Below, piece by piece: positions 1 to 59,993 of a DNA stretch of 59,993 bases. The notes under the pieces were generated by a model. That model did no database searches. It was not told the origin of the DNA and saw only the letters and a program-made list of their open reading frames with translations. Location: assembly GCA_964620395.1 (NCBI GenBank), contig CAZUHE010000001.1:1-59993 (forward strand), in the 5' to 3' direction. Every line of letters begins with the position of its first letter. The stretch's first letter is position 1. The position numbers and the translations under genes were made by a program. Source of the DNA: an uncultured Dehalococcoidia bacterium (GTDB lineage: Bacteria > Chloroflexota > Dehalococcoidia > Lucifugimonadales > UBA826).

Positions 1-210
1 ACTAGCAATGCTAGTATCACTCTGGGAAATCGTAGATTCCATAAAATCGTATCTAGTGATTGTGGCCAAGTCTGTGCAATGTCCACAAATGGCAGTCGAG
101 ATAGGGTTATGTTTAGCGTTGTAATGGGGTCTATAGACACTGACCCCACGGACGCTGCAAGAAGGCAGCATATTCCGGAACCGATTAAGGCGATAGTAAA
201 CCGCCTCCAT
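1..210 (-). CDS. hypothetical protein, N-terminal part only (ORF runs off the left edge)
   Basis: My own minus-strand translation from ATG at 210-208 gives MEAVYYRLNRFRNMLPSCSVRGVSVYRPHYNAKHNPISTAICGHCTDLATITRYDFMESTISQSDTSIAS... It stays open to position 1, so it has no stop in the window and is absent from the ORF track. It is co-directional with the BtuF-like gene and lies 66 nt downstream of it. No family recognised. Confidence 0.3.
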   Translation of the reverse strand, partial: MEAVYYRLNRFRNMLPSCSVRGVSVYRPHYNAKHNPISTAICGHCTDLATITRYDFMESTISQSDTSIAS

Positions 211-276
211 GGGAAAATTAGTACTCGTAAATTTTGCCTATTGTTATCGTTACCATCATTTTTCTGCTGCAAATTA

Positions 277-1368
277 TCACCTGAGAATACCTGGATATAT
301 AAATTCTGCGAGTTCTTCTACTCCTTCTATAAATCTTGGTCCTGAAACGCTTAATAGATCCTCACTAGGGGTATATATAGCATTGTTTTTCACGGCTAGT
401 ATGTCCTTAAAAGCGATATCATTTGTGAAAGAATCTCCATACGAGGCGATAATATATTGTGGGTTTCTTTCGACCAAAATCTCTGGTGACACTTGTGCAT
501 ATCCTTCAATGTCCCCAGATATATTTTTTAACTTCAGAAGTTGAAATACGTTTCCTACGAGAGTGTTATCACCTGGAGCCCAAAGTCCACCTACGTCTTG
601 AAATACTGATGGCCCTTCATTGTATGGTGCTAGGTGATATTCTATTTTCTGTATCCGTGACTCAAAGTCTCTTGCCAAATCCTCTGCTTCATTCACAGCA
701 CCAGTAATAGTTCCCCACATTCGGAAATGCTGAGACATTTGTCTGAAATCATCGTCAATGGTAGGTATAAGCAGGACATTTAATCCAGCTTCTTCCAATT
801 GGTCTTTGAAAGATGGGTAGAAAAGATAAACTAAGTCTGGTTCCAGACCTACTACGGTTTCAACATCCATATTAAACGCATCTCCTACTCTCGGAATGCT
901 CGCGGCTTCTCTTGGGTAAGTTACAAAATCATGAGTTGCCACAATTCTGGATCCTTCTCCAATCGCAAAAAGTATCTCAACCGCAGCCGAATCAAAGGCC
1001 ACGATTCTTTCGGGAGCCTTTTCAAAGACAATTTTCTTGCCGTCTCTATCTAGAACCGATACAGGAAATGTAGCAGTCAGAATTTCCCTATTCGGTGTGG
1101 TGATAATTTCTCTTTTCTGATTTGTGTTTGGGCTAGAAAGTTTGGACAAGTTGTCAGGTTTTTCTACTATTGATTTAACTGATGGTAGTGACGGTAATGG
1201 TTTTTCAGGATCCAAAGGCTTACTGGGTGTGTAAGTTATCTTGTCAGGAGGTTGGGGTGAATCTGCTGGTAAGGGCTGTTCGGGCTCCGGAACACTACAG
1301 CCGATTATCGATATACACAATAATATTGCAATACTAATAACAAAGAAATTTGTGGGCTTCAACGCCAT
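277..1368 (-). CDS. ABC transporter substrate-binding lipoprotein, Fe-siderophore/cobalamin (BtuF-like) type
   Basis: 363 aa. It has a lipoprotein signal with lipobox Cys (ILLCISIIGCS) and a Pro-rich linker. A Fe/B12-type periplasmic-binding-domain layout follows (ERIVAFDSAAVEILFAIG, PDLVYLF, PEILVERNPQYII). It lies directly downstream of a cobalamin riboswitch. Confidence 0.8.
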   Translation of the reverse strand: MALKPTNFFVISIAILLCISIIGCSVPEPEQPLPADSPQPPDKITYTPSKPLDPEKPLPSLPSVKSIVEKPDNLSKLSSPNTNQKREIITTPNREILTATFPVSVLDRDGKKIVFEKAPERIVAFDSAAVEILFAIGEGSRIVATHDFVTYPREAASIPRVGDAFNMDVETVVGLEPDLVYLFYPSFKDQLEEAGLNVLLIPTIDDDFRQMSQHFRMWGTITGAVNEAEDLARDFESRIQKIEYHLAPYNEGPSVFQDVGGLWAPGDNTLVGNVFQLLKLKNISGDIEGYAQVSPEILVERNPQYIIASYGDSFTNDIAFKDILAVKNNAIYTPSEDLLSVSGPRFIEGVEELAEFIYPGILR

Positions 1369-1384
1369 CTCCTAATTTATGTTG

Positions 1385-1605
1385 CCATCATGGTCAGGCG
1401 TAGGGTAAAAAAATACCCTGATCCGCCAGCGTTTAATTGTGGTGGATACAGGGTTACTTTAGAATCCGCATCCTATACCTTTCCGCGAAGGCTTAGATGT
1501 TGGTGATTGGTGGTGGACCGGACTCGTTTCTTAGAAACCTACCGTTGCGGGACAGTGTCGGATTTTGACCGACTTCCCCCTTTAAACCTACAAGGTACCA
1601 GATCA
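1385..1605 (-). promoter_or_regulatory. cobalamin (B12) riboswitch in the 5' leader of the BtuF-like gene
   Basis: The minus strand reads TGGTACCTTGTAGGTTTAAAGGGGGAAGTCGGTCAAAATCCGACACTGTCCCGCAACGGTAGG (about 1600 to 1538). This matches the conserved core as in the E. coli btuB leader (AGGGAA-N-GGTG..AATC-...CTG.C.CGCA.CGGTA.GG). A B12-box-like GAGTCCGGTCCACCACC follows at about 1525-1509. A GGCG..AGGGTA-T7-TACCCT.CGCC hairpin (about 1427-1393) lies before the SD AGGAG. The aptamer core is clear; the outer boundaries are approximate. Confidence 0.8.
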
Positions 1606-1678
1606 CGCATTATTTAGTTTTTCGAGTTATCAATTATGGTACACAGCGGATTGATTTGCAACGTGAGGAAACGAGGTT

Positions 1679-3085
1679 TTATCCTCTGTCATTGATATCG
1701 TACATTGCTATCACCAAAGGGTGGTTGGGATCCGCGTGAGAAAGTGGTTTAGGGTTTGTTACTTTCCCCACTGGACGAGTGTTTTCACCTTTTATTCCAG
1801 TCGCTTTATCTCCTATGTCTTTTCGGCAAGCATCTAATTTAGCGGAAAGATTAAAAACGACTTCGGGGTGTTCGTCGAACAAATTAATAGTTTCGCTAAT
1901 ATCATTTTCTAGGTCATATAAAGCATTAATTACGGGCATTTTTTCACCGTAATGTTGAGTTTTGCCAACATGAAGTTTCCATTTCCCACTTCTCACAGCT
2001 TCTAGGTTGTCACCATTGTAATAATAGAAATCCTCACGATTGGAGCCACACTTAAAGCCACTCAAGATCCGAGAAGAAAGGTCTATTCCATCAATATGTC
2101 TGTCTGAGGGTGTTTCAACTTCCGCAAGTGTCGCTAATGTCGGGTAAAGGTCCATAGAAGTTACAATCTCATTACAAGTTATTCCTTCACTAATATGTTC
2201 TGGCCATCTTATAATGCAAGGTACCCTGAGGCCTCCTTCCCAAGTGCTACCTTTAGCACCTCTTAATGGTTGATTACTACCAAACCCGGAGGATCCAGAC
2301 TTGTTGTTAATGCTTTCCCCTTTAACCCTTGATCCGTTATCGCTTGTGAATATCACAATGGTCTTGTTGTCTATACCGAGACGTTCTAATTCCTTAAAAA
2401 TCTTACCTGTAGCGGAGTCGATACTGGCTACGCCACCACCATATGCTCCATTGTTGGATGATTGCAAAAATTCCTCTTTCACGTAAATTGGCAAATGAAC
2501 ATACATGTGGGCGAAATAAAGAAAAAAAGGTTTGTCCTGATTTGAAGATATGAAGTCTATCGCCTCACACACGTAACTGTCTGTAATGTTGGTCTGGTCA
2601 GGTTGTAAAGAAACGACTTGCTCGTCTTTTACCAAAGGAAGTGGTGGTAGGGTGTCCTCAGCAAACTGGATACCCATGTCATTACTGTATGGTATTCCAA
2701 AATAGCTATCAAATCCGTGTTTTGTCGGCAAAAATTCGTTCTGATCACCACAGTGCCATTTGCCCACGAGTTTTGTAGCATAACCTACTGACTGTAATAG
2801 GCTTGCTATAGTAATTTCGTCTGGATTTAGTCCGTACTCGTGGCCAGGGAAAAGTACTCTCTGTCCATTAAAATCACCAAATCCGATTCTGGGTGGATAA
2901 CATCCCGTCAACATAGCTCCTCTGGAAGGTGTGCAAACTGGGGAAGCCATGTAAAAGTCAGTGAACTTCACTCCCTCGGCAGCCATCTTGTCTAAGACGG
3001 GAGTTTCGTGTAGTTCTGAGCCGTAACACCCAAGATCTCCGTAACCTAGGTCGTCACAGTTAATCAATATTATGTTTGGCTGCAT
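1679..3085 (-). CDS. arylsulfatase (Cys-type, formylglycine-dependent sulfatase family)
   Basis: 468 aa. It has the N-terminal metal-site motif INCDDLGYGDLG and the formylglycine motif CTPSRGAMLTG. SD GAGGT lies upstream. No signal peptide (starts MQPNIILINCDD). Confidence 0.9.
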   Translation of the reverse strand: MQPNIILINCDDLGYGDLGCYGSELHETPVLDKMAAEGVKFTDFYMASPVCTPSRGAMLTGCYPPRIGFGDFNGQRVLFPGHEYGLNPDEITIASLLQSVGYATKLVGKWHCGDQNEFLPTKHGFDSYFGIPYSNDMGIQFAEDTLPPLPLVKDEQVVSLQPDQTNITDSYVCEAIDFISSNQDKPFFLYFAHMYVHLPIYVKEEFLQSSNNGAYGGGVASIDSATGKIFKELERLGIDNKTIVIFTSDNGSRVKGESINNKSGSSGFGSNQPLRGAKGSTWEGGLRVPCIIRWPEHISEGITCNEIVTSMDLYPTLATLAEVETPSDRHIDGIDLSSRILSGFKCGSNREDFYYYNGDNLEAVRSGKWKLHVGKTQHYGEKMPVINALYDLENDISETINLFDEHPEVVFNLSAKLDACRKDIGDKATGIKGENTRPVGKVTNPKPLSHADPNHPLVIAMYDINDRG

Positions 3086-3140
3086 TTAAAATACCTCATA
3101 AATCCGTAATTAATAAATAGTCTTACTCATCGTTAGTACA

Positions 3141-4790
3141 CTAAGTAAAAAACGTGTCCTCTGATGGACAATCAATGATGCCCTCAAACTCAGGGCCGCC
3201 TGCAGAAAGATATCCACCACTTTCCCCCTTAGGGGTGTTGCTAACCCAAAAAGAGTATAACTTTGTGTTGGTTGTATAAAATTTGAACCTGACTTTTGTT
3301 CCTTGAATGGCAGACAGGTTATCTGTTTCGGACCAAGTTATTTGTTTCTTCGTTGAATCGATATTGACAACATCGCATTTGTCAGCGGTGAAAGGCTGTA
3401 ACACCTCACCATGTTCATCAAGTATTTCTATCTTAAGAGACCCCAAGCTGGCATCGCAATTTACAAAAAGATGTTGCCCGCTAAAGGTGACAAGTTTTGT
3501 TGTTAGGACCCTGGGAGTATTACCAGAGTCCATAGAAGCAAATCCATCCCTTCTTAAGGTAGCCAAACCGGTTGATCCTCCCGCATACATCGCATTGGCT
3601 CGCCGGTGTGATCCGATCATACTTCCATGTAAATTTGGCGAAATACCTGACCATGCACCGTAGTAGAAGTAAAGTTCATCACCTACGACCAGACAAGTAC
3701 CTCCTGCGGCGTGAATATATGCCTTATCCCATGAACCATCTTTTCTTTCAGAAGCTATAAACGGTTGGCGAGATTCCCTGTCCCAATGGAATCCATCCCG
3801 GCTGAAAGCGACGGTTAGGTCATTGGTTTTCGGGATTCCATTTCTTTCTGCAATCTCGTTGTGCGGACCTTGATAGATAGCAAAAAGCCCCAACATCAGA
3901 CTTTCATATGCGTTTGCATTGATATCGTATAGTTGAGGCTCGTCTCCAATGTACGGGTCTGGAAGGTCCAAGTAATCAGACCACGCCCACATAGACATAT
4001 CTTCCACATCCCATTGCGAGCCTTCAAAAAAGTTTTCATGTTCACGATAAGAACGAGTTCGTATATGACGTGTGTTGGGATCAAGTTTGGAGCTATGTGA
4101 TTTGGGTGTTCTTATGCTGTAGACCCATTTCTTGATGAACGGATTGTAAAAAAAAGTTGAGTTGTCTCCTAAAACACCGGTGGGCGTTGGATCTCCCCAA
4201 TGAATACCATCTGCTGAAGAATATATTTCTCCTATTTCGCCGTTATTAGCATAACGAAAAAACTGAAACATCTTAAATCTTTCTTCGGGATTGTGGGTGG
4301 CATGGTCCAGCCAGACGCAACAGCCATCTCTGCGATAGCCGTCTCGGTTTACCAGTACTAGATTTGTGCCCGGAACAACATCAAGAGTTGGTCTTATCCA
4401 GTTTATTCCATCTTCACTTGTGGCAAGGCAGGTTCCTTTCATCCACCCTGAGTGATACCACATTTTGAACATACGGTCTTTTGAGTCCCACCAGACTCCG
4501 TCGTTAAATGGTGCTGCCACCGGACATTCCCCGTTATCTAATTCTATATTTGTTTTAGGCGACAATACCGGGTTGTGTTCGCTTTTTATAGCTTGGTGAA
4601 ACGTCTTGGTCATAGACGTTTCATGGATAAGAAAGTTATCAACAAAAAGTTGTCTTCCCACATCGATCGGACATATCTCAGGTTTATTTTGTACATAATT
4701 GGCCGGTAATATTTCACTAGGTCCATTGAAATTCAAGCTGGGTGGCCATTGATCAGGAATTATTAAACCGTTATAGAGTTTTTCTGACAT
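3141..4790 (-). CDS. beta-propeller glycoside-hydrolase-like protein (family not assignable by eye)
   Basis: 549 aa. Repeated blade-like segments (SEDGINW, SADGIHWGD, SRDGFHWDR) and an N-terminal RQLFVDNFLI segment recall 5-bladed propeller glycosidase-like proteins of the GH43/32/117/130 type. No signal peptide. The coding call is solid; the function is tentative. Confidence 0.4.
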   Translation of the reverse strand: MSEKLYNGLIIPDQWPPSLNFNGPSEILPANYVQNKPEICPIDVGRQLFVDNFLIHETSMTKTFHQAIKSEHNPVLSPKTNIELDNGECPVAAPFNDGVWWDSKDRMFKMWYHSGWMKGTCLATSEDGINWIRPTLDVVPGTNLVLVNRDGYRRDGCCVWLDHATHNPEERFKMFQFFRYANNGEIGEIYSSADGIHWGDPTPTGVLGDNSTFFYNPFIKKWVYSIRTPKSHSSKLDPNTRHIRTRSYREHENFFEGSQWDVEDMSMWAWSDYLDLPDPYIGDEPQLYDINANAYESLMLGLFAIYQGPHNEIAERNGIPKTNDLTVAFSRDGFHWDRESRQPFIASERKDGSWDKAYIHAAGGTCLVVGDELYFYYGAWSGISPNLHGSMIGSHRRANAMYAGGSTGLATLRRDGFASMDSGNTPRVLTTKLVTFSGQHLFVNCDASLGSLKIEILDEHGEVLQPFTADKCDVVNIDSTKKQITWSETDNLSAIQGTKVRFKFYTTNTKLYSFWVSNTPKGESGGYLSAGGPEFEGIIDCPSEDTFFT

Positions 4791-4840
4791 ATTCTCTTTT
4801 CTACTAATGGGGCTGTTTTGGATTTGTAGATAGATTTGTT

Positions 4841-5791
4841 TTATGCATATTCGAGATATCGCCGCGGGTTGTCTATTGTGATTGTATTGATATCGGTATC
4901 TTTCACGCCTATCTGCCTCATATAGGGGATGACGTTACGTATTATGAACAGATAATTATCAGGGTTATTGTTTTCTCTAGCTGAGCGCATTTCAGACGGG
5001 AAAAGACCCATCGATGAATCCCAGTCATGGGCGATCATTATTCTTTTTCCCCAGCCTTGGTCAATTAAAGTTTTTAGGATTTGAGTTCTTTCTTTCCAGC
5101 TGGGCACATCGGGTCCATTTCCTGGATGCCTGTCCATTCCAAGCCAGACGCCTTTTTGCAGAAGCCCAGTTAGGTACTCCATATTTGTGGTGTCATTGCT
5201 GTGACCAATACATACCTTACTGAGATCCATTCCTTCTTCTTCTAATATTTGTACTTGTTGGTCCCCAATACGTGCCGGGGCCCAGGTATGAGTCATAATA
5301 GGTATTCCCGTATGGAGGCTCGCTCTGGCTGCTGCCCTGAGAACCAGTTCTTCACCAGGTTTAACCCCATCTCTATCGCTCGCAACTTTTATAATCCCAG
5401 GTTTTATTCCTGTTCCGTCGATACCTTCCTCTATTTCCCGTATATACATTTGGGCTATCTTGTCCGGTTTCAACCGTTCAAAAAATTTGGGAACGTCTAG
5501 CCATGTACCTGTGCATACGACAATGTTAATGCCAGATTGGAGGGACACCTCTTGTTGTAGCCTTACATCTCGGCCTTGATCATGAGGTGCTACATCCATG
5601 ATCGTTTGCAACCCCTCCATTTTTGCCTGGGTGAGATCTTTAACTGCTCTAGCAAGTGTTGCGGGACGGTCTAGGAATTCAGGGAAAGAATGGGGGGATC
5701 CACCAAAGCCACCACTGATATGCTCGTGGCTCTGTGTAAAACCGAGTTTTTCGCTATCTATAGGACCTAATGCCGTGTTAATACTGACCAT
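4841..5791 (-). CDS. phosphotriesterase-family (PTE/PHP-like) metal-dependent hydrolase
   Basis: 316 aa. An N-terminal HxH metal motif sits in GFTQSHEHISGG, with later ligand contexts IMTHTW, CIGHSND and IAHDWD typical of the phosphotriesterase homology family. SD GGAGGT lies 10 nt upstream. Confidence 0.8.
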   Translation of the reverse strand: MVSINTALGPIDSEKLGFTQSHEHISGGFGGSPHSFPEFLDRPATLARAVKDLTQAKMEGLQTIMDVAPHDQGRDVRLQQEVSLQSGINIVVCTGTWLDVPKFFERLKPDKIAQMYIREIEEGIDGTGIKPGIIKVASDRDGVKPGEELVLRAAARASLHTGIPIMTHTWAPARIGDQQVQILEEEGMDLSKVCIGHSNDTTNMEYLTGLLQKGVWLGMDRHPGNGPDVPSWKERTQILKTLIDQGWGKRIMIAHDWDSSMGLFPSEMRSARENNNPDNYLFIIRNVIPYMRQIGVKDTDINTITIDNPRRYLEYA

Positions 5792-5968
5792 AATTGATAT
5801 ACCTCCATATTTACATACCAGTGGATATGGATACTAACAGAGCTTTTTTTAAGGTCGCAAGCTAGGATTGTATTTTTTGATTTGTGGTATATTCGCCCAT
5901 ATCTGCATATGTTGATGAGTTTTGATGCTTTACATTAATGATCATTTAGTTTCTCAGGGGTTTTTGTT

Positions 5969-7351
5969 ATGAAATCAAACAGGAAAGAAGTAGCTCATTT
6001 GATGAGGAGGGCGGCGTTTGGTGCGACTGCTGAAGAGTTGGATGAGTTAACTGCCACATTCAGTTACGATGAAATTGTGGACTTTCTTGTAAAACCAGAA
6101 CATTATCCTGATATAGACCAGTCTTATATAGACAGATATTACTTTGGAGAGACTTCACAGAGGAATACCCCATTTATTGCCGCTTGGGTGTATCGGATGT
6201 TAAATGGTCAGCGCCCGCTCCAGGAAAAAATGACCTTGTTTCTTCATCATATTTTCCCGGTTGGTTGGGGTAAGGGTATGAATTTTCTGACTACTAACAA
6301 AAATGTAGCCACTTATCGCAGGATAGCGATGACCGATTTCAAGAATATACTTCTGGAGCTATCTAAGGATCCTGCGATGCTTTATTGGTTAGACAACAAT
6401 GAAAATCATAAAGGTGAGATTAACGAAAACTATGGTAGAGAGTTGCTTGAACTTTTTTCCATGGGTGTAGGTAATTACACTGAAGATGATATCAAAAATG
6501 CGTCCCGGGCTTTCACAGGATGGACGTTTAATCAACCTATTTCTCTTTATCCCTGGGGTTATTACCCGGCAAAGTTCGAGTTCCATCCCGCAGATCATGA
6601 TAATGATAAAAAAGTGTTTTTAGGTAGGGAAGGTAACTTTAACGGAGAAGACATTATAGAGATAATAGTTGAACAGGAAGCTACTGCTAGATTCGTATCT
6701 CGGCACCTCTGTAACTTCTTTGTGGAGGATGAGCCTCAAGTTCCAGCATGGAACATCGAACCCCCTCGGGATCCTGCACTTGTGGACCAATTGTCAAAAG
6801 TCTTTATGGAAACTTCAGGTGATATGCCTGCTGTCCTCCAAGAACTTTTTAAATCTGATGGCTTCAAAAATTCAATAAATCTGCCAAAAGTAAAAAGTCC
6901 CACCGAATTGATTGTGGGTGTTTTAAAGCAAGTGGGGACTTACAGTCAGATGAAGCCTGGCTTGGAGCAAATAATAAATACCCTTAGTGTCATGGGCCAA
7001 GAACTTTTAAATCCGCCCACTGTTGAAGGTTGGCATACGGGTAGCGAATGGATTGACTCAGGCACCTTAAGTGAACGAATTAACTTCGCTTCACGCGCTT
7101 TTGCGGATATGGAAGACCCAGGCGTAAGAGATATTGTTCAAAGAGTTGGTAGTTTGGAGGGTAATCCAGATGATTTGTTAGAAAGATGTCTGGATGTATT
7201 GGGAGGTATAGAGGTGAGTTCGGCAACTAATTCAGAATTGCTAGAATATGCGACCGGTCTAATTGAACAAGAAAAAGTAGAACGTGGTTCAGCTGATATT
7301 AGTGACTTGATACAAATGATAGTCTCAACGGTAGATTACCAGTATGCCTAG
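5969..7351 (+). CDS. DUF1800 family protein
   Basis: 460 aa. Motifs HLMRRAAFGAT, MTLFLHHIFP and NENYGRELLELFSMGVGNYTEDD are characteristic of DUF1800. SD AGGGG lies upstream. Confidence 0.7.
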   Translation: MKSNRKEVAHLMRRAAFGATAEELDELTATFSYDEIVDFLVKPEHYPDIDQSYIDRYYFGETSQRNTPFIAAWVYRMLNGQRPLQEKMTLFLHHIFPVGWGKGMNFLTTNKNVATYRRIAMTDFKNILLELSKDPAMLYWLDNNENHKGEINENYGRELLELFSMGVGNYTEDDIKNASRAFTGWTFNQPISLYPWGYYPAKFEFHPADHDNDKKVFLGREGNFNGEDIIEIIVEQEATARFVSRHLCNFFVEDEPQVPAWNIEPPRDPALVDQLSKVFMETSGDMPAVLQELFKSDGFKNSINLPKVKSPTELIVGVLKQVGTYSQMKPGLEQIINTLSVMGQELLNPPTVEGWHTGSEWIDSGTLSERINFASRAFADMEDPGVRDIVQRVGSLEGNPDDLLERCLDVLGGIEVSSATNSELLEYATGLIEQEKVERGSADISDLIQMIVSTVDYQYA

Positions 7352-7381
7352 TAGGTTACAGATTTTATATGGAAAAAGAAT

Positions 7382-8644
7382 CTAAATGGAATTGTTTCTA
7401 TTAATTTTTTCCCCGTCTTTAAATACGGTTACTATTCGCCTTAAATCTTCGATGTTTTTACCAGGGTTCCCGTCTACGATTACCAAATCCGCTTTTTTAC
7501 CAGGTTCTATTGATCCCACCTTATCGTCGTAATTACAAGATCTTGCGGAGTTTAAAGTGGCGGATACAATCGCATCTTCAGGTGGCATTCCTGATAGCAC
7601 AGTTGACTCTATTTCTCCTTGAAAATCACCCATTTTGTAGTGCCCCCAGGCGGAATCTGATCCACATACCAGGGTGACACCGCTTTCTCTCATCCGATTA
7701 ACATGTTCCATCCTTACTTGTCGCTCTTCCCGTATCGTCTTTAATTGGTTTTGTTCGAAAGAATTTAGTCCATGTTTATCCATTTTGGTTTGTAGCCTTT
7801 GGCCTTCTACCCTTGCAATATTTAACGTTGGGTTCACGTAAATACCATGTTCAATTATTTGTTCCGTTATTTCTGGTCTGTATAAGTTAGTTCCGTCAGG
7901 TTCCTTATGAACACCATGGACGATAGTGTCTATCCCTGACTGGATTGCATTCAGCATACCTTCTGAAGACGTACAGTGAGCGACAGTATGTTTTCCAAAT
8001 TTGTGTGCTTCATCACAAATAGTTGTAAGTTCATCCACCGTGAAGGATGGGCGCATTGGAAAAGAAGTCTTAGTACTCCCTCCGGTAGCCGTGATCTTTA
8101 TAAAATCAGCCCCTTCTTTAACAAGCTGTCTAACGGCTGCTCGACATTCCGCTTCTCCAGTTGCTTGAGTTCCAAAGTATCCTAAATGGCCTCCTATTAT
8201 CGCGATTGGGCGGCCGGCTAAAATCAGTCTTGGGGCCTCTACGATACCCATTTCCACCGACTGTCGTAATAGGAAAGTGGTGTTGTGTTTGCCTCCACAA
8301 TCCCTAACGGTGGTAACCCCGGAATCAAGGTGTTTTTTCGCATTGACAGCAGCTTGAACGGTGAGTATCTCGTCCGGTAACAATGCAAGTTCATCCCCTG
8401 ATCTACCGTCTCCTATTCCATTCAAGTGAACATGGCAATCTACCAGCCCAGGTAGTACTGTGCGATTGCCATAATCTGTTTCTTCAACAAATGCGTCACT
8501 TGGCTTTGAGAGTGATCCTTGTGGCCCGACCTCGGCGATTTCTCCATCTTTAATTAATATTTCGGCCTTTGGCATGATGGCTTTTCCAGTGCCATCAATC
8601 ATGCGATCGATTTTTATTATTCTAAATGTAGTTGTTTTTTCCAT
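7382..8644 (-). CDS. amidohydrolase family protein (imidazolonepropionase / Xaa-Pro dipeptidase-like)
   Basis: The track ORF runs to 8818. The conserved domain starts at MEKTTTFRIIKIDRMIDGTG, whose ATG at 8644 is preceded by AGGAAA 7 nt upstream. It carries the metal motif GLVDCHVHLNG and later HCTS / VHGVH / GSDS contexts. Confidence 0.75.
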   Translation of the reverse strand: MEKTTTFRIIKIDRMIDGTGKAIMPKAEILIKDGEIAEVGPQGSLSKPSDAFVEETDYGNRTVLPGLVDCHVHLNGIGDGRSGDELALLPDEILTVQAAVNAKKHLDSGVTTVRDCGGKHNTTFLLRQSVEMGIVEAPRLILAGRPIAIIGGHLGYFGTQATGEAECRAAVRQLVKEGADFIKITATGGSTKTSFPMRPSFTVDELTTICDEAHKFGKHTVAHCTSSEGMLNAIQSGIDTIVHGVHKEPDGTNLYRPEITEQIIEHGIYVNPTLNIARVEGQRLQTKMDKHGLNSFEQNQLKTIREERQVRMEHVNRMRESGVTLVCGSDSAWGHYKMGDFQGEIESTVLSGMPPEDAIVSATLNSARSCNYDDKVGSIEPGKKADLVIVDGNPGKNIEDLRRIVTVFKDGEKINRNNSI

Positions 8645-8673
8645 TATTAATATTTCCTGATTACAGACCAGCC

Positions 8674-8696
8674 GGGTGCATACACACCCTTTTTTT
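8674..8696 (+). terminator. terminator-like hairpin (GGGTG-CATACA-CACCC followed by T7), orphan on the + strand
   Basis: Read directly: stem 8674-8678 / 8685-8689, T-run 8690-8696. It lies in the divergent intergenic region between the amidohydrolase (minus) and the alcohol dehydrogenase (plus). No + strand gene ends immediately upstream. Confidence 0.35.
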
Positions 8697-8890
8697 GATG
8701 GCCTAATCCCTTGCCCAATGTGTAAATGTCTTATTGGTGCGATATCATCACAGAGACTACTCTTTTGGTCAATTGGATGAACTTTTTTAAGACTGACTTG
8801 ACATTCATGGCTGGTCATTCAATATTGTTTTTAAATTATGAGATTTTGTATTTTCGCAACAACAATTATTATGATCTTAGGAGGAGTCCT

Positions 8891-9916
8891 ATGAAGGCGG
8901 CAGTATATAAAGGTGAAGGAAAATTTAAAGTGGAAGACGTTCCACTTCCCGAGCTTACCCCTGATCAAGTTTTGGTCAAGGTCAAATATTGTGCTATTTG
9001 TGGTACTGATGTTCATACTGTTCTTTATGACGTTCTTGAGCCTGATTCAGTAATGGGGCATGAATATTGTGGGACGATAGCAGATATCGGCAAGGAAGTT
9101 ACAAAATGGAAGATAGGTGACAGGGTTGTTGGGGGAGGTGGGGATTCGCCTCCTGGAGTTTCTTATGGGATTATGGGGGACCCTCGATTTAGTTATCAAC
9201 AGAGTCTTGCTCAAGACCAGACAAGTGGTGCTTATGCAGAATACGTTTGTTTGCAGGAGTGGGAGCCGATGTCGATACCAGATGAAGTATCGGATCGTGC
9301 TGCTGCTATGTGTGAACCCTGTGCGATAGCGGTACATGCTGTTAGGAATTCAAGGATGCAGGTAGGAGACTCAGTTGCAATACTCGGAGCTGGGCCTGTC
9401 GGACTTTTGTGTTTGCAGGTTGCCAAGGCGGCTGGTGCAGGATCTGTCTACGTTTCTGAGCCAGCACCGGCGAGAAGAAGAACAGCGTTGGAATTGGGTG
9501 CAGATGAAGTTATAGATCCCTCTACAGAAGACGCTGTTGATAGAATGATTTCGTTAACCGGAGGACTGGGACCTCACATTGTCTTTGAATGTGCTGCTGC
9601 TAAGAATACTTTGGATCAAGGCTTGACTATGGCGAGGCGTTTCGGGCAAGTTGTTTTGGTTGCCATCGCTTGGAAGCCAACTTCGGTGTTGCCTGTAGAA
9701 TGGCTTGGGCGAGAAGTAGAAATGAAGGCTTCTGCTAGTAAGACGCCGGAAGACTGGGCAAGAGCTCTTGAATTAATAAGGACAGGCAAAGTTCGGATGG
9801 AGCCTCTGCTTTCTGATACTAGTTTTGTTCCACTTAGCAACATCCAACAATCATTTGAAAGCCTTTTTGAACCAAAAGGGGAAGTGAAAATTGTGGTTGA
9901 ACCATGGGCGACATAG
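8891..9916 (+). CDS. zinc-dependent alcohol dehydrogenase (MDR family, sorbitol/threonine dehydrogenase-like)
   Basis: The start was moved to MKAAVYKG (ATG 8891), which has SD AGGAGG 7 nt upstream. Motifs seen are CAICGTDVH, GHEYCGTIADIG and the Rossmann GAGPVGL. Confidence 0.85.
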   Translation: MKAAVYKGEGKFKVEDVPLPELTPDQVLVKVKYCAICGTDVHTVLYDVLEPDSVMGHEYCGTIADIGKEVTKWKIGDRVVGGGGDSPPGVSYGIMGDPRFSYQQSLAQDQTSGAYAEYVCLQEWEPMSIPDEVSDRAAAMCEPCAIAVHAVRNSRMQVGDSVAILGAGPVGLLCLQVAKAAGAGSVYVSEPAPARRRTALELGADEVIDPSTEDAVDRMISLTGGLGPHIVFECAAAKNTLDQGLTMARRFGQVVLVAIAWKPTSVLPVEWLGREVEMKASASKTPEDWARALELIRTGKVRMEPLLSDTSFVPLSNIQQSFESLFEPKGEVKIVVEPWAT

Positions 9917-10096
9917 TTAGAACTGATAGGGTAATTGAAGCAGAATAGATTCAATAATTTAGTGGTTACGAAGATGTTTGTAGTATTGTGATATCCAGAT
10001 TTTAACAGTGAGGGTGTTTTTCATATCCAGAATAAATTTTTATCATCCAGTGTTAGTAGAAAAATAGCTCTTTCATTTATCAGTTTTATTGTTTCA

Positions 10097-10990
10097 TTGT
10101 CATTGTGTTTGATTTTAGGCGAATGGTTGCTTAGATCCTATGGTCTTGGGGACCCAATTATCTATTATCAGGATGCTGCATATGGGTATGCCCTGGAACC
10201 TTCCCAGAAATCGGTAAGGTTGAGAAATTCCGTTATTACTATCAATGAGAGTGGGTTACGTTCTCAGGATAACTGGGATTTGGCAAAAGGCAAAAGGATT
10301 TTGTTTATGGGGGATAGTGTTACCTATGGAGGGTCCTATGTAGACGATTCTGAGATTTTTTCAACTTTGGTTTGTGGGTATATACCGGATAGTACATGCG
10401 GAAATGCCGGAGTTAATGGGTACGGGGTACTTAACATGGTATTGAGGTCACGCGTGGATCATAGGCTCGATAAAGCCGATATCGTCATTTTCACCGTTGT
10501 TCCCGGTGATTTCACCAGAGGGCTCACTACCATAAGTCATGTTCCTTATTACGTGGGCAAGCCCTCTGGATGGGTCCATACTAAACTTCCAGCTTTCATG
10601 GAACTACTTAATCATGTGGGATATTCATACAGCCTCGGCGGTGCCATTTCCAAATCCAAGAATAATTTTTCTAAGGACACTCAAGATCATTCCATTGAAG
10701 CCACACGATTTGCTCTTGATCAACTATTTGAAGAGATAGGTCGTCTGGAGTCTAATGATAAGGATGTGTTTGTATTTCTGAGTCCAGATAAAGAAGACAT
10801 AAGCTTTGAAAATAAAGTATCAGCGATGATACATTTGGAGTTGCAACGGCGATTAGGCTCTCGTTATTTGCCTGGAACATTTATGGATGAAGATAGATTC
10901 TATTACGATAATGTTCACTATGAAGTAGATGGACATCAACAGGCGGCTGCGAAGATATCTGAATTCATAATAGAGATGTTGTTGGAATGA
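10097..10990 (+). CDS. SGNH/GDSL-like hydrolase family protein with N-terminal hydrophobic segment
   Basis: 297 aa with a TTG start in the track. Block I-like FMGDSVTYGG and C-terminal DNVHYEVDGH (the DxxH catalytic pair context) fit the SGNH fold. Confidence 0.5.
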   Translation: MSLCLILGEWLLRSYGLGDPIIYYQDAAYGYALEPSQKSVRLRNSVITINESGLRSQDNWDLAKGKRILFMGDSVTYGGSYVDDSEIFSTLVCGYIPDSTCGNAGVNGYGVLNMVLRSRVDHRLDKADIVIFTVVPGDFTRGLTTISHVPYYVGKPSGWVHTKLPAFMELLNHVGYSYSLGGAISKSKNNFSKDTQDHSIEATRFALDQLFEEIGRLESNDKDVFVFLSPDKEDISFENKVSAMIHLELQRRLGSRYLPGTFMDEDRFYYDNVHYEVDGHQQAAAKISEFIIEMLLE

Positions 10991-11117
10991 CTCAGTGCTG
11001 CAAGATTACTATCTCAACCTCGGAAAGTCAGTATGGTTCTGGTAGGTACCCATGTGATGTAATCTACATTGCTAGAATATAATAGCTTTTATAAAAGATT
11101 ATTACTTGGGGGCCCCA

Positions 11118-11636
11118 ATGATTTCAAGAATGATGAGAGCCGCTTCACTAGATTCACATCTTTATGAGGAAGTAGAAGCGGATTCAAGCGCAATCCTGCA
11201 AGCTTTATTGATAGTGATTTTGGTCTCTATTGTAAGGGGAATATCTACTCTGACCGAGGCCGACAACGCGCTGTCAGGAATCGGGATAGGTGTTGTTGGG
11301 GGTTTGGTTTCTTGGTCAGTTTGGGCATTTATAACTTACATAATAGGTGTTAAGTTGCTTCGAACGGAAGCCACTAATTCCTCATGGGGTGAACTGGCCC
11401 GTGTTACAGGCTTTGCCCAAACTCCAGGATTGTTGTTTATATTAGTCTTGGTTCCTGTAGTTGGCCAGTATCTTGCTTTGCCGGTCCTTTTGTGGCAGTT
11501 GTTTGCTATGGTTGTGGGTATAAGACAAGCTCTCGATTATACTTCTACCCTTCGCGCTGTGTCGGTGGTTTTGATTGGTTTTGTCGTCGTGATCATCATC
11601 CAATACATGCTTTTTGCTTTGGTCGGTGGTGCGTAG
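11118..11636 (+). CDS. Yip1-domain integral membrane protein
   Basis: About 172 aa from ATG 11118 (GGGGG just upstream). It has about 5 hydrophobic helices and the Yip1-like layout (RMMRAASLDSHLYEEVEAD..., GFAQTPGLLFIL). Confidence 0.55.
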   Translation: MISRMMRAASLDSHLYEEVEADSSAILQALLIVILVSIVRGISTLTEADNALSGIGIGVVGGLVSWSVWAFITYIIGVKLLRTEATNSSWGELARVTGFAQTPGLLFILVLVPVVGQYLALPVLLWQLFAMVVGIRQALDYTSTLRAVSVVLIGFVVVIIIQYMLFALVGGA

Positions 11637-11707
11637 ATATCTTTTGGCTTTCGAATATGTAAACTGATTTGATTTGGCAGTAGGGTATATTTTTCTAGGG
11701 GTTATGT

Positions 11708-14080
11708 ATGGTTTGTGGTAGTTGCGGTAAGGATAATTCTGACGGTAATCAATTCTGCACAGGCTGCGGTGATAAATTGTCTTCGTCGGAAGAATTTCTC
11801 ATGAAAGATGAAGATATGGAAAGTGATCCTGAACCTGCGACTTTGGCCGATCTTACTGTAAGAGTAAAGAATCTGGAACGAGACCTCTCACGAATGAGAG
11901 GTATCTTGGAAAAAGGAAGTTATGGTGTATCTGCGACAAGGGATCTACAGCCTACCGCTTTAAGAAGGTCTTCTGATAAAACTGATGACGAAATTGTACT
12001 GTCTCCTTCAGAGAAAGAAGGTGGTTATGGTTCGCTCGGAAACAAGATTCCATTACTAAACCTACGTTTAAATTTTCTAACCTTTGAAAGATTGGTTGGT
12101 CTGAACTGGCTTGCAATCGTGGGGGCGTTGGCTTTGGTGGTTGGAATAGGGTTCTTCTTAAAACTTGCTTTTGACAACGATTGGATTGGTGTCACAGGCC
12201 GAATTGCCCTTGGTTTATCAGTGGCAATTATTATGCTGGGTTTGGGTGATTATTGTCACGGTAAACTCTTGGGTTGGGCAAGAGCCGTAACGGGTGGGGG
12301 CATTGCCATATTATACCTCTCAGTGTATGCCACTTTTGGGTTTTTTACGTTAATTGATCCAATTCCTGCACTTTTGTTTCTTTCTCTGATAGTTGCGTTA
12401 ACGGGTGTTTTGTCCCTACGTTACGAATCTAGGACGATAGCCGTGCTTGGTATGGTTGGAGCTTTCATTACCCCTGTGTTACTAAATGGAGATCTGGATT
12501 CATCGCAGCGGTTTATACTCTTAATCTATGTTGTTGTCGTTGATTTAGGTATCCTCGCGATTTCAATATTGAGGAATTGGCGCTGGTTCACATTAATAGG
12601 GTTAGTTGCATCATATGGTCTTTTTGCCATATGGATGGATCAAGTTCCCGATAGCGAAATATTATTGGCACTGACGGGTTTGACGGCAATTCTTTTCATA
12701 TTTGTCGGGGCCACCACAATTTTTCATATCAAATGGAAGAAAATACCTGGTTCACTTGATCTGGCGCTCATGACATTAAACGTCGCCGCTTATTATGTGA
12801 TATCCATAAATTTGCTTTGGGATGACTATGAATCGTGGTTGGGCCTTTTCACGATTTTGTTGGCCTCTTTCTACGCATTGATTGCCTTTAGTGCGACTAT
12901 TAGGTCGGGGGTTTCCCATACAATACCGTTGTATGCTCTAGGTACGGCGATTCTTTTTCTAACCTTAGCTGTTCCCATTCAGCTTAGTGGGTCTTGGATA
13001 ACTATGGCGTGGGCAATTCAAGGGGCTATCCTCATTTGGTTGAGCTTGGTGACTGACAGGCCTGTTCTTAGGATTTTTTCCCTGGGTGTTTTTGTCGCTG
13101 TTGCGGCTCGGTTAGTCATTTTCGACACTTTTGTAGAAACTGATGTTTACAGACCTTTTTTCAATGAGAGAGTATTAACATTTTTAATATCGATAGTGGC
13201 GATATATCTTGCGGCTTATCTATTGAAAAGGGAACATAGAAAGTTGGCAGTATGGGAATTGCATCTTAGTAGTCTGTTTTACGGTGTCGGCAACTTTTTC
13301 ACGCTGTGGGGTCTAAGTGCTGAAATAATTTCATACTTTGACAATAAAGAATCTGTAACCGCCACGCCGTCAGTGAGCGTAAATCGCGACCTGGGATTTG
13401 TGTTATTGACACCACTCTGGGCATTATATTCCTTTATTGTGATATCGGTATCTATTTTTAGAGACTCCCGTGTATTGAGATTATTGGGTGTGATCGCAGC
13501 GATTGTTACCGTCCTAAAACTGGTAACGCTGGACTCTTTTGTTTTTGGAGATGTACAGGAGACTTTCATCTTATTCTTAAACGTCCATTTTCTCGCAGCA
13601 TTGATGGTTGTTTTTGCTCTTGCTATATCTGCGTATAAATACTTGCGTTTAGGCATTGAATTGATGCCCATTGAGAAATACGTATTTCGAATTCTAATCA
13701 GTCTTGCTGCATTTACCGGAATATGGGCTTTAAGCACGGAAATTATCCGGTATTTCAATTATCAGGAACTTACCTCAGCGAAATCCGTATCTGATATTGA
13801 AAACGCAAAGCAACTTGCGTTGACCGTACTGTGGACTATGTATGCTATTGGCATTGTGATTATAGGAATAATTAGAAGGACGAGTAGGTTACGGTTGATA
13901 GGTCTCGTAGTACTCCTTATTCCGGTGCTCAAACTCTTTATTTTTGACGTTTTCCAGCTTGAACAAGAATACCGAGTTGTTGCTTTTATCGCTCTTGGTG
14001 GGTTACTACTTCTTACAGGACTCGCTTATCAATGGAAGAGAAAAGAGATTAGGGAGTTTTTAATTGGTGATGTCGCTTAA
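11708..14080 (+). CDS. zinc-ribbon + DUF2339-like polytopic membrane protein
   Basis: 790 aa. The N-terminal zinc ribbon is CGSCGKDNSDGNQFCTGCG. A charged coiled-coil-like segment follows (LADLTVRVKNLERDLSRMRGILEK), then a very long run of hydrophobic helices. SD AGGGG lies upstream. Confidence 0.55.
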   Translation: MVCGSCGKDNSDGNQFCTGCGDKLSSSEEFLMKDEDMESDPEPATLADLTVRVKNLERDLSRMRGILEKGSYGVSATRDLQPTALRRSSDKTDDEIVLSPSEKEGGYGSLGNKIPLLNLRLNFLTFERLVGLNWLAIVGALALVVGIGFFLKLAFDNDWIGVTGRIALGLSVAIIMLGLGDYCHGKLLGWARAVTGGGIAILYLSVYATFGFFTLIDPIPALLFLSLIVALTGVLSLRYESRTIAVLGMVGAFITPVLLNGDLDSSQRFILLIYVVVVDLGILAISILRNWRWFTLIGLVASYGLFAIWMDQVPDSEILLALTGLTAILFIFVGATTIFHIKWKKIPGSLDLALMTLNVAAYYVISINLLWDDYESWLGLFTILLASFYALIAFSATIRSGVSHTIPLYALGTAILFLTLAVPIQLSGSWITMAWAIQGAILIWLSLVTDRPVLRIFSLGVFVAVAARLVIFDTFVETDVYRPFFNERVLTFLISIVAIYLAAYLLKREHRKLAVWELHLSSLFYGVGNFFTLWGLSAEIISYFDNKESVTATPSVSVNRDLGFVLLTPLWALYSFIVISVSIFRDSRVLRLLGVIAAIVTVLKLVTLDSFVFGDVQETFILFLNVHFLAALMVVFALAISAYKYLRLGIELMPIEKYVFRILISLAAFTGIWALSTEIIRYFNYQELTSAKSVSDIENAKQLALTVLWTMYAIGIVIIGIIRRTSRLRLIGLVVLLIPVLKLFIFDVFQLEQEYRVVAFIALGGLLLLTGLAYQWKRKEIREFLIGDVA

Positions 14081-15374
14081 CGTTATCATTAGAATTATTC
14101 CGTTTTTCTTGTTAGGGATAATTGTTTTGAATTTTTCTATGTTGACAGCCTGGGCTGACTTTAAGCATAGCGAATGGCCGTTCAGTAAAAATGTTTCGTT
14201 GCCAAAAGCGTTTGATGGTATGTCATATGTGGTTGTTTCTCTTGACGAAGATGTCTATAAAGATTCTCTTCCGGATTTTTCGGATATCCGTGTCGTGGAT
14301 ATGGCTGATTTTAAGGAAGTACCTTACAAGATGGAGATCGGACGTGGGACTAAGATAAAAAAATCATTTGATGTTACGTTGCATGATTATCATGAAATTT
14401 CGGGTCAGTATACTGAATTCATCGCCGATGTCGGAGAAACCAGTATCCTACACAATGAACTTGTAATAGAGACCTATGCTACAAACTTCCGATACGATGT
14501 TTTTACTGAAGGTAGTCACGACAAAAAGGAGTGGGTGCCATTAGGTCGGGACAGTATTTTTGATGTGACTATATTAGATAAAGATTTTAAGGCACAGAAT
14601 ACGATTGTAAGATACCCTCCCAACACCTACAGGTATATTAAATCTAGAGTTGTAAGTGGTGATGCTACTGTTCTTAAAGTCGTAGGGTTAAAACTCCAAT
14701 ATTTTGAGGAATCATTGCCAGAAAAAAGAAGTCTGGTCCCGCTTATTCAAAGTCACTTAGATGATAAAGAAAACAAGGTTTCTGAATTTGTCTTAGACCT
14801 AAAAATTTCTGGTTTTCCAACGAATGAGATCATGTTTCGTGTACAGGAAGACAATTTTTATAGGAAAGTACAGATAGAAGGTAGTGATGATAAAAGGAAC
14901 TGGGTAGAGGTAAATGATTCTGGCTTTATTTATTCGTACGGTGATGGTGATCTACAAAGAAAAAAGTCATCAATATTTTTTCCGGAAACGCGTAATCGCT
15001 ACTTAAGGATAACTATTTTGAACGAGGATGACTTACCTTTGATTTATGGAGACATGACGTTGTTTGCTTTTGAGCATCAAGTGGTTTTTGAAGCCGATGC
15101 GAAAGTAAAATATTCAATTTTCTACGGTAACAAATCAGCCATAAGGCCTGTATACGATTTGGAGCGTACCTTTGGGTCCATGAGTGTACAAACCCTTCCT
15201 CAAGCTAATCTGGGTGAACAAGTTGATAATCTTGATTACCAGCCTACTATTCCCGTAACTGAACGGTTTCAATGGTTTCTACCAATGTGCGTTGGGGTTG
15301 CTGCCTTGATAGTTGCATTATTGGTGGTGAAAACATACCGAAAGATAAATAAATCGGCTGTTTCTGAAAAATAA
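14070..15374 (+). CDS. DUF3999-like secreted/membrane-anchored protein
   Basis: About 434 aa. It has an N-terminal signal/anchor (IIPFFLLGIIVLNFSMLTAWA) and a C-terminal TM (WFLPMCVGVAALIVALLVV). The ATG at 14070 overlaps the stop of the upstream DUF2339-like gene by 11 nt. The family call rests on recalled DUF2339/DUF3999 neighbourhood and overall layout, and is unverified. Confidence 0.4.
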   Translation: MSLNVIIRIIPFFLLGIIVLNFSMLTAWADFKHSEWPFSKNVSLPKAFDGMSYVVVSLDEDVYKDSLPDFSDIRVVDMADFKEVPYKMEIGRGTKIKKSFDVTLHDYHEISGQYTEFIADVGETSILHNELVIETYATNFRYDVFTEGSHDKKEWVPLGRDSIFDVTILDKDFKAQNTIVRYPPNTYRYIKSRVVSGDATVLKVVGLKLQYFEESLPEKRSLVPLIQSHLDDKENKVSEFVLDLKISGFPTNEIMFRVQEDNFYRKVQIEGSDDKRNWVEVNDSGFIYSYGDGDLQRKKSSIFFPETRNRYLRITILNEDDLPLIYGDMTLFAFEHQVVFEADAKVKYSIFYGNKSAIRPVYDLERTFGSMSVQTLPQANLGEQVDNLDYQPTIPVTERFQWFLPMCVGVAALIVALLVVKTYRKINKSAVSEK

Positions 15375-15429
15375 TAGAGCAGGGCTATTAAATTATTTTA
15401 ACAATATCAATATTGATTTGGGGGAGTAC

Positions 15430-16536
15430 ATGCAGGTAGGAAGTTATAAGGTAGCTAGTCCGGAAATGATAGATACTCCCGCGATGGTCACGTATCCACA
15501 TCTTGTGGCTAGTAATATAGACGAAATTATACGAATGTGTGGAGGTGCAGAAAATATAGTACCTCATGCAAAGACACATAAATCAAAAAGTGTAATAGAA
15601 ATGCAAGTTGAGAAAGGAATATTTTCCTATAAGTGTGCAACGTTGAAAGAGGCAGAAATGGCGGTATCTGGTGGTGCACATGAAATAATTCTTGCCTATC
15701 CTCTTTTGCACCCAATCAAACTAAGAAGATTCATTGATATGGTTCAAAAGTATCCCGATGTGACATTTCGTACTATAGCCAGTACAGAGGAGCATCTTTT
15801 GGCCATGTCAAAAATGGCTACAAAGGATAATGTCACCCTGGATGTATATATGGACCTAGACACAGGCATGAGAAGAACCGGGGTACAACCAGGTATGAAG
15901 GCCTGTGATTTTTATTGCTCAATTGCAGATAAAAACAATTTGAATCCCGTAGGAGTTCACGTTTTTGATGGGGAGACGCTGTATATTACTGATTTTGAAA
16001 GACGAAGTGAGTTGGTTACCCGTACGGTAAGCAGCTTAAAAGATATTTGGGAGAACGCAGAGAAAAACCAAATACCAGTTGCAGATAACCTTGTTGGAGG
16101 CTCATGGTCTTTCAGTCATTACATACAGGAACCCAATATAAGGGTTACTCCAGGTACCTGGATTTACTGGGATACTCGTAATGCAGAGATGGAAGAATTG
16201 GATTTTGATATAGCCAGTTTGATTCTGGGACAAGTTATAGATTCGGATGATGATAAAGATACAGTTACTGTCGACATAGGATCAAAATCTTCCTCTTCTG
16301 ATCAACCCTTGGTACATAGGTTCAAGATAATTGGTTTTCCGAATACGGAATTGATTGCCCAAAGTGAAGAGCATGGTGTTGTTAAGTTGAATGGGGATAT
16401 ATTAAATGTGGGAGATTACATACTTGCTGCCCCTGGTCACGCATGTACTTTAACAGTTAAATTTCCATTTACTAATGTTATAAGCGAAAAAGGTCTCCCC
16501 GAGGGGTTTTTTATGCATGATGCCAGGGATCGATAA
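15430..16536 (+). CDS. D-threonine aldolase / D-serine dehydratase-like PLP enzyme (alanine racemase N-terminal fold, D-TA family)
   Basis: The PLP-lysine context is VPHAKTHKSKSV, followed by KCATLKEAEMA. The C-terminal part is EEHGVV...GHAC. ATG 15430 is preceded by GGGGGAG; the track start at TTG 15418 is less likely. Confidence 0.75.
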   Translation: MQVGSYKVASPEMIDTPAMVTYPHLVASNIDEIIRMCGGAENIVPHAKTHKSKSVIEMQVEKGIFSYKCATLKEAEMAVSGGAHEIILAYPLLHPIKLRRFIDMVQKYPDVTFRTIASTEEHLLAMSKMATKDNVTLDVYMDLDTGMRRTGVQPGMKACDFYCSIADKNNLNPVGVHVFDGETLYITDFERRSELVTRTVSSLKDIWENAEKNQIPVADNLVGGSWSFSHYIQEPNIRVTPGTWIYWDTRNAEMEELDFDIASLILGQVIDSDDDKDTVTVDIGSKSSSSDQPLVHRFKIIGFPNTELIAQSEEHGVVKLNGDILNVGDYILAAPGHACTLTVKFPFTNVISEKGLPEGFFMHDARDR

Positions 16537-16540
16537 GACC

Positions 16541-16780
16541 TTATAAATTGAGCTTGGCAGCTAGTTCTTCGTCTGTAGGCTCTACCAAAATACTGCCGTC
16601 CGGAAACACGATTGTTGGAACTCTTTCCATTCCTTTGTTTAGACTGCGTATATATGTGCGATACTGGGACTCTGTGTCCACATCAGTCCACTCATAGTCG
16701 ATTTTGTTCTTGTCCATAAAGGTCTTTGAGCGGACGCAATCCCCGCACCATTCAGTGCCATATACTCTGATTTTATTCAT
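16541..16780 (-). CDS. glutaredoxin/NrdH-like small redoxin
   Basis: 79 aa from MNKIRVYGTEWCGDCVRSK (CxxC motif), with a VPTIVFPDG cis-Pro context. AAGGG SD lies 9 nt upstream of ATG 16780. The longer track ORF to 16849 would overlap the upstream gene. Confidence 0.75.
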   Translation of the reverse strand: MNKIRVYGTEWCGDCVRSKTFMDKNKIDYEWTDVDTESQYRTYIRSLNKGMERVPTIVFPDGSILVEPTDEELAAKLNL

Positions 16781-16811
16781 ATGTATGTACCCTTTTTCTA
16801 TTGTTAAATAA

Positions 16812-17204
16812 TCAAGTCGACACAGATGGAAGTTTTCCCATATCACCAAGTACTTTTTTTACCGTTTTCATGGCTGAAAGCGATGCTGGTACTCCAGCAT
16901 AGACTGAACTATGGATTAGTAGAGCTAGGAGCTCTTCTGGGGAAACCCCATTCTGTATTGCTCCCTTAGTGTGAAGGGCTATTTCAGCATCAGATTTAAG
17001 TGCAATAAGTACCGACAAGGTTATGATGCTTTTGGTTTTACGGTCCAATGGGCCTCTACTCCAGACTCCCCCCCATGCCGATTCAGTGATAAATTCCTGA
17101 AAAGGCTTATCGAAAGGAGTGGCGTTTTCAAACGATTCGTTTACATAAGTTTCTCCGAGGACTTCCTTTCTGATTCTGAGCCCTTCTTCAAATTTTTTGG
17201 ACAA
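16812..17204 (-). CDS. carboxymuconolactone decarboxylase (CMD/PcaC-like) family protein
   Basis: 130 aa. The typical CMD layout is present (FITESAWGGVWSRGPLDRKTKSIITLSVLIAL...ELLALLIHSSVYAGVPA). The TTG start has AAGGAA SD. Confidence 0.8.
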   Translation of the reverse strand: MSKKFEEGLRIRKEVLGETYVNESFENATPFDKPFQEFITESAWGGVWSRGPLDRKTKSIITLSVLIALKSDAEIALHTKGAIQNGVSPEELLALLIHSSVYAGVPASLSAMKTVKKVLGDMGKLPSVST

Positions 17205-17325
17205 GGTAGTTTCCTTTTATATCACTAGTTTTTGCCAATGTTGATAATGGATTTTGATTTTGAACGTTTCACCATCATCATCGTATTATCCCGTGAGATT
17301 TTTTTTCAAAAAATAGAGAGGGTCT

Positions 17326-18450
17326 TTAATCGACAATGAATTTTTTCAAAGCTTCTGGGTCAACTTCCAATCCATGTCCTGGCCTGTCGGGGAGTGTTAT
17401 TGAACCGTTTTCTGGAAGCACTGGATCCTTAAACAGTTTTGCGACTTGCTCTGCTGGCCCAGTAAATTCCTCCGAGAATTCGTGAGGGCGTATTGCGTTT
17501 GTGACGGTTGAATATAGATGTAGGCTTGCCATTGAGTTAGCTCCGACACTAGGGCTATGAGGCATAATGATTTTGTTGTAAACCACTGCCATCTCATACA
17601 CTCGTATCATCTCAGATAATCCCCCAACATTGAGTATATCTGGCTGCAGTATATCTGGGTTTGCAATGTTCATCAGGTCCCTGAATCGCCAAGATGAAAT
17701 TTCTTGTTCTCCTGTGGACACCGCACAATCCAGTGCATCTACTACTTGTTTTAATCCAGGGTAATCGTATTGAGGTAATGGTTCTTCAAAATGAGCTATT
17801 CCCAAATCCTCGAATTTTCTACCTTGTTCTATTGCGGTTGGGACAGAATAACCGCAGTTGGCGTCGAAACTTAGAGGGCAATCATCGGGAAGCCATTCTC
17901 GGCATTTCTTAAAGATAGCGTAATCTTTAACTGGGTCAGCGTCTTGACGATAATCTCGCCAGTCCATTCTAACTTTGAAAGCCCTGTAGCCTTTATCGTA
18001 ACCTTCCTGTACTTCCGATAACATTTCCTCGGGTGACTTGCTCCATCCATTTCCCCGGCTCCAGTAAAGAGGAATCTCAGTTCTTCTGGCACCACCTAGC
18101 AGCTGATATATAGGCATACCTGCAGCTTTTCCGGCAATATCCCATAGGGCGACGTCAATGGCTCCAACTATTTGAGACGGGAATCTGGTGGCTTGTTGCC
18201 CTTTTCCGAGTGCTAACAGCTCCCATATTTTTCTTGTTCGAGTCGGGTCTTCTCCAATTAGTAGAGGTTTTATTAGATCATCCAAATATGCCTTGAACAC
18301 TTTAAGGTTGCGGCTTCCTTCAGATATACCAGTTATTCCCTCATCGGTGTGTATCTGAAGAAGGAGTCTACCTGGTCTTCCTACGAAGCTTTTTGCATTA
18401 TCGTCTTGCGGGGCCTGAATATGGTTGACTGATATATTGGTAATTTTCAT
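17326..18450 (-). CDS. enolase-superfamily enzyme (mandelate racemase / muconate lactonizing family)
   Basis: 374 aa. The N-terminal capping domain is MKITN...IHTDEGITGISEG, followed by ALWDIAGKAAGMPIYQLLGG and metal-ligand contexts FDAN / EEP / GEQE. SD AAAGGA. Confidence 0.85.
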   Translation of the reverse strand: MKITNISVNHIQAPQDDNAKSFVGRPGRLLLQIHTDEGITGISEGSRNLKVFKAYLDDLIKPLLIGEDPTRTRKIWELLALGKGQQATRFPSQIVGAIDVALWDIAGKAAGMPIYQLLGGARRTEIPLYWSRGNGWSKSPEEMLSEVQEGYDKGYRAFKVRMDWRDYRQDADPVKDYAIFKKCREWLPDDCPLSFDANCGYSVPTAIEQGRKFEDLGIAHFEEPLPQYDYPGLKQVVDALDCAVSTGEQEISSWRFRDLMNIANPDILQPDILNVGGLSEMIRVYEMAVVYNKIIMPHSPSVGANSMASLHLYSTVTNAIRPHEFSEEFTGPAEQVAKLFKDPVLPENGSITLPDRPGHGLEVDPEALKKFIVD

Positions 18451-18746
18451 ATCTAATCCTTTAATTCATTTTATTGTTAATTAAAATGATCTTAATCTCG
18501 TCAGGATGATAACTTATCTGCTAGCTGAACATAATGTAAACCCTCAAGTTACTCTTTTGATAGGTTATACTTGTTGTAAATTTATACATTACATATTCAT
18601 ATTAATATAGTCTCATCGTAACTCATCGCCCTATAGAAATAGTAAAATCCACCGAGGATCTTAAAAATCTGGTAAAGCAAGCCAGAAACACCCCTTATGT
18701 CGGTATTGATATTGAAGGGAATGGCTTTTTCAGGTACCCAGAGAAA

Positions 18747-19778
18747 GTGTGTTTGATCCAAATGTCTGTTGGTGATGTTCCTTATATTATCGACCCTTTG
18801 TATGTTGATGATATGGAACCCTTAGGTGAAATCCTTGATAGTGACCGAATTATAAAAATACTCCATGCTGGTGACTATGACATAAGGAGCTTGCATCGAG
18901 ATTACGGATTTGTCTTTCAAAACGTTTTTGATACCAGTATTGCCGCAGCTCTGATGGGTTCTAAGAGGCTTGGACTTGATGCCATATTGATGGAGTATAT
19001 CCAAGTTGAAGTCTCTAAAGAAAAACGTCTGCAAAGGAGTGATTGGACCCTTCGCCCACTCTCTGATGAGGCTTTGGGTTACGCTGCAGATGATGTGCGT
19101 TACTTAGGTAAAGCACGTGAGAAAATGACTCGTAAACTTGAAGATTTAGGACGTCAGGATTGGGTTAAGGAAGAATGTCATCGCTTATGTTCTGTCAGGT
19201 TTGAACCTAGAGAAGAGGCAACAGCGTTTCTGAATTTGAAAGGTAGTGGGGATCTGGATGGTCATGCTCTCGCTTTGTTGAAGAGGCTTTATGATCTTAG
19301 GGAAGATGAGGCGATTGGCAAGGATCGCCCTCCCTTTAAAATAGTTTCAGATTCTGTTCTGGTCTCAATTGCAAGGGAGCCAGATTGTGAATACGCAGAA
19401 CTAAGGGGCATTGGTTGGTGGGCACGCCCAAGCATGGTGAAGCGTATCAAGGTATTGGTTAAGGAATCCCGGAAAGATGAACCAATAGTAAGACCCAAAA
19501 GGAAGAAAATTCCGGCGAGTGAACGTCTTTCAAACAGAGATAGGGAGCGAGCCAACAAAAGGTTGAAGCAATTGAAATTGTGGAGAAGCGGTATTGGAGA
19601 AACCTTAGAAGTGGATCCGAGTTTGCTTTGGCCAACGTCGAGCCTTTCTAGATTGGCCAAAGATCCAAGCACTCTCTCTCAGGAATTTGAATCCAATGAT
19701 GTCCGAGGTTGGCAAACTGAGGAATTTAGTAATAAATTGGAGATTTTTGTTAAAGAATTAATTACCAAAGTTTCTTAA
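18747..19778 (+). CDS. ribonuclease D (DEDD 3'-5' exonuclease + HRDC); true start probably upstream at a non-canonical codon
   Basis: The ORF contains the exonuclease motifs KILHAGDYDIRSL and YAADDVRYL plus a C-terminal HRDC-like region. The in-frame upstream sequence (open from 18606) encodes ...NTPYVGIDIEGNG..., which is the ExoI DxE motif. No ATG, GTG or TTG precedes that motif; see findings. Confidence 0.8.
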   Translation: MCLIQMSVGDVPYIIDPLYVDDMEPLGEILDSDRIIKILHAGDYDIRSLHRDYGFVFQNVFDTSIAAALMGSKRLGLDAILMEYIQVEVSKEKRLQRSDWTLRPLSDEALGYAADDVRYLGKAREKMTRKLEDLGRQDWVKEECHRLCSVRFEPREEATAFLNLKGSGDLDGHALALLKRLYDLREDEAIGKDRPPFKIVSDSVLVSIAREPDCEYAELRGIGWWARPSMVKRIKVLVKESRKDEPIVRPKRKKIPASERLSNRDRERANKRLKQLKLWRSGIGETLEVDPSLLWPTSSLSRLAKDPSTLSQEFESNDVRGWQTEEFSNKLEIFVKELITKVS

Positions 19779-19810
19779 TGCAGGTCTCTTTGTAAAGTGA
19801 GGTATATTTT

Positions 19811-20170
19811 ATGGAAATACCTGTGATTTGGTGGATGGTTCTAGTTGAAGGATTGATAATATTGGCCTTGGTTTACGCCTGTATTATATTGTCAAACAAG
19901 GTTTCAAAGGAAATTTCAAGAAACAGAAGTCAGTCAACGAGGTACGGTCAGATAACTGAACAGTTTCTTCCTTTATCAAAGAGTTATCCTTGGGATCCCA
20001 AGCAATTTCGCTTTTTGGGCACTCCTGTGGATGGAGTCCAATTTGAACCCGATAGAGTTTTGTTCATTGAATTTAAGGCAGCCGGTAGCAAGCTTTCTAA
20101 AAGACAAAGGGAAATACGAGATATAGTGCGTCAAGGAAAAGTGGAGTTTGAAGAAATACGGGCGGGCTAG
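19811..20170 (+). CDS. membrane-anchored endonuclease related to archaeal Holliday junction resolvase (PD-(D/E)xK, Endonuc_Holl-like)
   Basis: 119 aa. An N-terminal TM is followed by GQITEQFLPL...FRFLGTPVDGVQFEPDRVLFIEFKAAGSKLSKRQREIRDIV. The D...E-x-K core matches the family pattern as I recall it. SD TGAGGT. Confidence 0.55.
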   Translation: MEIPVIWWMVLVEGLIILALVYACIILSNKVSKEISRNRSQSTRYGQITEQFLPLSKSYPWDPKQFRFLGTPVDGVQFEPDRVLFIEFKAAGSKLSKRQREIRDIVRQGKVEFEEIRAG

Positions 20171-20193
20171 TCGATCAATATAAAGGCGTGAAA

Positions 20194-21261
20194 ATGAGTG
20201 ATTTGTTTACTCCTATTGTCATCAGAGGAGAAACGGTACGAAACAGGGTATTTGTTTCCCCTATGTGCCAGTACTCTTCTAATGATAGAGATGGTATGCC
20301 TAATAGCTGGCATATGGTACATCTAGGGACAAGAGCTGTAGGAGGTGCAGGGCTTGTTATGGCAGAAGCAACTGCAGTGTCACCAGAAGGTAGAATTTCC
20401 CCTGAGGATTTAGGAATTTGGTCCGATGGGCATGTGGAAGCATTTAAGCCCATATGTTCATTTATCAGTTCACAGGGTGGAACTCCTGCTGTTCAACTTG
20501 CACACGCCGGTAGAAAAGCTTCCAGAGGAAAGCCTTGGGAAGGAAGCCCCATGCTTATGCCGGAAAATGGTGGATGGGATGTGGTTGCGCCTAGCTCATT
20601 TCCGTTTGATGAAACTTCTGTAGTTCCTGCTGAATTGACAACGGAAGATATCAGTAATGTAGTAAATGACTTTCGTATTGCAGCTGAAAGAGCTGTTACA
20701 GCTGGGTTCAAGGTGATTGAGCTTCATTTTGCACACGGATATCTTGTGTGTGAGTTTATGTCTCCTACATCAAACAGGCGAAATGACAAGTATGGTGGGA
20801 CGTTGAAAAACAGGTGTCGATTAGCTGTGCAAATAGTGGAGGAAGTAAGATCGATCATACCTGATTCGATGCCATTGTTTGCCCGAATATCTTGTGACGA
20901 ATATATAGATGAGGGGTGGAATTTGGAAAATTCTGTGGAACTTTCTGGATGGCTTAAGGAGTGTGGAGTTGATTTGATTGATTGTTCTTCTGGGGGTAAC
21001 TCAGTTGAACAAAAACTATCCCCATTTCCTGGTTATCAGGTGCCATTTTCTCGTGAAATACGTCAGCAAGTTGGGATTAAGACAGGGGCCGTTGGATTAA
21101 TAACAGAACCTTCCCAGGCAGAGCAAACACTTAGAAATGGTGAGTCGGACGTGATATTTTTGGGGAGGGAACTGTTGAGGAACCCATATTGGCCAGCTAA
21201 GGCAAGAGAGTTTCTGGATAAGAAAAGGGATCTATGGCCACCACAGTATGAAAGAGCTTAA
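20194..21261 (+). CDS. NADH:flavin oxidoreductase, Old Yellow Enzyme family (YqjM/NamA-like)
   Basis: The N-terminus MSDLFTPIVIRGETVRNRVFVSPMCQYS, then HLGTRAVGGAGLV, IELHFAHGYL and a C-terminal GRELLRNPYWP are typical of OYE. GTG 20188 is an alternative start. Confidence 0.85.
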   Translation: MSDLFTPIVIRGETVRNRVFVSPMCQYSSNDRDGMPNSWHMVHLGTRAVGGAGLVMAEATAVSPEGRISPEDLGIWSDGHVEAFKPICSFISSQGGTPAVQLAHAGRKASRGKPWEGSPMLMPENGGWDVVAPSSFPFDETSVVPAELTTEDISNVVNDFRIAAERAVTAGFKVIELHFAHGYLVCEFMSPTSNRRNDKYGGTLKNRCRLAVQIVEEVRSIIPDSMPLFARISCDEYIDEGWNLENSVELSGWLKECGVDLIDCSSGGNSVEQKLSPFPGYQVPFSREIRQQVGIKTGAVGLITEPSQAEQTLRNGESDVIFLGRELLRNPYWPAKAREFLDKKRDLWPPQYERA

Positions 21262-21310
21262 TCAATAATACTTGATTTTATACCCCGGCATTTTTGAGGA
21301 TCATTGTAGA

Positions 21311-21511
21311 TTATTTTAAGTAATTGCGAACGAGGTATAGGAATAATCCTAGTGCTATTCCTATAAATATCATGTCAGATCTACCAGTAATGAACCCGGT
21401 ACCTATCAGTAGGCAGGATGTAAAAAAAACTCCTACTAGCGTCAGCCATTGTTTTGACATGGGATTTAAACTAAGCACCTCAACGCGGTATTCTATATGA
21501 TAATTTAACAT
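21311..21511 (-). CDS. small hydrophobic hypothetical protein
   Basis: 66-aa ORF, or 49 aa from ATG 21460, with two hydrophobic helices. No SD and no family recognised. Coding status is uncertain. Confidence 0.25.
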   Translation of the reverse strand: MLNYHIEYRVEVLSLNPMSKQWLTLVGVFFTSCLLIGTGFITGRSDMIFIGIALGLFLYLVRNYLK

Positions 21512-21584
21512 GTCCGAGCCATTATATGTCTAATGTATGACTTTGGATGATCGCTTGTCTATAAATCGGAGGAAATGGAATACC

Positions 21585-22079
21585 ATGAATCAAGATATAT
21601 TGCGTAGTGTTGGAAACATTGGAGCTATTCTGAAAGAAAAGTCCCAAACGATAGCAATAGCGGAATCTTCATCAGGGGGCCTTATATCCGCGCATCTACT
21701 TTCTTTGCCGGGAGCATCTTCTTACTTTTTGGGTGGTTCCGTGATTTATACTCGTTATGCTGGTAGAAGTTTTTTGAGAGTAACTGACGATGAAATGGAG
21801 GGGATTAGGGCGGCCACCGAGGAGTATGCTGAGTTAAATGCTACTCGAGTTAGGGAATTGCTGGGTTCTACTTGGGGGCTCTCTGAAACAGGTGCGACCG
21901 GGCCTACAGGGAATCGATATGGTGACCCGGCTGGTCACTCATGCATAGCTGTTTCGGGACCGGTGAACAAGGCGATAACACTGAGAACAGGTAGCGAGGA
22001 TCGCCAAGGGAATATGGTCGCCTTTTCGATAGCTGCATTGGATCTGCTTATTGACTGCGTAACGGAGGCTTCATCTTAA
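21585..22079 (+). CDS. CinA C-terminal domain / PncC-like nicotinamide-nucleotide amidohydrolase family protein
   Basis: The motif TIAIAESSSGGLISAHLLSLPGASSYFLGGSVIYT is characteristic of the family. ATG 21585 has GGAGGA 11 nt upstream. Confidence 0.75.
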   Translation: MNQDILRSVGNIGAILKEKSQTIAIAESSSGGLISAHLLSLPGASSYFLGGSVIYTRYAGRSFLRVTDDEMEGIRAATEEYAELNATRVRELLGSTWGLSETGATGPTGNRYGDPAGHSCIAVSGPVNKAITLRTGSEDRQGNMVAFSIAALDLLIDCVTEASS

Positions 22080-24035
22080 TTTCGAAACCAAATATTCATA
22101 CCTGTTTGAGCAATTTTTGACTATCACATCGATATCGTGATGAAGAATGTAGCCTTCATCGGCTAGCTTTTGTGCCTCCACCCTGACCTTTTGTAGATAG
22201 TCTTCTCTACTTGTATACCTTTCTTCGATCGATAATCTGGGATCATTTGTAGTTTCTCTAGAAGCCCTACTGATAGCAAAGGCGCTACTTAATCCGATCA
22301 TTGATATGAGCTGTTCTGGTGATCCGGTTTCTGGGTTACGTAAATTCCATCCCGTATGTGTGGCTAAAGGTACAGAAATATCTGGCATTCTTATTCCAGA
22401 TACTTCATTACCGTCCTTGTCCAAAGTGGATACAAAACACGGGTAGGTCCTTCCTTCTATGATTGGGTACTTGGTTATCCCAATATCAGTATTTTCTCCC
22501 AAATCCATTTCTCGGATTCTCCAGAGTCGGTCAGGATTTGGTAGATTTTGACCAGGGATATCTGGCATCAGTTCTATAGCACTACTTCTGGATATAGCCG
22601 TTTCATCATCGAGACGTGGAGTGCAACTTGCGGGAGGTTCTATGCCTTTCTCAACCCATGCTACAAGGTTTAGAAGAGCTCCCCGCAATAGAGGTCTGTA
22701 ATCCACGATATTGGATTTGTAGGCTTCCACAATTTTTTCTGATGGAGGCGACTTGAGTAGTTCGATTGAACCTGCGCCGTGCTGTGTCCCCGAAAACATG
22801 TATGTTCGTGCATTGTTGGGCAATGGTTGATCGCAACACCCAGATGGGTCCATGTGGGCAAGTGAGCCATCTCCTCGCCAATATTCAGCCGACGTATTTG
22901 TATATATGATTTTGGGTATTTGTCCCCGAATTTTTTGTGTGTCTTGCAACCCTTCTTCCTTGGAACTAAAAGGGTCCTTTAGATTCTGATCAGCAAAAGG
23001 GAAAAGATGTCCAAATCCAGCAGCTGATTGTTGAGAAGGTTGACCAAATCTGTGATTGAAATTACCTCTTCTCCCCCCAGCGACATGGGGTAGAATTCCA
23101 TCGTAAACTTTTTCACCATTTTCATCGATATTCATTCCAGCGTAGATAAAGTGCCTGAGAAGCCGGCCTGTTTGAGATACTCCATAGGCATAAAGATAGC
23201 GTGGAGGCTTATCAAAAAATGGAGTTTTTGAGGAGTTACGTATCCAGGAACCCGTATCTCTTACAGATAATAGTGTGGTTCCGGTTACAACGGCGCCAGT
23301 TGCCTTATAAACAAAGTTGTATATCTTGCCGGGTTGGAACCCAGAATTCAAAAAGATGTGATTTTTGCTAGGGATTGAATGCTTGGAATCGTTTTTTGCA
23401 AATGCCCATTCCGATGGTGGGATTAAAGTGTCAGGCCCGTCTTCCCAATCCCGAACCATAAGATAGGCACCTTCCTTAGATAGTGATGCTGATGGGTACG
23501 GTATGTGTGTCCTATCGGCTAGTAAAAATTCTTTCATTTCCACTGTCGGTCTGATTTCTACGCTGTTACTACCGATTACCGGTTTGCCGTTTTCCAAAAC
23601 TAAGGGAGCTTTCATGCCTAATAAGCCATTTTTTCTATAGACGTCAAATTGCCATCCTAAAGAGAGGATTCCAAATCCAGATTTGAACAAAAAGCCGTCC
23701 CCGGGATCTATATCATGTCCCAAAGTTCCGTTTATGTTTGACATGTTGAAGTCTTGAAATGCCTTCTTTCTTCCCCGGTTAGTCACGTCAACCAAAAGCC
23801 TTACAGGGTCTTGGTTGATAGGTGTAACCAATGTGAAGTCAGAGGAAAAAGGGACTCTTTTTTCTTCGTTGAGTTCGGCCTTATCCAGATCGATTATTCC
23901 GTTATTGGCGGGATTGGAAGGGTCGACAGAGAAATGAACAATTCCGTCTATTCTTTTATAAGGTCCTGATGAACCCCAACATTTATCATTATAGAATTTT
24001 GAGGTTTCTCTTATTTCGAAGTGAGTAACGGTCAT
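22071..24035 (-). CDS. large conserved hypothetical protein (possibly alpha/beta-hydrolase-domain containing)
   Basis: 654-aa uninterrupted ORF with a GGGAAA SD-like element. No signal peptide. It resembles about 650-aa proteins that I recall as annotated alpha/beta hydrolase domain-containing, which is unverified. It overlaps the convergent CinA-like gene end by 9 nt. Confidence 0.45.
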   Translation of the reverse strand: MTVTHFEIRETSKFYNDKCWGSSGPYKRIDGIVHFSVDPSNPANNGIIDLDKAELNEEKRVPFSSDFTLVTPINQDPVRLLVDVTNRGRKKAFQDFNMSNINGTLGHDIDPGDGFLFKSGFGILSLGWQFDVYRKNGLLGMKAPLVLENGKPVIGSNSVEIRPTVEMKEFLLADRTHIPYPSASLSKEGAYLMVRDWEDGPDTLIPPSEWAFAKNDSKHSIPSKNHIFLNSGFQPGKIYNFVYKATGAVVTGTTLLSVRDTGSWIRNSSKTPFFDKPPRYLYAYGVSQTGRLLRHFIYAGMNIDENGEKVYDGILPHVAGGRRGNFNHRFGQPSQQSAAGFGHLFPFADQNLKDPFSSKEEGLQDTQKIRGQIPKIIYTNTSAEYWRGDGSLAHMDPSGCCDQPLPNNARTYMFSGTQHGAGSIELLKSPPSEKIVEAYKSNIVDYRPLLRGALLNLVAWVEKGIEPPASCTPRLDDETAISRSSAIELMPDIPGQNLPNPDRLWRIREMDLGENTDIGITKYPIIEGRTYPCFVSTLDKDGNEVSGIRMPDISVPLATHTGWNLRNPETGSPEQLISMIGLSSAFAISRASRETTNDPRLSIEERYTSREDYLQKVRVEAQKLADEGYILHHDIDVIVKNCSNRYEYLVSKLR

Positions 24036-24077
24036 AATATATTTCCCGAGTTTCTTTTCAGGAGGCTCAGAATGTTA

Positions 24078-25313
24078 TTAGTATAAGTTTGGTTTTGCCC
24101 CCAGAGATTTTACTGCTACCAATCCAGTGATCAATAGTAAAACTGTCATGTAAAACAGTATACGATAGCTGTCAGTGGAGTCATAAATTAGCCCGGCTAC
24201 AACAGGTCCGACTCCGAAAGACACAAGAGTTCCGTAATTAGAAATGCCTGCAATGCTAGCAAGGTTTTTTATACCGAAATAGTCCTGCAAGATCATGGTG
24301 CTCAGAGTTCCAAATGATCCCATGCATATTCCCCACAAAGGAGAACATATCCACACCATTGTCGGTATGGAAAGGTTGGATGCAAGTAATAAAGCGATGG
24401 ATAGGCCAGAAAATGAAATTAGCATTGAAGTTCGGGCCGTTATTTTTTCTGCCATAAAACCAAAGATTATTTTTCCAGCCATACCAGAAGAAGCCAGCAG
24501 GCTTAATGCCATGGTGGATTTGGTTAGGCTAATTCCTTCATTTACATAATGCGCTATTAATTGCGGTATTAGGGCGGCGAATGGTAGGGATCCAACCATA
24601 AAGATGAGCAAGGTTAGGTATAAATGTTTTGATCGGAAGGCGGTATGGACGGACACGCCCTTAGATCTGTTATTCCCAATCTGTGCCGAACTTCCTGCTT
24701 TTATTGCATCGTTTTCAAGAGGAGGTTCTCTTAATGCTATGAATGTAAAACCTGCAGCAATGGCTGTGATGATCGCCTGGGCATAGTACCCATTGTGCCA
24801 ACCATGTGAAGATACTATAAAGCCTATTGCCGCCGGCATTATTACGCCACCAAAATTGTTTCCCATCATTGAGATCCCAATAACACGCCCTCTGTTCTTT
24901 GAAAACCATAAACCGACAACTCTTCCCACAGGTGTCATGACACTGGTTAGGCCTATGAATTGTATGAAACTTAGTGCATACCAGTGCCAGACTTCTGTCA
25001 TCATTGGCCGTAGTAAGAAGCTTATGGAAGTGAGTAACAAAAACAGGGTCATTACAATTCTTGGTCCCCGCTTGTCTATAACCCTACCGACCAAAGGACC
25101 TACCAACAGCCCGAAGGCTGAGAAAGATAAGGATATGTTGATCTGGGTACGAGTCCATCCGTACTCTTCTGTTAAGGCAGTACTGAATAGAGAAAATGTG
25201 TATGTTCCAAATCCTAGTAAGACTGTTGCTGCACTAAAACAAACTGATACAGACCACCATCCATTTGATGGTCTAAAAGGATTAAAAGGTGACGTTTCCT
25301 TTCTATAACTCAC
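24078..25313 (-). CDS. MFS transporter (oxalate/formate antiporter-like)
   Basis: 411 aa with about 12 hydrophobic helices. It carries the MFS loop motif GPLVGRVIDKRGPR and has a GTG start. Confidence 0.8.
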   Translation of the reverse strand: MSYRKETSPFNPFRPSNGWWSVSVCFSAATVLLGFGTYTFSLFSTALTEEYGWTRTQINISLSFSAFGLLVGPLVGRVIDKRGPRIVMTLFLLLTSISFLLRPMMTEVWHWYALSFIQFIGLTSVMTPVGRVVGLWFSKNRGRVIGISMMGNNFGGVIMPAAIGFIVSSHGWHNGYYAQAIITAIAAGFTFIALREPPLENDAIKAGSSAQIGNNRSKGVSVHTAFRSKHLYLTLLIFMVGSLPFAALIPQLIAHYVNEGISLTKSTMALSLLASSGMAGKIIFGFMAEKITARTSMLISFSGLSIALLLASNLSIPTMVWICSPLWGICMGSFGTLSTMILQDYFGIKNLASIAGISNYGTLVSFGVGPVVAGLIYDSTDSYRILFYMTVLLLITGLVAVKSLGAKPNLY

Positions 25314-25475
25314 GCAATTGCACCCTAGGTGAGTTGGAGAAATTGTGATTACATATAAAGCTGGTTTTTAAACGGCGCATGGTCATAAACAAACGTGTTT
25401 TAATTTGTTGTTTCCTCATTAGCAAAATTTAAAGTGATGATTTAAAAGTCAGCTTGCTGAAAAGCCATTTGGTTT

Positions 25476-26399
25476 TCAAACACGCACAAATTTTTGAAGT
25501 CGTGCCCCATCCAAAGTTTCTCCAACATATAGACTCCCATCTGAGTCTATACCCACAGCATGGGCGGCCAAAAAGTCTCCATCAATCCCGGTACTGGCTC
25601 CCCATCCTCCAAGCCATTGACCGGTTTTAGTCATGATTTTGACTCCTGAGTTATGAGAAACCTCATTTACTTCAGGTGCTCCATCCATTAATCCTATTTT
25701 GTACCCCAGTTCGGCTACCACCATGGTACCGTCACTGCTAGGAACTATCTGATTTGGTCTATGCACACCCCTCCATTGTGATACGTACTGCCCGTCTGAA
25801 GTGAATATTTGTATTCGGCTATTTTCCCGGTCGCATACATATACCAATCCTGTTGGGTCAACTGCAACACTATGTGGGACCATGAATTGGCCTGGGCCAG
25901 TACCCCTTTCTCCCCATGATCTGATGAGTTTTCCTTCTGGAGTAAAGTGATGGATTTTTGAGTTACCATACCCGTCGGAGACATACAGTGATCCATCAAG
26001 TCCGAAGGCGATATCGGTAGGTCGATTGAAAGGTTCTCCACTTTGTTCGGGGGCCGGGTTATCTGGGCTACCTAGGGTTAAAAGAAGATTTCCATCCGAA
26101 GTCCATTTCCTTACTGTGTGGTTACCGACATCAGTTGTCCATACAGAATCATCAGGTCCTATCTCTACATGATGTGCGGAAGAGAAATTTTCAAGAGCCC
26201 ATGAATCAATTATGTCACCATCTTTATTTAAAACGATCATGGGATGGTTACTTCTGTTGTATGCGAATATATTGTCTCTGCTATCTACTGCCACGCCAAC
26301 GACATGATTCCATTCCCATCCATCTGGCAGAGGAGCCCAACCTGGTACATTCTCATAAACGTATTCCCCGTAGCTTACTCTCAGTGGCTTGTTGGACAT
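25476..26399 (-). CDS. NHL-repeat six-bladed beta-propeller protein (peptidyl-alpha-hydroxyglycine alpha-amidating lyase-like)
   Basis: 307 aa. Repeated NHL blades are visible (HVVGVAVDSRDN, FNRPTDIAFGLDGSLYVSDGYGN, VPHSVAVDPTGLVYVCDRENSRIQIF, AAHAVGIDSDGSLYVGE). SD GGAGA. It is a paralog of 56705-57658. Confidence 0.7.
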   Translation of the reverse strand: MSNKPLRVSYGEYVYENVPGWAPLPDGWEWNHVVGVAVDSRDNIFAYNRSNHPMIVLNKDGDIIDSWALENFSSAHHVEIGPDDSVWTTDVGNHTVRKWTSDGNLLLTLGSPDNPAPEQSGEPFNRPTDIAFGLDGSLYVSDGYGNSKIHHFTPEGKLIRSWGERGTGPGQFMVPHSVAVDPTGLVYVCDRENSRIQIFTSDGQYVSQWRGVHRPNQIVPSSDGTMVVAELGYKIGLMDGAPEVNEVSHNSGVKIMTKTGQWLGGWGASTGIDGDFLAAHAVGIDSDGSLYVGETLDGARLQKFVRV

Positions 26400-26513
26400 G
26401 ACTACTATTTCTCCTTTCGCGATTGTGCATGCGGGTTTTAGAGCATTGTAACAAGACGGGGTACCTATTAGTTGTTTGGTGTATTCGTTGACATTGTTCT
26501 GTCAGTGAGGCTA

Positions 26514-26565
26514 GACTCTTGTTGCGTTCGGGACCTCTTGAGCGCAACAAGTAAGAGTCGTTTTT
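26514..26565 (+). promoter_or_regulatory. strong leader hairpin followed by T5, abutting the SD of the Cys-rich protein gene
   Basis: Read directly: CTTGTTGCG (26518-26526) pairs with CGCAACAAG (26543-26551). The stem is extended by 2-3 inner pairs and by an outer GACT/AGTC stem across a 4-nt bulge. TTTTT follows at 26561-26565 and the SD AAGGAG at 26566-26571. The role (attenuator, operator or stabiliser) is unresolved. Confidence 0.35.
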
Positions 26566-26579
26566 AAGGAGTAGGAAAG

Positions 26580-26774
26580 ATGTCCAAATACAGTTGTGGT
26601 GACTGCGGTATGAAAGTTCATAATCTGACTTGCGGTAGTTGTGGGAATGAATTAAACCACGCAACCATTGAAAAAGATGATGGCACTTCCGTTGGAGTTG
26701 CCCAGTGCCCGAAAGGTTGCGGTAAGATCAAATCCCCAATGTGCTGCGGGCATGATATGGCTGCCGCTAGCTGA
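26580..26774 (+). CDS. small cysteine-rich (8 Cys) putative metal-binding protein
   Basis: 64 aa: MSKYSCGDCGMKVHNLTCGSCGNELNHATIEKDDGTSVGVAQCPKGCGKIKSPMCCGHDMAAAS. It has a CxxC-N8-CxxC zinc-ribbon-like pair, then CPKGC and CC. Strong SD AAGGAG lies 8 nt upstream, and a clean terminator lies downstream. Confidence 0.6.
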   Translation: MSKYSCGDCGMKVHNLTCGSCGNELNHATIEKDDGTSVGVAQCPKGCGKIKSPMCCGHDMAAAS

Positions 26775-26805
26775 GTAAATCCACGTCACAGATATCAAAA
26801 TATTT

Positions 26806-26839
26806 TAAAAAAGGGCCCTCGTTTTGTTGGGCCTTTTTT
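26806..26839 (+). terminator. rho-independent terminator (potentially bidirectional)
   Basis: AAAAAA-GGGCCC-tcgttttgtt-GGGCC-TTTTTTT. A GC stem is flanked by an A-run and a T-run, 32 nt after the stop of the Cys-rich gene. Confidence 0.7.
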
Positions 26840-26860
26840 TGATGAATAAGTTAAACGATT

Positions 26861-27355
26861 ATGTTTGGCATATTTAACCAGTATTCATTTATAACGTTTG
26901 CAATTCTTTTGCTCGCCGCTGTGGGTTTTTTTGCTTGGAAAATATTACCGTGGCGTATGTTTGCAGTTTTAATGGTTGTTTTGCTGATTGCTTTGACGGC
27001 ATTTCAATACTATTCCAGTGCAAAGATCAATTCTTTGGAGACTGCGGAGGAATTGGATGAAGTGTTTATGTCGGGGAACCCCGTGATACTGTACTTGTAT
27101 TCTGACTATTGAGTGTCTTGCCTAGTGATCAAGCCTGCCGTTGACAGGTTGCAAGTGAAATTGACAGGTAGATATAGAGTGATACGTATTAATGTTCATT
27201 CGGAATTTGGTACAAGTTTGGCTAAGAAATATATAACCAGTACTGTGCCAGCATTTTTAGTATTTGATGCTAATGGAAAGGAAATAAAGAGATTTCACAG
27301 GGTGCCTGATTACGAAGTTTTGTTGAATGTTTCAAAAAATATCAATAAAAGCTGA
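26861..27355 (+). CDS. membrane-anchored thioredoxin-fold protein with in-frame TGA (candidate selenocysteine, U-V-S-C redox motif)
   Basis: Track ORFs 26861-27112 and 27113-27355 are in the same frame and separated only by TGA 27110-27112. The joined product has 2 TM helices, then ...GNPVILYLYSDY-[TGA]-VSCLVIKPAVDRL...RINVHSEFGTSLAKKYITSTVPAFLVFDANGKEIKRF. This is a thioredoxin fold in which TGA sits where the first Cys of CxxC belongs. If there is no recoding, these are two fragments. Confidence 0.55.
27117..27155 (+). promoter_or_regulatory. stem-loop 4 nt downstream of the in-frame TGA (candidate bacterial SECIS)
   Basis: The outer stem is CTTGC (27117-27121) / GCAAG (27151-27155). The inner stem is AGCCTG (27132-27137) / CAGGTT (27145-27150, with one G-U pair). 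The 7-nt apical loop CCGTTGA contains GU. It was folded by eye only. Confidence 0.4.
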
Positions 27356-27477
27356 TTAAAATGTAGTAAACAGGTAGTAATATTTGTAAAGTGGAACTGA
27401 CAGTAGATAGTTGTTCTTAATCAGACGCATAATCATAAGGTCCTAAGGCATTTAAATTGCCATAAGGAGGAAAGAAA

Positions 27478-28464
27478 ATGACGAGACAAAAAGTTTATGT
27501 GACGCGAAATATTGTTCCTGAGGCAATAGAAAAACTAGGCAAAATATTTGACATAGAGGTTTGGGAAAAACCAACTCCGGCCCCCAAAGATCTTATTATT
27601 CAAAAAGCCCAAGAATTTGATGGAATGATGATTGAATCCAATGACATAATGGATTCGGAAGTATTTGGATCGGCTGACAGGCTTAAGGTTGTTGGTACTA
27701 GGGCTATTGGGTACGATAATATCGACGTTTCGGCTGCGACCGAGAACAATATAGCTGTCGGTAATACACCGGGAATACTTCACGAATCTTGTGCTGACTT
27801 TACCTTTGGATTGATGCTATCCCTTGCTCGTCATATAACGCGATCCAACAGAGTGGTATATGGGGGTGATTGGAAAATATTTGATCAAACCCCATATCTG
27901 GGGACAGATGTTTACGGAAAAACGTTAGGGTTGATCGGGTTGGGTTTAATAGGATCTGCGGTCGCGAAACGTGCGATCGGGTTCGATATGAATGTGATCT
28001 ATTATTCCAGGACGAGAAAGATTGAATATGAAGAGAAATATGGCATTACATGGGTCTCTGATTTAGGAGAACTTCTAGAATCTTCTGACTACGTATCTGT
28101 ACATATTCCCCTTGGTCCTGACACCCAAAATTTTATTGGTAAGGAAGAATTGTCCCGTATGAATGAAAATGCCTTTTTGATTAATACATCAAGGGGCGGT
28201 ACTGTTGACCCTGATGCGTTAGCAGAAGCCTTACAAGCAGGCAAAATAGCAGGTGCTGGTTTGGACGTCACTGTTCCAGAACCAATTGACCCGGATCATC
28301 CGCTTGTGCATATGGATAATGTTATTATCACCCCTCATATCGCTAGTGCCAGTGCGGCTACTTTTACGAGGATGGGATTAATGGCAGCTGATAATGTAAT
28401 AAACTTTTTACAGGGAGAATCAATGCCTGCCTGTCTGAACCCCGAAGTACTACCTAGCGACTGA
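27478..28464 (+). CDS. D-isomer-specific 2-hydroxyacid dehydrogenase (glyoxylate/hydroxypyruvate reductase-like)
   Basis: 328 aa. It has the NAD motif [16 protein letters not shown], a catalytic context INTSRGG...D and ITPHIASAS. Strong SD AAGGAGG. Confidence 0.85.
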
Positions 28465-28472
28465 ATGCCATA

Positions 28473-29450
28473 ATGGGCCTTAGTTCTGTCGCATTTTGTT
28501 TTGTGCTTCTTGCCACTTTATTAAGCTCATGCAGTTATTTTTCGGAAGAAAAGGGTAAGACTGAAGAGCTTCCGTCCGTATTTTTTTCGAATTGGGATCC
28601 TACATCCACTCCTATACCACCGACATCAACTCCGGTACCACCGACACCAACTCCGGTACCACCGACACCAACTCCAGTACCACCGACACCAACTCCACTT
28701 CCTCTGAAAAGTGTGCAGTCTACTAGTATTGACTCTGGTGTTCAAAAAGCACTGCAATCACAAGGGTCTGAATCTCAATTTATATTGGACCAATCAAGCA
28801 TTGCTATGTCAGATTTGAGATCATATCAATTTGTTTTGAGTGGAACTGCTTTGCTGGATGCAGGGGGGTTACCGATGAAGGTCCCGATTACATCGGTTGG
28901 TAAGATTCAAGACGATAAAGCATCATCCAATTTTGAAACTTCTCTTATCGGTATGGTTATACCTGTTCAATCTTTTCAATCCGGAAGGGAAATTTATGTC
29001 AAGGATCCTTTTATGGGTAGGTGGTCCAGGACAAATGGGCCGGCTGCTGGTTTGATTTCTTATGATTTTTGGAGAAGTGTGGGCCGAGAAATTTTTAACC
29101 TACCTTTTTCAAAAGTAGCGGTAAAATCTGAGGGATCTCAACGTAACCATCATGAATTTGAACTAGGTCAAATATCCGATGTTGGTGCATTATTTGCTTT
29201 GTTGGGATTAAGTGGTGCCGAAGACTTTGACATTAAGGATGTCACTGGCAGAATGAAAATTGAAAAAAATTCGTATCATGTTTTGGATATTCAGTGTGGT
29301 TTTGTAATCGAACAAGGGGGCAAGTTTGTATCGGAGATATTGGGTCTGACTGGATTGTCTGGTTTGGGTGAATCAAAAATCGATATTGATGTGGAATTTA
29401 TGGGGTTTGATGAGGATATAGAAATAATTATTCCAGTTGGATTGGAATAA
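28473..29450 (+). CDS. lipoprotein with Pro/Thr-repeat linker, unknown function
   Basis: 325 aa. The signal plus lipobox is [10 protein letters not shown]. The linker [34 protein letters not shown] is followed by a globular domain with no family recognised. Confidence 0.6.
28605..28697 (+). repeat. 21-bp in-frame tandem repeat (about 4 copies) encoding the PPTPTPV linker
   Basis: The unit CCACCGACACCAACTCCGGTA occurs at 28617, 28638, 28659 and 28680 (the last copy partial) with 1-nt variants, plus a degenerate partial copy just upstream. Confidence 0.85.
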
Positions 29451-29530
29451 TTTTGCGCTGTGTTCCCCTTTTTACGTAATTGATCTCCAGCGTAATCAAA
29501 ATTGACGTTACTGGGCGCCGGGCGCAAAAT

Positions 29531-30904
29531 TTAATCGGTACTCAGAATACCCTTTCCTGGCTTCATCGCTACTTGCAAATTACCATCAGAAATAACCGGT
29601 ATCCCGTTAACTATGACGTGATCAATTCCTTCCGGCGCTGTTGTGGGATTTGTATATGTAGACGTATCGATTACTGTTGTGGGATTGAAAATAGTTATGT
29701 CAGCATCTGCGCCAGGGCTTATCCTACCCTTTTTTAAGAAAGCCTTAGCTCTATTCGATAAGCGATCTGCTGGCATTATAGTCATTTTCTTTATTGCTTC
29801 CATCCATGAAAGCTCACCTCGTTCTCTCACGTATCTACCCAATATTTTAGTGTAAGATCCGGCAGTTCGTGGGTGCCCCTTACCTTCCTGTATTATGCTG
29901 TCTGTTGCAATTATGGTCATAGGATTTAAAACAGCCTCGTCAACCGATTCTTCAGGTGTTGAGAACGCGATCACCCATCCACCCTGTTCTCTGTAATCTG
30001 CAAAAGATTCTGTATTCAGGAATTCGCCAGTATCAGGCCAAAGTAATTGGTCATAATCAATTCCGTAATGTTCTTGCCAGCCATCATCAAATAAGGCTGA
30101 TTCGATTTTTGTCATGCCTGCTGAATATGGGTAGCACTCTGTCGATATGTCCATACCGTGTTGTCTTGCGCCATCTATCATTTCTAAGAGGGTAGGCACT
30201 GCCTTCATTCCGGTACTGTTTATATGCACTACGTGAAGAGAGGCGTTTGTTATCGCAGCCGCAGCGATAACTTCTTGCAGTGCTTCAATCGAGTCATTGG
30301 GGCTTTTGTCTCCCTTTCCTCGCAAGTGGACGTGACATGATGCTTTGTTCTCCGATGCGATCTTAAACATGTCGATGATTTCTTTGCGGCTGGCTCCTCT
30401 CGTGTAATCCAATCCGAACCCTACGGCTAAAGCACCACTGTCCAGTCCTTTGGTGAGTAAGTGTTTCATCTCCTCAACTTCGTCGACAGTAGCCTCACGT
30501 CTGCCTGCATCTCCTGATGGCAGGAATGTTCCAGGGTCTTGCATGACCTTCATTCTTACAGGAATGTGACCTATACTCGATCCGAAGTTGATTGGCGTTT
30601 TGCCTTCCCATCTTTGGTAAAAATTGTCTATGTCATCAGTGCCGACTTCCAGTTCAAGCGTTGTGGTGACCCCGTCATGTGCTTGTACATTAAATATGTC
30701 CAAATCTTGAGGGTGACAATGGAGATCAATGAATCCCGGGCAGACAATCCTGTCTTTAGCATAGATAATCTTGTCCGCTTGAATTTTGGAGGCAGTTATT
30801 TCTGTTATCGTACCGTTTGATACGCCTATGTTTGCAGCGTAATCCATTCCAGAATGAGGATCTATGATTCGACCCCCTTCAATAGCTAAATCATTCTTAC
30901 TCAT
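29531..30904 (-). CDS. amidohydrolase family protein (N-acyl-D-amino-acid deacylase-like)
   Basis: 457 aa. Motifs seen are PGFIDLHCHPQ, later SCHVHLRG and LHVVHINS, and a C-terminal ADITIFNP typical of D-aminoacylase-type amidohydrolases. Confidence 0.65.
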   Translation of the reverse strand: MSKNDLAIEGGRIIDPHSGMDYAANIGVSNGTITEITASKIQADKIIYAKDRIVCPGFIDLHCHPQDLDIFNVQAHDGVTTTLELEVGTDDIDNFYQRWEGKTPINFGSSIGHIPVRMKVMQDPGTFLPSGDAGRREATVDEVEEMKHLLTKGLDSGALAVGFGLDYTRGASRKEIIDMFKIASENKASCHVHLRGKGDKSPNDSIEALQEVIAAAAITNASLHVVHINSTGMKAVPTLLEMIDGARQHGMDISTECYPYSAGMTKIESALFDDGWQEHYGIDYDQLLWPDTGEFLNTESFADYREQGGWVIAFSTPEESVDEAVLNPMTIIATDSIIQEGKGHPRTAGSYTKILGRYVRERGELSWMEAIKKMTIMPADRLSNRAKAFLKKGRISPGADADITIFNPTTVIDTSTYTNPTTAPEGIDHVIVNGIPVISDGNLQVAMKPGKGILSTD

Positions 30905-30980
30905 CTTATTAAGTAGATCCTTTAATCATCCTCTACATTTCCATAACACATACATCCCACAGGTGTTATCTAAGATATAT

Positions 30981-31304
30981 TTAGGAATCCCCCATCGCTT
31001 CAGGGTCAACCATTTCGTAAAACTCTATATGGTTAGCTTCAATTAATGGTCTATATTTGGCACCTGCATCCATTATTTCTTTGGGAATGTTATTTCCGGG
31101 TCTTCCGGGGGACATAATGCGGTCATCTGTCCATTCCAGAATGACGACATTTTGGTCACCTGGAAGCGTGCCTCCGTTATATGAGACAGTGAAATCCCCG
31201 CGGTGACCAGCATCCCTATATAACTTGGCTTGCTGGTAAACGAGTTTAGCAACGTTCCCTGCCTCTCTTGGTTTGGTTTTATAGACTCTTCTGATTCTGT
31301 ACAT
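30981..31304 (-). CDS. small conserved hypothetical protein
   Basis: 107-aa ORF with SD AGAGGGA. It sits between the kinase and amidohydrolase genes on the same strand. No family recognised. Confidence 0.5.
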   Translation of the reverse strand: MYRIRRVYKTKPREAGNVAKLVYQQAKLYRDAGHRGDFTVSYNGGTLPGDQNVVILEWTDDRIMSPGRPGNNIPKEIMDAGAKYRPLIEANHIEFYEMVDPEAMGDS

Positions 31305-31346
31305 GTTTCCCTCTTTCTTTCATTGGTTGAATATTCACTAAGAATA

Positions 31347-32333
31347 TCATGTTGGTTTGGTCATAAATTCTTTAATATCTTTCATGGTAGGCATTGCGGC
31401 TGTATCTCCAAGTTTTGTGCATGTTAAGGCCCCGCATATGTTAGCTATTTTTAAGGCCTTCCTCAGAATTTTACTCCTGGCGATAGGGGATATATCTTTT
31501 ACAGACTTAATGTCATGTTCCGCATTTAGTAAAGAGCCAATGAATCCTGCCACAAAAGCATCTCCTGCTCCAACCGGGTCGATAGATGTTACATTGATGC
31601 TACTTTCCGTTAGCATATTTTCCCCGTCGAAAAGAACAGCTCCTGATTCTCCTTGAGTGACGATAACTAGTCCCCCGGAAATATCATGAAATTGTTTAGC
31701 ATATTCATGCGCCGAACATCCCAAGGACCATATTGTTTCTGCTTCATCGAGTCCAAGTTTAAACAGGGTCGCATAAGGAATCATGCGGGTTATAGTAGTT
31801 CTGCACTCCTCTGGATTCCAGAGCTGTTCCCTGTAATTTACATCTATGCTTACAGGGACACCCATGCTCTGACAGGCTTCTAAAGATCGAAAAATGGTGT
31901 CTTTGCACTCGGTGCCAAGGGCTGGAGTAATGCCGGTGACATGTAGTAAATCTGCAGTAACTAAGTGTGGTTTTATTGATGCGAACCCAAGTTTACTGGC
32001 CGCACTGTCCTTCCTGTTATATGTCTTGATATGAAGATCATCTGGATAGTGGTTCAGTATTGATATGCCCGTCTTTTCACCATCCAATAATGGAGCGTCA
32101 ATTTCGATCCTATCAGACAGACTTTGTTGGACCAAAATACCTTGTTTATCATTTCCAAGTTGGCTTATCCAAATTACGTCGATGGAATTGGAAGTGATTT
32201 TTGCTAAGTTGACGGCAACATTTGATTCGGCGCCAGCGACATCTACCAAGTGGCTACTTTCTGAGTTGTACGGCCCCAAGTATTCCGCATTGTACTGGAC
32301 CATCGTTTCCCCAAACGTGACAAACTTGGTCAT
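31347..32333 (-). CDS. PfkB-family sugar kinase (2-dehydro-3-deoxygluconokinase-like)
   Basis: 328 aa. It has the N-terminal GETMV...GAESNVAV context and the C-terminal PfkB signature DPVGAGDAFVAGF. Its start directly abuts the stop of the upstream aldolase (TAAATG). Confidence 0.85.
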   Translation of the reverse strand: MTKFVTFGETMVQYNAEYLGPYNSESSHLVDVAGAESNVAVNLAKITSNSIDVIWISQLGNDKQGILVQQSLSDRIEIDAPLLDGEKTGISILNHYPDDLHIKTYNRKDSAASKLGFASIKPHLVTADLLHVTGITPALGTECKDTIFRSLEACQSMGVPVSIDVNYREQLWNPEECRTTITRMIPYATLFKLGLDEAETIWSLGCSAHEYAKQFHDISGGLVIVTQGESGAVLFDGENMLTESSINVTSIDPVGAGDAFVAGFIGSLLNAEHDIKSVKDISPIARSKILRKALKIANICGALTCTKLGDTAAMPTMKDIKEFMTKPT

Positions 32334-33092
32334 TTATTTTCTGGCCTTGTCTATTTCTTTTTGCATTTGACCAGCTCCTTGTGCTAGCCATGGAAGCCAG
32401 CTAAATGAGAAGAAACTAGCACCCATATCGACGTAACGAGAGATGGTTTGTTCGGTTACAAGAGTTCCTGCCACTTTGCCACTGCTAGCAATTTGTTTGA
32501 TCGAGTCACCCACAACCTTGGTCACTTCTGTACTTCCAGCTCCACCGGGCATTCCCATGGATTGTGCTAGATCACCAGGGGCAACATAGAAAACATCAAT
32601 ATGGTCAACCTCTAAAATCTCATCTAGGTTATTAACAGCCACAATATCTTCAATTAATATTATTGTTAACGTGGCATCATTTGCTTTTGAAAAATAATTG
32701 TCGACTCCTATGCCCTGGCGGCTTGTAAACGACCCTCTCATTCCAAGTGGAGCGAATTTGGAAGCGGACACGACTGCCTCGGCTTCACTTTTTGTGTTAA
32801 CGTGTGGAATTGCCACTCCCTGGGCACCAAGATCAAAGGTTCTATAGATAACGCCCGGTTCATTCTGATGTACTCTAACTATGGGGCTCATGCCCCATAA
32901 ATCACAGGCACGTGTTAAGTCCGGTATGTTGTTGAAATCAACAGGGCCATGTTCTCCCTCCAGCCATATACCGTCAAATCCAAGGGGCCCAAAATGCTCA
33001 ATGATGTCCCCGTTTAATGGTCCCATTGGGATGGCTACAATTTCACCATTATTTAAGTTGTTCTTAATCTTGTTATCTCTCAGCTCTACCAT
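32334..33092 (-). CDS. HpcH/HpaI-family class II aldolase (2-keto-3-deoxy-acid aldolase)
   Basis: 252 aa from MVELRDNKIKNNLNNGE. ATG 33092 has AAGGAG 8 nt upstream, whereas the track start 33146 would overlap the upstream gene. Family contexts seen are DGIWLEGEHGP, PIVRV and IEDIVAVNNLDEIL. Confidence 0.8.
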   Translation of the reverse strand: MVELRDNKIKNNLNNGEIVAIPMGPLNGDIIEHFGPLGFDGIWLEGEHGPVDFNNIPDLTRACDLWGMSPIVRVHQNEPGVIYRTFDLGAQGVAIPHVNTKSEAEAVVSASKFAPLGMRGSFTSRQGIGVDNYFSKANDATLTIILIEDIVAVNNLDEILEVDHIDVFYVAPGDLAQSMGMPGGAGSTEVTKVVGDSIKQIASSGKVAGTLVTEQTISRYVDMGASFFSFSWLPWLAQGAGQMQKEIDKARK

Positions 33093-33136
33093 AATTTTTA
33101 CTCCTTTTGATTTTTCTATAAGTTTTGGTCGATTTA

Positions 33137-34126
33137 TTAATACCACTTACTCTTATCAACCACATTTTCTAGTTTCTCGTCTTTTAAAAACCTACGAGCG
33201 TTTTCTAGCAAGACCTGAAATCTTCTGTCAGGTAAATTGTCAGCGTCAGCGACTGCCACGTGAGGCGTCATGAGCACATTGTTGAGTTTCCAAAGTTTGT
33301 GGTCTTCAGGCAGAGGTTCTGTTTCGAATACATCTAATCCGCAACCGGCTATTTCACCATTTTCAATAGCTTCTGCGAGGTCGTCTAGTTTACACACCAT
33401 ACCTCTGCCTATATTAATAAAATAGGCAGTGTTTTTCATGAGTTTAAATCTGGCGGAGTCAAACGTAAATTCAGTTTCAGGTGTGTGGGGAACTGTGGTA
33501 ATGATGAAGTCTGCACGTGGAATATGTCTGTCAAGCTGATCAGGGCTGTATATTTCAATACCAGGTATTTCGTGTTCGGGCCTAGGGTCAATACCTATTA
33601 CTTTCATACCAAATTGAGCACATAATCGTGCGGTTTCGTGACCTATGCCACCTACACCATTAATTAATGCCGTTGCATCTCCAAGGAAAATATAAGGGGT
33701 TTTTCTTGCATTTTTGTCCCACTTATGTTGTCTCCTTGCATCTTCAAACCATGGAAGTCCCCTTGATAGCGACAGCACAAACATCATAATGTGGTGAGAT
33801 ATATGGTCCCAATATATACCGCGAGGGTTAGTTATAGTTAAAGGGTGATTACAAAGTTCCTCGTAGTAATAACCGAAAAATGGGCCCGCGTCAGGATTGT
33901 GTAGCCATTTGATCTTCTTAGCGTTTTCAAGATATTCGGGAGCAATCCATCCCATGGCGGCATCTGCATCCCTTATAACTTCTAAGGTTTCCTCTTTAGA
34001 TTCAGGGCAGTGAACATCGAATTCGGGTAAAGTGTCAGCTAGTTTTGCGGCTAATTGATGCCTAAATTCGTTGTCAGATTGTTGATTTGAACCTTCTCTT
34101 GGCGGCATAAAAACAAACTTGGGCAT
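33137..34126 (-). CDS. D-isomer-specific 2-hydroxyacid dehydrogenase family protein
   Basis: 329 aa. It has the NAD motif GVGGIGHETARLCAQFGMKVIGID, then INIGRG...D and LMTPHVA. SD GGGAGA. Confidence 0.8.
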   Translation of the reverse strand: MPKFVFMPPREGSNQQSDNEFRHQLAAKLADTLPEFDVHCPESKEETLEVIRDADAAMGWIAPEYLENAKKIKWLHNPDAGPFFGYYYEELCNHPLTITNPRGIYWDHISHHIMMFVLSLSRGLPWFEDARRQHKWDKNARKTPYIFLGDATALINGVGGIGHETARLCAQFGMKVIGIDPRPEHEIPGIEIYSPDQLDRHIPRADFIITTVPHTPETEFTFDSARFKLMKNTAYFINIGRGMVCKLDDLAEAIENGEIAGCGLDVFETEPLPEDHKLWKLNNVLMTPHVAVADADNLPDRRFQVLLENARRFLKDEKLENVVDKSKWY

Positions 34127-34152
34127 AGGTTGATCTCCCGTTTTACATAAAA

Positions 34153-34932
34153 TTAAAGGTTTTTTAAATATTTAATCACTGGTATATGTTCCCATTCGTC
34201 ACAAGTATATTCGCTTACGCAAAAAGTCTCTTCCTGTTCAGATTGCCCTTTCTTATTTGTTGTTTGATTAGATAATTGGTCCGCAATTTCTTGTGCGTCC
34301 TGTTGGCTTTCGTAATTTCTGAGAGCTGTTATCTTTTTATCAATTGTTTGACTTATATCAACTACAATATCCATTTTCTTTTCTTGTGGACTCAGTTCTA
34401 AAGAATATAGGTCAGCAAGCTCAGGCCTCATTGAAGGATATAGAAGAGCTAGGTGGGTAGATTCTTTATTGTGACTGGAATATTTTTCAAAAGCAGAAAG
34501 TGTGGCTTTGTGTATGGCGATGTGATCAGAATGTCCTGAAATTCCACTAGGTCCAAAAGTTACTACTATGTTTGGGTTAACATATTGCATGATCGATAAA
34601 ATTTTGGCTGACAAAATCGATTTATCTTCGTTAATCAATTCCTGATCTTTATAGCGCAGCATAAACGGGGGATGGCACCCAAACATGTCGAGGTTTTTGT
34701 GTAATTCTGACTCCCTTATTGCTGGAAGTTCATCCTTTGATATTACTAAATTGTTGCTGCCAAGGCTGCCAAGTTCCCCTCCAGTTCCAGTTATTACATA
34801 TGCTTTATTACCCTGACTTATCCATTTGATCATGGTTCCTGCACTGGCAGAGGTTTCGTCGTCAGGATGTGCGAAAACCCCTAACCACACGTATGGGAGT
34901 GCATGATTACCAGGTTTTTGTTTTGAAATCAT
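34153..34932 (-). CDS. PIG-L / LmbE-family N-acetylglucosaminyl deacetylase
   Basis: The Zn motif is VFAHPDDET, followed by GHSDH. ATG is at 34932; the TTG one codon upstream is the alternative start. Confidence 0.8.
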   Translation of the reverse strand: MISKQKPGNHALPYVWLGVFAHPDDETSASAGTMIKWISQGNKAYVITGTGGELGSLGSNNLVISKDELPAIRESELHKNLDMFGCHPPFMLRYKDQELINEDKSILSAKILSIMQYVNPNIVVTFGPSGISGHSDHIAIHKATLSAFEKYSSHNKESTHLALLYPSMRPELADLYSLELSPQEKKMDIVVDISQTIDKKITALRNYESQQDAQEIADQLSNQTTNKKGQSEQEETFCVSEYTCDEWEHIPVIKYLKNL

Positions 34933-35062
34933 CAATAGTGTTTTTCCTCAAAAATCCGTTAGTATGGTGACATCAATTATATCTAGATGATTAAACGTAG
35001 CGTACATGCCTATTTTCGTACCTGAATTTATATCAATATTGCTGAATAAAAGGAAAAACACT

Positions 35063-35929
35063 TTGGAAAAAAGAAGATTAGGAAAGACTGGACAAGAAAG
35101 TACTGTGGTGACATTTGGGGCTTATTCAATAGGGAAAGTAAGCCAAGAAGAGGCAGATAATGCGATTGAAGCGTGTCTAGACTACGGAGTCAATCACGTG
35201 GATATTGCGCCAGGATATGCTGATTCAATGGAGAGAATTGCTCCGTGGATGCCTGAATTGAAAAATAAAATGTTTCTCGGATCTAAAACTCCTATGCGTA
35301 CCCGCGATGAAGCTTGGAGTAACGTTGAAGACATCATGAATCGTATGGCGGTGGACTCATTTGATCTTTTTCAGCTTCATTCAGTTATAGATATGGATAC
35401 CTTGGATGCGGTAACGGCGGATGACGGTGCTTTGACGACTCTTTTGGAGATGAGAGACCAGGGGTTAACAAAATGGATCGGCATTACTGGGCATGGTCCC
35501 CTGGCACCCGAGGTACAACTCGAAGCTCTTCAAAGGTATGATTTTGATACTGTGATGTTTCCGGTGAATGTAGCGATGTACAAAAATAGTGCTTATAGAA
35601 ATTCATCAGAAAAGCTAATTGCTGAATGTCGAAAGAAAGATGTTGGGATTCAGACTCTGAAAATGATTGCTAGAGGTGGATGGGGTGGCAAAGTTAAAGA
35701 TTGTGGGACATGGTACGATCCCTATAGAGAACAGGAAGATATTGATAATGCTTTATGGTGGCAGTTATCCCAACCCATTCACACGGCTCCAAGTTGCGGA
35801 GAAATAAGCCTTTTAGGGAAAGTACTGGATGCAGCTGAGAGGTTTGAAAAATTGTCTGAGCAAAAACAGCATAAGCTGATTCAATCGCAAAGTCCGCCGT
35901 TGCCAGAGCCTAAACTAGCTATCCTATGA
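35063..35929 (+). CDS. aldo/keto reductase
   Basis: The family N-terminus LEKRRLGKTGQESTVVTFGA begins at TTG 35063, preceded by AAGGA 7 nt upstream. The track ORF from ATG 35006 adds 19 non-conserved residues. HVDIAPGY is also present. Confidence 0.8.
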   Translation: MEKRRLGKTGQESTVVTFGAYSIGKVSQEEADNAIEACLDYGVNHVDIAPGYADSMERIAPWMPELKNKMFLGSKTPMRTRDEAWSNVEDIMNRMAVDSFDLFQLHSVIDMDTLDAVTADDGALTTLLEMRDQGLTKWIGITGHGPLAPEVQLEALQRYDFDTVMFPVNVAMYKNSAYRNSSEKLIAECRKKDVGIQTLKMIARGGWGGKVKDCGTWYDPYREQEDIDNALWWQLSQPIHTAPSCGEISLLGKVLDAAERFEKLSEQKQHKLIQSQSPPLPEPKLAIL

Positions 35930-35939
35930 TGTTAAAGGC

Positions 35940-37247
35940 TCATGGGTATCTGTAATTTCTAATACCTGTGATGAATCTCCATACTGTTGTCACGACAATA
36001 ACCGATATTATCCCACCCAGTAGAAATGTATTGCCAGCTCCTATCCGTGATGATACGAAGCCTACCTCAAATGTGCCTATGTTGTTTGCTGACATTGCAC
36101 AGAAAGAGTGAAAACTGACGGCCCTTCCTCTCATATGATCGGGCGTGGTTAACTGCACCGTGGTCTGCCTGGTCGCCATACCTACGGCATCCGTCATGCC
36201 TAATCCGGATATTATGGCACCTCCAATGACCAAAATTGTAATGGGGTTATCTGGTAAAAATTGAAGTGCTCCGAAGCCAAAAAGAAGTATGGAGTAAAGA
36301 GCTGTGGCTAAAAGTACCAGGATTCCCTTTGCCCTAAATTTCGCTGTGAAAAGTACGATGAAGCTACCCAGAACCCCACCGAGAGAATTGGCAGCTGTTA
36401 ATGGTCCTATCATTGCTGGTCCGCTTCTAAAAAGCCTGTCGACAATAAGAGGCATGATTTCTCTGTAGTAGCTGAATATAGTAACGCCTATATCCATTAT
36501 GTATAGACCAGGCAAAATTGGGTGATTCCTAACAAATCTGAACCCTTCCCATAATCTTTGTGTCACAGGAGTTGATGATTTTTCTTGGCTTTTATCAAGG
36601 CCATACTGAATTTTCAAGAACATAGGCATGAGTGTTGCGGGAATTGAAAAAGCAATACCTATAACGAATACGGAGGTGAGTCCAACGAACTCATATGCGG
36701 CTGAAAAGAGCAATGGACTCAATATAGAGCTGATTTGCATCGTGGCAGTGTTTGAAGTAACTGCATGCATTAAATGCGAAGTGGGAACAACATTTGCCGT
36801 AACCGCTGACCTTGCTGGACCACCCAGGGTGCTGGTTAATCCCAGTATGAGTACGATTACGTATATATGCCAAGTTTTGAGTGCATCAGTGACCAATAGC
36901 AGAGTTGCAATTGTAATAAGTATGAAGCTGAAAGACTGAGTAAATGAGATAAGTTTTCTTCTATCCATTGAATCTGCAAATGCACCACCAAAAAGCGTTG
37001 CTGGCATTTGCGAGGCAAGTTGAAAGATTCCTAAAAGTCCTAGGCTTAGTCCAGATCCAGTGGTCTCATATAACCATACACCGAAACCTATATTTCTCAT
37101 TTGCATGGTTACTGATGATGATAATCCTGATATCCAGAGCGTTCTAAATCCTGAATAAAAAAAGGCTGACCAGGGCCTTAGCCCTGAAGTGGATTGATGC
37201 TCGTTTTCTTCTTTAGCATTATTTTTTTGTGGGGGAGAAGATGACAA
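35940..37247 (-). CDS. MFS transporter (EntS/MFS_3-like)
   Basis: 435 aa with about 12 helices. It has the FYSGFRTLWISGLSS N-terminal motif and a GGAFADSMDRRKL loop. TTG start. Confidence 0.8.
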   Translation of the reverse strand: MSSSPPQKNNAKEENEHQSTSGLRPWSAFFYSGFRTLWISGLSSSVTMQMRNIGFGVWLYETTGSGLSLGLLGIFQLASQMPATLFGGAFADSMDRRKLISFTQSFSFILITIATLLLVTDALKTWHIYVIVLILGLTSTLGGPARSAVTANVVPTSHLMHAVTSNTATMQISSILSPLLFSAAYEFVGLTSVFVIGIAFSIPATLMPMFLKIQYGLDKSQEKSSTPVTQRLWEGFRFVRNHPILPGLYIMDIGVTIFSYYREIMPLIVDRLFRSGPAMIGPLTAANSLGGVLGSFIVLFTAKFRAKGILVLLATALYSILLFGFGALQFLPDNPITILVIGGAIISGLGMTDAVGMATRQTTVQLTTPDHMRGRAVSFHSFCAMSANNIGTFEVGFVSSRIGAGNTFLLGGIISVIVVTTVWRFITGIRNYRYP

Positions 37248-37346
37248 TTTAAAATCTCAAGTTGAACGTCTCTGTGGCAATTGCATTTAGCGTTTCCACA
37301 TTGTGTGAATTATTTCCGCAGATGTAAACACATATACACCATCATA

Positions 37347-38120
37347 TTATGCGTACAGAGCACTTGTTCCACCATCAACTAATATGCTGGCTCCTGTTAC
37401 AAAGGCAGCTTCATCTGATGCTAGATACAAGGCAGCATAGGCCACATCCATGGGATGCCCCATTCGTTTAAGTGGCTGCATTTTTTTTCGTCTATTTATT
37501 ACGTCGGAATCATCCAGTTCTTCCCAGGTTATTCCAGACATTTCAGTTGCGATTGCTCCGGGTTGTATCGTATTAGCCCTGATATTGTAGCGAGCATATT
37601 CTATGGCAGTTTTTTTGCTTAGCATAGCCAGACCACCTTTGGACACGTGGTAGGAAGTTGTGGAACCTCTGGTAACTTTGCTGTCTAGTACTGAGGAGTT
37701 GTTTATAATGGACCCTCCCTTGTTCTCCATCATTATTGGCACCACATACTTCGTGCAAAGAAAGGCACCTTTTAAATTAACTCCAATTACCTCGTCAAAG
37801 GTATCTTCACCCTCTGTGTGAGGCCCTCCATTGTCGTGGCGGTTAATCCCTGCATTGTTGAAAAGGATATCTATTTTCTTGTATGTATCGATTGATGATC
37901 TAACCAATTCCTTTACTTGATCTTTTTCTGACACATCAGCAGTAAAGAAAACTGCCTCCCCTCCGTTTTTTTTGATGTTGTCGGCGATTTGGGTCCCAAT
38001 TTTCCTCCGTCTTCCTGCGATTATTACTTTGCAGCCTTCTTCAGCAAAGAGCTCAGCTGCAGCTCTTCCCATGCCGGAAGTTCCACCAGTTATTAGAGCT
38101 GTCTTACTTTTTAGTCTCAA
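37347..38120 (-). CDS. SDR-family oxidoreductase
   Basis: 257 aa. Motifs seen are TGGTSGMGRA, NNAG and YHVSK (YxxxK). The TTG start has SD GGAGAA 6 nt upstream. Confidence 0.9.
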   Translation of the reverse strand: MRLKSKTALITGGTSGMGRAAAELFAEEGCKVIIAGRRRKIGTQIADNIKKNGGEAVFFTADVSEKDQVKELVRSSIDTYKKIDILFNNAGINRHDNGGPHTEGEDTFDEVIGVNLKGAFLCTKYVVPIMMENKGGSIINNSSVLDSKVTRGSTTSYHVSKGGLAMLSKKTAIEYARYNIRANTIQPGAIATEMSGITWEELDDSDVINRRKKMQPLKRMGHPMDVAYAALYLASDEAAFVTGASILVDGGTSALYA

Positions 38121-38220
38121 TCAGTTTCTCCGATTCAATTCAACGACGATTATACGCATACGGCTATTAATTTAATGGTTGATGACATGTTATTCTAGAA
38201 AGGTGGATTGAGGACCATTT

Positions 38221-38604
38221 ATGTTTGGAAAAATTCGTAAATATTTACTTTATTGTATCGGCTTGGTTTTTGTTGGAGTTGGGATAGCAGGGTATGTTCT
38301 ACCTGGATTGCCAGGGACGATATTTCTTATTTTGGCCGCCGGATGTTTTCTACGTTCAAACGAACGTATGTATGTGTGGGTGACCGAACATCGTCTTTTT
38401 GGGAAGCTCGTAAAAAATTACATGGAAACTGGTGGAATGCCGAAACGTGCTAAGGTGATCTCTGTCACCTGCGTATGGGTATTTTCCTCTATTTCCCTTT
38501 TTTCTCCTTATAACTGGATTTTTAAGATATTGGTTCTTGCGTTAGCGGTAATAGGAACTTGGTTTATATTGAGCAGGCCCACTTATACCAGCACCGATGA
38601 TTAA
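38221..38604 (+). CDS. DUF454 (YbaN-like) inner membrane protein
   Basis: 127 aa. GLPGTIFLILAAGCFLRSNERMYVWV is characteristic of the YbaN family. Confidence 0.7.
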   Translation: MFGKIRKYLLYCIGLVFVGVGIAGYVLPGLPGTIFLILAAGCFLRSNERMYVWVTEHRLFGKLVKNYMETGGMPKRAKVISVTCVWVFSSISLFSPYNWIFKILVLALAVIGTWFILSRPTYTSTDD

Positions 38605-38616
38605 CGGTTGAATTAG

Positions 38617-38895
38617 TTACAGTACGGATACTTTGATTTGCGGATCAGCCTCACCTCGCTCAAGTGCCTCCAGTATTGTGTCCGCTAAAGCCTTAGCGGA
38701 TTGAGGACTCAATTCTACCGCTAGCCTCGCTCCCACTCCTAGATTTTCGTTGACAAAATCTATGTTAACTCCATATTCCCACGGAGCATTAAAAGGGTGG
38801 TCATAGGACACATTTGCCATTGTTAAAGGAAACCATCCTTTCTGACCTTTCCCGCTTCCTTCTACCTTTGTCCTTTCACAGATCATAGTACACAT
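38617..38895 (-). CDS. small conserved hypothetical protein (DUF6295-like by recollection)
   Basis: 92 aa, MCTMICERTKVEGSGKGQKGWFPLTMANVSYDHPF... SD AAAGGA lies 10 nt upstream, and the gene is 18 nt downstream of the dienelactone hydrolase gene. The family name is unverified. Confidence 0.5.
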   Translation of the reverse strand: MCTMICERTKVEGSGKGQKGWFPLTMANVSYDHPFNAPWEYGVNIDFVNENLGVGARLAVELSPQSAKALADTILEALERGEADPQIKVSVL

Positions 38896-38913
38896 ATTGT
38901 TTAGTCCTTTGAT

Positions 38914-39669
38914 TTAGCCTACCGTTCTTCCGAGAAAGTCGAACATTTTCTCCCACCCGTCTACTGCAGAGCTTTGATGGTATATGGGCCTGTCGTAATA
39001 GAGAAATCCATGACCAGCCTCTGGGTATCTGTGGAATTCGTAATTTTTCCCTGCGTCTTTTAACTCTTGTTCGTGTTGATTTACTTGTTCTGGAGTTGGG
39101 GATTGGTCAAGGTCTCCAAAGAGCCCTAGGATCGGGGCGCTCAGTTGTTCTGTGTAGGAATTGGGAGACACCGGTTGTTTGTCTGTTAATTGGCTTCCAT
39201 CCATGATTACGTTTCCTCCCCAACACTCAATCACTGCATCAAAAACATCAAGCAGGCATCCTGATAGGAAAGCATGCCTGCCGCCTGAACAGGTACCAAA
39301 AACAGCAACCTTTCCATTAGAGGATGGCAAAGAAAGAACATATTCTGCGGCAGATTGAACATCGCTCATTACTTGTTCGTCTGATACTCCTCCGTCGGCT
39401 CTCACAGCGGCAGCAACATCTTCCGGTGTTCCCTTTGCCTCTCTGCAATACAAATCGGGACTTATTGCCAGATATCCATGATGAGCGAATTTCCTTGTGA
39501 ACTCTCGGTAGAGTTCATCCCATCCAGGTAAATGGTGTATCACCACAATGGCTGGAAATGGTCCCGGACCTTCAGGCCTGGCAAAATAGGTGTTTATAGC
39601 ATCCTCTTGGTGTCCTTTAATGGTTGTAGTACCAGCTACCATACCTTCGAATTGGTCAGTTGTGTACAT
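38914..39669 (-). CDS. dienelactone hydrolase family protein (carboxymethylenebutenolidase-like)
   Basis: 251 aa. It shows the alpha/beta hydrolase layout with a Cys nucleophile context FGTCSGG and a C-terminal AGHGF. SD AGGAG. Confidence 0.8.
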   Translation of the reverse strand: MYTTDQFEGMVAGTTTIKGHQEDAINTYFARPEGPGPFPAIVVIHHLPGWDELYREFTRKFAHHGYLAISPDLYCREAKGTPEDVAAAVRADGGVSDEQVMSDVQSAAEYVLSLPSSNGKVAVFGTCSGGRHAFLSGCLLDVFDAVIECWGGNVIMDGSQLTDKQPVSPNSYTEQLSAPILGLFGDLDQSPTPEQVNQHEQELKDAGKNYEFHRYPEAGHGFLYYDRPIYHQSSAVDGWEKMFDFLGRTVG

Positions 39670-39717
39670 TTTAAAATTACTCCTACTTATTGCTAATTTG
39701 TATTTGAATTCCGAAAT

Positions 39718-40512
39718 TTATGGAAACACTGCGGGTCCCACTCCGCCCCCGGCTGCGATTGCCTCTCCAGTGACTGCAGATGATAATGGAGAAGCAAGAA
39801 AGGTAACAACATTGGCTACTTCTGAGGCGTCAATCATTCTCCTTACATCCACTGACAGGCTAGATCGCTTTTCTAATTCGTCTATACTTACGCCTTCATT
39901 TTCGGAAATCTTTTGTTGTAAGGGTTTTGTACGTTCTGTTCGAGTGACACCGGGATGAACAAGATTTACATTTATTCCGTAGGGCCCCAGTTCACCTGAC
40001 AATGTTTTTGTCAGGTGAGTGAGGGCTATATTCCTCATCCCGCTTATGGTTCCGCCACTCCGTGCAGCTAGTCCACCAATATTAATGATTCTGCCCCATC
40101 CTAACTGTTTCATATGTGGCGCGATGGCTTTGGATGCTCTTAGATAACCAACAACTTTTGTGTCAATGTCACTCAGCAATTTTTCTGGGTCAGCCGTTTC
40201 GAGTGGCCCGATTACTAATCCACCTGGAGCTGCTGCGTTATTTATTAATATATCGATTTTCCCCAATTTGTTAATCGTTGAAGAAACGAAGTTGTTTATA
40301 GAATCTGTGTCTCTTGTATCAGCAGTTTGGAAATAGACGTTGGTTCCAAATGTGTCACTTAGATCTTTTGACGTTTTTGCTAGTGATTTTTCTTCCCTTG
40401 CGCAAATTGCTATATCGACGCCTTCACCAGCCAAAGAAAAGGCCACAGCTTTTCCTATTCCCCTACTACCGCCGGTTATCAATGCTGTTTTGCCTGCTAA
40501 GTCTAGGTTCAT
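39718..40512 (-). CDS. SDR-family oxidoreductase
   Basis: 264 aa. It has TGGSRGIGKA and NNAA, and a classical SDR length and layout. Confidence 0.85.
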   Translation of the reverse strand: MNLDLAGKTALITGGSRGIGKAVAFSLAGEGVDIAICAREEKSLAKTSKDLSDTFGTNVYFQTADTRDTDSINNFVSSTINKLGKIDILINNAAAPGGLVIGPLETADPEKLLSDIDTKVVGYLRASKAIAPHMKQLGWGRIINIGGLAARSGGTISGMRNIALTHLTKTLSGELGPYGINVNLVHPGVTRTERTKPLQQKISENEGVSIDELEKRSSLSVDVRRMIDASEVANVVTFLASPLSSAVTGEAIAAGGGVGPAVFP

Positions 40513-40540
40513 GTCTTTTCGCTACCTTTATAACCCTCTT

Positions 40541-41329
40541 CTATTCTCCTTCGAGTGCACGAATAATCTTTTCACCTTCAGTTTTCCAGAAAGAATAAAG
40601 TATAGATATATCAGTGCCAACCGAGAAATGGCGTACCCCCATATCAAGGTATTCCTTTGTTTCATCCCCCGAGTTTATTTCAGCCCTTGGCGGTACTCCC
40701 ATATCCAAAGCAGTTTTAAAAGTTTTTAATTTTGCACTAACCACCTCTGGGTCTTGCATCTGCCTGGGCTTACCAACATTCATGGAAAAGTCAGCTCCTC
40801 CCCATTGAACCATCTCCACTGAGGATTCATCTAGTATCTTCTCCAGTTCGTCTACCGCTCCCTTTTTTTCAATCATGAAGGCCAGAACGACGTCGGCAAC
40901 ATTTTCTACATATTCTGGAGACCCCCCATATCCCATGTAGGAGTTTCGTCGTGTTGCAACCCCATATGTACCTCTGTGATCAGGATGGTCTGGTCTGGCG
41001 GCACGAATACAATCTTGGACTTCTTCTAGGTTTCGCACATCTGTAAATAGGATACTTTCGAATCCGGCCCCTATTCCTCTTTGTGCAAGGAATGGCATAA
41101 GACTCTGGTCGATTTTTATCATGCTACCAAGACCGTGGAGCTCAGCTGCCCTACACATGTTGTCAAGGTCATGTAGGTCTGATGGGCCGTACTCCGCTAC
41201 AAACTCAACATAATCGTATAGGCCAGTGTGTCCCAAAGCTTCTATTTCTGAAGGCCAGACGCTGTGTATATGTGTGCTTAGTGTCGGTTTGTCAGCTTGT
41301 AATTTTTTTCGGATAGAGTTTTCTCTCAT
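40541..41329 (-). CDS. HpcH/HpaI-family aldolase
   Basis: 262 aa. It has an N-terminal LQADKPTLSTHI..., then DYVEFVAEYGP, IKID and MIEKKGAVDELEKIL contexts. SD GGAGGA lies 5 nt upstream. Confidence 0.75.
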   Translation of the reverse strand: MRENSIRKKLQADKPTLSTHIHSVWPSEIEALGHTGLYDYVEFVAEYGPSDLHDLDNMCRAAELHGLGSMIKIDQSLMPFLAQRGIGAGFESILFTDVRNLEEVQDCIRAARPDHPDHRGTYGVATRRNSYMGYGGSPEYVENVADVVLAFMIEKKGAVDELEKILDESSVEMVQWGGADFSMNVGKPRQMQDPEVVSAKLKTFKTALDMGVPPRAEINSGDETKEYLDMGVRHFSVGTDISILYSFWKTEGEKIIRALEGE

Positions 41330-41720
41330 AATTCCTCCATGATGTTTGCCTGATTATTGTTGAATCATTGCTAGGTTATCAAAAATCTTCTTTAAAACAA
41401 AAGAACGGAAATTATCCTTGTTTCAGTACTATAATATGTCTAGTTTTAAGTTGTGGGATTTATACTAATCTTTGGAAAGAGAGCCATATCATCAGAACGA
41501 TTAAATTCCCTGTATCTTCCCAGTTTTTGGTTGTGCTATTGCTAAGCCTTGTTTTGGCGGTTTATCTTGCTGCTGCTTCAGCTTCAACTAGGTTAGAATC
41601 ACGAGTGAATGATGGCGAAACGCAAGAAACTTTAAATTGGGAGAAGGTTGCCCTTTGGACGTGTCCGCTCCACTGAGAAGATTTAGATTGAAGGTTGAGT
41701 GTTGGTTTAAGTGAAAAGAA

Positions 41721-43028
41721 TTGGTTAATAATATAAAAGGTGGTTTGCCATCGCCAGACAAGGTATTTTACTGGCATTATGCCTGGGTCATAGTAATTGT
41801 CGTTGTCGGTATGCAGGTTGTTGCAAGTGGGGTTAGGATGGCATTTGGAGCTTTAATTGATCCACTAAATGAGGAGTTCGGTTGGACCCAAACTAACATT
41901 GGCATTGCCTACGCAATTTCGAGCTTAGTATCCGCTTTTGTGTCACCATGGGCCGGTAGTCTTGGAGATAGATATGGTGTCAGAATTGCAACACTTTTAG
42001 GTACTATTATTTTTTTTGCCGGCATGATACTTACAGCTTTTGTAGTTGAGGTGTGGCATTTCTGGTTCACTTATGGGGTTGTGCTAGGCGTATCTCAAGC
42101 TATATTTCTTGTGCCCCTTATACCAGCAGCGATGATATGGTTTCGGCGACATTTGGGTCTGGCAATGGGACTTATATTTGCCTCATTTGGGATTGGCCCT
42201 GCCATCTCTACTCCTATTGTTGCTTATTTGTTAACCAACCTGGGTTGGAAAATGACTTTTATATATCTTGGAATAGCTTCCACGGGAGCCATGTTGTTAA
42301 TGGTAATCATATTCAGGAATCGTCCCCAGGATATTAACCAACACCCTTATGGAACTATCCCGGGAGATAGCCCTATCAACACAAAAGCTCCTCCAATAGA
42401 GTTGTATCGGAAATTTAAGGCTTATATGAGATCCACAAAGGCCTACTGGAATTTGAGTTCAATTCATTTTCTGGGATGTGTTGGTCATGCCGTGGTAATT
42501 GTATGGCTGATTCCTATGGCTACCCAGCAAGGATTAACGCTCGTTAACGCATCTTTAGTTCTAACAGTTTTGTCTGTGGTTAGTATAGTTACCAGGATTG
42601 CAACGCCAATGTTATGTGAACGGTATGGTGTGAGGACCGTGATGGGAATATTTTATGTCATGCAAGGCTTGCCTGTTTTGTTGCTCTTCTTTGTGTCATC
42701 GCCTGCGATATTCCTGGTGTTTGCAGTAAGTTTTGGGATTGGTTATGGAGGGGAAACTGGAGGGTTCCCGATCCTCAATCGTAAGTATTATGGGCATGCC
42801 CCGATGGGAGACACTCACGGGTTTCAGATGCTTGGAGCTGGAATTGGAATGGCGTTTGGCGGGTGGATAGGAGGTCCAGTTTTCGATATTTTCGGTTCCT
42901 ATGATTGGGCTATAGGGATATCTTTGGTGGCGAGCCTGGGGGGCGCTCTCAGTATTGCCCTGTTAGAAAATCCTGCTCGCCTACTCATCCCTGACTGGGA
43001 AGTGGCTGAAAAGGAATATGATGGATGA
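41721..43028 (+). CDS. MFS transporter (oxalate/formate antiporter-like)
   Basis: 435 aa with about 12 helices. FGALIDPLNEEFGWTQT and GSLGDRYGVR motifs are present. Only TTG starts (41721 or 41745) are available upstream of the first helix. Confidence 0.8.
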   Translation: MVNNIKGGLPSPDKVFYWHYAWVIVIVVVGMQVVASGVRMAFGALIDPLNEEFGWTQTNIGIAYAISSLVSAFVSPWAGSLGDRYGVRIATLLGTIIFFAGMILTAFVVEVWHFWFTYGVVLGVSQAIFLVPLIPAAMIWFRRHLGLAMGLIFASFGIGPAISTPIVAYLLTNLGWKMTFIYLGIASTGAMLLMVIIFRNRPQDINQHPYGTIPGDSPINTKAPPIELYRKFKAYMRSTKAYWNLSSIHFLGCVGHAVVIVWLIPMATQQGLTLVNASLVLTVLSVVSIVTRIATPMLCERYGVRTVMGIFYVMQGLPVLLLFFVSSPAIFLVFAVSFGIGYGGETGGFPILNRKYYGHAPMGDTHGFQMLGAGIGMAFGGWIGGPVFDIFGSYDWAIGISLVASLGGALSIALLENPARLLIPDWEVAEKEYDG

Positions 43029-43074
43029 ATGATGGTATCAAAGAAAGTTTTGCCAATTACCAAAGGAATATAAA

Positions 43075-44493
43075 ATGACAGATTTGGGAATCGTTAACCT
43101 TACAGCCACGGAGATGGTTTCAGGGATTAGGTCAAAAAGTTTTTCTGCCAGAGAGTTGATGGAATCGCATCTGGAAATGATCGATCTTGTTAATCCGAAA
43201 GTAAATGCGATTGTCACGCTTCATGCCGACCTGGGTATTAAGGGTGCGGATTTAGCTGATAAGGCTGTGGCGAAAGGTGATGAGTTGGGAGTTCTTCATG
43301 GGCTACCGACAGCACATAAAGATCTGGTTTTGACTAAGGGAATAAGAACGACTTTTGGGTCGCCACTTTTCGCGAATCATATTCCTGATATCAGCTCACT
43401 TATTGTGGAAAGAATACAGGCAGCTGGAGCGATCACTATCGGGAAAACTAATACACCTGAATTTGGTGCGGGATCTCAGACATTCAATGAAGTTTTTGGT
43501 GCTACCCTTAATCCATTTGATATCTCTAAAACATGTGGTGGAAGCAGTGGAGGCGCTGCGGTTGCTCTGGCATCCCGTATGCTACCTATAGCCGATGGGA
43601 GTGACACAGGAGGCTCCCTGAGGAATCCTGCAAATTTTTGTAATGTGGTAGGTTTTCGACCCTCTCCAGGGCGAGTGCCGATGTACCCCTCAAAGGTGAG
43701 CTGGAGTCCTATTTCTGTCCAGGGTCCTATGGCGAGAACTGTTCAAGATTGTGCGTTGATGCTAGCAGCAATATCTGGACCTGATCGGCGTGTCCCTATT
43801 TCTATCACGGACCCAGGAGAAACGTTTATGAATCCCCTGGACAGGGAATTTAAAGGCACACGAATTGCCTGGAGCCGTGATTTGAATGGTCTTCCAGTTG
43901 ACGGGAGAACTACCAAGGTTTTGGAATCACAAAAACATGTTTTTTCAGATATTGGATGTGATGTAGATGACGATGAGCCAGATTTCAAAGATGCTGATGA
44001 AGTTTTTTTGACTTGGAGAGGCTGGGGTAGAGAAATCAATCAGGGAGAATATCTCAGAAATAATAGAGACCAGCTTAAAGATACAATGATTTGGGATATT
44101 GAGCAGGGAGTTAACCTTACCGGACCTCAGCTAGGCCTCGCTGAATCTAAAAGAACACAATTGTTCCAACGCATGCATGAATTCATGGAAAAATATGAAT
44201 TTCTTATATGTCCTGTTAGCCAGAGGCCCCCTTTTGATGTTGCTCAGAAATGGATTACAGAAATAAACGGGGTAAAAATGGATAATTTCATTAGCTGGAT
44301 GAAATCTTGTTATTACATTACGGCGACCGGACATCCCGCGATTTCCGTTCCTTGCGGATTTACCGATGAAGGGTTACCCGTAGGGGTGCAGATAGTTGGT
44401 CGATATCGTGATGATTTCGGAGTACTTCAATTGGCGAAGGCGTTTGAAGATAGGACGAGATTTTGTACGAATATACCTGTTGTATGTGAATGA
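43075..44493 (+). CDS. amidase (amidase-signature family)
   Basis: 472 aa. It carries the AS signature GGSSGGAAVALA...GSDTGGSLRNPA. SD AAAGGAA. Confidence 0.9.
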   Translation: MTDLGIVNLTATEMVSGIRSKSFSARELMESHLEMIDLVNPKVNAIVTLHADLGIKGADLADKAVAKGDELGVLHGLPTAHKDLVLTKGIRTTFGSPLFANHIPDISSLIVERIQAAGAITIGKTNTPEFGAGSQTFNEVFGATLNPFDISKTCGGSSGGAAVALASRMLPIADGSDTGGSLRNPANFCNVVGFRPSPGRVPMYPSKVSWSPISVQGPMARTVQDCALMLAAISGPDRRVPISITDPGETFMNPLDREFKGTRIAWSRDLNGLPVDGRTTKVLESQKHVFSDIGCDVDDDEPDFKDADEVFLTWRGWGREINQGEYLRNNRDQLKDTMIWDIEQGVNLTGPQLGLAESKRTQLFQRMHEFMEKYEFLICPVSQRPPFDVAQKWITEINGVKMDNFISWMKSCYYITATGHPAISVPCGFTDEGLPVGVQIVGRYRDDFGVLQLAKAFEDRTRFCTNIPVVCE

Positions 44494-44532
44494 AATTCCA
44501 TATGTCATAAGACGATAAAGGAGTCTCTGTAA

Positions 44533-45633
44533 ATGAAAATAACTAATGTTAAGGTGGATATGTTTGACTGGATTGCCGAACCCTGGAAAACAGGGGTTGG
44601 TACCCGCTTTGGAGAAGGCCATCAATTGGGTGTGGTAACTGTTGAGACTGACGAAGGCATCACTGGAAATGCCTTTTTGGGTTCCTCTCGTATGGGTGCA
44701 GATCATTTTGCTCCAGGTTTGATACAGTTCATTAAGCCGATCATTATGGGTCGTAATCCTCAGGATATTGGATCCATATGGTGGGATCTTTGGAAGATGA
44801 ACAGATCTGTATCTACCTATGTAATTGGTGCTATCGATATCTGTTTGTGGGATATAAATGGGAAAATAGCAGGTCAACCCATTCATAGACTATTAGGAAC
44901 TTGCAAGGACTCAGTTCCCGTTTATTCAAGTACCGCCTATCATGAAACTAAAGAAGAGTATGCTGAAGAAGCTATTCGATTTAAAGATATGGGGTGGACT
45001 GCTCACAAAATACACCCGCATGGTAATCCTGAGTATGATATTGAGATATCGCGCACTGTCAGAGAAGCCGTTGGTGATCAGATGAAGCTGATGCTGGATT
45101 CAATGTGGTCGTATCAATATGAAGATGCTCTTAGGGTTGGTAGAGCTATTGAAGATTTGAATTTTTACTGGTATGAAGATCCACTGGTGGAAGAGGATCT
45201 TTACAACTATATTAAGCTCCATCAAAAGCTCGATATTCCTATCATGTCTACTGAATATGCACCAGGTCGATACTATGGCATGACACAATGGATAACCCAG
45301 TTTGCGACCGATATTCTGAGAGGTGATGTGGCAGTGACCGGTGGCATCACACCTTTAGTAAGACTTAGCCACTTGGCGGAAGGGTTTAATATGAAATGTG
45401 AGATACATCATGGGGGGAATTCGTTAAATAATGTGGCGAATTTGCATGTGACGATGGCGGTTCCAAATTGTGAATTTTTCGAATTTTTCCCTTGCACCGG
45501 GGCGAACATGTTTGGATTGGTAGAAGATATCAATCTTGATGGTGGCTATGTGACAGCGCCTACTGAGCCGGGACTTGGTTATGAAATAGATTGGGGTATG
45601 CTCCGAAAAGGTCATAATGGTACGATCGAGTAA
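44533..45633 (+). CDS. enolase-superfamily enzyme (mandelate racemase / muconate lactonizing family)
   Basis: 366 aa. Motifs seen are MKITN...VETDEGITGNA, CLWDINGKIAGQPIHRLLG, and metal-ligand contexts LDSM / YEDP / TEY. SD AAGGAG. Confidence 0.85.
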   Translation: MKITNVKVDMFDWIAEPWKTGVGTRFGEGHQLGVVTVETDEGITGNAFLGSSRMGADHFAPGLIQFIKPIIMGRNPQDIGSIWWDLWKMNRSVSTYVIGAIDICLWDINGKIAGQPIHRLLGTCKDSVPVYSSTAYHETKEEYAEEAIRFKDMGWTAHKIHPHGNPEYDIEISRTVREAVGDQMKLMLDSMWSYQYEDALRVGRAIEDLNFYWYEDPLVEEDLYNYIKLHQKLDIPIMSTEYAPGRYYGMTQWITQFATDILRGDVAVTGGITPLVRLSHLAEGFNMKCEIHHGGNSLNNVANLHVTMAVPNCEFFEFFPCTGANMFGLVEDINLDGGYVTAPTEPGLGYEIDWGMLRKGHNGTIE

Positions 45634-45640
45634 CTAGTCT

Positions 45641-46906
45641 TTGCTTAAAATCTTTAATTCCATACCAAGAATCCAAACCTTTGACTCTTTGAAGGCACAC
45701 AGGAACTATAGATTTTTGTGGTTGGCTAACTTTTGCTCTAATACGGCGCATTGGCTACAACTGTTGACCCTGGGATGGTTAGTAAAATTTTTGTCAGAGG
45801 ATGCCTCTAACTCTGCCCTTCTTGTTGTAGGAATTGGTGGAGCTGTAGCACTGCCTGGGGTTTTTATCGGGCCATTGGGTGGAGTCCTAGGGGATCGCCT
45901 TGATAGAAGAAAGTTAGTGATTGCGATTGATGTTTTTATGGCGTTACTTGCTTTAATTTTTGCTGTTCTAGTCCAAATGAACATCATAGAGATATGGCAG
46001 GTGTATCTGTATGCCTTAATAGCAGGTTCCTGCGAGTCTATCAAGATGCCAGTGAGAAGCGCATTAGTAGCTAATACTGTTCCTGATAGGGATATTAGTA
46101 ATGCATTCGCTACCAGTGTGTTGACGATTCCTGGAACTCGCATGATAGGACCTTTTGTAGGTGGATTGATTGTTTCAAGCTTTGGGTTTTTCTGGAATTT
46201 TGCTATCGAAGCTTTTCTGTACATGAGCACTGTACTTTGCTTGATACCTATGAGTCTTGAATATGCCGGAACGAAGAGTGAAGATGAGAAATTTAATTTT
46301 AAAAGGATGTTTCCCGATGTGTTTGACGGGTTTAAATATCTATGGCGAAAACAAAAATCTCTTTCATACTTAATTATCCTCTCATCGGTTCCCAATATTA
46401 TTTGTCAGCCTATTCTTTTTTTGTTGCCCTTGTATACCGCATCTGTCCTCAACAAAGGTGCGGATTTTGGAGGTTATTTGCTTGCGGTCAACGGGGCAGG
46501 AGGGCTTCTGATGGTGCTTTTTATTTCGGCATTTGGGTTTCCTTCTAAAAGAGGGTTATTCTGCGTTATTTGCGCTTTTACAAGTGCTTCTATTACCCTG
46601 CTGCTCAGTCAAACCGTATGGATTCCAGTAGCTTTTTTAGTCTTGGCTGCTTTTGGTGCAACGCAGACAGCTTTTCGTACTACAAATGGTGTTTTAGTAC
46701 AGACCCTTACAGATGATTTGTATAGAGTTAGGGTAATGAGTGTTTACAGGGTAGTTGCCGGGATGATTGTCATATTCGGCCTTGGGGTTGGATGGATGAC
46801 GGATCTCACTTCGCCTCGTTGGACAATTGGAATAATGGGTCTAATTGCCGTGTTAATATCGGCATTATTTCTTATAAAGGTTCCCGTTGTTCGCAATCAA
46901 AAGTAG
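45641..46906 (+). CDS. MFS transporter (EntS/MFS_3-like)
   Basis: 421 aa. It has the HRNYRFLWLANFCSN motif and a GVLGDRLDRRKL loop. The TTG start lies 7 nt after the enolase-family stop. Confidence 0.8.
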   Translation: MLKIFNSIPRIQTFDSLKAHRNYRFLWLANFCSNTAHWLQLLTLGWLVKFLSEDASNSALLVVGIGGAVALPGVFIGPLGGVLGDRLDRRKLVIAIDVFMALLALIFAVLVQMNIIEIWQVYLYALIAGSCESIKMPVRSALVANTVPDRDISNAFATSVLTIPGTRMIGPFVGGLIVSSFGFFWNFAIEAFLYMSTVLCLIPMSLEYAGTKSEDEKFNFKRMFPDVFDGFKYLWRKQKSLSYLIILSSVPNIICQPILFLLPLYTASVLNKGADFGGYLLAVNGAGGLLMVLFISAFGFPSKRGLFCVICAFTSASITLLLSQTVWIPVAFLVLAAFGATQTAFRTTNGVLVQTLTDDLYRVRVMSVYRVVAGMIVIFGLGVGWMTDLTSPRWTIGIMGLIAVLISALFLIKVPVVRNQK

Positions 46907-46925
46907 TCAATTATCCTCGCTGAGA

Positions 46926-48602
46926 TTACGTAAAATTGGTATGCGACTTATTGAGTGGTGGGTTACCTACGCTATGGGCATATTCTGCAACGAGCGATGG
47001 GTTCCATTTGTGTCCAGATAAAGGCCATGTTTGTACCTCACATCTTTCCATCCACCTGAGGTAGGTTTTTTCCATGCCACTTACGCGATCTTTTTCCTTT
47101 TGCGCCATGTTATTTAATTCTGTTCTGTCTTGATTCATGTTGTAAAGTTCCCATTCCCTCCCTACTTCAGAAACTAATTTCCACTCCCCGGATCGCATTG
47201 CTCTACTTCCCTCATGTTCCCAAAAAATGTCTTGACCACGTATCCATTTTCCTTTCTCTATAGCTTCAAAGAAACTCTGTCCCTCTAATTCCTTGATTGG
47301 GTGGCCTTTGTATTCGTTTAGATAGGGTGCACCTGCGGCTTCATATATCGTGGCTGCGATATCAGTGATATGAGTTGGTTCATGAATTATGGAAGATTGC
47401 TTTATCTTATTGGGCCAACTCACGATAAACGGGGTGGAAATTCCTCCTTCATGGGTCCATCTTTTGAATAATCTGAAGGGTGTGTTGCTGGCATTTGCCC
47501 AAGGTAAGTCGTAACTCATGAATGTGTCGTCGGGACCTGGCCGTACCGTTGCAATGTTTCCTACCTGCATGGGTCGACCGTCCACGGTAGGAGAAGAATA
47601 TTGGGCTGGATTTGCCTGGTTACTATCCTCTGCGAAGAATTCCGCGCAACCCCCATTGTCCGATAGGAACATTATTACCGTATCGTCTTCGATATCAAGG
47701 TCTTTTAATTTTTGAAGTACACGGCCTATGCCTTGATCCATCCTGTCAATCATGGCTGCATATGTGGCCATTCGAAGATCTTCCCAGGCTTTATTGTCAC
47801 TCATAGCCCATGATTTCGCTGATTCGTTCCGAGGTGATATATCCCATTTTGAATCCAAGATACCCATACCTTTCAGTTCTTCATGACGATCTGTACGTAG
47901 TTGGTCCCACCCGTTTAGGTATTTTCCTTCATATTTTGCGATGTCTTCTTCCAGTGCGTGTAAAGGCCAGTGAGGTGCTGTGTAGGCTAGGTGTAAAAAG
48001 AATGGCTGATCTTTTTCAGCTGCCTCATCAATCATCGTTACGGCGTTGTCGGTAATAGTGTCAGTGAAATAGAAGTCTGATTCAGTAACGTTGACAAACT
48101 TGTCGTTTTTCATAAGTGTACGTGGGTTATAGAAACTGCCAGCGCCCGTGACGATTCCGTAAAACTTGTCAAAGCCCCTCTGGGTTGGTACTGGATGCTC
48201 GTCATCTCCCGGAGACCATGAGGAATCGTCGAGCAGGTCGTAACCTCCTCCCACATGCCATTTTCCTGACATTAGCGTGGTATAACCTGAACTTTTAAGT
48301 ACCTCGGCGATGGTCGTACAATTCTGGTTTAGATATCCCTGATATGCGGGTATGTCAAATTCATTAGCGACTCCAAAATTAGAGGTCATGTGGCCTACAC
48401 CGGTCTGTTGGGGATTTAATCCTGTGAGAAGAGCTGCTCGGGACGGACAACATCGTGCGGAATTGTACATCTGTGTAAATCGAATACCGGTTTCTCCGAG
48501 TGAGTTTAAGTTCGGAGTGTTTATCTCGGAGCCATAGCACCCCAGATCCGAATATCCCATGTCATCAGCGAGGATTAGTACGAAATTTGGTTTTTTATTC
48601 AA
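46926..48602 (-). CDS. arylsulfatase (Cys-type)
   Basis: 558 aa. Motifs seen are LADDMGYSDLG and CCPSRAALLTG. The TTG start has SD GGAGGG 9 nt upstream. No signal peptide. Confidence 0.9.
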   Translation of the reverse strand: MNKKPNFVLILADDMGYSDLGCYGSEINTPNLNSLGETGIRFTQMYNSARCCPSRAALLTGLNPQQTGVGHMTSNFGVANEFDIPAYQGYLNQNCTTIAEVLKSSGYTTLMSGKWHVGGGYDLLDDSSWSPGDDEHPVPTQRGFDKFYGIVTGAGSFYNPRTLMKNDKFVNVTESDFYFTDTITDNAVTMIDEAAEKDQPFFLHLAYTAPHWPLHALEEDIAKYEGKYLNGWDQLRTDRHEELKGMGILDSKWDISPRNESAKSWAMSDNKAWEDLRMATYAAMIDRMDQGIGRVLQKLKDLDIEDDTVIMFLSDNGGCAEFFAEDSNQANPAQYSSPTVDGRPMQVGNIATVRPGPDDTFMSYDLPWANASNTPFRLFKRWTHEGGISTPFIVSWPNKIKQSSIIHEPTHITDIAATIYEAAGAPYLNEYKGHPIKELEGQSFFEAIEKGKWIRGQDIFWEHEGSRAMRSGEWKLVSEVGREWELYNMNQDRTELNNMAQKEKDRVSGMEKTYLRWMERCEVQTWPLSGHKWNPSLVAEYAHSVGNPPLNKSHTNFT

Positions 48603-48894
48603 GGGTAACGCCCTCCAGCAGTTAACTGTAAACTAATCGATTGGTGTAATTCTTTTAACTAACTCTCCAGTAATCATAAAATGTCCTTGAAAAGATATAA
48701 GTGGACTGACTCATTAACCTTACGTTAACATATGAAAACCAATTCCTGTAATTATCTGCTGGGGCTTGGCGTAATGAATTTGGCCTGTTTAGACGGTTTC
48801 GCCAAAAAAGGCAGGTGATATGTGAAGCCTAGTGCTTACGCTTTCTTTATATGTGAGTTTTTGATTTGAACAATAGTTATCTTTGTAAAGTTTC

Positions 48895-50208
48895 ATGATT
48901 CGGCGCAATGGTTTTAACGGTGGATATATAGAACGCCTTAAACGTATTTATTATGGTTGGTACCTTATTCCTGCCTTTGGGGCAGTCATGTTGCTTGCGA
49001 CCACCCCACTTTTTCATGCAATGGGAATCTGGGCTGTTGCGATTGAAAGAGCATTTGGATGGAACAGAACTCAACTCTCTTTAGCTCTGTCGTTTACTAG
49101 GATTGAGGGAGGGATACTGGGACCTATAGAAGGGTATTTCATAGATAAATTTGGAACGAGGAGAATGGTCCTTATCGGGATGGTAATTATGGGGTTAGGT
49201 TGGGTTTTATTTAGTCGTATGAATCACCTGCTTGTTTTTTATTTTGCCTATCTGGTTATAGCTTTGGGTCAAGGTCTTGGAAGTTGGCTGGCATTACATA
49301 CCATGCTAAATAATTGGTTCATAAAACGTCGTTCTATGGTTATGGGACTCGCGAATTCAGTTTCGAGATTGGGTTCTTTGTTTCTTGTTCCATTAATTGC
49401 ATGGCTTGTGGATCCAGACGTAACGGGGCGCTTCGGTTGGAGCAATACTGCATTGGTTTTAGGCATAGTAGTTGTTCTTTTAGCCTTTCCAATTACAAGG
49501 ATAATAAGAGATAGGCCAGAAGACTATGGGCTACTGCCGGACGGAGAATCACCTTCAGAACCGGTTGGCAAACCTGGTAATTTAAAGGATGTTACTCCTG
49601 TTGATACCTTTGATTTTACCGTCTCTCAAGCTTTAAAAACTAGGGCGTTTTGGTTAATTGGAATCGGGCACGGATTCACTTCTATGGTTCTTCTGGCCTT
49701 GATGTTACATTTGGCCCCAATGATGACTGATATGGGCTACAGCCTTCAGACTGCAGCCTATGTAGTATCTGCTTACACAGCTGTTTCTATGGTGTTTCAA
49801 ATGGTAGGGGGTATATTAGGAGACAGGATTCCCAAAAATGTGGCCCTAATGTTTTTTTCTTTGCTCCAAGCAATTGGTGTGTTTTGCCTTATTCTTGGAC
49901 CTGCTACATTGGCAACAGCGTATATATTTGCATTGTTTTTTGGTATGGGATTTGGAGGCAGGAGTCCGATATCTTCGTCCATAAGAGGAGAGTATTTTGG
50001 AAGGAAACACTTCGGCAAAATAATGGGAGCATCACAAGTTCCAATGAATGTTCTGCTGTTGATCGGCCCAATTTTTGCTGGATACATGAGAGATGTAAGA
50101 GGTGATTACATTCACGCCTTCGGAGTATTGGGTTTCTTAGCTGCTGTGGGAGGTTTTTGTTTTCTGATGGCGACCAAGCCAAATATTCCTGAAAAAGTTT
50201 CCAAGTAG
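48895..50208 (+). CDS. MFS transporter
   Basis: 437 aa with about 12 helices. It has GPIEGYFIDKFGTRR loop motif and a charged central loop. Confidence 0.8.
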   Translation: MIRRNGFNGGYIERLKRIYYGWYLIPAFGAVMLLATTPLFHAMGIWAVAIERAFGWNRTQLSLALSFTRIEGGILGPIEGYFIDKFGTRRMVLIGMVIMGLGWVLFSRMNHLLVFYFAYLVIALGQGLGSWLALHTMLNNWFIKRRSMVMGLANSVSRLGSLFLVPLIAWLVDPDVTGRFGWSNTALVLGIVVVLLAFPITRIIRDRPEDYGLLPDGESPSEPVGKPGNLKDVTPVDTFDFTVSQALKTRAFWLIGIGHGFTSMVLLALMLHLAPMMTDMGYSLQTAAYVVSAYTAVSMVFQMVGGILGDRIPKNVALMFFSLLQAIGVFCLILGPATLATAYIFALFFGMGFGGRSPISSSIRGEYFGRKHFGKIMGASQVPMNVLLLIGPIFAGYMRDVRGDYIHAFGVLGFLAAVGGFCFLMATKPNIPEKVSK

Positions 50209-50257
50209 AACCAGTAGGTAATCTCTATGTTCTATTCTATACGTTTGTATCTGAGTC

Positions 50258-51322
50258 TTACCCAATTGGCGTAAGATCTCTTGTCCCTTTTGGTCTGAAT
50301 GCTTTTGATACAAGTGTGTAGGATCGCTTTCGGTGTGCAAAATCGTAACAGTTTGTAACGATACCGACATCTCCTGTTTGGTATCTCTCAGCAGCTAGTA
50401 GAATACCTTCTTTAACTTGGTCCGGGTCTCCTTCAATATTGCTCTGTGTTGATTGTTCCATGTAGTTTTTCGCATGATTGTCCAATGGCCAGTCAGTAGC
50501 TTCTTCTGGTGGAATCAATCCCTGAGTTGACAGGCCCAGTCTAGATATAATCTTGTTTAAATTCCGAGAGGAACCTACAAATTTAGCTTCTTCTTCGGTG
50601 GGAGCGCAGGTCACTTGAAGTCCGACGTTAACTAATGGCTCTGATAGGAAGTTGGAAGGCTCAAATAATTTTCTGTATAAATCTGTTACTTGCGGCCCGT
50701 ATTCTGAGGTGTTTCCAAAAAAATCGGCGAAACTGAATGGTAACCCCAACTCCGCCGCTAACCTTGCGCTGTAGTCACTTGAACCAAGCAGCCAAATAAT
50801 AGGGCTGGTTTCTTTTACTTTACCCGGTTGAGCGGAAATTCCATTAAGGTGATGGGTATCACCCGGACCTTCATTCAAAAAACTTGCTAGATCTCTTACC
50901 ATTTGCGGAAAATCTTGATGTACGTCCATGACACGCCTTGGGTAGGTCAGAGCAGCGGCAGTTTTTCCGTCGCTGCCTGGTGCCCTTCCTACGCCTAGGT
51001 CTATTCGATTTGGATAAAACGAGTCCAGCATACTGAACTGTTCTGCCACTTTAAGTGCAGAATAATGGCTGAGCATAACCCCTCCACTTCCAACACGTAT
51101 GTTTTTTGTGTTAGCGGCTATTTGTCCAATTAGTATTTCGGGGCTTGTTCCGGAAAAAGAAGTTGAATTGTGATGTTCCGCTACCCAGTATCTGTGATAG
51201 CCTAGCGACTCAACGTGTTGCGCTAACTGTACAGATTCCTTGAGGGCGCTGGATGCTGTGTCCCCACGTCGTATAGGGGATTGGTCCACCACCGTAAGTT
51301 TTATGTCATTTTCATTGATCAT
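50258..51322 (-). CDS. LLM-class (luciferase-like) flavin-dependent oxidoreductase
   Basis: 354 aa. The N-terminus LTVVDQSPIRRGDTASSALKESVQLAQHVESLGYHRYWVAEHHN is typical of this LLM subgroup. Confidence 0.85.
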   Translation of the reverse strand: MINENDIKLTVVDQSPIRRGDTASSALKESVQLAQHVESLGYHRYWVAEHHNSTSFSGTSPEILIGQIAANTKNIRVGSGGVMLSHYSALKVAEQFSMLDSFYPNRIDLGVGRAPGSDGKTAAALTYPRRVMDVHQDFPQMVRDLASFLNEGPGDTHHLNGISAQPGKVKETSPIIWLLGSSDYSARLAAELGLPFSFADFFGNTSEYGPQVTDLYRKLFEPSNFLSEPLVNVGLQVTCAPTEEEAKFVGSSRNLNKIISRLGLSTQGLIPPEEATDWPLDNHAKNYMEQSTQSNIEGDPDQVKEGILLAAERYQTGDVGIVTNCYDFAHRKRSYTLVSKAFRPKGTRDLTPIG

Positions 51323-51425
51323 GTTATATCAGTGCTATGGGAATAGGATATCAGAAAGGTATTGAAATAGAATTAATTGTTGACGCTAGACCTAATGATA
51401 GTGTCTGGGTTCAATAAAAAGGTTA

Positions 51426-52388
51426 ATGGTGAGCTTGGAAAATCGTACCGAACGCCAATCAAATATCAGGCGGCCAGCTAACCTTTTAGCTAGCGGTTTT
51501 CAAGTTTTCCTTTCTTTGCTTTGGGGGGGGAATCATGTGAGTATAAAAGTTTCGCTTGAATACGCTCCACCGATGCAAGTTGGATGGTTACGTTTTGTTT
51601 TAGGTGGCTTCATCACTCTGGGTTACATGGTGCTAAAGAAGGAATCCTTTAAGATCGCAAAAACAGAAATGGGACCTGTGTTTTTCATTGGTTTGTTGTT
51701 CACTGTGCAGATCATTTTCATGAATATGGGTCAGTTTTACACCACGGCTGGTCACGCTACAGCTCTTAATGCCACCTATCCTATTTGGGCGGCCGTGATC
51801 GCTAATTTCGTTGTCCCAAATGATCGTCTGACACGTTGGAAAATTGTTGCGATAATGTTTTCCTATTTGGGGATTTTAGTGTTGGTTTTAAAGGATAGCA
51901 ACGATGCCGTAGTAGGAGTGTCGGTTCATGGGGACATACTGAGTCTTATATCGGCCGCGCTTTTAGGTTTCCGTCTGGTGTTAATGTCGAACTTTGCTCA
52001 AAAAATGTCTGAGATAAAAATAATGTATGGGCAATTGGTAATGGGAACAATCCTTCTTCTTGCAGCGAGCCAGCTATTTGAGAATCCGGTTTGGTCCTTG
52101 AAAACCGGATTCTTATTGTCGCTTGCTTATCAAGGTTTTGTTATAGCTGGTTTCGGGTTTTTAGCAAACGCTTGGCTCTTGAAGAAATATTTACCTTCGA
52201 CGATCACTTTTTTTTCCTTTGTTCAACCACCTGCCGGGGTATTGTTTGCCTGGATGGTACTGAATGAAGATCCAGGGTCGGGGCTTTTAGTCGGATTACT
52301 TTTAATTGTTATGGGGGCAATAGTTTATGGGGGCGAAGCCTACCTAAATTCTATGAAACAGAGATTGAATAAGGGCAACTTGAGTTAA
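51426..52388 (+). CDS. DMT-superfamily (EamA-like) transporter
   Basis: 320 aa with 10 hydrophobic helices arranged as two EamA-like halves. SD AAAGG. Confidence 0.75.
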   Translation: MVSLENRTERQSNIRRPANLLASGFQVFLSLLWGGNHVSIKVSLEYAPPMQVGWLRFVLGGFITLGYMVLKKESFKIAKTEMGPVFFIGLLFTVQIIFMNMGQFYTTAGHATALNATYPIWAAVIANFVVPNDRLTRWKIVAIMFSYLGILVLVLKDSNDAVVGVSVHGDILSLISAALLGFRLVLMSNFAQKMSEIKIMYGQLVMGTILLLAASQLFENPVWSLKTGFLLSLAYQGFVIAGFGFLANAWLLKKYLPSTITFFSFVQPPAGVLFAWMVLNEDPGSGLLVGLLLIVMGAIVYGGEAYLNSMKQRLNKGNLS

Positions 52389-52453
52389 TAACGAAACAAG
52401 TATTTTTAATGGCTGTAAAATATTAATAAATTTTAAGTTTGTGTGAGAAAACA

Positions 52454-53572
52454 ATGAAAATAACTGATATAACGAGCGAAGTTTTTGAATGGGAAAGGCC
52501 AGGTATCTGGAACGGGGGTCATTTTTATGGGCCAGGCAGATTGCACAAAGTAACAGTCAAGACGGATGAAGGTATAGAGGGTTATGGTTGGAACGGTGGT
52601 ACCGCAGCAGAGCGCCCTCTTAATATATTTCCCCCATTTGTGGATTATTTTCGGGATCTGTTAATTGGTCGTGATCCACGAGATACCAGAGCTATATCAG
52701 AAGATCTTGGTGAAAAACAGATTAAGATACTTGGTCCCGGTGGAGTTAACACCCAAGTGTTAGCCGCGATTAATATCGCCTGTTGGGACATAAAAGGTAA
52801 ATCACTTGGTAAATCAGTACATAGTTTACTGGGAGGTGCCCAATCTCGGATTAGAACTTATATCGCTGGAGGTTATTACGCTGAAGGCAAAGGATTAGCT
52901 GAACTTCAAGAAGAAGTAAGGTTCAATGTTGAGGAAATGCATGCAGGTGCTGTGAAGATCAAGATTGGTGACCCAAACCAAGGGGTCGTTGGAGATATGA
53001 AGAGAGTGGAAGCGGCTAGAAAGGCTGTTGGTGACGAAATTGTTCTTATGGTTGACGCTAACTGTGCTCTCGATCTTGATACTTCACTGGAATTTTCTGA
53101 AGAGTTGTCCAAATATGGAGTCTACTGGTTTGAAGAGCCTATGCCCATACATCGGTACAGAGAACATGGGGTTTTGAAATCAAAATCTGATGTGAAGATA
53201 GCAACTGGGGAAAATGGATATCATTTATCACACTTCGAAACTTTGCTAGATCAAGATGGGGCGGACATACTCAATGTGGATGTAACTATTTGTCCTGGAT
53301 ACGATGTCGCTATGGATGTATGTGATTTAGCCTTGAAAAAAGGGGTTTCCATTGCTCCCCATGGATGCCAGGAACTACAATTGCCGCTTGCGGCTTCAAT
53401 AGCGCATGGAGAATTCTTGGAATATTATCCTGTTGCTGTCGACCCGTTGAGGGCAGAGATGTTTATGCCTCGAATGGAACCTGATAAGGACGGATTTGTA
53501 ACAGTTCCGGACAGACCCGGCGTAGGATATGAATTGAATATGGAATTGTTGAATAAGTATAAAGTGGGGTAG
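52454..53572 (+). CDS. enolase-superfamily enzyme (mandelate racemase / muconate lactonizing family)
   Basis: The start was set at MKITDITSEV (ATG 52454). Motifs seen are VKTDEGIEGYG, CWDIKGKSLGKSVHSLLGG, and VDAN / FEEP / GENG metal-ligand contexts. Confidence 0.85.
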   Translation: MKITDITSEVFEWERPGIWNGGHFYGPGRLHKVTVKTDEGIEGYGWNGGTAAERPLNIFPPFVDYFRDLLIGRDPRDTRAISEDLGEKQIKILGPGGVNTQVLAAINIACWDIKGKSLGKSVHSLLGGAQSRIRTYIAGGYYAEGKGLAELQEEVRFNVEEMHAGAVKIKIGDPNQGVVGDMKRVEAARKAVGDEIVLMVDANCALDLDTSLEFSEELSKYGVYWFEEPMPIHRYREHGVLKSKSDVKIATGENGYHLSHFETLLDQDGADILNVDVTICPGYDVAMDVCDLALKKGVSIAPHGCQELQLPLAASIAHGEFLEYYPVAVDPLRAEMFMPRMEPDKDGFVTVPDRPGVGYELNMELLNKYKVG

Positions 53573-53580
53573 TCAATCAA

Positions 53581-54870
53581 ATGGCGAAACATACTACATC
53601 TGAGAATAATGATTCCTCGGAACACAGTCATCATGGACCGTCGGGCCATCACGGCCATCATATTCGTCCACGGAGAGGTAATTTTATAATAGCGGGGCTC
53701 ACTAGCGGTCACGGTGTGTTTCATTGGTTTCTGCAATCGTTTTTGGTGTTGCTGCCTGAGATCGAAGCGGCATTTGGGTTATCCAAAGTGGGCGTTGGAC
53801 TCATATCCACTACAAGAGAGACAGTATCGGGCATTATTACTTTACCGGGTGGAGTTTTGGCAGATATATTCAGGCGTCATTGGGGCTTATTGTTAGCGCT
53901 ATGTATGGGTGTTTTTGGGGTTGGTTGGCTTCTTGTGGGACAGGCTCCGGTATTCCCTGTGCTGCTTATCGGAGTTTCAGTTGTTGCAACTGCTGCATCA
54001 ATGTGGCATTTGCCTGCTCTTGCTTCCCTTTCTCATCATTATTCACACAGAAGAGGAACAGCTCTTTCGTTTCATGGTGTTGGCGGCAATATTGGAGATG
54101 CTGTTAGCCCAGTAGTTACCGGGTTTCTTTTAGGGTATTTGGCATGGAAAGACATATTGTCAATATACGCAGTGGTTCCGATGGGTCTGGCATTTCTGGT
54201 GTTCTGGGCTTTCAAGGATATAGGTAGAAACATAGAGAGCGAAAACACAAAAAATGATACCGGACAACTATCACAAACACGGGCTATTCTTAGGAATCCA
54301 TTAATTTGGATGATAACGATTATTGGTGGTATTAGAGGAATGGCTTTTATAGCGTTGGTTACTTTCTTGCCTTCTTATTTGTCCAATGATCTCGAATTAT
54401 CAGATTTAATGAGAGGTGTATATTTCGGTCTTCTCGTTGCTGTAGGTATATTTTTTACACCTGTTATGGGATATCTATCTGACAGGTTTGGTAGGCGTGA
54501 GGTTCTAGTTCCAGGCATGATTTTTTTGGCTATTGTTGTAATGCTTATGTCGGTATTCGAAGATACTGCCATTATTTTGATATTAATTTGTTTGCTGGGA
54601 ACGTTTTTTTACAGTGACCAACCGATTTTGACAGCGGCAGCCCTTGACATAGTAGGGGAAGGTGTAGCTACAACGACATTGGGGTCTTTATCTTTCGCCC
54701 GGTTCGTTTTGAGTGCGTCATCCCCGATTATTGCAGGGTTTCTTTACGATAATTACTCAATGGATCATGTGTTTTATTATGTTGCAGCTCTGATGATATC
54801 TGCGGCACTGTTACTTGTTTTTGTTCCCTTGAAATCACCGTCGTTGAACGGAGGTCATAATCATCACTGA
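53581..54870 (+). CDS. MFS transporter with His-rich N- and C-termini
   Basis: 429 aa with about 12 helices. The N-terminus is SEHSHHGPSGHHGHHIRP and the C-terminus NGGHNHH. The start lies 8 nt after the enolase-family stop. Confidence 0.8.
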   Translation: MAKHTTSENNDSSEHSHHGPSGHHGHHIRPRRGNFIIAGLTSGHGVFHWFLQSFLVLLPEIEAAFGLSKVGVGLISTTRETVSGIITLPGGVLADIFRRHWGLLLALCMGVFGVGWLLVGQAPVFPVLLIGVSVVATAASMWHLPALASLSHHYSHRRGTALSFHGVGGNIGDAVSPVVTGFLLGYLAWKDILSIYAVVPMGLAFLVFWAFKDIGRNIESENTKNDTGQLSQTRAILRNPLIWMITIIGGIRGMAFIALVTFLPSYLSNDLELSDLMRGVYFGLLVAVGIFFTPVMGYLSDRFGRREVLVPGMIFLAIVVMLMSVFEDTAIILILICLLGTFFYSDQPILTAAALDIVGEGVATTTLGSLSFARFVLSASSPIIAGFLYDNYSMDHVFYYVAALMISAALLLVFVPLKSPSLNGGHNHH

Positions 54871-54931
54871 AGGAAAAAAGGTTTCTGGTTTTGAATACCC
54901 GGTTACTGCTTACCATCTGGATATAAAAAAA

Positions 54932-55441
54932 TTGGATGATATTTTATGTGTTCCAGTGAATAACGGGAAAGCCGAGATGCGTCAACTCGGAGTTGGTGAA
55001 AATGATTATGCTTGTTTCTTGTATAGAACTGTGGGTGAGAGATGGCACTGGGCAGGTAGACATTTTTGGGATTTAGAGCAATGGAATCAAAGGCTAAGTA
55101 AATCAAATGTTTTTATATGGGTTTTGGAATCTGATGGTAAGCCAATGGGATACTATGAGCTTGAAGAACAGCAAGACAAGAATGTTGAAATAATGTACCT
55201 GGGATTGATATCAGATAGTATTGGCAAAGGCTTTGGTAGTTTTATTCTTACAGATGCTTTACAACGGTCTTTCTCTATGGGAGCTTTGAGAGTTCATGTT
55301 TGGACATGCACGTTGGACCACCCCAGAGCTTTGCCCAATTATCAGGCTCTCGGTATGAAATTGATTAAAACTGAAAAAGAAATCAAACACTTTCCTCCCG
55401 GTTGGCCAAGGCCGGAATTGGACAAAGCGGGTACTTTATGA
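54932..55441 (+). CDS. GNAT-family N-acetyltransferase
   Basis: 169 aa with a TTG start; ATG 54977 is the alternative. It has the acetyl-CoA loop context ISDSIGKGFGSFIL, and its stop overlaps the next start (ATGA). Confidence 0.65.
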   Translation: MDDILCVPVNNGKAEMRQLGVGENDYACFLYRTVGERWHWAGRHFWDLEQWNQRLSKSNVFIWVLESDGKPMGYYELEEQQDKNVEIMYLGLISDSIGKGFGSFILTDALQRSFSMGALRVHVWTCTLDHPRALPNYQALGMKLIKTEKEIKHFPPGWPRPELDKAGTL

Positions 55442-56673
55442 AGATAACAGATTTGAGATGCGCGATAATCGGGGGGCAGCCCGTAATCAGAATTAAAACT
55501 GACGAAGGGATTGACGGGTATGGAACCACAGCTCGTCTTAGATCACTCCACATTCGATGGCACCTTGAATATTACAAAAAATTGATATTAGGTGCTGATC
55601 CCACAGACGTAGAGCGAACTATGCTCAGAATTCGTAGGCTGGGTGCTTTTAAGCCATGGGGAGCTGCTGTTAGTGGCATAGAAATTGCTCTTTGGGATAT
55701 AGCTGGTAAGTCAGCCGGAGTGCCGGTTTATAAACTTCTAGGCGGAAAAATCCGGGATCGTGTTAGGGTATACAACGGAGCCATAAGATCTCCTTTACCA
55801 GGGAAAAACCCAGATGATTATGCCGAGTCAACTCAGATCATGAAAGATTTGCCTCAGAGATTTACAATTGTAAAGCAGGCGATATCTTTTCACGGTAAAA
55901 TGGGCGCCGATGTTCCCAATTATTATTATGGGGATTATCAAGGTGAATCAATACCAGGGATGCATCCGTCACCTTCATATCCGAACAGAGGCCTCCTCAC
56001 ACCTCAAGGATTTAAACATACTGTTGAATGTGTTGTTGCTATGAAGGAAGTTTTAGGTGATCAGATTGGCTTGGCGTTGGATTGTGGTCCAGGAATGACT
56101 ATAGTAGATACCCTTAAATTGGCTCGCGCTCTTGAGCCCTATGATGTTATGTGGTTGGAAGACACAATAAGAGGTGATTTTTCTTCATCTGTTGATCCGG
56201 ATCTTTTCTTGCAGGTAACGCCTCATACAACGACGCCTATCCACACTGGAGAGCAGATTTATCTTCGTGATAATTTTAAGGAGTTGATAGAAAAAAACGC
56301 AGTTAATGTGGTAGGGCCTGACCCTTTGGATGTGGGTGGGATATCAGAAATGAAGTGGATAGCTCAATATGCTGATATTCATGGGATTCAGTTTGCACCT
56401 CATGGTATCGGTGTTGGATTGATAGGTCTTGCAGCACAGGTTCAAGTTGCAGCGACCTATCCGGATAATTTTATTGCGTTTGAATATTCAACAGGGCAGC
56501 CTGAATGGTGGTATGACATAGTGGAAGGACTTCCTGGGGATAAAGGATCTCCGGAATCAATAGTTAGAGATGGGTTTATAAAAGTCTGGGATGCCCCAGG
56601 TTTGGGTATAACCATTAATGCTGAGCGAGCTCAACCATATTTGGAAGATCGGGATGTTGATTTTTTCAATTGA
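55438..56673 (+). CDS. enolase-superfamily enzyme (galactonate/mannonate dehydratase-like subgroup)
   Basis: 411 aa from MKITDLRCAIIGG (ATG 55438). Motifs seen are IKTDEGIDGYG, ALWDIAGKSAGVPVYKLLGG, and LDCG / LEDT / GEQ metal-ligand contexts. Its larger size is as in the dehydratase subgroups. Confidence 0.85.
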   Translation: MKITDLRCAIIGGQPVIRIKTDEGIDGYGTTARLRSLHIRWHLEYYKKLILGADPTDVERTMLRIRRLGAFKPWGAAVSGIEIALWDIAGKSAGVPVYKLLGGKIRDRVRVYNGAIRSPLPGKNPDDYAESTQIMKDLPQRFTIVKQAISFHGKMGADVPNYYYGDYQGESIPGMHPSPSYPNRGLLTPQGFKHTVECVVAMKEVLGDQIGLALDCGPGMTIVDTLKLARALEPYDVMWLEDTIRGDFSSSVDPDLFLQVTPHTTTPIHTGEQIYLRDNFKELIEKNAVNVVGPDPLDVGGISEMKWIAQYADIHGIQFAPHGIGVGLIGLAAQVQVAATYPDNFIAFEYSTGQPEWWYDIVEGLPGDKGSPESIVRDGFIKVWDAPGLGITINAERAQPYLEDRDVDFFN

Positions 56674-56676
56674 TTT

Positions 56677-56693
56677 TGGAAGATTGTCTTCCA
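56677..56693 (+). terminator. short hairpin between convergent genes (weak terminator candidate)
   Basis: TGGAAGA-ttg-TCTTCCA is a 7-bp stem located 4 nt after the enolase-family stop. No T-run follows on either strand, so support is weak. Confidence 0.25.
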
Positions 56694-56704
56694 GAGTCAG
56701 AGGC

Positions 56705-57658
56705 TTAATCTACTTTAAGTAATTTGCTCATACTTCTTAATTCTCTGGGCGGATTCATACTACTTCCGCGAATTGTATAGGATACCTCTCCGACATATAT
56801 GCTTCCCTGTGAATCAACACCAATTCCGTGTGGTGCAATGAACTTGCCGGGTTCTTCTCCTTCCTCAGGGTGTCCAATTCTGGCCAGATGTTCCCCGCTT
56901 GGACTTATTATGCTGATGTTATGTCCGTGATTTGGAGGTGTGGGATCAGCCTGAGTCATACCAGGTAATTCGCCAATGTAGATGTTTCCGTCAGGCCCTA
57001 TAGTGAGGCCGTTTGGCATAAATATGTTGTTCCATACGTCAATAACATTTCCATCTGTATCAAACACCTGTACTCTATGCGCTTCTCTGTCTGCTACTAT
57101 AACTCTGTCATCGTCATCGACGGCTATGTTATGTGGTCGTAAAAATTGACCTGGTTCTATACCAGGGCTTCCCCATGATTTTATGTATTCTCCTTCTGGA
57201 GAATACTTATGTACACGGAAATTACCGTATCCATCCGTAATGAATATGTCTCCAGTTTTTTTTGATACTGCGGCATGAGTGGGTCTGTTAAATGGTTCCC
57301 CTTTCCATATTTCTGATGCTTTTCCAGGAGTACCGATAGTCATAAGTAGTTCTCCATTTCGGGTGAACTTCGTGATTGTGTGGATACCATCATCGGCACA
57401 GTAGACCGTATCATCAGGACCGATCAGGATTCCGTGAGTTCTATTACTGAATACCCCAGCTCCAAAACCTCTCAGGAATTCGCCTTCTTGATTAAAAACC
57501 ATCACAGGGTGTTCCACATTACGGCTGAAAGTATATATTTCATCCTGAGAATCTACAGCGACTCCCGGTGTTTCTATGAATTTTGCCCCACCAGGTAGTG
57601 AAGGCCAACTATCCAGAGCTTCATATTTGAAGTTGCCGCTTCCTAAAGTAACACTCAT
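56705..57658 (-). CDS. NHL-repeat six-bladed beta-propeller protein (peptidyl-alpha-hydroxyglycine alpha-amidating lyase-like)
   Basis: The start was set at MSVTLGSGNFKYE (ATG 57658, with GGAGA 6 nt upstream). NHL blades include FNRPTHAAVSKKTGDIFITDGYGN, RPHNIAVDDDDRVIVADREAHRVQVF and APHGIGVDSQGSIYVGE. It is a paralog of 25476-26399. Confidence 0.7.
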   Translation of the reverse strand: MSVTLGSGNFKYEALDSWPSLPGGAKFIETPGVAVDSQDEIYTFSRNVEHPVMVFNQEGEFLRGFGAGVFSNRTHGILIGPDDTVYCADDGIHTITKFTRNGELLMTIGTPGKASEIWKGEPFNRPTHAAVSKKTGDIFITDGYGNFRVHKYSPEGEYIKSWGSPGIEPGQFLRPHNIAVDDDDRVIVADREAHRVQVFDTDGNVIDVWNNIFMPNGLTIGPDGNIYIGELPGMTQADPTPPNHGHNISIISPSGEHLARIGHPEEGEEPGKFIAPHGIGVDSQGSIYVGEVSYTIRGSSMNPPRELRSMSKLLKVD

Positions 57659-57777
57659 TGTTCTTCTCCCCATAGATACAGTTTGATTGCGAATTATTGT
57701 GTTTTTCTACATCTAAGCCCTGAAGATACCACCACCCTCCCTGAAGGTCAATTTAGTGTTGTTGTATTTGATCCATG

Positions 57778-57806
57778 TTGAAATTAGAACTAACGTTCTA
57801 TAAAAT
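57778..57806 (+). promoter_or_regulatory. sigma-70-type promoter of the imuB-dnaE2 operon
   Basis: The -35 element is TTGAAA (57778-57783). A 17-nt spacer precedes the -10 element TAAAAT (57801-57806). The promoter lies 41 nt upstream of the imuB-like ATG. Confidence 0.5.
57786..57799 (+). promoter_or_regulatory. LexA operator (SOS box, GAAC-N4-GTTC type)
   Basis: The perfect palindrome AGAACTAACGTTCT lies inside the promoter spacer. This is the Cheo-box-type motif used by Gram-positive and Dehalococcoidia-type LexA. Its position upstream of imuB-dnaE2 is the classical SOS context. Confidence 0.7.
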
Positions 57807-57846
57807 ACTAAAGTTTTACAGCATATAAATAGTCGGATAGAACGTA

Positions 57847-59310
57847 ATGAAAACAGGGTGTCTTGTTATCACTCACATGGGTATAAAGGCAGAGTTAAGG
57901 CGGAGACCAGATCTGAATGCCAAGGATTTAATTTTGTATTCAGGTGAACGTCTAGGTTATCCATCAGTGTTCGATGTGTCCCAAAACATCACCACTATTT
58001 CTCGTGGTATGCCATTAACCGAAGCTATATCAAGATCTTCAGGAGCCGTCATTATGAAGGCGGATATTCGATATTATACCCATCTTTTCGCTCGAATCGT
58101 ATCTGATCTTAAGAGAATGTTTTCACATGTAGAAGAAGATGGTTTGGGTAAAGTCTATTTCAATATGATTGGGGTCGATAATATGTATGGAGGTGAAGTA
58201 AAAGCGATATCTAGAGTGTTGAATATGATTCCTGAGTTTTTTCAGGCTCGTGCAGGTATTGCATCTACTAAGTTCGTTTCATATATAGCAGCGATTTCCA
58301 GTCAAATTAATAGTGCCACTAAAGTGTCGGGGCATTCTTCGGAAATCGCCACATTTTTAGCTCCATTCTCAGTACATATGTTGCCAGTAAGTCAAAAAGT
58401 AATTTCAGATTTCAAAAAATTTGGTATATCAACCATTGGAGATCTTACATCCCATGATTTGAACCATATAGGGTCAAGATTTGGAGCAGAAGCTTATAGA
58501 GCGTGGAAACTGGTGTCTGGAAATGGTTTTTCTCCAGTAGTTACTAAAAATGAGGAACATAATGTATCTGAATGCATCTCACTGCCGTTTGAATCTAATG
58601 TGCAAGAGATTGTGTTTACGGCAATAGATATTCTTCTTAAGAGGTTATACGACGTTCCACCTCTTAAAGGTAAATATGCCAGTGAATTTGTTTTGAGATG
58701 TGATCTTTATAAAAATACAACTTGGGTAAAAAATATTGTAACCAGAGAACCAGTTTCCACACCTTCGTCCGCGTTGTTATCAATACGTAACATTCTGGGT
58801 GAATTTGATTTACCTGGTTTTGTGGAAAGAGTTTCACTTACAGTGTCTGGGTTTTCTAATGAACACGGTACTCAGTCGCGAATATTTTCTGATCATGGTG
58901 ATTCTAATAATGAATATTTTGATCAACTGATTAACGTCGACAAATCTCTTCAAATGAAGATGGCAGGTGCTAAATCTATATATCGGATAATGGTCATTGA
59001 TGATTGTCACCCAATACCAGAAATGAGGGCTATTCAAGTTCCCTTGAGCTCCAATGCTCCTGAGGATATGAAGGCCCTTAATCTGCCAATCCCAGTAGTC
59101 GTTAAAGAAAGTAAAGGTCTTCCAGTATCTGTATTTGTTTCTCCCCAAGGTGAATTGGATATTGAAATTGAGGATATATGGAAAATAGATTTTTGGTGGA
59201 TGGTTAATCCTGTTAGGAGAATTTACTACTCACTGAGGTTGGATAATGATGAAATCATCACAGTTTTTAAAGACGCAATAACAACACGTTGGTATTGCCA
59301 AAACTACTAA
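57847..59310 (+). CDS. imuB: ImuB-like catalytically inactive Y-family DNA polymerase homolog
   Basis: 487 aa with the Y-family palm/fingers layout (GMPLTEAISR..., VEEDGLGKVYFNMIGVDNMYGGE, AGIASTKFVSYIAA). The catalytic acidic residues are replaced (ITHMG instead of DxD, GK instead of DE). It is immediately followed by dnaE2, with overlap TAATG. Confidence 0.7.
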   Translation: MKTGCLVITHMGIKAELRRRPDLNAKDLILYSGERLGYPSVFDVSQNITTISRGMPLTEAISRSSGAVIMKADIRYYTHLFARIVSDLKRMFSHVEEDGLGKVYFNMIGVDNMYGGEVKAISRVLNMIPEFFQARAGIASTKFVSYIAAISSQINSATKVSGHSSEIATFLAPFSVHMLPVSQKVISDFKKFGISTIGDLTSHDLNHIGSRFGAEAYRAWKLVSGNGFSPVVTKNEEHNVSECISLPFESNVQEIVFTAIDILLKRLYDVPPLKGKYASEFVLRCDLYKNTTWVKNIVTREPVSTPSSALLSIRNILGEFDLPGFVERVSLTVSGFSNEHGTQSRIFSDHGDSNNEYFDQLINVDKSLQMKMAGAKSIYRIMVIDDCHPIPEMRAIQVPLSSNAPEDMKALNLPIPVVVKESKGLPVSVFVSPQGELDIEIEDIWKIDFWWMVNPVRRIYYSLRLDNDEIITVFKDAITTRWYCQNY

Positions 59311-59993
59311 TGTATATGTCTGGTTATTGTCGCAACAAGATTCCTTACGTAGAACTTAGGACGAAAAGTTTTTATTCGTTTGGTGTTGGAGCTTCTCATG
59401 TACATGAATTTCTTAATCGGGCTGTTGAACTAGGTTATCCTGCTATTGCACTTACTGATTACAACATGTGTGGGTCTCTTGAGTTTGCCCGACAGGCTAA
59501 TAAATTGAGTATAAAGGCGATCGTTGGTGCTGAAGTTACTTTTACTGACGGTTTTATGGTAGCCCTCTTGGCTAAAAACAGGATTGGGTATGCAAATATA
59601 TGCCGAATTCTTACCTTGGCAAATAAAGCTAATCGTAAAGACCCCAGGATTGAATTTGAGGATTTAAAACCCTATACAGAAGGAATTGTTCTATTAACAG
59701 GGTTCTATAGAGGGAAAGTTTCAGCATTAGCATCATCTGGAAATATACAAAAAGCTAAAAGAGTACTACAAGAATACGCTGAATGTTTTGAAGAAAATTC
59801 TGTTTATGTTGAATTAAGCCGTAATCTAGTCTACGGAGATAAGAGATTGATTCGTATTCTCAGTAAACTAGCTTCTGACATTGGATTGCCAGTTGTAGCT
59901 ACTAATGATGTTCATTATCACATGCCAGAAAGACACAGGTTACAGAGTGCTCTTGTAGCAATTAAATCAAATAAGACTATTGACAATGCGATG
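59310..59993 (+). CDS. dnaE2: error-prone DNA polymerase III alpha homolog DnaE2/ImuC, N-terminal PHP domain (partial, runs off the right edge)
   Basis: My own translation gives MYMSGYCRNKIPYVELRTKSFYSFGVGASHVHEFLNRAVELGYPAIALTDYNMCGSLEFARQANKLSIKAIVGAEVTF...VATNDVHYH. This is the DnaE PHP-domain layout. The ORF is open to the window end and absent from the track because it has no stop. Confidence 0.8.
   Translation, partial: MYMSGYCRNKIPYVELRTKSFYSFGVGASHVHEFLNRAVELGYPAIALTDYNMCGSLEFARQANKLSIKAIVGAEVTFTDGFMVALLAKNRIGYANICRILTLANKANRKDPRIEFEDLKPYTEGIVLLTGFYRGKVSALASSGNIQKAKRVLQEYAECFEENSVYVELSRNLVYGDKRLIRILSKLASDIGLPVVATNDVHYHMPERHRLQSALVAIKSNKTIDNAM

What the first reader, a model, noticed from the sequence alone, without database searches (positions are those of the whole stretch)
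26861..27355. In-frame TGA at the catalytic position of a membrane-anchored thioredoxin-fold protein: candidate selenoprotein (UxxC)
ORFs 26861-27112 and 27113-27355 share one reading frame and are separated only by TGA 27110-27112. The joined product reads ...GNPVILYLYSDY-[TGA]-VSC-LVIKPAVDRLQVKL...RINVHSEFGTSLAKKYITSTVPAFLVFDANGKEIKRF... This reproduces the thioredoxin fold order: beta1, redox motif at the start of helix 1, the 'V-N-V-D' strand, then cis-Pro before beta3. The TGA sits exactly where the first Cys of W-C-x-x-C belongs, giving U-V-S-C. A split precisely at the catalytic residue is the classical signature of Sec/Cys families. A two-tier stem-loop (27117-27155, 7-nt loop CCGTTGA containing GU) starts 4 nt after the TGA, about where bacterial SECIS elements lie. 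TGA is an ordinary stop elsewhere in the window (for example 10988-10990 and 28462-28464), so this would be local recoding and not a variant code. The N-terminal 83 aa form two TM helices with K/R in the short connecting loop. That topology predicts the redox domain faces outward. No selA, selB, selC or selD is present in this window.
Basis: partly seen in the sequence, partly recalled or inferred. Interest (0 to 1): 0.8.

Follow-up and report, generated by a model that had tools for sequence, protein, structure and literature searches.

The report
Membrane-anchored selenocysteine thioredoxin gene
The two short ORFs are one gene for a membrane-tethered thioredoxin-like protein whose catalytic residue is selenocysteine, encoded by an in-frame TGA; it is a real but routinely mis-annotated member of a well-known class of marine selenoproteins.

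Summary
ORFs 26861-27112 and 27113-27355 share one frame, split only by TGA 27110-27112, which aligns with the first Cys of thioredoxin WCGPC.

An exhaustive protein search and two DNA-pattern scans recovered a family of ~160-aa proteins (N-terminal NQYSF motif, two TM helices, Trx domain), mostly in Chloroflexota (SAR202, Dehalococcoidia, Anaerolineae).
- 37 distinct sequences, 28-43% identical to the window protein, keep TGA at this codon.
- 60+ relatives carry TGC/TGT there.
- Both halves show dN/dS ~0.20.

A 6-bp hairpin (window 27132-27150, loop CCGUUGA, 25 nt after the UGA) is conserved in Sec forms.
- It covaries at synonymous sites and was predicted independently by RNAalifold.
- It fits the published bacterial SECIS model.
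- It is complete in 27/37 Sec forms but only 3/54 Cys forms.

TGA is an ordinary stop elsewhere in the window. The window holds no Sec machinery and its genome could not be searched. One family-bearing genome (UBA1141) is listed among the most selenoprotein-rich bacteria.

Trx-like UxxC selenoproteins are well known in marine metagenomes, so this is a new, uncurated member of a known kind. Outward topology and function are inferred.

The parts
26861..27355 (+). One gene of 164 codons plus stop, encoding a membrane-anchored thioredoxin-fold selenoprotein (ATG 26861; Sec codon 27110-27112; true stop TGA 27353-27355)
   Evidence: The family alignment spans the TGA. dN/dS is 0.20 on both sides.
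26873..26887 (+). Conserved N-terminal motif F-N-Q-Y-S (family consensus NQYSF), just before TM1; function unknown
   Evidence: N5 and S8 are >=90% conserved in the family alignment of Cys forms. The motif is visible in nearly all Sec forms.
26885..26935 (+). Predicted TM helix 1 (residues 9-25)
   Evidence: Hydropathy scan. The AlphaFold2 model of Cys homolog P0012 has helices at 8-27 and 30-51.
26957..27007 (+). Predicted TM helix 2 (residues 33-49). The short K/R-bearing loop WKILPWR lies between the two helices.
   Evidence: Family averages: loop 1.9 K/R in ~8 residues, against 0.4 in the N-terminal tail.
27110..27112 (+). In-frame UGA read as selenocysteine (residue 84), at the position of the first redox Cys
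   Evidence: Aligned to Cys of WCGPC. TGA in 37 distinct family sequences and TGC/TGT in 4 genome and 62 metagenome relatives.
27110..27121 (+). Redox motif U-V-S-C (TGA GTG TCT TGC). The second Cys is invariant in the family.
   Evidence: C invariant. In the model of the Cys homolog, CxxC sits at the N-terminus of helix alpha1.
27132..27150 (+). Conserved SECIS-like hairpin. 5' arm 27132-27137 (AGCCUG, from the Lys-Pro-x codons); loop 27138-27144 (CCGUUGA, with invariant GU from the Val codon and GA from the Asp codon); 3' arm 27145-27150 (CAGGUU, from the Asp-Arg-Leu codons).
   Evidence: RNAalifold predicts exactly this stem on 37 sequences. 95% of cells are paired, there are 25 compensatory cells in 3 pairs, and 0/500 shuffles reach the observed value. 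Codon bias is and the Cys-form control.
27117..27155 (+). Window-specific lower tier (27117-27121 pairs with 27151-27155) that extends the hairpin to -9.5 kcal/mol; not conserved in the family
   Evidence: fold of 27110-27160. Absent from the consensus structure.
27248..27250 (+). cis-Pro codon (Pro130) of the thioredoxin fold
   Evidence: Invariant column P130. Aligned to the cis-Pro of solved thioredoxins.

Best explanation
Positions 26861-27355 are a single gene for a 164-residue selenoprotein.

Shown by comparison:
- UGA 27110-27112 occupies the catalytic position of a thioredoxin fold. It is conserved as UGA, or replaced by Cys codons, across a family found mostly in Chloroflexota.
- Both flanks are translated in the same frame.
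- A hairpin 19 nt downstream of the UGA is maintained by compensatory and synonymous-site selection specifically in the UGA forms.

Inferred mechanism:
- The hairpin is a bacterial SECIS element. It is built from the codons of the family's most conserved peptide, K-P-x-V-D-[R/G]-L.
- SelB-GTP-Sec-tRNA(Sec) binds its apical GU loop while the ribosome reaches the UGA, and inserts selenocysteine instead of terminating.

Inferred product:
- An N-terminal hairpin of two TM helices, with the K/R-rich connecting loop in the cytoplasm.
- The N-terminal NQYSF motif and the Trx domain face outward.
- The U-x-x-C centre cycles between selenol/thiol and selenenylsulfide, acting as an extracytoplasmic thiol-disulfide oxidoreductase. 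Its substrate and electron donor are unknown.
For: Fold and position: Pfam Thioredoxin above the gathering score. The TGA aligns with the first Cys of WCGPC and the cis-Pro also aligns. An AlphaFold2 model of a Cys homolog (pLDDT 86.6) shows two TM helices plus a Trx fold, with CxxC at the helix N-terminus. Its best PDB matches are thioredoxins and the DsbD gamma domain.

Sec/Cys family: the exhaustive search gave 153 hits in two length classes, ~75-aa fragments starting right after the TGA position and ~160-aa full-length proteins. The full-length ones carry C, or 'W', at the aligned column. The 'W' is an in-frame stop codon in the DNA wherever it was checked, identified as TGA. In species-representative genomes, 36 loci have TGA and 4 have TGC/TGT. 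62 further Cys forms came from metagenomes.

Translation of both halves: dN/dS is 0.20 upstream and 0.20 downstream. The codon after the TGA is a canonical start in only 8/37 sequences.

SECIS: RNAalifold predicts the stem. 95% of cells are paired, with 25 compensatory cells, 0/500 shuffles reaching that, and collapse when the partner is slid. Arg is AGG in 29/29 (18% elsewhere in the same genes) and Gly is GGG in 7/7. Pro CCU goes with AGG and CCC with GGG, GAC/GAU tracks the first base of codon x, and AAG/AAA tracks CUN/UUA. All six pairs form in 27/37 Sec forms against 3/54 Cys forms (p = 9e-12), and against 3/32 Cys forms with the same R/G peptide (p = 1e-7). Stem energy is -6.7 against -1.3 and -3.3 kcal/mol, although the Cys forms are GC-richer.

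Fit to the published bSECIS model (criteria read): 6-bp stem, loop of 3-7 nt, spacing 25-27 nt, N1-G-U-N-N2 in the window and in 23/37 sequences, MFE <= -7.5 in 36/37.

Genetic code: 13/46 long ORFs, and this gene itself, stop at TGA.

Lineage: Chloroflexi have tRNA-Sec and selenoproteins. Dehalococcoidia bacterium UBA1141, the genome of Sec-form locus L025, is listed with 49 selenoprotein genes in a database restricted to species with the Sec pathway.

Sister lineage L140 keeps the TGA and has 27 identical nucleotides across the hairpin, against ~9% divergence over the gene.
Against: - No selA, selB, selD or tRNA-Sec is in the window or in any fetched locus. The rest of this organism's genome could not be searched, so Sec decoding in this organism is inferred.
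- The window hairpin by itself folds no better than shuffled sequence.
- No Rfam family matches.
- 14/37 Sec forms have the loop G at position 3 instead of 1-2, so they do not meet the bSECIS loop rule strictly.
- Cys forms with the same peptide keep 4-5 of the 6 pairs, so part of the stem follows from the peptide.
- The sequences are related. The CCC/GGG change may be one or two events, and shuffle controls overstate significance for related sequences.
- There is no protein-level evidence.
- Topology rests on charge counts only. No conserved redox-partner gene was found nearby.
Confidence: 0.87

Rival explanations
1. Pseudogene: a Cys-thioredoxin gene inactivated by a TGC/TGT-to-TGA nonsense mutation, with only an N-terminal membrane stub made.
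For: A single-base change from TGC/TGT gives TGA. No Sec machinery is in the window. Gene callers treat the locus as two ORFs. One family copy (L026) does look degraded.
Against: The same TGA is kept in 37 distinct sequences down to 28% identity, with intact frames. dN/dS is 0.20 downstream of the stop. A downstream hairpin is maintained by compensatory changes. The gene is 100% identical across population variants that differ by 0.4-1.5% elsewhere.
Confidence: 0.02
2. Two separate genes: a small two-TM protein ending at TGA, and an independently initiated truncated thioredoxin-like protein starting at GTG 27113.
For: GTG follows the TGA in the window, and public gene calls list 83-aa plus 76-80-aa products.
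Against: The codon after the TGA is ATT, GTT, ATC, ATA, GTA or GTC in 29/37 relatives, so there is no conserved start. The A/T-rich sequence immediately upstream shows no obvious Shine-Dalgarno motif (by eye; no ribosome-binding-site scan was run). The C-terminal piece would lack strand beta1 and the nucleophilic residue. Cys homologs are always one continuous protein.
Confidence: 0.03
3. Read-through without selenium: UGA decoded as Trp, Cys or Gly, either by a variant genetic code or by near-cognate or suppressor tRNA, with the hairpin only stimulating read-through.
For: Some pipelines translated these genes with code 4 and obtained full-length 'W' proteins. Downstream structures can stimulate stop-codon read-through in general (established knowledge).
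Against: TGA terminates 13/46 long ORFs and this gene itself, so there is no code change. Trp or Gly at the nucleophilic position of a CxxC centre would be inactive, while relatives use Cys. The loop matches the SelB-binding bSECIS consensus. A family-bearing genome is among the most selenoprotein-rich known.
Confidence: 0.04
4. Relic in this particular organism: the family is a true selenoprotein family, but this lineage has lost Sec decoding and the gene is no longer expressed full length.
For: The genome outside the window could not be inspected. Loss of the Sec trait is frequent in bacterial evolution (PMC1794560, read).
Against: The window copy has a perfect 6/6 stem, the invariant loop bases, and an extra lower stem. 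Sister lineage L140, ~9% diverged, keeps the TGA, the frame and the hairpin. The gene has no polymorphism in the population.
Confidence: 0.04

Closest known systems
Sec-containing thioredoxin (Trx, PF00085, UxxC; e.g. Treponema denticola Trx, listed in PMC13188914 and PMC9312934)
   Same: Thioredoxin fold, Sec at the first position of the CxxC motif, Cys-containing homologs, and a SECIS hairpin inside the coding region just downstream of the UGA.
   Different: This protein has an N-terminal two-TM anchor and a conserved NQYSF motif. Its motif is U-[VIM]-x-C, not U-G-P-C, with Tyr/Phe instead of Trp before it. It scores far below the TIGR01068 thioredoxin cut-off (35.9 vs 96.8 bits). It is probably extracytoplasmic.
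Marine 'Trx-like 1' (COG0526) and 'Trx-like 3' (weak cd02950) UxxC selenoprotein groups of the GOS selenoproteome (PMC2398784)
   Same: Abundant UxxC Trx-like selenoproteins found in ocean metagenomes by the same Sec/Cys-pair logic. JGI names the Cys forms of this family with the COG0526 label 'thiol-disulfide isomerase/thioredoxin'. Trx-like 3, like this family, has more Sec than Cys sequences in the ocean.
   Different: That paper does not mention membrane anchoring or Chloroflexi.
Membrane-tethered periplasmic Trx-fold reductases: DsbD gamma domain, TlpA/ResA/CcmG
   Same: A Trx domain following a TM segment, probably facing outward. The DsbD gamma domain is among the best structural and HMM matches.
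   Different: All NCBIfam scores are far below cut-off (DsbD 29 vs 330 bits; TlpA 19 vs 230 bits). This family has two TM helices instead of one (TlpA/ResA) or eight (DsbD). No cytochrome-maturation or CcdA/DsbD neighbours were found. It uses Sec instead of Cys.
Bacterial SECIS element (bSECIS consensus model; E. coli fdhF/fdnG type)
   Same: A hairpin within the ORF, 16-37 nt from the UGA, with a 4-16 bp upper stem and an apical loop containing G-U closed by an N1-N2 pair (criteria read).
   Different: The stem is short (6 bp) and is built from the family's conserved K-P-x-V-D-[R/G]-L codons. The lower stem is not conserved. In 14/37 members the loop G is at position 3. No SECIS family in Rfam matched.

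Membership tests
Bacterial selenoprotein gene (UGA-Sec recoding) | In-frame UGA aligned with a Cys (usually redox-active) in homologs | tested here: met
   The TGA column is C in 24+ full-length proteins, in 4 genome loci and in 62 metagenome loci. It aligns to the first Cys of WCGPC.
Bacterial selenoprotein gene (UGA-Sec recoding) | UGA and the reading frame on both sides conserved across divergent orthologs | tested here: met
   37 distinct TGA forms at 28-43% identity to the window protein. dN/dS is 0.20 on each side.
Bacterial selenoprotein gene (UGA-Sec recoding) | SECIS element downstream of the UGA: 4-16 bp upper stem, 3-9 nt loop, 16-37 nt spacing, MFE <= -7.5 kcal/mol | tested here: met
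   6-bp stem, 7-nt loop (3 nt if C30-G34 pairs), spacing 25-27 nt. The window fold is -9.5 kcal/mol, and 36/37 sequences are <= -7.5.
Bacterial selenoprotein gene (UGA-Sec recoding) | [quoted passage not shown] | tested here: inconclusive
   Met in the window (C-G-U-U-G) and in 23/37 sequences. In 14/37 the N1-N2 pair is absent and the invariant GU sits at loop positions 3-4.
Bacterial selenoprotein gene (UGA-Sec recoding) | selA, selB, selD and tRNA-Sec present in the same genome | not testable with these tools
   Absent from the 60-kb window and from all fetched loci. Indirect support: UBA1141 (locus L025) has 49 selenoprotein genes in BSepDB.
Bacterial selenoprotein gene (UGA-Sec recoding) | Selenium detected in the full-length protein | not testable with these tools
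   Needs an experiment.
Thioredoxin superfamily domain (Pfam PF00085) | Score above the Pfam gathering threshold; CxxC-type motif at the N-terminus of helix alpha1; cis-Pro before strand beta3 | tested here: met
   31.1 vs 23.5 bits. Alignments. The model of homolog P0012 has CxxC at residues 83-86 at the helix start and the order beta-alpha-beta-alpha-beta-beta-alpha. Foldseek top hits are thioredoxins, TM ~0.75.
Canonical thioredoxin TrxA (NCBIfam TIGR01068 equivalog) | Score above the curated cut-off | tested here: not met
   35.9 vs 96.8 bits for the window protein, and 21-31 bits for four relatives. It has the Trx fold but is not an ordinary TrxA.
DsbD / TlpA-ResA-CcmG periplasmic reductases | Score above the curated cut-off; cytochrome-maturation or DsbD-type gene context | tested here: not met
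   DsbD 29 vs 330 bits and TlpA 19 vs 230 bits. No such neighbours were found in 103 loci.
Curated NCBIfam selenoprotein families (e.g. TsoB NF045694, SaoT, GOS_C NF045500, HUIPC-motif Trx-like) | Score above the curated cut-off of any such model | tested here: not met
   The only hit is TsoB, at 20 vs 805 bits. No other selenoprotein model appears at E <= 0.1.

The most novel reading that the evidence does not exclude
This is a distinct selenoprotein family that has not been curated so far: an outward-facing, two-TM-anchored Sec-thioredoxin found mostly in Chloroflexota, with two Myxococcota MAGs also carrying it. In marine SAR202/Dehalococcoidia the Sec form is the rule and the Cys form the exception. 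Its SECIS stem is written into, and co-evolves with, the codons of the family's most conserved peptide (K-P-x-V-D-[R/G]-L). That would make it a clean natural case of one stretch being selected both as protein and as RNA. Its Cys relatives keep a partial, decaying copy of the stem.
Probability: 0.45. Interest if true: 0.5.

Novelty: new member of a known kind. Interest (0 to 1): 0.4.

Why it matters
It corrects an annotation error that recurs across public data. In every protein source consulted here, the Sec forms appear either as two unnamed fragments or as full-length proteins with a spurious Trp from a code-4 gene call.

It adds a membrane-anchored, probably cell-surface selenoenzyme to SAR202/Dehalococcoidia, abundant deep-ocean bacteria. 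The literature held here records large selenoproteomes in this class only in passing (BSepDB) and does not describe them for SAR202.

The family also gives a well-sampled natural data set (37 Sec and 54 Cys forms) on how a SECIS hairpin constrains codon choice and amino-acid choice (R/G only) inside a coding sequence. That is useful for training selenoprotein and SECIS predictors.

It does not change any concept. UxxC Trx-like selenoproteins are the commonest kind in marine metagenomes.

Tried and rejected
- The word-indexed homolog search with the joined (U to C) protein found only one hit, a chimeric scaffold (L001: Ns plus 118 nt of this gene inside a pdxT gene). It was uninformative.
The C-terminal half was used instead.
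- Contigs encoding the exact 83-aa ORF are all >98% identical to the window, and the gene is invariant in them, so they give no independent support.
- Folding the window hairpin alone gave z-scores of +0.7 to +0.9, which is not significant.
- Rfam at a permissive E-value over 27000-27300 found nothing.
- The search for related loci with two family alignments failed because no stretch was conserved enough. Hand-written degenerate DNA patterns replaced it.
- A scan of the window for other TGA-split ORF pairs found none outside the frames of other genes, so there is no second selenoprotein here. The CMD/AhpD-family ORF 16812-17204 has no redox motif and no TGA.
- ARAGORN on 39 loci found no tRNA-Sec.
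- Neighbourhood clustering over 103 loci gave only clade-specific synteny and no conserved partner.
- NCBIfam has no family above cut-off.
- The BSepDB supplements are not held, so membership of this family in that database could not be checked.
- A look-up of window ORF 7382-8818 found no record.
Full report
**1. Observation**

ORF 26861-27112 (83 aa) and ORF 27113-27355 (80 aa) lie in one frame, separated only by TGA 27110-27112. With the TGA read as Cys, the 164-aa product passes the Pfam Thioredoxin gathering score (31.1 vs 23.5 bits, residues 64-146). phmmer alignments to solved thioredoxins place the TGA on the first Cys of WCGPC ('ylysdyCvsC' against 'yfwapWCgpC') and 'vPa' on the cis-Pro.

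Its upper stem is 27132-27137/27145-27150 with loop CCGUUGA, its lower tier is 27117-27121/27151-27155, and the whole is -9.5 kcal/mol. On its own, however, this region folds no better than shuffled sequence (z = +0.9 and +0.7), and Rfam has no match.

TGA is an ordinary stop in the window.

**2. Population copies carry no independent information**

The exact 83-aa ORF is on record in 111 blocks of marine metagenome assemblies (TARA and others). The contigs fetched are 98.5-99.9% identical to the window, and the gene is 100% identical in all of them. The only hit of the word-indexed search was a chimeric scaffold.

**3. A Sec/Cys family**

An exhaustive HMMER search with the C-terminal half, the only form of the query the tool accepted, gave 153 hits at E <= 1e-3 in two length classes:
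- proteins of about 70-80 aa that match from their first residues;
- proteins of about 155-172 aa that match from residue ~85.

The long ones share one architecture: an N-terminal NQYSF motif, two hydrophobic helices and a Trx domain. At the column aligned with the TGA they carry either C (for example YSDMCVAC, YSNYCAGC) or 'W' (YSDYWVGC). For two 'W' proteins the DNA shows an in-frame stop at that codon, later read as TGA, so the W is an artefact of code-4 gene calling. The short ones begin exactly one residue after the TGA position (MACL..., MGCL...).

A degenerate DNA pattern for S-x-[YF]-[TGH]-[VIM]-x-C-L-x-x-K-P-x-[VIM]-D matches the window once and shuffles never. In species-representative genomes it hit 42 loci:
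- 36 have TGA with intact, family-like sequence on both sides;
- 4 have TGC/TGT;
- 1 is a degraded copy (L026);
- 1 is a chance match (L028).

The hosts are SAR202, other Dehalococcoidia, Anaerolineae and Roseiflexaceae, plus two Myxococcota MAGs. The window protein is only 28-43% identical to these, and the alignments run full length across the TGA.

Among 15 moderately diverged Sec-form pairs, dN/dS is 0.20 upstream and 0.20 downstream of the TGA, so both halves are translated in this frame. The codon after the TGA is a canonical start in only 8/37 sequences, which argues against a separate downstream gene.

**4. The SECIS-like hairpin**

In a gapless alignment of 37 distinct Sec forms, starting at the TGA, RNAalifold predicts a single stem at columns 23-28 paired with 36-41. 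This is exactly the window's upper stem.

The stem is formed by the codons of K-P-x on one side and D-[R/G]-L on the other. The loop holds the invariant GU of the Val codon and the invariant GA of the Asp codon.

Pair counts:
- 95% of cells are paired;
- there are 25 double-sided changes in three pairs (GC19/AU9/GU3; UA29/CG7; GC24/AU9);
- 0/500 shuffles reach the observed pairing or covariation;
- sliding the 3' partner by 1-3 columns drops pairing to 4-53%.

The changes are at synonymous or free positions that the search pattern did not fix:
- Arg is AGG in 29/29 (18% of Arg codons elsewhere in the same genes);
- Gly is GGG in 7/7 (21% elsewhere);
- Pro is CCU with AGG and CCC with GGG, and never CCA or CCG (52% elsewhere);
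- GAC or GAU follows the first base of codon x;
- AAG or AAA follows CUN or UUA.

These compensations occur in several clades. The CCC/GGG switch may be one or two events only.

**5. Negative control**

A TGY version of the pattern on metagenomes returned 83 loci. 62 are family members by HMM, and many carry the identical peptide KPxVDRLE. Results:

| Measure | Sec forms | All Cys forms | Cys forms with R/G at that codon |
|---|---|---|---|
| All six pairs formed | 27/37 | 3/54 (Fisher 9e-12) | 3/32 (Fisher 1e-7) |
| Mean energy of the named stem (kcal/mol) | -6.7 | -1.3 | -3.3 |

The Cys segments are GC-richer (59% vs 47%), and their Arg codons are mixed (CGG 13, CGC 7, CGA 7, AGG 3). The peptide therefore predisposes to 4-5 pairs, but only the UGA forms hold the stem complete. 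This may also mean that the Cys forms retain a decaying SECIS.

**6. Fit to the published bacterial SECIS model**

The criteria come from PMC13188914, Fig. 2:

| Criterion | Result |
|---|---|
| Upper stem 4-16 bp | Met (6 bp) |
| Loop 3-9 nt | Met (7 nt, or 3 nt with the C30-G34 pair) |
| 16-37 nt from UGA to loop | Met (25-27 nt) |
| MFE <= -7.5 kcal/mol | Met in the window (-9.5) and in 36/37 sequences |
| Loop pattern N1-G-[G\|U]-N-N2 | Met in the window (C-G-U-U-G) and in 23/37; in 14/37 the GU is at loop positions 3-4 |

Sister lineage L140, about 9% diverged at the DNA level, keeps the TGA and has 27 identical nucleotides across the hairpin.

**7. Sec machinery**

The window has no tRNA and no selA/selB/selD-like gene. 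Its content is typical of SAR202: enolase-superfamily paralogs, MFS transporters, sulfatases and a luciferase-like monooxygenase. No fetched locus has tRNA-Sec.

Indirect support:
- tRNA-Sec and selenoproteins are documented in Chloroflexi.
- BSepDB covers only species with the Sec pathway. It lists Dehalococcoidia bacterium UBA1141 among the ten most selenoprotein-rich bacteria, with 49 genes. UBA1141 is the genome of Sec-form locus L025.

**8. Structure, topology and function (inferred)**

An AlphaFold2 model of Cys homolog P0012, built with the family alignment, has pLDDT 86.6 and pTM 0.76. It shows helices at 8-27 and 30-51 followed by a Trx fold, with CxxC at the N-terminus of helix alpha1. 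Foldseek's best matches are thioredoxins (TM ~0.75 on the target) and the periplasmic DsbD gamma domain.

Across the family:
- the ~8-residue inter-helix loop carries 1.9 K/R;
- the N-terminal tail carries 0.4 K/R;
- the 15 residues after TM2 are net acidic.

By the positive-inside rule the loop is cytoplasmic, and the N-terminus and Trx domain face outward. I put this at about 70%. No neighbour is conserved across 103 loci, and there is no CcdA/DsbD or cytochrome-maturation gene nearby. The substrate and the reductant are therefore unknown.

In some population variants a peroxiredoxin gene sits directly upstream. It has no obvious export signal, so a functional link is doubtful.

**9. Comparison with what is known**

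Sec-containing thioredoxins and many Trx-like UxxC families are established selenoproteins. 'Trx-like 1' (COG0526) and 'Trx-like 3' are among the most abundant selenoproteins in ocean metagenomes. JGI names the Cys forms of this family with the COG0526 label, and NCBI names them 'thioredoxin family protein [Dehalococcoidia bacterium]'. The Sec forms are unnamed fragments.

No NCBIfam model reaches its cut-off, including the curated selenoprotein families. The best hit is TIGR01068 at 35.9 vs 96.8 bits. The literature searched here does not mention a membrane-anchored Sec-thioredoxin or selenoproteins of SAR202.

So this is a new, uncurated member or subfamily of a well-known kind. It may already be counted under a generic 'Trx' or 'Trx-like' heading in BSepDB or the GOS sets, which I could not check.

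**10. Verdict**

- Confidence that this is a genuine Sec-encoding gene family, and that the window copy is a functional member, is ~0.87.
- Confidence in the outward topology is ~0.7.
- The specific function is unknown beyond thiol/selenol-disulfide exchange.
- Interest is moderate to low for a specialist (0.4). The finding is solid and useful for annotation and for SECIS modelling, but it is conceptually expected.

Noticed in passing
window 26388-26785 (ORF 26580-26774); L002 9174-9924 (ORF 9383-9853); L009: The segment just upstream of the Sec-Trx gene is a variable cassette. The window and most population variants carry a 64-aa Cys-rich ORF (CGDCG...CGSCG...CPKGCG...CCGH, no Pfam hit). Variants L002 and L009 carry an unrelated ~750-nt stretch encoding a 156-aa AhpC/TSA peroxiredoxin instead. 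The flanks are >99% identical.
   Followed up: partly
window 1495-1617 (-), with ORF 277-1368 (-): A cobalamin riboswitch (Rfam RF00174, 45.9 bits) lies upstream of a Peripla_BP_2 (BtuF-like) binding protein, which suggests B12-regulated uptake.
   Followed up: no
L012 289-705; L013 153-626 (proteins P0010, P0125 and other 'W' forms): Public protein sets hold full-length versions of Sec forms with Trp at the Sec position, because the gene caller used genetic code 4 on short contigs. Other copies are stored as two fragments. Both are annotation artefacts that hide the selenoprotein.
   Followed up: yes
L001 1-1246: Chimeric metagenome scaffold: a run of Ns followed by 118 nt identical to window 27229-27346, embedded in an unrelated pdxT (SNO) gene. 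This produces a fused 101-aa 'protein' (P0001).
   Followed up: yes
L019 (Polyangiaceae), L032 (Myxococcales), L051 (labelled Klebsiella): Sec forms of this family occur in two Myxococcota MAGs, which may reflect horizontal transfer. One also occurs in a MAG labelled 'uncultured Klebsiella sp.' whose copy closely resembles that of Chloroflexi MAG L017 (86% nucleotide identity over the downstream half), so the bin is probably mislabelled or contaminated.
   Followed up: no
L026 2269 region (uncultured Anaerolineae): This family copy has the TGA, but its sequence leaves the family pattern after KPVVDGLEREW and its upstream ORF is short. It may be a decayed copy or an assembly error.
   Followed up: no
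L056-L138 (Cys forms), columns 23-41 after the redox codon: Cys-form relatives with the KPxVDRLE peptide still form 4-5 of the 6 SECIS stem pairs (often CCG...CGG). This is either a by-product of the peptide or a decaying relic of a former SECIS, which would imply Sec-to-Cys conversions.
   Followed up: partly
window 16541-16849 (-) and 16812-17204 (-): A glutaredoxin-like protein with a CGDC motif (PF00462) overlaps by 38 nt the 3' end of a carboxymuconolactone-decarboxylase-family ORF. That ORF has no redox motif and no in-frame TGA.
   Followed up: partly
window 28473-29450 (+): A lipoprotein-like ORF with a signal-peptide/lipobox-like N-terminus and tandem PTPTPVPP repeats. It has no Pfam hit, and its length varies between population variants (318-325 aa).
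   Followed up: no
whole window: The gene content is typical of SAR202-type Chloroflexota: at least five enolase-superfamily (MR_MLE) paralogs, many MFS transporters, two sulfatases, a luciferase-like monooxygenase, amidohydrolases and two NHL-repeat proteins. About a third of the long ORFs start with TTG or GTG.
   Followed up: partly
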